Positions 1 to 64,000 of a DNA stretch of 64,000 bases are shown here, piece by piece; within the stretch, counting starts at the first letter, position 1, and each line of letters begins with the position of its first letter. A model generated the notes under the pieces. It worked only from the letters and a program-made list of their open reading frames with translations. It ran no database searches and was not told the DNA's origin. The DNA comes from Macrostomum lignano. Its lineage: Eukaryota. The DNA is taken from contig NIVC01000264.1 of NCBI GenBank assembly GCA_002269645.1, positions 1 through 64,000 of the forward strand, read 5' to 3'. The position numbers were made by a program, and so were the translations under genes.

Positions 1-222
1 ATTTTCTAAATAAATGACTAAAATTCTGAGAATTGGACAAGCAATTACATGCGGCAATGTGGCTTCTTTTCACGTCACTGAATACTCGAAATGTTTGCGA
101 CAAGGACTACTAGAAGTACTTAGGTTCACTATTTTAACTTCAATTTCGTGTCTTAAAGCTAGATAGTCAGTCTGCTGCCTTTTGGACCATTTCTCACCTT
201 TCGAACATCCAAATACCACTTT

Positions 223-690
223 GAGCTGCCACCTCAGACCAAATACCACTTTGAGATGCCACCTCAGACAAAATCCCAACCTTGAGATGCCACCTCAGAC
301 CAAATACCACTTTGAGATGCCACCTCAGACAAAATACCACCTTGAGATGCCACCTCAGACAAAATCCCACTTTGAGATGCCACCTCAGACAAAATACCAA
401 CTTGAGATGCCACCTCAGACCAAATCCCACTTTGAGATGCCACCTCAGACAAAATACCAACTTGAGATGCCACCTCAGACCAAATCCCACTTTGAGATGC
501 CACCTCAGACAAAATACCAACTTGAGATGCCACCTCAGACCAAATCCCACTTTGAGATGCCACCTCAGACAAAATACCAACTTGAGATGCCACCTCAGAC
601 CAAATACCACCTTGAGATGCCACCTCAGACCAAATGCCACTTGAGATACCACCCCAAACCTAGTACCACACTGAGATACCACCTCAGACC
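223..690. repeat. 30-bp minisatellite (TTGAGATGCCACCTCAGAC.AAAT.CCA..)
   Basis: About 15 tandem copies; source of the spurious MPPQTK ORFs. Confidence 0.95.
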
Positions 691-1106
691 AAACGCATAC
701 CAGCTTCAAAAATATTCGAAAATCATAAAGGCGAAAATATAGACAATTTAGAGGCTGAAAACTTAAAAGTAATTATTTCGTTAAATGAAATAAACAATCG
801 TTATGTTCAATCCCATGTGCAGTCAAAATGTAGCTGTTCGATTTTGGAAAAACAAAATTGAAATACGCGTTTATGCTTGAGTCATTTTTTTTAAACTGCA
901 TAAGCACTGCTCGCAATCAGTTTGATTAATCCAATTTGGCGGCAATTTTTTATGAAGGAAACACAATTTTTATCATTTTAATTGTTATCGTTCTATTTTT
1001 GTTTTTGATTGAAATCTGCTGCAGTTGCCGCCGTCTGAGTAAAGCATTAGAAAGCAGGCTTCATCTCTTTCCTCCGACTGGCTTCAACCGACTGACTGTG
1101 TGGAAT

Positions 1107-1880
1107 TGCAGTCACATCTGTAGCAAGTGTAGCATTTCAGTGACATCTGTAGCAAGTGTAGCATTGCAGTGACATCTGTAGCAAGTGTAGCATTGCAGTG
1201 ACATCTGTAGCAAGTGTAGCATTGCAGTGACATCTGTAGCAAGTGTAGCATTGCAGTGACATCTGTAGCATTGCAGTGACATCTGTAGCAAGTGTAGCAT
1301 TGCAGTGACATCTGTAGCAAGTGTAGCATTGCAGTGACATCTGTAGCATTGCAGTGACATCTGTAGCAAGTGTAGCATTGCAGTGACATCTGTAGCAAGT
1401 GTAGCATTGCAGTGACATCTGTAGCAAGTGTAGCATTGCAGTGACATCTGTAGCATTGCAGTGACATCTGTAGCATTGCAGTGACATCTGTAGCATTGCA
1501 GTGACATCTGTAGCATTGCAGTGACATCTGTAGCATTGCAGTGACATCTGTAGCAAGTGTAGCATTGCAGTGACATCTGTAGCATTGCAGTGACATCTGT
1601 AGCATTGCAGTGACATCTGTAGCAAGTGTAGCATTGCAGTGACATCTGTAGCATTGCAGTGACATCTGTAGCATTGCAGTGACATCTGTAGCATTGCAGT
1701 GACATCTGTAGCATTGCAGTGACATCTGTAGCATTGCAGTGACATCTGTAGCAAGTGTAGCATTGCAGTGACATCTGTAGCATTGCAGTGACATCTGTAG
1801 CATTGCAGTGACATCTGTAGCATTGCAGTGACATCTGTAGCATTGCAGTGACATCTGTAGCATTGCAGTGACATCTGTAG
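1107..1880. repeat. 20/29-bp minisatellite (TTGCAGTGACATCTGTAGCA +/- AGTGTAGCA)
   Basis: Interspersed 20- and 29-bp unit variants. Confidence 0.95.
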
Positions 1881-2246
1881 CTCTAAGAAACGTTGACCAC
1901 TGGCTACGGGTCAAGGTAGCGGAGATCCAGGGAGCCTTCTTCCCGTCCCGCGCTCACAACACATTCGTAGTGTGGAATCACAGAGAAGACATCTGTCACG
2001 CGGATGGTCAGCAGGTCTAGTCTCAGCATTCTTATCGAAAAAGATACCCAAAATTACGTTGAGCTGTACGTAATTTATTGCACATTTGGCTAAAGCGAGT
2101 TTAACGACCTAAATAATAACTCTCTCTCTTCTACTAATAAGCTATGAACAGCATCAATGCTGAAAGCATCAGGCATGTCTAGATGCTGGTGGGGATACTT
2201 TTTCATCTAGTGAATAGTAATTTATCCGTCCATCATCCATTGGCCT

Positions 2247-4184
2247 TCAGTCCTTCAGCCACCGAGTCCACTGGAGGGGATTCAGCACCTTCGAAGTGGT
2301 GGCAGCGGTGGGATCGCCTGTCAGAGCCTCTTCGCCACCAATCAGCTGGTCCAGGTCGTTAGAGCTGTGCATTACATAGACTGGGGAAATGTGAAACAGT
2401 TTGTAACGTACGATAAGAAGACAAGTTATCATTGTTATAGCAGCATCTCATGCAACAGCCATCTGCTTACACTCTCTGCTATTTCCAATAACAGTTTCGA
2501 AAGCGCCCTTCACATCAGGTCCCTGCTGTTGCAGCTGTTGAACCGATTTAAGAAATCGTTTCCTAGCGTCCTCCTGTGCCAGTCCTTGATAGTTGACTGC
2601 GAGCACTTTGTAGAAATCTGCAGTCAGTTCGGGTGGCATTTCGTCGGTTAACAATGCATTTTATATATAAATTTAAAAGTTATTGCGCAGCGCATCTGAA
2701 GGCTGCGTACAGCTGTTCAGTCCAAGGACTGGGGGGGGGGTCGCCACACACCCTCAATTACCCCAGCTAATGTTGGCACCCATTTTACAGCTGGGTGAAC
2801 TGAAGCAATGCAGAGTTGAGTGTCTTGCTCAAGGACACAAATTGTTCCTAGTGGGTCGAGATTCGAACCCCTGACCTTCAAGTCGTGAGTCCGACACTCT
2901 AACCACTAGGCTGCAACCCCCTCACTTGGCAACAACCCCTTCACTAGCTAAAACCCCTCACTAGGCTAAATATAAAAAATGATATAAACAAATCAGAACA
3001 CACCTTGATCGTTCCACACGGACTTTATGTCACCTAGCAACGACTTGGCAACGCAGTTGTCTTGCTTTTCGAAAGCCGGCAACGCGAGCTTAAGAAATTT
3101 GTTGTTCCAATCTTGGTCGAGTGTCAGGGCGTCTCGAATAGCCTTTCTCGCCGTCAGGGAATCTGAAACGATTTCATTCAGTGAAACTCGACGCAGGGAT
3201 TTGCGTTTTGCTGCTTCGAAAAAAAATGAATTTTGAATCAAAGACCGATAAACAGAAATATGAGAAATTCAAAAACGCATTAAAGAAAAGAGACAGTAAA
3301 TGGACCCAAAATTAGTTGAAGGTGCTCAGCTTGCTATAGCAAAAATTTCCTAACAGAATCAACCCCCTCCTGCAGTGGGTCATTGTGGAGACGCGGTTGC
3401 TTTGATCAAGCGGCCACAATGAAGCCCCATGCCGATTTTCGAGCTCAAACGTCAAATTTATTTGACCGCGTACGAAATCGAACCCCAGGTACTTTGGAAA
3501 AACTGCTTCCAAAGTTTTCATATCAAGCTTTGCAACTTTCACAAGCATTGCGAAGTTTGTTTAGAATCGCTAAGATAGCTCGTATCAAGGCTCATGGAGG
3601 GTTATTGATGGAATTCTGTGACACAGGGGAAAGTACTGAGATGTCAAGGTTTATTTGAAACTTGCTGGGATTGTCATGGCTCACGGGGGGGGTTGCTGAG
3701 ATGCGAAGGGTCAATTGGGAGTTGTTGGTAGGTCAAGCATCAAAAGGGAGAGTTATTGGTAAAACATGGCTTAAAGGGAGGCTTTGATGTCAAGGATCAT
3801 AGAGAATCTGATAGGCTTAGATAGCTGGCTTTCAGGGCTGATGCTTTTATGCTTTTAACATCATTTTTCTTGAGAAACTAACAACAGATTGTACTTTTAT
3901 TTTATTCAAAATATTTTATTCCTTTCTTTTTTGCCTCCCCGTTTGGGGGGGCGCAGATGGCTAGTCGACTATACTAAAAATGAGAGCTCCTCACCGTACT
4001 CCCAGATGTGAAACACTTGGTTCAGAGAGCCCAGCTCGGCAGACCAGTAGCCAACGATGCGCGAGTGTCGGACGCGAACTCGGAACACCTCCTGGACCAG
4101 ACTGCGCATCCTCGGCAGATCCTGAGCAGCGATCCGGTACGTGCGCAGCTCGTACAGCTTCCCGATGCTGCCTGTGAGCTTCAT
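2247..4184 (-). CDS. NIPSNAP: NipSnap-family protein (NIPSNAP3-like, ~209 aa), 4 coding exons
   Basis: Exons 4184-3995, 3162-3004, 2617-2471, 2380-2247 join in frame at GT-AG boundaries (630 nt). Protein: MKLTGSIGKLYELRTYRIA...IVGYWSAELGSLNQVFHIWEY/DSLTARKAIRDALTLDQDWNNKFL...GAFETVIGNSREFYVMH...SKVLNPLQW. YELRTY and GYW.xELG.LNQVFHIWEY are NipSnap signatures. An acceptor AG at 4188-4187 suggests a further upstream exon. Confidence 0.88.
2680..2920 (-). mobile_element. tRNA-derived SINE with CORE/V/Meta-like central domain, in a NipSnap intron
   Basis: The minus strand reads GGGGTTGCAGCCTAGTGGTTAGAG (Pol III A box)...GGGGTTCGAATCTC (B box), then GTGTCCTTGAGCAAGACACTCAACTCT...CAGCTGTAAAATGGGT, which resembles the conserved central domain of CORE/V/Meta-type SINEs. 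There is no acceptor-stem 3' half. Confidence 0.8.
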
Positions 4185-5421
4185 CGCTAAATGATTTTTC
4201 AGCAAAACAAACTGCTGTCAAGTAAAGCATTTCTCGCTTCTATTAGCCTAATAAACAGTAATGCGCAGAAAGAGTGACTTGGCATGCAGGCCAACTGCTT
4301 GTTTGCCTGGCCAGCCACAGTGCTACAGCCCTTGGAGCGCTGCTAAGACAGATAAGACCGAATAAATCGCCGGAAATCAGAACGAGCTGCATGCTATAGT
4401 GGATAGTAGTAGTTCAAGTGTGTGACAGCACTGCCAGGGCGATCTAGATTTAGAATCTGGGTTGGCGTTAGACAGGCAGTGGCTGTAGCCTACGAGCTCG
4501 AATTTTACATTTTCTGGATTTGTCCCAAGTCAAAGCTGCTGCAGACTTGGCGATCAACTGCAATCAGACTCACAAATGACAAATTGACAATGGAAAACAC
4601 GTCGAATTGAAGCTTTAAAACTATTCCCGTCCAGATGCTTATATCCAAGGTGTCCCCGGCCAGACCGGCCCTCGGAGCCTTCAAGCTGCCCGTGTTCAGA
4701 GATATGGTTTAGCGAGCGCTTATCAGGGCTGTTTGGTGTGCCATGGGCTTTTTCAACTATCAACCGCTCAGTCGGGACACAAACAGTACGGTTAGTGACA
4801 GAAATTGCTCTGCAGATTCAACCCAAGCACTACCTTTCAAATTAAAGCCTTTAAAAATACAACTAAAGCTGAGTCTGGCCTTAGATCAGCATTGCTCCCG
4901 CCAGTTGCATTGAAATATGATGGAGCAGGAAAATTAGGCAGCTGGAGAAAATGGTGGAGTGACTATGAATGAGTGACGAAAAGCAGTCAGCCATCTATTT
5001 CAGTGCTTTCACCGGGGAGAGGCTGAATTCGCTGACAAAAAGCAGGCAGGGACTCGGTGTGGCTAAAAGCAGACAAGAGTGACGATCAGAATGGATTGCG
5101 GGACCTGATCATGCCAGACTCGCGCCATTCTTCATCTCTTCTATCTCTCCCCTTGCGTTTCCCAAAAAGCTCCCCTCCAATCCAATCCGCGCCCTGCACC
5201 GCTGCAGCAGCCTCCACCCCCCTACTTACTCAGTGGCGCGCATTTTAAACAGCTGAGGAGGCAGCTCCGCCTCCCGTCCCATCCGCCGCCTTCTCCCCAT
5301 ACACTCGGCTCTCGCCGCTCTGCTCTCCCATAGCTATCTCTAAATCCTAAACAGCAACAAACCAAGCCCGTCCTTTGTTTGGAGAAGCCAACGCAACGTT
5401 TTACTAAGGCGGAAGTGTGTC

Positions 5422-28755
<23,334 letters not shown>

Positions 28756-28861
28756 TGAAGCTGGAGAGAAGCTGCGCCGCATGAAGTCGGGCTTGAGTGG
28801 AACATTTTTAGTAGAAATTTTAGTACACTTAATAAATTTATGAATGAACATTATCACGAAC

Positions 28862-29292
28862 CACCCAATCTAGATAATAAACTACCCTGTCTAGATCATA
28901 AACTATCCAATCTAGATCATAAACTATCCAATCTAGATAATAAACTACCCTATCTAGATCATAAACTACCCAATCTAGATCATAAACTACCCAAACTAGA
29001 TCATAAACTACCCAATCTAGATCATAAACTACCCAAACTAGATCATAAACTACCCAATCTAGATCATAAACTACCCAATCTAGATCATAAACTACCCAAT
29101 CTAGATCATAAACTACCCAATCTAGATCATAAACTACCCAAACTAGATCATAAACTACCCAAACTAGATCATAAACTACCCAATCTAGATCATAAACTAC
29201 CCTATCTAGATCATAAACTACCCAAACTAGATCATAAACTACCCAATCTAGATCATAAACTACCCAATCTAGATCATAAACTACCCTGTCTA
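28862..29292. repeat. 21-bp minisatellite (TCTAGATCATAAACTACCCAA)
   Basis: About 20 copies downstream of the PLC-beta stop. Confidence 0.93.
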
Positions 29293-29893
29293 GACTACAC
29301 AATAAAAAATATAGATGATTGAATGCCCTATTTTGTCAATAAACTCCCCAATACGATAGCAATTGCCACGACTATATGATAAACTTCTGATGATAGAGGA
29401 TAACACAATAATTTAGATGATATGCTCACCAACTCTGTTTTACTTTCGCCAGAAATCTATTTAATTCCCATACCTGCGACCTAATAAATGTACTTTTGTG
29501 TTATTGCGAATAGCAGCGAAATATTTTGTCTCTGACAGACAGTTTTAGTGCAATATCGCCTGTCTAAGCTTATTGTATAAACGCTACTTCCAGTAGCGAG
29601 GACGGACATTCCGATTATTCGGTGATATCAAGGAAAAAAACAGTTTAAACGCGTTCTTTGCTCTCTAATTAAAGCAATATAAATCAGCCTAAGCGCATGG
29701 AGAAGCCTGTATTTATCTGATGATGAAGCAACATTTGTGACAAATAGAGAAAATGCACTTTTAGCTAGCGAAATTATACACATACGAAAGAGTATGCGAT
29801 GCCATATATAATTCTATTTGCTTCAGTATATGTCTTTACTGTTCATGCTTAGTCATTTTCATAAATATGGAATATTGATAACTATTTCAACCA

Positions 29894-40347
<10,454 letters not shown>

Positions 40348-40769
40348 GACGGCCCCGGTTAGAGGGGAGTGCAGAGAGGGGCAGACAGACAGGCAACTCC
40401 TGCGGTGGGGAGCGAGAGGAATAGAGCGTAGGTTTTATAGTTTACTGCTAATGCTCGATCCCATAGGCGACTAGGATAGAATAGGAACACATGACAGAAA
40501 TCTGTTTGTCAGTTATGCCGCAGACTGCTGGGAGGCATTTGTATTTAAATTATTGCAGCACCGCATATAATCAGCAATATTGGTCCGCCTGTCCTATAGT
40601 ATGAACTTTTATTTGACAGATTAGCTGATCTTATTAATCCATCATACTGAACACTTGACTCCTGTACACACAATTGGACCATACCTATTCCTGTGCATAC
40701 TGTAAACACAGTTATTGGTTTGTAGATGCTTGATTTTCAGGTGTTAAAAAACTTAACAGCTCGGGCTTT

Positions 40770-41400
40770 TAAATCTACTGCTCAGGCCTTTAAATCCATT
40801 GTTTAGGCCCCTGAATCTACTGCATAGGCCTCTAAATCTACTGCTTAGGCCTCTCTAAATCTACTGCTCAGGCCTCTTTAAATCTACTGCTCAGACTTCT
40901 CTAAAATCTACTGCTCAGGCCTCTCTAAATCTACTGCTCAGGCCTCTTTAAATCTACTGCTCAGACTTCTCTAAAATCTACTGCTCAGGCCTCTCTAAAT
41001 CTACTGCTCATGCCTCTCTAAATCTACTGCTCAGGCCTCTCTAAATCTACTGCTCAGGCCTCTCTAAATCTACTGCTCAGGCCTCTCTAAATCTACTGCT
41101 CAGGCCTCTCTAAATCTACTGCTCAGGCCTCTCTAAATCTACTGCTCAGGCCTCTCTAAATCTACTGCTCAGGCCTCTCTAAATCTACTGCTCAGGCCTC
41201 TCTAAATCTACTGCTCAGGCCTCTCTAAATCTACTGCTCAGGCCTCTCTAAATCTACTGCTCAGGCCTCTCTAAATCTACTGCTTAGGCCTCTCTAAATC
41301 TACTGCTCAGGCCTCTCTAAATCTACTGCTTAGGCCTCTCTAAATCTACTGCTCAGGCCTCTCTAAATCTACTGCTCAGGCCTCTCTAAATCTACTACTT
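40770..41400. repeat. 23-bp minisatellite (CTAAATCTACTGCTCAGGCCTCT)
   Basis: About 27 copies. Confidence 0.93.
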
Positions 41401-41871
41401 AGGCGCCAAACTCAAACTCTCCAAGACTATTTTATCCAATGAAAATTTTTTACCAATTCTATGAAAAGAAATAGAATTTAAATTTGCAAAAAATGCGCAA
41501 AAGTTTCCTATAACCAAGCCCAGTAGATCAAAGCGGCGGATCAGCGTTTCCACGAAATCTAATATATCAGTTTCGAATTCTGTATTCGACCCACCGGACT
41601 TTAAAAACATCTGTCACTGACTGGCCAGGGGCTATTCCGCATTCCAGTTTAGGGGCGCAATAGAACCAGCGTCCACGTATCTTGGGGAAGCATTAATCCC
41701 ATGCCTGAACTTCCATCGCCTCTATTCCGCAGAGGGGGCGTTCTCCCAAAGGCTTTTTGTTGCAAAACGTGCTGTGCCATTTTTTATTTCAACACCGAAC
41801 TCCATGCACCAGGCAGTGGATCATGCCGCTTGAAACTTTGTTGTTGTCTGTCGGAAATTCTCTAACTATTA

Positions 41872-42430
41872 CGACTGGAGAGATCCCCTCCGATCCGTCA
41901 GTGGGTTTGAGAGATCCGCTCCGATTCTTCATTGGGTTTGAGAGATCCCCTCCGATCCTTCAGTGGGTTGGAGAGATCCCCTCCGATCCGTCAGTGGGTT
42001 GGAGAGATCCCCTCCGATCCGTCAGTGGGTTGGAGAGATCCCCTCCGATTCTTCAGTGGGCTGGAGAGATCCCCTCCGATCCGTCAGTGGACTGGAGAGA
42101 TCCCCTCCGATCCGTCAGTGGGTTGGAGAGATCCCCTCCGATTCTTCAGTGGGCTGGAGAGATCCCCTCCGATCCGTCAGTGGACTGGAGAGATCCCCTC
42201 CGATCCGTCAGTGGGTTGGAGAGATCCCCTCCGATCCGTCAGTGGACTGGAGAGATCCCCTCCGATCCGTCAGTGGGTTGGAGAGATCCCCTCCGATTCT
42301 TCAGTGGGCTGGAGAGATCCCCTCCGATCCGTCAGTGGACTGGAGAGATCCCCTCCGATCCGTCAGTGGGTTGGAGAGATCCCCTCCGATCCGTCAGTGG
42401 ACTGGAGAGATCCCCTCCGATCCTTCAGTG
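41872..42430. repeat. 31-bp minisatellite (TGGAGAGATCCCCTCCGATCCGTCAGTGGGT)
   Basis: About 18 head-to-tail copies, no spacers. Confidence 0.93.
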
Positions 42431-43625
42431 GCTTCGTCGCACTGGCGCTAACCCCACAATACTTCAGTAGAAAGTAGGTCACGCTGCAACATGCCACTCA
42501 TAAAGAATATCCTTGATCTGCATAAACCTGGTAAAATTATTATAAATTTTTAGCCAGTATAAACACACTTTAAATTGCTTACCGTGCAGATAAAGTATAA
42601 AGTGGATGGCTGATTTCCTTACTTTACTCTGGCATTGCTTGAATTAAGCAGCAAAATGCATTTTAGCCCAGTTCCATGACTACAGAGGCTCACTTAATCT
42701 ACAGGAATAAATAGAGGCAGTCTTCACTGTATCTCTGATTTGATTTTGCGGTTCAATGGGCTTTGGGCTTCTTCTTCCAACTGCTTTTGCTGCCACGCTT
42801 ATGATGCTCGGCATCGTATTTTGTATCGGATAGAAAGTGCAGTACACGGACTCGGGCCAGTTCTGGACCAATGGGAAAGCAAGGGCCTGTATTATTGGAC
42901 CAAAAACAAACTTCTTTCCAAAGCGTACAAGCTCTCTTCTCTCTTTCAAAGCAGAATGTAGGAATTCCATTCTAGGAAAGGGAAGCTTAAATATTTGAAG
43001 AACTGAGTGGAACACGCGCTCGTAATGGCCTAATCCACGAGGCACGAGCCAATGCAACATTACTCTCTTGGGGCCCGTGCTATAAAACTAGAAGTTCAGG
43101 GACCGATTGACACTCCTAAATCAATCAAAAGTTGATTTTTTTTTAATTTCTAATCTGGGTGACCAGTTTTTTATCTAATCTGAATGCCGCTTCCTCATCC
43201 TCTTCAATGTTGATGAGTATATATACTTTATTTTACATAGACTTATTTAAACAATATGGGCCAAAGTAACAGTACTTGTTTGTCATTGGTATAGCTTTAC
43301 AATATTAGTGTTACAATTTGTTAAAAAGTAGCTATTGTTATTTCATAGGCGTCTTAGGACAGACTTGAGGTCCTTATTTATATTCTTGCTCCACCCTAGC
43401 TTTATAGCACGGCCCCTGAGGTGTGCAGTGGGTGACTTGTGAATATCAATATCACTTGTGAAAAACCAACTATGGACAGGGTAATAAAAGTAACCCCCCC
43501 CCCCGAGGTTGGGGTGGGGTTGGGCCCCGCACCCACCACCCCATGGCACCCCCTCTCAGTTGGGGCAGAACAAGCGTGCACAAGTTAAACCATCCAATAA
43601 GCCTAAATTCAGGGTTAGGAAGTTT

Positions 43626-43767
43626 ATGACTCATCTAAGTAAACCAGTTGCCTAGAACGCATTTGATTGGCTGGCAGATATATGCTCTCACAAACAAGAA
43701 ATTGACCAAGCTTACGATTAAAACCAATCGTCATTTTCCTTCACCCATTCCGTCCGACGCATATAAG
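43626..43767 (+). promoter_or_regulatory. Compact candidate Pol II promoter of the secreted repeat-protein gene
   Basis: ATGACTCAT (AP-1-type) at 43626-43634, TGATTGGCT (inverted CCAAT) at 43664-43672, ACCAAT at ~43724, and TATAAG at 43762-43767, about 45 bp before the ATG at 43811. Confidence 0.5.
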
Positions 43768-43810
43768 TAAGCCCGGATAAAGTAAACTAAATAAAGTAAA
43801 CTAGCCAGCC

Positions 43811-44908
43811 ATGTCCCGATTCAGTCTGTACTGTTTGTGCATTTTCTTTGTCTCAGCGGCTCTGTTTGCTGCTGCCTACGGCGGTGGCGACCAACAAGGA
43901 AAGGAGCGCAACAAAGATGTCCAGCGTTTCAATTACAACTACGGCGGCAGGCGTGGCGTCGCAGGCCGAGAGTATGCTCGCTACTATAAGTACGACAAGC
44001 ATGCCCACAAAGACGAGCGTGGCTATTACGCCAAAAAGGCTGTAGAACACGACAAGCAGAACAAGAACAAGTACAATCGGTACCGTCCGTACAGAAAGTA
44101 CAGACAAGACAAGTACAGAAAGTACAGACAAGACAAGTATAGAAAGTACAGGCAAGACAAGTACAGAAAGTACAGACAAGACAAGTACAGAAAGTACAGA
44201 CAAGACAAGTATAGAAAGTACAGGCAAGACAAGTACAGAAAGTACAGACAAGACAAGTACAGAAAGTACAGACAAGACAAGTACAGAAAGTACAGACAAG
44301 ACAAGTACAGAAAGTACAGGCAAGACAAGTACAGAAAGTACAGGCAAGACAAGTACAGAAAGTACAGGCAAGACAAGTACAGAAAGTACAGGCAAGACAA
44401 GTACAGAAAGTACAGGCAGAACAAGTATCAAAAGTATGGAAAATTTAGAAAACATCACACTAATAAGAGGCGAGCTAACAAGAAGATCGGCAAACTTGAT
44501 GATAAGACTAAGAAAACTAAGAAGCCTGACCAGAAGCCGGACAAGCCCGACCAGAAGCCGGACAAACCCGACCAGAAGCCGGACAAGCCCGACCAGAAGC
44601 CGGACAAGCCCGACCAGAAGCCGGACAAGCCCGACCAGAAGCCGGACAAACCCGACCAGAAGCCGGACAAGCCCGACCAGAAGCCGGACAAGCCCGACCA
44701 GAAGCCGGACAAACCCGACCAGAAGCCGGACAAGCCCGACCAGAAGCCGGACAAGCCCGACCAGAAGCCGGACAAGCCCGACCAGAAGCCAGACAAACCC
44801 GACCAGAAGCCGGACAAGCCCGACCAGAAGCCGGACAAGCCCGATCAGAAGCCGGACAAGCCTGACCAGACGTCGGAAACGCCTCACCAGAAGTCAATCG
44901 AAGTCTAA
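43811..44908 (+). CDS. Intronless secreted low-complexity protein (365 aa): signal peptide, Tyr/Lys/Arg-rich region with (YRKYRQDK)x14, then (KPDQKPD)x16
   Basis: Single ORF with an ATG and an N-terminal hydrophobic signal peptide (MSRFSLYCLCIFFVSAALFAAAYG). Unique non-repeat N-terminal, linker and C-terminal segments. Repeat units of 24 and 21 nt keep frame, and unit variants are synonymous apart from the terminal QDK-to-QNK unit. Upstream TATA; AATAAA at 44946-44951. Confidence 0.85.
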   Translation: MSRFSLYCLCIFFVSAALFAAAYGGGDQQGKERNKDVQRFNYNYGGRRGVAGREYARYYKYDKHAHKDERGYYAKKAVEHDKQNKNKYNRYRPYRKYRQDKYRKYRQDKYRKYRQDKYRKYRQDKYRKYRQDKYRKYRQDKYRKYRQDKYRKYRQDKYRKYRQDKYRKYRQDKYRKYRQDKYRKYRQDKYRKYRQDKYRKYRQNKYQKYGKFRKHHTNKRRANKKIGKLDDKTKKTKKPDQKPDKPDQKPDKPDQKPDKPDQKPDKPDQKPDKPDQKPDKPDQKPDKPDQKPDKPDQKPDKPDQKPDKPDQKPDKPDQKPDKPDQKPDKPDQKPDKPDQKPDKPDQKPDKPDQTSETPHQKSIEV

Positions 44909-44945
44909 TGAGAAGCTGAATGAGTCTGCTCACTTGATAAAAATG

Positions 44946-44951
44946 AATAAA
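44946..44951 (+). terminator. Polyadenylation signal AATAAA of the secreted repeat-protein gene
   Basis: AATAAA 38 nt after the TAA stop, followed by T-rich sequence. Confidence 0.55.
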
Positions 44952-45855
44952 CACTGATTTCTTGCGAGAGCGTACTTTGGCTTCATTTGAGCATTTTCAT
45001 TGAATTTTCCTTCCCTTTTTGCTCGACTGTCGCGAAGTTTTATTCGGTTTTATAAATTGCCATATGACATATTACTCGTAGTAACAAATAAATGTGACGA
45101 TATCGCAATTATATATAGTCCAGTAAACACAGATTTAAATAAGATTTTGGCTTCTTCATTGTGCAAAAAAAATGATATTTATTCAGAAACGTTAATATAT
45201 GTCAAATATAAAACAGTTTCCTAATTTCCATGTTTCTACTGCTAGTAGCGCAGTTAGTGAAAAAAGTAGTTTATTTTCTGAAGCCTCTTGGCTCGACAAA
45301 ACTTGTTATGCCTCTTGCCATCAAATTGAGGAGCATTTTTAAACTGCAGAACTTGCCGATTTAACTGATTGCATAATGCCCGATATTCTCTCCCTTTCGG
45401 ATTCTACCCAAGGGATCAAATCTTGAATTGGAAAAGAAAAGATTTCCCAAAATTGGTGCAATCCGCGGTTAAAATTTTGTCATCATATTTTCTAAAATGC
45501 AGGCATCCTGGAATTATGCCTGCGCGACTCGGTTGTCAAGCCGGGGACTCGATCGATTCGAAGCGGAAAGGCGACTAGCAGGGGGTTGACAGCCCGAGAA
45601 TAAACAAAAACTGCACTGCATTCCCGGCCGGTCCCTGCAAAGCAATGGGCCTTCCGAACTCTCGCAGTGATTGAGCGCTGCAGGAATTCCCGTGAGGCTC
45701 GCATGGCCTCTGTGGTTGCGTAATTCCCCCCCCCCTCACCCCCTGCAGTTCTGAGTCCTTCTCAGTCATCCAGCACTGGCTCAGATGCCAGAGCAAATTT
45801 GTATGCATTCAATGCAACTCAGTGAGTAATATTTATTCCTGAAGAAACCTTCATA

Positions 45856-46158
45856 TCCCAGTTAGAATCCCAGTTAGAATCCCAGTTAGAATCCCAGTTA
45901 GAGTCTCAGGTAGAATCCCAGTTAGAATCCCAGTTAGAATCCCAGTTAGAATCCCAGTTAGAATCCCAGTTAGAATCCCAGTTAGAATCCCAGTTAGAAT
46001 CCCAGTTAGAATCCCAGTTAGAATCCCAGTTAGAATCCCAGTTAGAATCCCAGTTAGAATCCCAGTTAGAATCCCAGTTAGAATCCCAGTTAGAATCCCA
46101 GTTAGAATCCCAGCTAGAATCCCAGTTAGAGTCCCAGTTAGAGTCTCAGGTAGAATCT
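45856..46158. repeat. 12-bp satellite (GAATCCCAGTTA)
   Basis: About 25 copies. Confidence 0.93.
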
Positions 46159-47329
46159 CGCAAACACTATAAAGTACGCAGAAAGTTGCTGCGTAAAATG
46201 AGAAAGGATGTTACAAAGCTGCTTCCATTCCTCTTCTGAGCATTCACGCAAACTGACTCAAATTTCTTGTCTCAAAAGCCGTTGCTCTGGGATTAAGATT
46301 CCTTTGCTATTTTCACCAGCTTCCGAACGGCATCATCAGCCTAAAATCTGGGAAAATGCAGAATGTGCAGGTAGAAATCGTGCTTACGGCTCACACAGAA
46401 GGACTTTCTGGCGGTCTTGCGTTGCGGTTCCCAGCTGCTTTGAAAAAAATTAACCTGCCGATAAGCATCTGCTGATCCAACCATGCGATACAGTATGAGA
46501 TCGAATTTCTAAAATATTCAGTCAGTCAGTTTTGTTTAAAATCCATTGAGAAATGTGGACTTGTGGGCGTTTTCATTTCTGATGCTAATAGAAAAAAGGA
46601 ATTACCCTTAAGAGGCGACCCCAGCACAGCCCCCGCACAGCCTCCGCACAGCTCCAACACAGCCCCAGCACAACTCCAGCACAGCCCCAGCCCAGCCCCC
46701 AGCACAGCCCCCGCACAGCCCCCGCACAGCCCAGCAGAGCCCCCAGACTCCTTTCATTAGCTGCATTCGTTCCAAGAAATGCATCATTTACGCCACAAAA
46801 GTGCCGGCCATTTCGCCTAAATGAATGCAATATTCACAGCTTCCTGTACTTTTGCAACTACGAATGCCAACGTCTGGCCCAAACGAGTTTCAACCTTACA
46901 GCAGCAGCCACGATACCACGAATCAAGTTGGTTGCTGGGGCTTGCGTGAGAGATAGAAATCTCAGTTGGCTTGTGTTCTATACTTGCGAGTCCTCCTATC
47001 TTTCAATCCAGAAGGGGAGATGCGTGCGAGAGAGAATCGTCGAAGGGGTGTTCCTGAGCACGGAAGATTTCTTGGAATAGTATTCCCCCCACAATCCATC
47101 CTCAGCTGCGACTCTATCCGCTTCCCAATCCCCGATCCCCAATAGATCCCCATATCCCCATTCTAGAATTCGATTCATCAAAATTCGGCCTCGACCTCGT
47201 TGGCCCATTCGCAGTTCCATTTCTGCTTTTAATCATTCAAACTGCATAGTCTGCATTTGTGGCTTCTGGAGATTCTTTTTTATTCTGATTCAGCAGCAGA
47301 AATACAAGGGGGTGGCTGAAAACAAATGT

Positions 47330-48305
47330 CACTACTCTACTCCCTTCTACCCAGACTACTCTACTCCCTTCTACCCAGACTACTCTGCTCCCTTCTACCC
47401 AGACTACTCTACTCCCTTCTACCCAGACTACTCTGCTCCCTTCTGCCCAGACTACTCTACTCCCTTCTACCCAGACTACTCTACTCCCTTACCCAGACTA
47501 CTCTACTCCCTTACCCAGACTACTCTACTCCCTTCTACCCAGACTACTCTACTCCCTTCTACCCAGACTACTCTACTCCCTTACCCAGACTACTCTACTC
47601 CCTTACCCAGACTACTCTACTCCCTTCTACCCAGACTACTCTACTCCCTTCTACCCAGACTACTCTACTCCCTTACCCAGACTACTCTACTCCCTTACCC
47701 AGACTACTCTACTCCCTTACCCAGACTACTCTACTCCCTTACCCAGACTACTCTACTCCCTTCTACCCAGACTACTCTACTCCCTTACTCAGACTACTCT
47801 ACTCCCTTCTACCCAGACTACTCTACTCCCTTCTACCCAGACTACTCTACTCCCTTCTACCCAGACTACTCTACTCCCTTACCCAGACTACTCTACTCCC
47901 TTCTACCCAGACTACTCTACTCCCTTCTACCCAGACTACTCTACTCCCTTACCCAGACTACTCTACTCCCTTCTACCCAGACTACTCTACTCCCTTCTAC
48001 CCAGACTACTCTACTCCCTTCTACCCAGACTACTCTACTCCCTTCTATCCAGACTACACTCTACTCCCTTCTATCCAGAATCCAGACTACTCTACTCCCT
48101 TCTACCCAGACTACTCTACTCCCTTCTGCCCAGACTACTCTACTCCCTTCTGCCCAGACTACTCTACTCCCTTCTACCCAGACTACTCTACTCCCTTCTA
48201 TCCAGACTACTCTACTCCCTTCTTCCCAGTCTACTCTACCCTCTTCTACCGAGGCTACTCTACTCCCTTCTACTACGGCTACTCTACTCCCTTCTACCCG
48301 ACTAC
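47330..48305. repeat. 22/24-bp minisatellite (ACTACTCTACTCCCTT(CT)ACCCAG)
   Basis: Mixed unit lengths shift the reading frame, so it is non-coding. Confidence 0.92.
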
Positions 48306-48889
48306 TCTACATTTACCTCATTCTACCTAAATTCCTCCTCTCAAGTTTTTTTCAATCATCCACCATATTGCTCTATCTTACAGAAATTTGAAGTTTATTT
48401 ATTGAAATACACATCCTGATATCCTGTAAATCAATTAGACAATATAAATTATTCTGCAATGCAGAAACAAGTCATGCTATAAGGATCTCATTTGTCGCGC
48501 AGATCAATGGGCTACTACAGTTTCTCCCGCTACACTCCCAGCTTCCCGCCAGATCTTTGCGCTTCATCAATTGCCGAAATCGACAGCCAAGCTGACAGTT
48601 GATTGAAATCCCCTCTCGCACAGCGCCTCATTCTTCCCCTGCGGATCGTTACCCCCCCCCCTCCATCAAGCCCCCGGCAAAGACAGGATGACAAATTCCA
48701 TTCGCAATGTCCACTGGAAGTCTGGAAGCCTACTATAAAGTCGGCATGGGGTAATTCCTGTATGGCTTTGCTTTCAGCTACAATGTGAGCAATTCATATT
48801 TAGCGGCCTAAGACTTTTCTGCACGTTATTTTTAGTGCTGTGCTTAAGTTCAACTTTAGCTACCTTCTATCTTCTTCTTCTATCTATCT

Positions 48890-49290
48890 TCTACCCTATC
48901 TTATGTTCTGCCCTGCCCCTCCTACTCTCCCCTCTCTTCTACCCTCCCTCTCTTCTACCCTCCCCCCTCTCTTCTACCCTCCTCCCTCTCTTCTACCCTC
49001 CCTCTTCTCTTCTACCCTCCCTCTTCTCTTCTACCCTCCCCCCTCTCTTCTACCCTCCTCCCTCTCTTCTACCCTCCTCCCTCTCCTCTACCCTCCCCCC
49101 TCTCTTCTACCCTCCCTCCTCTCTTCTACCCTCCCTCCTCTCTTCTACCCTCCCTCTTCTCTTCTACCCTCCCTCCTCTCTTCTACCCTCCCTCCTCTCT
49201 TCTACCCTTCCTACCCTTCCTCCTCTCTTCTACCCTTCCTACCCTTCCTCCTCTCTTCTACCCTCCCTCCTCTCTTCTACCCTTCCTCCT
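48890..49290. repeat. CT-rich satellite (CTCTTCTACCCTC...)
   Basis: Tandem degenerate units. Confidence 0.88.
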
Positions 49291-50011
49291 CTCTATCAAA
49301 AAATATTTGCAGACAAAGACTTGAAACTACAGTTAGTTTAACAGCATAGTTGCTACACACATAATGCATCTCTCATACATGAATTATCAAAGCTTTATTG
49401 TTATGTGAAGGAAACAGCTTCTTGAAAAGGTCAGGGCTTTGCAAGAACTTTTGATTAATAATTGCGAATTAATTAATTTAAGCAAACGACCACTGAATTG
49501 CATTGATAGACAGACAAAATATGCATTGACACACCGAAGACAGAAGCGGAATCAGGTTAGAGCGGCATCAGACTTAGAGCAATGGAATAAAAATTAGATC
49601 AATGATGACAAGCAAGTTCGTGCTTCAAAAACACTAAATAATACACAGTTTAAAGCTATCAGAAGTTCGAATAATGCACAAAATAAGTTAAGAGTATGCG
49701 AATTAAAGGCAGCGTTTTAATTTTCATCTTTATAAACTGAGTTACTGATTTAATTATTGTTATTATATAAAATCGAGCAGATAGTATTAGCATTTCTCAG
49801 GTAATCTCAGCCAGGTAATTATAACTCTTAGATAAGCTACTAAAGTCGCAGAGAGGCGAGACAGTCTATGGTCAAAACCCAGGTTCGACTTCAATTAGGC
49901 GTTATGGACTGGCTAAGATTACTGGTGGCTCATAGGCTGAGATAGGCCTGAGAAATTGCAGCAATGTACACTGAAAGACAGGGGAGGGCTGGGCTGAAAG
50001 GGGGGGGTGGT

Positions 50012-53000
50012 TCAAGAGGACACGAACTCCAGACTGTCAGGGTCCAAGGCCAGCAGCTGGCTCAGTTGCCAAGGCGATTTGGGGCCAGTCAGAGCCGGCG
50101 CGACCAGCTGGAATCCCGGCAGGCTGCCGCGGCTTCTCAGCTCGACCAGCTGCGACGAGCTCCAGCGATGCCGGGTGGCCAGACCTCGCGCCGCCGCTGT
50201 CGCTTCTCGTTGCCAGGCGACCAGTGATGCGGCGGTCAGCGCGTCGGACTGAAGCCGGGTGAGCTCGGCTGAGACTGACACTCCGTAGCTGATGCTCAGG
50301 ACGGAGTGCCGGCTCGACACCAACAGGCGGTCGGAGCCATCAGAGCGGCTGATCGTCAGGGAGATGTCACCAGGCAACTCGAACCGGGATCTGGGATGGG
50401 GGTGGAAGACGGAAAATGAAAAATGAACTTGTTACGAGCTATAATTGGGTAATTTAGACAAACCATCTTGAGATAGCCGACGTTAATAGCTATTTTTAGA
50501 ATCTATTTTTAGTATATTAGACTAGCGCAGCCCCCTTGGGGTGGCCCGAACAAAGACTGAAATGCTATTTTTAATAGCACTCTATCAACCCTTTTTTAGT
50601 TTCATAGCTATTTTTAGAATCTTTTTAGTACCCTCGTATATTAGACTAGCGCACTCCCCCTTGGGGTGGCCTGAACAAAAAAACGGAAAGGTATCTTATT
50701 TCATCAGCATTTCATCACTATTTAAAAAAGGATAATAAGTAAATATCCAGTAGTAAGATTGCCATCGACCCATATTTGACTGGCTGATGCACATGTACGA
50801 AAATATGATAACAATGACAGTTGCAAACGAGGGAAATTGATGGAGAAGGTACAGTAAAACACAACCTAGATAGACATAGACGAAAAACATGATCTTTCTT
50901 ATCGTCGGGCATGTTGACAGCTTTCAGTCAGGGCTATCTTGTAAATCGGTCTTCGTATTTGAAAACAAATGCCATTCTTCCAACCTGAGCACTAAAGCAG
51001 CTCCCATACTCGCATAACTCCTCACCTTGTCAAATCAACAGAGCTGCCAAACACGGCCTGCAGGTGCGTGTTCATCAGGCCAGCCCGCTCAGGCCAGGCC
51101 AGGTGCACCACCTGCTTGTCCCCCTCCAGTCCCGGGAACGGCACCAGCTCGGAGCCGTTGACCGCCGCCATGGCGAGCTGCTTCACCACCTGCGGCACCT
51201 GATCGCCGTGGAACTCCGGCACCGAGACTCGAATCCGAGGCCGCGATTCCGACCAGCCGTCGCCGCGACTTTCGCCGTAGTCGACGCTGAGCAGCAGCCC
51301 CGGATGGAGCGTCGGCCCCGTCGAGTTCAGCGCCAAGCCGCCGCCGCTGCCGCTGTCGATCTTCTCGATCATCGACAGTCGCTGGAAGGCGGCCAGGCTG
51401 TCCGCCAGCGCAGAGGACAGCACGGATGTCGGCGAATCCCGCAGACCAGCCAACGGGCTTGTCAGCGAGCTCCCTGCCGTCGAGTCCATCGCCGATACAA
51501 TGGTCGCCGTCGAAGCTTCCGGACGAACGTTGAAGTTGGCCAGCCAGAAGTTTGGGCGGGACACCGCTAGCGAGTCGTAGGCGGCGTCGGCTTCACCAGC
51601 GAGATGGTCAAATGTCAGGCCGTCTAGATTGGTCAAGCCGAGAGGCGAGTCGCCGAAGCCGGCGTGCAGGCGGCGCGCCAAGCCGGAGTAGTCGGGGGCG
51701 GCCCATTGGCCGGTGAGGGGGTCGTACACCCGCTGCCCGGGCGGCAGCAGAACCAGCTGTGCGTCGGGGTCGTGGATGCCGCCGCGGTAGCCGAAGGGCA
51801 GCTGCGCGGTCTGCTTGGAGACGGTGAGCAGGCCGGTGTGCGAGTAGCTTAGCTGGTTCAGCGCGATGCCGCGGCTATCTAGAAGGGCCAGCGGCGAGCC
51901 CAGATGGTCGCACACAATGTAGGCCCGCTCTCCGTTGGTTTCCATAGCAACTAATTGACCGGTGCGATTCTCATAGACAAAGGTTGCCAGCCGGTTGCCA
52001 TGCGGGAAGAAGGCGTGGCTGACTCGCCAAGGGCTGGCCGGATCGGCGTACATCAGCTGGAAGTCGCGGCTCCGGTCCAGCAGGTCCAGACGGGCGACCA
52101 GGCGGTCCCTGGAGTCGTACAGGTAGTGCAGGCTGTACACCTGCGTGCCTCCGTCCGCCACGCAGTCAGCTCGCAGCAGCTGGCCTTTGGCGTTGAACCG
52201 GAAGTGCTCCGTGTGCCCTGGCAGCTTCCGGTTCCGGCGCCAGCTGAGGAAGCCGTCGGCGTCGAAGCCGAGCCCGACGCTACCAACCGACGTCGGCAGG
52301 CCACGGCTGTCGTAGGTGTAGTTCAGCCACTCCGCCGCGGCCGGCGGAGGCGACTCAATTGAGCGGGCGGCGATTCGACCGTCGCCGCGGTAAATAATCC
52401 GCTGCCGACTGGTAACCTGGCCGCGCTGGGCCTGGGTCAGCTGCGGTGGGTGTTGGGGATGTTGGGATTATGGAGAAATTGTGACTTTGGGGATGTTGGG
52501 ATTAGGGGGATATAAGGCTACTGGGGCTACTGGGGATATTGGGATAGTTGACATTATTGGGACATTAAGGATACTGGACATTGGGACAATGAAATACTGG
52601 GACTTCTGATGCATAAAACATAGGAATCTGAGGATTTTTAGGGATTGTCGGATAAAAGAGTGATATTGGTGTTTGGTGTAACAATTTGGTGTAGCAAATA
52701 AGTTAAACAATTCTAAGCAAAGGCTACTCACCTGCACAGGCCTGCCCAATCGGTCCTTGGCGTACTCCAGTGACACCTGAGCCTCATTTGCCAGGCCGTA
52801 GACCAGCCTCTCTGGCCGTCCCAGGCTGCAGCTGTGCAGCGACAGCACGAACGCCCTGGCATCGAAGCCGCTGCCCGGGCCGCTGGCGAAGTGCAGCGTG
52901 TTCTCCACCAGCCGGCCCATGCTGTCGAAGTGAAACCTGCGCATGGCCCTGCCGTCCTGCAGCGTGATTGTGTGCTTCATCCGGGACACCTCGTATTGGA

Positions 53001-56000
53001 AGCGGATGTCCAGCTGGCCTGTCACGTGACCCCTGACCGGATCCAGCGTCGTGTTTACAACGGTTCGAGCGGCGATGCTGCCGCCGCTGCCGCCAACAAC
53101 GGTTTCTATGGACACTAATCGTAGCTCGGCGTCCAGGGTGTACCGATGATGGACAGGTGCGAGTCCGGACTCGGCTGCGGAGGCCAGGCCGCCAACAAGC
53201 TCAACACTCTCGCTCGCGAGGCAGCCGCCTCTGTAGTTGAACTGCTGGCGGACGGATGTTTCAGCGAGTTGGTCGGTGACCGCGGCCCTGTAGAGCAGTT
53301 TGGTGTCCGGATGGTAGCTGAACTCGGTCCTGGTCAGGCCGTGCACGCTGAGGGCGAGGCGGCGAGGCAGCTCGCCAGCTAAGAAGGAGTTCGCCAGGAG
53401 CCGCTGGCGGCTGGGGTAGGCGAGCGTGGTCAGAGTTTCAGCCGAGTCGAAATCGAACAGGGCGGCCCGGCCGCTCTGCCAAGGCCGGTAGTGCAGGCGG
53501 GTGCCGCCAACGATGCTCTGCGACAGCACCGACTGCCGGACGCCCTCCGGCGAGGTGACGCCACCAAAATTGCCGTTGGCGTTGAGGTGGAAGGTGTGCA
53601 GATTGCCTAGCGGATCCGTGACGGTGTTGGGCTGTGGGGACAGGCATGGGTGGAGCAGTTTGTAAAGGTTGGTTGGTGTGTTTGGGGTTGGTTGGCGTGT
53701 TTGGGGTTTGTTGGCGTGTTTGGGGTTGGTTGGCGTATTTGGGGTTGGTTGGCGTGTTTGGGGTTTGTTGGCGTGTTTGGGGTTGGTTGGCGTATTTGGG
53801 GTTGGTTGGCGTGTTTGGGGTTGGTTGGCGTATTTGGGGTTTGTTGGCGTGTTTGGGGTTGGTTGGCGTATTTGGGGTTGGTTGGCGTGTTTGGGGTTGG
53901 TTGGCGTGTTTGGGGTTTGTTGGCGTGTTTGGGGTTGGTTGGCGTATTTGGGGTTGGTTGGCGTGTTTGGGGTTTGTTGGCGTGTTTGGGGTTGGTTGGC
54001 GTATTTGGGGTTGGTTGGCGTGTTTGGGGTTGGTTGGCGTATTTGGGGTTTGTTGGCGTGTTTGGGGTTGGTTGGCGTATTTGGGGTTTGTTGGCGTGTT
54101 TGGGGTTGGTTGGCGTATTCGGGGTTTGTTGGCGTGTTTGGGGTTGGTTGGCGTATTTGGGGTTGGTTGGCGTGTTTGGGGTTTGTTGGCGTGTTTGGGG
54201 TTGGTTGGCGTATTTGGGGTTGGTTGGCGTGTTTGGGGTTTGTTGGCGTGTTTGGGGTTGGTTGGCGTATTTGGGGTTTGTTGGCGTGTTTGGGGTTGGT
54301 TGGCGTATTTGGGGTTTGTTGGCGTGTTTGGGGTTGGTTGGCGTATTCGGGGTTTGTTGGCGTGTTTGGGGTTGGTTGGCGTATTTGGGGTTGGTTGGCG
54401 TGTTTGGGGTTTGTTGGCGTGTTTGGGGTTGGTTGGCGTATTCGGGGTTTGTTGGCGTGTTTGGGGTTGGTTGGCGTATTTGGGGTTGGTTGGCGTGTTT
54501 GGGGTTGGTTGGCGTATTTGGGGTTGGTTGGCGTATTTGGGGTTGGTTGGGGTGTTTGGGGTTGGTTGGGGTGTTTGGGGTTGGTTGGGGTGTTTGTGGT
54601 TGGTTGGGGTGTTTGGGGTTGGTTGGGGTGTTTGGGGTTGGTTGGGGTGTTTGGGGTTGGTTGGGGTGTTTGGGGTTGGTTGGGGTGTTTGGGGTTGGTT
54701 GGGGTGTTTGGGGTTGGTTGGGGTGTTTGTGGTTGGTTGGCGTGTTTGGGGTTGGTTGGGGTCTTTGGGGTTGGTTGGGGTGTTTGGGGTTGGTTGGGGT
54801 GTTTGGGGTTGGTTGGGGTGTTTGGAGTTGGTTGGTGTGTTTGTGGTTGGCTGGTGTGTTTGGGGTTGGCTGGTGTGTTTGGGGTTGGTTGGTGTGTTTG
54901 GGGTTGGTTGGTGTGTTTGTGGTTGGTTGGCGTGTTTGGGGTTGGCTGGTGTGTTTGGGGTTGGCTGGTGTGTTTGGGGTTGGTTGGTGTGTTTGGGGTT
55001 GGTTGGCGTGTTTGTGGTTGGTTGGCGTGTTTGTGGTTGGTTGGTGTGTTTGTGGTTGGTTGGCGTGTTTAGGGTTGGCTGGTGTGTGTTGGGTTTGGTT
55101 GGCGTGTTTGTGGTTGGTTGGCGTGTTTGTGGTTGGTTGGTGTGTTTGTGGTTGGTTGGCGTGTTTAGGGTTGGCTGGTGTGTGTTGGGTTTGGTTGGCG
55201 TGTTTGTGGTTGGCTGGTGTGTTTGTGGTTGGTTGGCGTGTTTGGGGTTGGCTGGTGTGTGTTGGGTTTGGTTGGCGTGTTTGTGGTTGGTTGGGGTGTT
55301 TGGGGTTGGTTGGGGTGTTTGGGGTTGGTTGGGGTGTTTGGGGTTGGTTGGGGTGTTTGGAGTTGGTTGGTGTGTTTGTGGTTGGCTGGTGTGTTTGGGG
55401 TTGGCTGGTGTGTTTGGGGTTGGTTGGTGTGTTTGGGGTTGGTTGGTGTGTTTGTGGTTGGTTGGCGTGTTTGGGGTTGGCTGGTGTGTTTGGGGTTGGC
55501 TGGTGTGTTTGGGGTTGGTTGGTGTGTTTGGGGTTGGTTGGCGTGTTTGTGGTTGGTTGGCGTGTTTGTGGTTGGTTGGTGTGTTTGTGGTTGGTTGGCG
55601 TGTTTAGGGTTGGCTGGTGTGTGTTGGGTTTGGTTGGCGTGTTTGTGGTTGGTTGGCGTGTTTGTGGTTGGTTGGTGTGTTTGTGGTTGGTTGGCGTGTT
55701 TAGGGTTGGCTGGTGTGTGTTGGGTTTGGTTGGCGTGTTTGTGGTTGGCTGGTGTGTTTGTGGTTGGTTGGCGTGTTTGGGGTTGGCTGGTGTGTGTTGG
55801 GTTTGGTTGGCGTGTTTGTGGTTGGTTGGGGTGTTTGGGGTTGGTTGGGGTCTTTGGGGTTGGTTGGGGTGTTTGGGGTTGGTTGGGGTGTTTGGGGTTG
55901 GTTGGGGTGTTTGGAGTTGGTTGGTGTGTTTGTGGTTGGCTGGTGTGTTTGGGGTTGGCTGGTGTGTTTGGGGTTGGTTGGTGTGTTTGGGGTTGGTTGG

Positions 56001-59000
56001 CGTGTTTAGGGTTGGCTGGTGTGTGTTGGGTTTGGTTGGCGTGTTTGTGGTTGGTTGGTGTGTTTGTGGTTGGTTGGCGTGTTTGGGGTTGGCTGGTGTG
56101 TGTTGGGTTTGGTTGGCGTGTTTGTGGTTGGTTGGGGTGTTTGGGGTTGGTTGGTGTGTGTTGGGTTTGGTTGGAGTGTTTGGGGTTGGTTGGCGTGTTT
56201 GGGGTTGGTTGGAGGTTTTGGGGTTGGTTGGAGTGTTTAGGGTTGGTTGGCGTTGGCGTGTCTGGGGTTGGTGTGTTAGGCATGTTTTTGGACTAGAAAG
56301 TGCTTTGGTGATTGGAATTTGGAAATTAGTTTAGCTATATAGTTTTGCCACGTATTTGATGGCCTCTAAACCAAACCAGACAATGGTCTCGTTCTGAGCA
56401 AGTACTATAAGAAATTTTTCCCTTTTGTTTTTCGCTCGGTGACAGAGAGCATGACTTAACTGCAACCTCACGAGAAGCCGAGGTTTCAACGTAAAATGAA
56501 GATTGTGAAAAATAGCGACTGGCCCAAAACTTATCCATGGGATAAAGCTAGTTAGTTGCATTTCATCTTATCCTATTTCATCCTTTCCCACAGCAGCCTC
56601 ACCCGGGCCCCCAGTTTCTTTCCCAGCTCTCCTTTCCACAGTTCCGCATTGATTGACACGAAGTCGTTCTGCTGGAAAATTGAACCGAGCTGAGTTCGCA
56701 GTGCAGCTATTAGTTCTCACCCCTTCCCGAAGTCTGTCGCCATGCCATGACCCTGGCGGCTTCAGTGATGCATGACTGCCAGCCCAATGCAACCCCGTTT
56801 TTTTCATTTTTTCTTTCTTTTTTGGTCAAACATCGCGTTATTTCCTTGAATCCACCAGTGTGAAAAATACTCGATTCGGAAACATTCCCAAATGCCCGAA
56901 CTCGCAATTAACTTCAGCCGTGATTAGTAGAGAGAGGCGACCAACTGCGGTTGCTAAGCTGACCATAAACAATAGAGTAATTGACCCATCACATGATCAC
57001 GTGATCTGTTCTTGTGTGCAAATTAGACCCGAGAAATAATGCTCGAATAAGTTTTAGTAATTTACTAGATATACGCTCGTATTTTGCTTATTGGACTTAC
57101 CAGCGTTGTTGAATTGTCTGAGTAGCTGTATCGATAAACAGCCAGCTCATTCGCCGCTTCGCTGTCCGAGAATTGACGAATCTCGGACACCAGACGGCCC
57201 AGCGAGTCGTATTGCCACTGGTAAGTACCTCTCTCGATGTTGCTCTCCGATGCTGTGCGTGGCTTGTCGGCCCATTGCATCAGGGCAATTCGGCCGCGAC
57301 TAAGGAGAGAGTTTAAATTTGATTCTTTGGTAGAATTGCTTTGTTTTTTGATAACAAGTTTAATTGTTTTATTCGTGTCTATAATATAACGTGTACTAAG
57401 GAGTCTATGTGGGTGTACATTTTGAGGTTCCCTCTAAAAGAATGTACATTGTAAAAAAGGGAGTGTGGGAGCTGAGGGTTAGACGGGTTGGAATTTTATA
57501 GTCAAAGTACGAGCGTATATTGGATTAATAAACTTTACGCCCCTGTTACACTAAGCAAATAAATTTGCATTGTTATATAAATAGCAACAGGGGTTTGTGG
57601 CTCTAAAAAGCATGTACATTTTAAAAAGGGAGAGCGGGCTGAGGGTTAGACGGGTTAGAATTCTAGAGTCAATCAATAAACTTTGCCCCCCCCCGACTGT
57701 GTACACTAGGCAAAATAAATGTACATTGTTCTATAAATGGCAACACGGGTTTCGGGCTAACCTAGTGTAGTCAAACCGCACAGGCCTGTACAGACAGATT
57801 CGCTGATTGGGCACAATAGAAATCGGATTTCCGTCTCGATTGTAGGTTATGGAGAACAGCTGCTGTTGGTCACTCTCGGATTGTGTTCCGTTGTCCGAGA
57901 CACTGTAGATCTCAGTTAGATTGTTGCGATCAAACGCGACCGAGATAACTGAGCGGCCATTGATCTAAAATATTGAATTGGTTGTAATTGTTAGGTTGGA
58001 GTGGAACCAGTGGAACTGCGCCACAATAGTTGCTTCAGATATAGATTAAAGAAACGGTATCAAAAAATGATTAAAGCCCAATTGGGCAGGGGGGGTAAAT
58101 CTGCAAATCATTTTATCTCTAAATGAGACTCTAAAGCTCTAATTGGTCATAAATCTTCGAAAGCAACATGAGCCGAGCTGCGCAGCATCGGAAGTGGATC
58201 ATTTTGGGCATATTTTGCCTCCTCCCGCGCACCAGCCACCCGCAGCAATCAATGAGTTGGCCTAATCCTCCGCTACTCCGCTAGGGCGCCGCCCCCAATC
58301 CCGACCGCAATCCAGCCTCGTCCCCCCACTTAAGCCGGCATAAATCAACAAATTAATCTCCCATTTTCTATTCCCGCCCACCCTCCAAATCCCCCCTGTT
58401 ACGAGCGAGTCAGCCAAATCCCAAAAGCTAAATTATCCCTAATCTCGCTTCCTGCTCCAATTCCTCTTTCTTCCTTGCATTGAGCATTCAAGAAGTCCTG
58501 GCAGCAATAAGAAGTCTTACAAATGCAGACACCAAAAACATATTTCTCCCCAAATCCCCTCCCAGTTTCTCCTCCTCCCCCCGATGACTCACCCGGGCGG
58601 GCCTACAAATCTATGACGAGGCAAATTTTGCTCTTAAGTACATTTCTCAATCAACTGTTTGAGCATAGAGACTAGGAACTGGCAGACCGATCAATGTTAA
58701 CAGAAAAAATTTAGAAAAAAAATTGTTTCAAACAACATCAAAGAAATATGGTAAATATTTCCGATCAGATGGTTAAGCAGGATAGTGTCTTTTGTTCACA
58801 GAGAGGGGCGCGTGCAATGATTGGCATGCGGCTGTATTGGCACCTGGAGCATCTCTCTAATTAATTAATTATCCAGGCCAATTATTAGGCTTATTAGTGT
58901 GATTGCTTATCGGAATTGAAGCCAGAAATTTTAATCAATTAAACCGATAGTGAAAAAAATCATTTTATTTACAGCATGCCGCAATGAGAGAAGAAAATTA

Positions 59001-60923
59001 AGGCAAGGTGGCCGCTGTTCATACTATAATAATCATTAATTAATTAATTTGTGTGCCATAAAGAGGGACAAAAAATTTCAGCAAGCTCTGACGAATGCTG
59101 CAAGTGAATGAGGGGGAGGAAAATTTCATTTAAACATTTTGCTTGTTTCATTTTCATATTTAGCTGGCTGCGAATGGGCAACATAAATGGTAGATTGGTA
59201 TAAAAATGGGTACACAATGAGAGGGTTGACAATAAGGGGTAGGGGTAGACACAATGGTAGTGACAGACGAGTGGATAAACGGAAGGGAAAGCAGACAGAA
59301 AGGTTGGTACACAGACGGAGGGCAGAGGTATATAGAAATGTAAGTAGACGGAGGGGTAGACGGACAGAGGGGTAGACGGACGGAGGGGGTAGACGGACGG
59401 GGGGTAGACGGACAGATGGGGTAGACGGACAGAGGGGTAGACGGACAGATGGAGTAGACGGACAGATGGGGTAGACGGACAGAGGGGTAGACGGACAGAT
59501 GGGGTAGACGGACAGAGGGGTAGACGGACAGAGGGGTAGACGGACAGATGGGGTAGACGGACAGATGGGGTAGACGGACAGATGGGGTAGATGGACAGAT
59601 GGGGTAGACGGACAGATGGGGTAGACGGACAGAGGGGTAGACAGACAGGGGGGGTAGACGGACAGATGGGTAGATAGACACAGGGGGTAGACGGACAGAT
59701 GGGGTAGACGGACAGATGGGGTAGACGGACAGAGGGGTAGACATGCTAGCTAGGCAGAAGAAGGGTGGATAATGAGGGCTAGAGATATGGGTATATAATG
59801 GGTAGACTATGCGAACAGATTGCCTCAGACTCAACATGAGAATTTTGAACATTTTGAGCAACATTTTGAGCAACATTTTGAGTATAATTCTTCCGCAATG
59901 CAGCAAATGCCTGCTTACCAAACAATATTTTTCTACTTAAAGTATTTCCACTTTCCTCTCACCAGCCTACCCGCAAAATCCCCGTTCCCCATTTTTCCTG
60001 TTCCACCTAAAAATGAAAGAAAGCCGCCGGGGCCAGTCTCAATCGCGGTGAATGGGACCGGGCGAGAGAGGAAGGGAGCAGCTCAATAGAAAGCGACTTC
60101 GCATCCCAGCACTGCTGCTGCCATCCAACCCGGCAGCTTCCTCCAGTCAACACTTCCCCACTCAACACAGCCCTGGCTTGGCGGCACAAAATGGTTGGTG
60201 CAAGAAGCTATGCTGGGGCCGCCACTCAAGTAGAAGATTGAGCAGCGATCGAGAGCGGGGGGCGACTCAAAGTTGAGTCGATTTAGCGAGCGGCTTGACT
60301 ACCGGGAGTACCTGGATAAGTGGGGAACGGAGCTAAGAGGCGCTTCGGAGGTGAGAACTGAGGGGGTGACGGCACAATGGCGAGTCAAGTGGCAAATTAA
60401 ATATTGATGGGGGAAGGGAGGCTGAGGCAGATTCAACCTGGAATCCGAATTCTGGATGCATTCGAATTTTTTTAAATGAAAAAAGCAAACAAATAAGTGC
60501 AGAAATTTTGCATGCGAAAAACACAATGGGCGCACACTTGGTGAAGATAATAAAAGTAAAGAAAAATTGACACAATCAATTGCGGAACTCAAAAACGTAC
60601 CAATAGTGACTTTCGCGGCATGACGTCATCAATAGAGGCGGGGTTGCGCTTGCTATGCAGGGGCCGCAGCCCGGGCATTACCGTTAGAGAGCGGCCAATC
60701 AGAGAGGCCGACTGCCGCCGCCCGCCCGATCGATAAATCCAGGCCAGCCGGTGGGTGGCGTTAGGGCCAGCCAATCGGAGGACGCGCTCGGTGGTCAGCA
60801 GGCGGGGCCCACGGTCGGGCAGAGCCACTGTCTGGCGTCGGGTCTCGATGTGGCAGCCGGGGCAGCTGAGAGCAGCCTTGTAGCTTCCGTCTGGCGCCAC
60901 CGACATGGAGCGGAGCGGCTGGT
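50012..60923 (-). CDS. TENM: Teneurin (Ten-m/Ten-a/ODZ), 3' portion: YD-repeat shell and C-terminal Tox-GHH/TCAP-like domain; 5' exons not found in the window
   Basis: Exons 60923-60682, 57964-57762, 57299-57101, 53631-52732, 52440-51026, 50390-50012 are phase-compatible (~1110 aa). Motifs: GRSLT/INGRSVISVAFDR, YQWQYDSLGRL, TVTDPLGN, YLYDSRDRLV, YIVCDHLGSPLALLD..QLSYS, PFGYRGGIHDP..RVYDPLTGQWAAPDY, ISYG..AWQRE..WSSSQLVEL..GSLPGF..SLEFVSS*. Confidence 0.93.
53665..56260. repeat. GT-rich ~19-bp satellite (GGTTGGTTGGCGTGTTTGG) in a teneurin intron
   Basis: About 2.6 kb; the reverse complement contains CCAACCCCAAACACG, as in 27092-27660. Confidence 0.95.
59345..59742. repeat. ~17-bp satellite (GGGGTAGACGGACAGAT)
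   Basis: Tandem array in a teneurin intron. Confidence 0.9.
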
Positions 60924-61596
60924 CTGCGGTGCAGGTTTAACAGGTCGCAGTGAGTGATTTATTGCTGTACTTGAGTATGCTCAGCAGCCCTGACTTTTGC
61001 ACTCTGTAGCTTGGTGGCTGACCCAAGGACTACTTAAGATGAAGGACAGGAAACTACGTTTCTTAAAACATTTACGGAGGCAGGTTTACCGAAAACGGCA
61101 CTCAATTAGAGTTGATAAAATTGTGTAAAGCATCAGAAAGTTGAGGAGGGGCAGCTAAACTAACGACCATCGGAGGCAAATTGAGGATTTTCCTATTAGA
61201 AGAGAAGGGCAAAGGCATCGAAATTTCCCACATCACAGCAGGCCAACCAGCTCCCCTATAAGCTTGTTGCATTGCGGAGTAGAGTGAAGCGAAGAAGTGA
61301 TGAAGGAATGGGAGGCTGAATGCGGGTTGACTGAGGTCGCGTCCTCGCGGAGAGTGACGCAACAGGTCGGCAGTTTCTAGTGTAAGCTGAGTCCACAAGA
61401 TGTGGGAGCGGCGGTCTCCCATGCGGCTTCTGCTCCCCGACACCCGATACACTTTTGCTCCTTGGAGCCGGGCTGGGCGACTAGTGTGAGCACCCTTGCT
61501 CATAGGGAAAAGACTTTCCATTCTTGGATTTCCCATTCTTGGAGTAATGCTTGATTCAGGATCTGAACTTTCAGCTCAAAATGGTAGGAACCCAAA

Positions 61597-62220
61597 CTAA
61601 CCAGATCCCAGACTAACCAGATCCCAAATTAACCAGATCCCAAATTAACCAGATCCCAAATTAACCAGATCCCAAATTAACCAGATCCCAAATTAACCAG
61701 ATCCCAAATTAACCAGATCCCAAATCAACCAGATCCCAAATCAACCAGATCCCAAATCAACCAGATCCCAAATCAACCAGATCCCAAATTAACAAGATCC
61801 CAAATTAACCAGATCCCAAATTAACCAGATCCCAAATTAACCAGATCCCAAATTAACCAGATCCCAAACTAACAAGATCCCAAATTAACCAGATCCCAAA
61901 TTAACCAGATCCCAAATTAACCAGATCCCAAATTAACCAGATCCCAAATTAACCAGATCCCAAATTAACTAACCAGATCCCAAACTAACCAGATCCCAAA
62001 CTAACCAGATCCTAAATTAACCAGATCCCAAATTTACCAGATCCCAAATCAACCAGATCCCAAATTAATCAGACCCAAAACTAACCAGATCCCAAATCAA
62101 CCAGATCCCAAATTAATCAGACCCAAAACTAACCAGATCCCAAATCAACCAGATCCCAAATCAACCAGATCCCAAACAAACCAGATCCCAAACTAACCAG
62201 ATCCCAAATTAACTAGACCC
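61597..62220. repeat. 16-bp satellite (AACCAGATCCCAAATT)
   Basis: About 38 copies; shares the AGATCCCAA core with 20990-22290. Confidence 0.93.
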
Positions 62221-63325
62221 CAATCTTCTGAATCCTCAAATAAACCTGATGTCAAAGTCTACTCTCTTACGCTGTCGCTGTTTCACATTCTAAGAAAGCA
62301 GTTTAACCTTTCCATATCTCTATCTCCTTTAAAACCTCCAAATCTTTGAGCAGTACTTAGATGTTGAGAAATACGTACTCAGACCCCTGGAATCAGCTGC
62401 GTGTGCACCGCAATAAAACTACAATGGGATTTGCGCCACGGATACAGGTAAGAAAAGGCCGCCCAGGGGGGGGGGGTTGTCAATCACAGTCACGCAGGGC
62501 GGTGCCACATCGCCCCTCCCCCCACAAGTTTCCAAGTGCCTTAAGGGGTTGAGGGCAACAAAAGAGGGCACTGAGGTGAACTTGTCCCCTGCTCTGTTTA
62601 CACTCTCAGTCGCGCATCCTCACAGCTTCTCTGGGTGCCTCATCTGGGATTCCACGCTCCAGCGTCTCTTTCATTCACCTTATAGATCTCCTGAGTTCAG
62701 CCTCAGCTTAGCCTCCCTACCTTGTCCCCAATTTTAATTAGCACGAGTGTGAGAACACAGTGAGTCAGGCCTTGCCTTTGCTGCTCCTGCCAAAAGCAGA
62801 AATTCTTATTCCTTCATTTTCTGTCGGCTCGTTCTTTGTAGCTACCCAATTTTTTCTTCTTTTGCGGGAACACACCTTTCTTCCACGCTTTGCACTGCTT
62901 TTACTTAACAATGGAAATCGTCCTAAGGACCTGTTCATCCAGCATGTCAAACTCTCAAGAGTCCACAAGATGCTTCATTTCCATGAAAGCGGCCACTTCA
63001 AAGTCTCACCGACCCTTCTTGACTGACCGCCGCCGAAATTAAATGTAGAAGTGACCATTGTCTGGCAATCAATACAGTTGGTGACTTACAACAGAAGTGA
63101 CCCACTTGACAACTCTAAGGGGCGCAGTCTCTTAGAATCAGAGTTAAACGAGATCAAAGGACGGCTTGGTAAATGAGAAAAAATTTGAAGTGTCACTCGC
63201 AAGCTGTCAATTTCCAAGATTAATAAGACTTGCCAGTTGGTAAATAATTGTACAATAATTCTGCAGTTGCCACGCATGTGTGTTGCTATGCCTGGCGGCC
63301 TATTGTTAAAGCTGTCAAATTTATT

Positions 63326-64000
<675 letters not shown>

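What the first reader, a model, noticed from the sequence alone, without database searches (positions are those of the whole stretch)
43811..44908. Secreted diblock repeat protein: cationic Tyr-rich (YRKYRQDK)x14 plus zwitterionic (KPDQKPD)x16; candidate bioadhesive, eggshell or cement protein
Seen: a single-exon ORF with a signal peptide (likely cleavage after AYG) and a Tyr/Gly/Arg-rich unique segment. It has 14 copies of an 8-aa unit (44090-44425; 25% Tyr, net +3 per unit), a basic linker, and 16 copies of a charge-neutral Pro-rich 7-aa unit (44522-44857). It has no Cys after the signal peptide. Established: Tyr next to Lys/Arg is the substrate pattern for DOPA-based adhesion and quinone tanning (mussel foot proteins, flatworm eggshell proteins), and Lys/Arg-rich repeat proteins are part of flatworm adhesive secretions. 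Inference: this is a block-copolymer-like structural secretion with a sticky or cross-linkable block and a hydrophilic spacer. I recognise no known family.
Basis: partly seen in the sequence, partly recalled or inferred. Interest (0 to 1): 0.85.

Follow-up and report, generated by a model that had tools for sequence, protein, structure and literature searches.

The report
Orphan secreted two-block repeat protein gene
The flatworm Macrostomum lignano carries a compact gene, very probably real and with no known relatives, for a secreted, very positively charged protein made of a tyrosine-rich repeat block and a proline-rich repeat block; it looks like a sticky or cross-linkable secretion, but nothing here shows where or whether it is used.

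Summary
ORF 43811-44908 (+) encodes 365 aa: a signal-peptide-like start, a Tyr/Gly/Arg-rich segment, 14 x YRKYRQDK (44090-44425), a basic linker, 16 x KPDQKPD (44522-44857), and no Cys after the leader.

The window is the first 64 kb of Macrostomum lignano contig NIVC01000264.1. Tandem repeats cover 44.5% of it, and all six frames are open across both arrays, so ORF length proves nothing.

A real gene is supported by:
- 141 non-array codons open in frame (shuffle P about 4e-4);
- 7 of 8 variable repeat columns synonymous (P about 0.003);
- GC3 > GC1 > GC2 with local codon preferences;
- TATAAG at -49, three CCAAT-type motifs, and AATAAA 38 nt after the stop.

No homologue, domain or fold match was found, so it is an orphan. 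AlphaFold predicts one long helix over the Tyr block (pLDDT about 95) and an extended proline block.

Best reading: a secreted polycationic structural protein that binds polyanions and can be cross-linked through Tyr, Lys and Gln. The tissue is unknown; eggshell or egg cement is my leading guess. The adhesive/eggshell idea is plausible but untested, and I could obtain no expression data. Interest is moderate.

The parts
43594..43598 (+). CCAAT motif, -217 from the ATG
   Evidence: sequence
43666..43670 (+). Inverted CCAAT (ATTGG, within tgATTGGctg, NF-Y-like), -145
   Evidence: The NF-Y reading rests on my own knowledge of the consensus.
43724..43728 (+). CCAAT motif, -87
   Evidence: Three CCAAT-type motifs lie in about 135 bp, against about 0.4 per 150 bp in the window as a whole.
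43762..43767 (+). TATAAG, a TATA-box-like motif 49 nt upstream of the ATG; implies a 5' UTR of roughly 15-20 nt
   Evidence: The TSS position is inferred, not measured.
43777..43803 (+). 14-bp direct duplication ATAAAGTAAACTAA x1.9 just upstream of the ATG (in or near the 5' UTR)
43811..44908 (+). Complete coding sequence, 365 codons plus TAA, no intron needed
   Evidence: called as a gene on NIVC01000264.1
43811..43882 (+). Signal-peptide-like leader (aa 1-22 or 1-24): MSR, hydrophobic core, AAAYG
   Evidence: hydropathy and the -3/-1 rule; heuristic
43883..44089 (+). Non-array Tyr/Gly/Arg/Lys-rich segment (aa 25-93, net +10, 14% Tyr); its C-terminal half looks like old, diverged A-type units kept in frame
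   Evidence: the A block aligns in frame to 43979-44137 at 43%
44090..44425 (+). Block A: 14 x 24 bp = 14 x YRKYRQDK, net +43, 25% Tyr; predicted as part of one long alpha-helix (aa 70-226)
44426..44521 (+). Basic linker of 32 aa (YQKYGKFRKHHTNKRRANKKIGKLDDKTKKTK), net +12; degenerate A- and B-type units
44522..44857 (+). Block B: 16 x 21 bp = 16 x KPDQKPD, net 0, Pro every 3-4 residues; predicted non-helical and extended
44858..44908 (+). C-terminal tail KPDQTSETPHQKSIEV (degenerate B units) and the TAA stop
44946..44951 (+). AATAAA polyadenylation signal 38 nt after the stop, followed by T/GT-rich sequence

Best explanation
This is a real, taxonomically restricted, single-exon gene of Macrostomum lignano. 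It has its own TATA/CCAAT-type promoter and an AATAAA signal. It encodes a secreted protein of about 43 kDa that is Cys-free, almost glycan-free and extremely basic. The protein has two parts. The first is a polycationic aromatic block, (YRKYRQDK)14 plus flanks, which probably forms a single alpha-helical rod of about 150 residues. Because the unit length is 2 x 4, the rod carries continuous i/i+4 ladders of Tyr-Arg and Tyr-Lys (cation-pi) and Lys-Asp (salt bridge). The second is a zwitterionic block, (KPDQKPD)16, with Pro every third or fourth residue, which stays extended and hydrated. Inferred mechanism: the cationic Tyr block binds polyanions or negatively charged surfaces, such as acidic glycans, other secretory-granule contents and mineral surfaces. 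Condensation with a polyanion would let it be packed in granules. Once released, it offers 40 Tyr, 83 Lys and 37 Gln for covalent curing, by tyrosinase/quinone-Lys, peroxidase/di-Tyr or transglutaminase Gln-Lys chemistry. The B block would act as a non-sticky hydrated spacer. The producing tissue is not known. [quoted passage not shown] Both arrays are young, in-frame products of the minisatellite expansion that pervades this genome, so copy number is probably polymorphic. Shown here: the ORF anatomy, the frame-specific conservation, the lack of relatives and the predicted secondary structure. Inferred: secretion, binding, cross-linking and tissue.
For: Organism and locus: an exact match to NIVC01000264.1 of GCA_002269645.1. 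That accession series is the Mlig_3_7 assembly (PMC5730564). Coding evidence: 141 non-array codons are open (P about 4e-4). Seven of 8 variable columns in the two arrays are third-position synonymous transitions, and the only replacement is D->N in the last A unit (P about 0.0026 for transitions). Non-coding arrays in the window with periods divisible by 3 show no phase bias. Degenerate flanking units keep the frame. GC3 > GC1 > GC2, and the preference for C/G-ending codons (TAC, AAG, GAC, GGC) matches the teneurin and RasGEF exons nearby. Gene signals: TATAAG at -49, CCAAT at -87 and -217, ATTGG at -145, and AATAAA at +38. Secretion: leader-like N-terminus followed by GRAVY -2.8. Structure: AF2 predicts a helix at 70-226 with pLDDT about 95, and coil for block B with pLDDT 55-60; the i/i+4 ladders are. 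Chemistry: 35 of 40 Tyr adjoin K/R, each unit of both blocks holds one Gln and two Lys, and there is no sequon. Context from the literature: flatworm eggshell precursors are Tyr-rich and cured by tyrosinase to DOPA-quinone, which reacts with Lys (PMC2758302, PMC3499410). M. lignano has oocyte eggshell granules and shell and cement glands (PMC4490696). Cationic K/R repeats are functional in M. lignano secretions (Mlig-ap1, PMC6410801).
Against: I could obtain no transcript, protein or in situ evidence. No homologue was found anywhere, including among the UniRef M. lignano proteins that the database does hold, so conservation across species is unproven. The arrays resemble the dozens of non-coding minisatellites around them in unit length and identity. 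All six frames are open across them, and the antisense frame that shares wobble positions is also 6 of 8 synonymous. Tyr is flanked by K/R, not by Gly as in trematode eggshell precursors, and Gly is only 3.2%. The AF2 helix comes from a single sequence, and such predictions for charged repeats can be over-confident. With net +3 per 8 residues, helix stability in isolation is doubtful. No DOPA-forming enzyme or partner gene lies nearby: the neighbours are RapGEF-like, bHLH and teneurin genes.
Confidence: 0.4

Rival explanations
1. This is not a gene. Two neighbouring minisatellites whose periods happen to be multiples of 3 sit next to a fortuitously open unique stretch that starts with a hydrophobic run.
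For: Tandem repeats cover 44.5% of the window, and 17 of 39 arrays of at least 200 bp have a period divisible by 3. All six frames are stop-free over both arrays. Another ORF, 6760..5705 (-), also shows a leader-like start fused to an array. There is no homologue and no entry in the searched protein collections. A look-alike 24-bp array (TACAGACAAGATAA...) occurs as an evidently non-coding minisatellite in an unrelated AT-rich contig.
Against: The 141 non-array codons are open at P about 4e-4. Variation is synonymous in 7 of 8 columns, whereas control arrays show no phase bias. Codon-position GC and codon choice match real exons. TATA, CCAAT and AATAAA motifs lie at canonical distances. The degenerate flanking units are kept in frame.
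Confidence: 0.15
2. It is a prostate-gland (seminal fluid) protein transferred to the mating partner. A polycationic secreted orphan could bind sperm, the antrum wall or acidic secretions, rather than act as an eggshell or adhesive material.
For: In M. lignano, a strikingly large share of tail-limited transcripts are prostate-limited: 76 in one screen. Most of those have signal peptides and little or no annotation, as expected for fast-evolving reproductive genes (PMC5977470; PMC4490696). The candidate is a small, secreted, single-exon orphan. It is rich in Lys and Gln in every unit. From my own knowledge, that is the substrate pattern of transglutaminase-clotted seminal proteins in other animals.
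Against: There is no expression evidence either way. No feature of the sequence is specific to the prostate. I know of no report of a mating plug or clot in this species (own knowledge).
Confidence: 0.2
3. It is a defensive or digestive secretion of epidermal (rhabdite) or pharyngeal glands: a cationic histatin-like, proline-rich-protein-like polymer that binds microbes, polyphenols or diatom silica. Alternatively, it is a polyprotein cut at basic sites into short cationic peptides.
For: Net charge is about +62 and pI about 10. The linker YQKYGKFRKHHTNKRR has a His/Tyr/Lys/Arg-rich composition. From my own knowledge, that composition and the Pro-rich repeat tail recall salivary histatins and basic proline-rich proteins. 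There are 22 adjacent basic pairs.
Against: There are no R-x-K/R-R furin-type sites, and no Gly for amidation or spacer architecture typical of peptide precursors. The 8-aa products would be identical and very short. There is no similarity to any known antimicrobial or salivary family.
Confidence: 0.1
4. It is a component of the duo-gland temporary adhesive organs of the tail plate: an extra cohesive cationic protein, or a granule-packing partner of Mlig-ap1 and Mlig-ap2.
For: Mlig-ap1 works through K/R-rich cationic repeats, and adhesion is blocked by polyanions (PMC6410801). The candidate's A block is a comparable polycation.
Against: The proven adhesive proteins are giant, Cys-rich and multi-domain (C-type lectin, vWD, TIL, EGF, TSP-1), and RNAi of those two alone abolishes adhesion. 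The candidate has no such domain and no Cys. None of its diagnostic peptides occurs in the held footprint, tail and pull-down datasets of that paper. That last point is weak, because trypsin would shred this protein.
Confidence: 0.07

Closest known systems
Trematode eggshell precursor proteins (p14, p19, p48; Fasciola vitelline proteins)
   Same: They are secreted, repetitive, Tyr-rich flatworm proteins: 11-26% Tyr there, against 11.7% overall and 25% in block A here. They carry abundant Lys as the nucleophile for quinone tanning (PMC2758302, PMC3499410).
   Different: Those proteins are Gly-rich (10-44%), and their Tyr is typically followed by Gly. Here Gly is 3.2% and Tyr is followed by Arg in 29 of 40 cases. 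No sequence similarity was found. There is no TES domain. The Pro-rich zwitterionic block has no counterpart. M. lignano has no vitellaria; eggshell granules form in the oocyte (PMC4490696).
Mlig-ap1 K/R-rich regions (M. lignano adhesive protein 1)
   Same: Same species. Both are secreted, with long, extremely cationic Lys/Arg repeat regions that act by electrostatic binding to polyanions (PMC6410801).
   Different: Mlig-ap1 is more than 5,000 aa, Cys-rich, and has lectin, vWD, C8, TIL and EGF domains. The candidate is 365 aa with no domain and no Cys. It is Tyr-rich, and there is no sequence match.
Mussel foot proteins (mfp-1, mfp-5) and sandcastle-worm cement proteins (comparison from my own knowledge)
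   Same: They are small to medium secreted, basic, repetitive proteins in which Tyr sits beside Lys. They are cohesive through cation-pi contacts and are cured through DOPA.
   Different: No homology was detected. DOPA is untested. Those proteins are Gly/Ser/Pro-rich around Tyr and largely disordered. Here the Tyr block is predicted helical, has Arg as well as Lys, and has one Asp per unit.
Charged single alpha-helix (SAH, ER/K-type) domains (comparison from my own knowledge)
   Same: A long stretch without a hydrophobic seam is predicted as one continuous helix, with i/i+4 ladders that include a Lys-Asp-Lys salt-bridge stripe.
   Different: SAH domains are intracellular, near-neutral and rich in E/K/R. 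This block is extracellular, carries net +3 per 8 residues and is 25% Tyr. Its stability is unproven.
Pro-rich charged spacers (the K-P-D/E repeat linkers of the only database hits, P0001-P0003)
   Same: Block B shares 59-61% identity with KPD/KPE-type repeats in unrelated secreted or surface proteins. All look like extended hydrophilic spacers.
   Different: The matches are compositional only. The flanking domains differ, and nothing indicates common descent.

Membership tests
Protein-coding gene (as opposed to an open minisatellite) | Open reading frame maintained through non-repetitive sequence | tested here: met
   The 141 non-array codons are open; only 0.04% of shuffles are. The other two forward frames of the N-terminal region contain stops.
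Protein-coding gene (as opposed to an open minisatellite) | Purifying selection on one frame (variation concentrated at synonymous sites) | tested here: met
   Seven of 8 variable columns are synonymous in the ATG frame, P about 0.0026. Control arrays show no phase bias. Caveat: the wobble-sharing antisense frame scores 6 of 8.
Protein-coding gene (as opposed to an open minisatellite) | Transcription and polyadenylation | not testable with these tools
   Only motifs are available: TATAAG at -49, CCAAT-type motifs, and AATAAA at +38. No M. lignano RNA data are reachable. An exact look-up of a 3' partial product found nothing.
Classically secreted protein | N-terminal signal peptide with n, h and c regions and a -3/-1 cleavage site; no other hydrophobic segment | tested here: met
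   MSR, then a 16-19-residue hydrophobic core, then AAA|YG|G; the rest has GRAVY -2.8. This is a heuristic, not SignalP.
Trematode eggshell precursors p14/p19/p48 | High Tyr content | tested here: met
   11.7% of the mature protein and 25% of block A, against 11-26% in those families (PMC3499410).
Trematode eggshell precursors p14/p19/p48 | Gly-rich, with Tyr commonly followed by Gly | tested here: not met
   Gly is 3.2%, and 2 of 40 Tyr are followed by Gly. The criterion is from PMC2758302 and PMC3499410.
Trematode eggshell precursors p14/p19/p48 | Sequence homology, or a TES domain in the associated family | tested here: not met
   No Pfam family. No homologue in the word-indexed or exhaustive searches.
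Trematode eggshell precursors p14/p19/p48 | Made in eggshell-forming cells and cross-linked by tyrosinase via DOPA-quinone | not testable with these tools
   Needs ISH, DOPA staining or mass spectrometry.
DOPA adhesive proteins (mussel foot protein type) | Post-translational Tyr to DOPA conversion | not testable with these tools
   Needs NBT/redox-cycling stain or mass spectrometry.
DOPA adhesive proteins (mussel foot protein type) | Tyr adjacent to Lys/Arg in a basic repeat protein | tested here: met
   35 of 40 Tyr adjoin K/R; pI about 10.
DOPA adhesive proteins (mussel foot protein type) | Sequence relationship to known mfp families | tested here: not met
   All 147 exhaustive-search hits were low-complexity matches to block A. 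The 8 I read were period-8 repeat or compositional matches; 2 of the 147 reached back to residue 17 and both were spurious. The database includes UniRef.
M. lignano adhesive proteins Mlig-ap1/ap2 | Very large, Cys-rich, with lectin, vWD, TIL, EGF or TSP-1 domains | tested here: not met
   365 aa, no Pfam domain, no Cys in the mature protein. Criteria are from PMC6410801.
M. lignano adhesive proteins Mlig-ap1/ap2 | Detected in adhesive footprints | tested here: inconclusive
   Diagnostic peptides are absent from the four held supplementary files. However, the protein yields almost no usable tryptic peptides, and the search database used there may have lacked it.
M. lignano prostate-limited putative seminal fluid proteins (Mlig-pro) | Prostate-limited in situ signal | not testable with these tools
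   The class is defined by ISH (PMC5977470). No sequences are held in its supplements.
Single alpha-helix (SAH) domain | Long helix without a hydrophobic core, stabilised by i/i+4 charge pairs | tested here: inconclusive
   AF2 predicts a helix at 70-226 with pLDDT about 95, from a single sequence. One K-D-K ladder is accompanied by Y-R and Y-K ladders. The net +3 per unit argues against stability.

The most novel reading that the evidence does not exclude
The protein is the curing or adhesive polymer of the M. lignano egg envelope or egg glue, or of another permanent secretion. In this reading the helical polycationic Tyr-Arg/Tyr-Lys ladder rod sticks to negatively charged surfaces and is tanned through its Tyr and Lys, while the (KPDQKPD)n tail forms a hydrated brush. 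That would be a natural rod-coil diblock adhesive unrelated to mussel, sandcastle-worm or trematode proteins, and the first structural egg-attachment protein known from a free-living flatworm.
Probability: 0.18. Interest if true: 0.65.

Novelty: new variant of a known kind. Interest (0 to 1): 0.4.

Why it matters
If the gene is expressed and its product is a cured or adhesive secretion, it would add an independent and very simple design to the short list of sequenced underwater structural proteins. That design has two near-perfect short repeats, no Cys, no glycans, a predicted helical cation-pi ladder and a zwitterionic proline spacer. It would come from a transgenic, RNAi-amenable model animal, and peptides this simple are easy to synthesise for materials tests.

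It is also a clean example of how a minisatellite-rich genome can build protein blocks. In-frame arrays as young as the surrounding junk arrays nevertheless show synonymous-only variation.

If it turns out to be just one more fast-evolving orphan gland product, it is of local interest for M. lignano annotation only.

Tried and rejected
- Whole-protein homology search: only three KPD/KPE low-complexity matches.
- N-terminal 109-aa search: nothing, even at E <= 10.
- Exhaustive phmmer of aa 1-237 against 1.84 billion representatives: 147 hits, all low-complexity matches to block A. The 8 I read were period-8 repeat or compositional matches.
- The best look-alike, P0069, traces to an AT-rich metagenome contig where the array runs into stops. 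I rejected it as a homologue.
- Pfam and Rfam over the window: nothing on the ORF.
- Foldseek against the PDB with the AF2 model: no match.
- Exact-sequence cluster look-up: not in the collection.
- Exact look-up of a guessed 3' partial product in assemblies of sequencing runs: none.
- Full-text search for the repeat peptides: no paper.
- Peptide search in the supplements of the adhesion paper, and DNA-fragment search in the supplements of the positional RNA-seq paper: no occurrence.
- The eggshell/cement-gland transcript RNA815_13 of that paper is a 16-kb vWA/collagen-like gene, not this one.
- Paralogue search within the window by tblastn and blastn: none.
- Neuropeptide or polyprotein precursor reading: rejected for lack of furin-type sites, amidation Gly and spacers.
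- Nuclear basic protein (protamine-like) reading: rejected because of the hydrophobic leader.
Full report
WHAT IS THERE

The ORF at 43811-44908 (+) runs from the first possible start codon after an in-frame stop to TAA and encodes 365 aa.
- a hydrophobic leader (aa 1-22 or 1-24);
- a non-repeat Tyr/Gly/Arg/Lys-rich segment (aa 25-93, net +10);
- 14 units of YRKYRQDK (aa 94-205; nt 44090-44425), the last being YRKYRQNK;
- a 32-aa basic linker (net +12);
- 16 units of KPDQKPD (aa 238-349; nt 44522-44857);
- a 16-aa tail.

Tandem Repeats Finder reports the two arrays with periods of 24 and 21 bp and 96% and 94% matches. The mature protein is about 43 kDa with pI about 10, net charge about +62 to +64 and GRAVY -2.8. 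It has no Cys, no N-glycosylation sequon and only 7 Ser+Thr.

The leader has one Arg, a hydrophobic core of 16-19 residues and the sequence AAAYGGG. Cleavage after Ala22 or after Gly24 both satisfy the -3/-1 rule. This is a heuristic; no SignalP was available.

WHERE IT COMES FROM

The exact protein is encoded once in the assembly collection, on NIVC01000264.1 of GCA_002269645.1, at record positions identical to the window coordinates. [quoted passage not shown] That paper reports that simple and tandem repeats make up 15% of the genome.

This window is far denser. Tandem repeats cover 44.5% of it, in 39 arrays of at least 200 bp, and 17 of those have a period divisible by 3.

The neighbouring genes are all on the minus strand:
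- a bHLH exon (19.5-19.9 kb);
- a RapGEF-like gene (RasGEF domain at 31.2-31.7 kb, RasGEF_N at 37.4-37.9 kb);
- teneurin-type YD-shell exons (51.0-53.5 kb).

The candidate lies between the RapGEF-like 5' region and the teneurin 3' end, on the opposite strand. It has no paralogue in the window.

IS IT A GENE OR AN OPEN MINISATELLITE?

This is the key question, because all six reading frames are stop-free across both arrays. ORF length therefore carries no weight. Five independent lines favour a gene.

1. The 141 codons outside the arrays are open. Only 0.04% of composition-matched shuffles are open, or 1.1% for the 93 N-terminal codons alone. The other two forward frames of that region contain stops.

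2. Among the 30 repeat units there are 8 variable columns. Seven are third-position transitions that are synonymous in the ATG frame. The eighth is D->N in the last, degenerating A unit. The probability of at least 7 of 8 is about 0.0026 if transitions fall at random. Non-coding arrays in the same window with periods divisible by 3 show no phase preference. One caveat applies: the antisense frame that shares wobble positions scores 6 of 8. However, that frame is broken by stops in the linker and encodes hydrophobic nonsense.

3. Degenerate A-like and B-like units flanking the arrays are kept in the same frame.

4. The non-array codons show GC3 > GC1 > GC2. They have the same C/G-ending preferences (TAC, AAG, GAC, GGC) as the teneurin and RasGEF exons nearby.

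5. Gene signals sit at canonical distances: TATAAG at -49; CCAAT at -87 and -217; ATTGG at -145, in an NF-Y-like context (own knowledge); a purine at -3 of the ATG; and AATAAA 38 nt after the stop, followed by T-rich sequence.

In a crude screen, only 2 of 68 ATG ORFs of at least 80 aa in the window combine a leader-like start with a hydrophilic body. The other is 6760..5705 (-). It lacks a charged n-region, and its product changes repeat motif along the array, which is consistent with the 3% indels TRF reports there.

I put the probability of a real gene at about 0.8. What is missing is any transcript evidence, which these tools cannot provide (one search was a failed long shot).

RELATIVES

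None were found.
- The whole protein hits only three KPD/KPE-type low-complexity linkers.
- The N-terminal 109 aa hit nothing at E <= 10.
- An exhaustive phmmer of aa 1-237 against 1.84 billion representatives gives 147 hits, all of them low-complexity matches to block A. The 8 I read were period-8 repeat or compositional matches, mostly translated minisatellites.
- The closest look-alike, P0069, sits on an AT-rich metagenome contig and is a non-coding array.
- Pfam finds nothing and Foldseek against the PDB finds nothing.

The word-indexed database does contain UniRef M. lignano proteins. The gene therefore has no annotated counterpart or paralogue there. It is an orphan as far as these libraries reach. 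Macrostomum transcriptomes were not searchable.

STRUCTURE AND LIKELY MECHANISM

AlphaFold2, run on the single sequence, predicts one continuous helix from residue 70 to 226 with pLDDT about 95 across block A. It predicts an extended, non-helical block B with pLDDT 55-60.

The 8-residue unit is 2 x 4. In a helix, the four i/i+4 stripes therefore read Y-R-Y-R, Y-K-Y-K, K-D-K-D and R-Q-R-Q. These are two cation-pi ladders, one salt-bridge ladder and one polar ladder. This rationalises the prediction, but it remains inference. Single-sequence predictions for charged repeats can be over-confident, and net +3 per unit would oppose helix formation without counter-ions.

Block B has Pro every 3-4 residues and equal numbers of Lys and Asp. 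I infer an extended, strongly hydrated, non-sticky spacer, like the KPD/KPE linkers it matches compositionally.

Of 40 mature Tyr, 35 adjoin Lys or Arg, and every unit of both blocks has one Gln and two Lys. The protein is therefore a good substrate, on paper, for three kinds of curing: tyrosinase/quinone-Lys tanning, peroxidase di-Tyr formation and transglutaminase Gln-Lys cross-links. Its huge positive charge predicts binding to, and condensation with, polyanions and negatively charged surfaces.

WHICH SECRETION?

This is unknown.

For an egg-envelope role: flatworm eggshell precursors are Tyr-rich and tanned via DOPA-quinone and Lys (PMC2758302, PMC3499410). [quoted passage not shown]

Against family membership: trematode precursors are Gly-rich with Tyr-Gly motifs. 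This protein is 3.2% Gly, and its Tyr is followed by Arg in 29 of 40 cases.

For a prostate or seminal-fluid role: the base rate is high. A large share of small, secreted, unannotated tail transcripts in this species are prostate-limited (PMC5977470, PMC4490696).

For the adhesive organs: Mlig-ap1 works through cationic K/R repeats (PMC6410801). However, the proven adhesive proteins are giant, Cys-rich, multi-domain molecules. None of the candidate's diagnostic peptides occurs in that paper's held data sets; this is weak evidence, because trypsin shreds this protein.

A defensive or digestive gland product is a further possibility. Processing into short peptides is unlikely, as there are no furin-type sites.

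ORIGIN OF THE BLOCKS

The two arrays have the same unit lengths and the same high unit identity as the dozens of non-coding arrays around them. They show higher-order patterns of variants, meaning recent duplication of multi-unit blocks. They are best seen as young in-frame minisatellite expansions inside an older Tyr/Lys-rich secreted protein. The diverged units survive in the 'unique' N-terminal segment, the linker and the tail. Copy number is probably polymorphic. The 'diblock' architecture may therefore be partly a tolerated by-product rather than a finely selected design.

VERDICT

- Novelty: a new variant of a known kind, namely secreted low-complexity Tyr/Lys-rich structural or gland proteins.
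- Interest is 0.4. It would rise to about 0.65 if the protein proves to be a cured or adhesive material with the predicted rod-coil structure.

Noticed in passing
window 1-64000: Tandem repeats cover 44.5% of the window. There are 39 arrays of at least 200 bp, nearly all with different units (periods 4-31 bp, 74-99% matches), alternating with short unique spacers. Many generate long spurious ORFs in several frames.
   Followed up: partly
window 5705-6760 (-): A 351-aa ATG ORF has a hydrophobic leader-like start ([18 protein letters not shown]) and runs into a 9-bp array (SHPSLP, PATPAT and QPPQPP motifs). It was the only other ORF to pass my crude signal-peptide screen. It lacks a charged n-region and its product changes repeat motif along the array, so it is probably non-coding.
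   Followed up: partly
window 19515-20444 (-): A bHLH DNA-binding domain exon (Pfam HLH, E 3.9e-19, aa 193-244 of the ORF). Upstream, the open frame simply reads on into a 13-bp minisatellite (19907-20254), so the true exon boundary must lie between the two.
   Followed up: no
window 31229-39517 (-): Exons of a RapGEF-like gene (RasGEF domain at 31229-31747, RasGEF_N at 37409-37930), with minisatellites filling the introns. The ORF 38228-39517 reads from unique sequence straight into a 16-bp array.
   Followed up: no
window 51022-53529 (-): Teneurin-type YD-shell exons (PF25023, E 1.5e-18). The best database relative is a 50%-identical M. lignano UniRef protein that carries the evidently wrong name 'TonB_dep_Rec domain-containing protein'.
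   Followed up: no
window 43777-43803 (+): A perfect 14-bp direct duplication (ATAAAGTAAACTAA x1.9) lies between the TATA-like motif and the ATG of the candidate gene. Its significance is unknown.
   Followed up: no
L002 3660-3921: An unrelated AT-rich metagenome contig (ERZ27315792) carries a 24-bp minisatellite (ATACAGACAAGATAAATACCAGAT). Its translation (YRQDKYQIYRQDKY) is 76% identical to block A. This is convergent low complexity, not homology, and shows how easily such arrays mimic this protein.
   Followed up: yes
window 44026-44424 (-) and 44455-44838 (-): The antisense frame that shares wobble positions with the coding frame is also almost invariant across the arrays (FCLYFLYLSC... 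and SGFWSGL...). This is a reminder that period-3 variation alone cannot tell sense from this antisense frame.
   Followed up: yes
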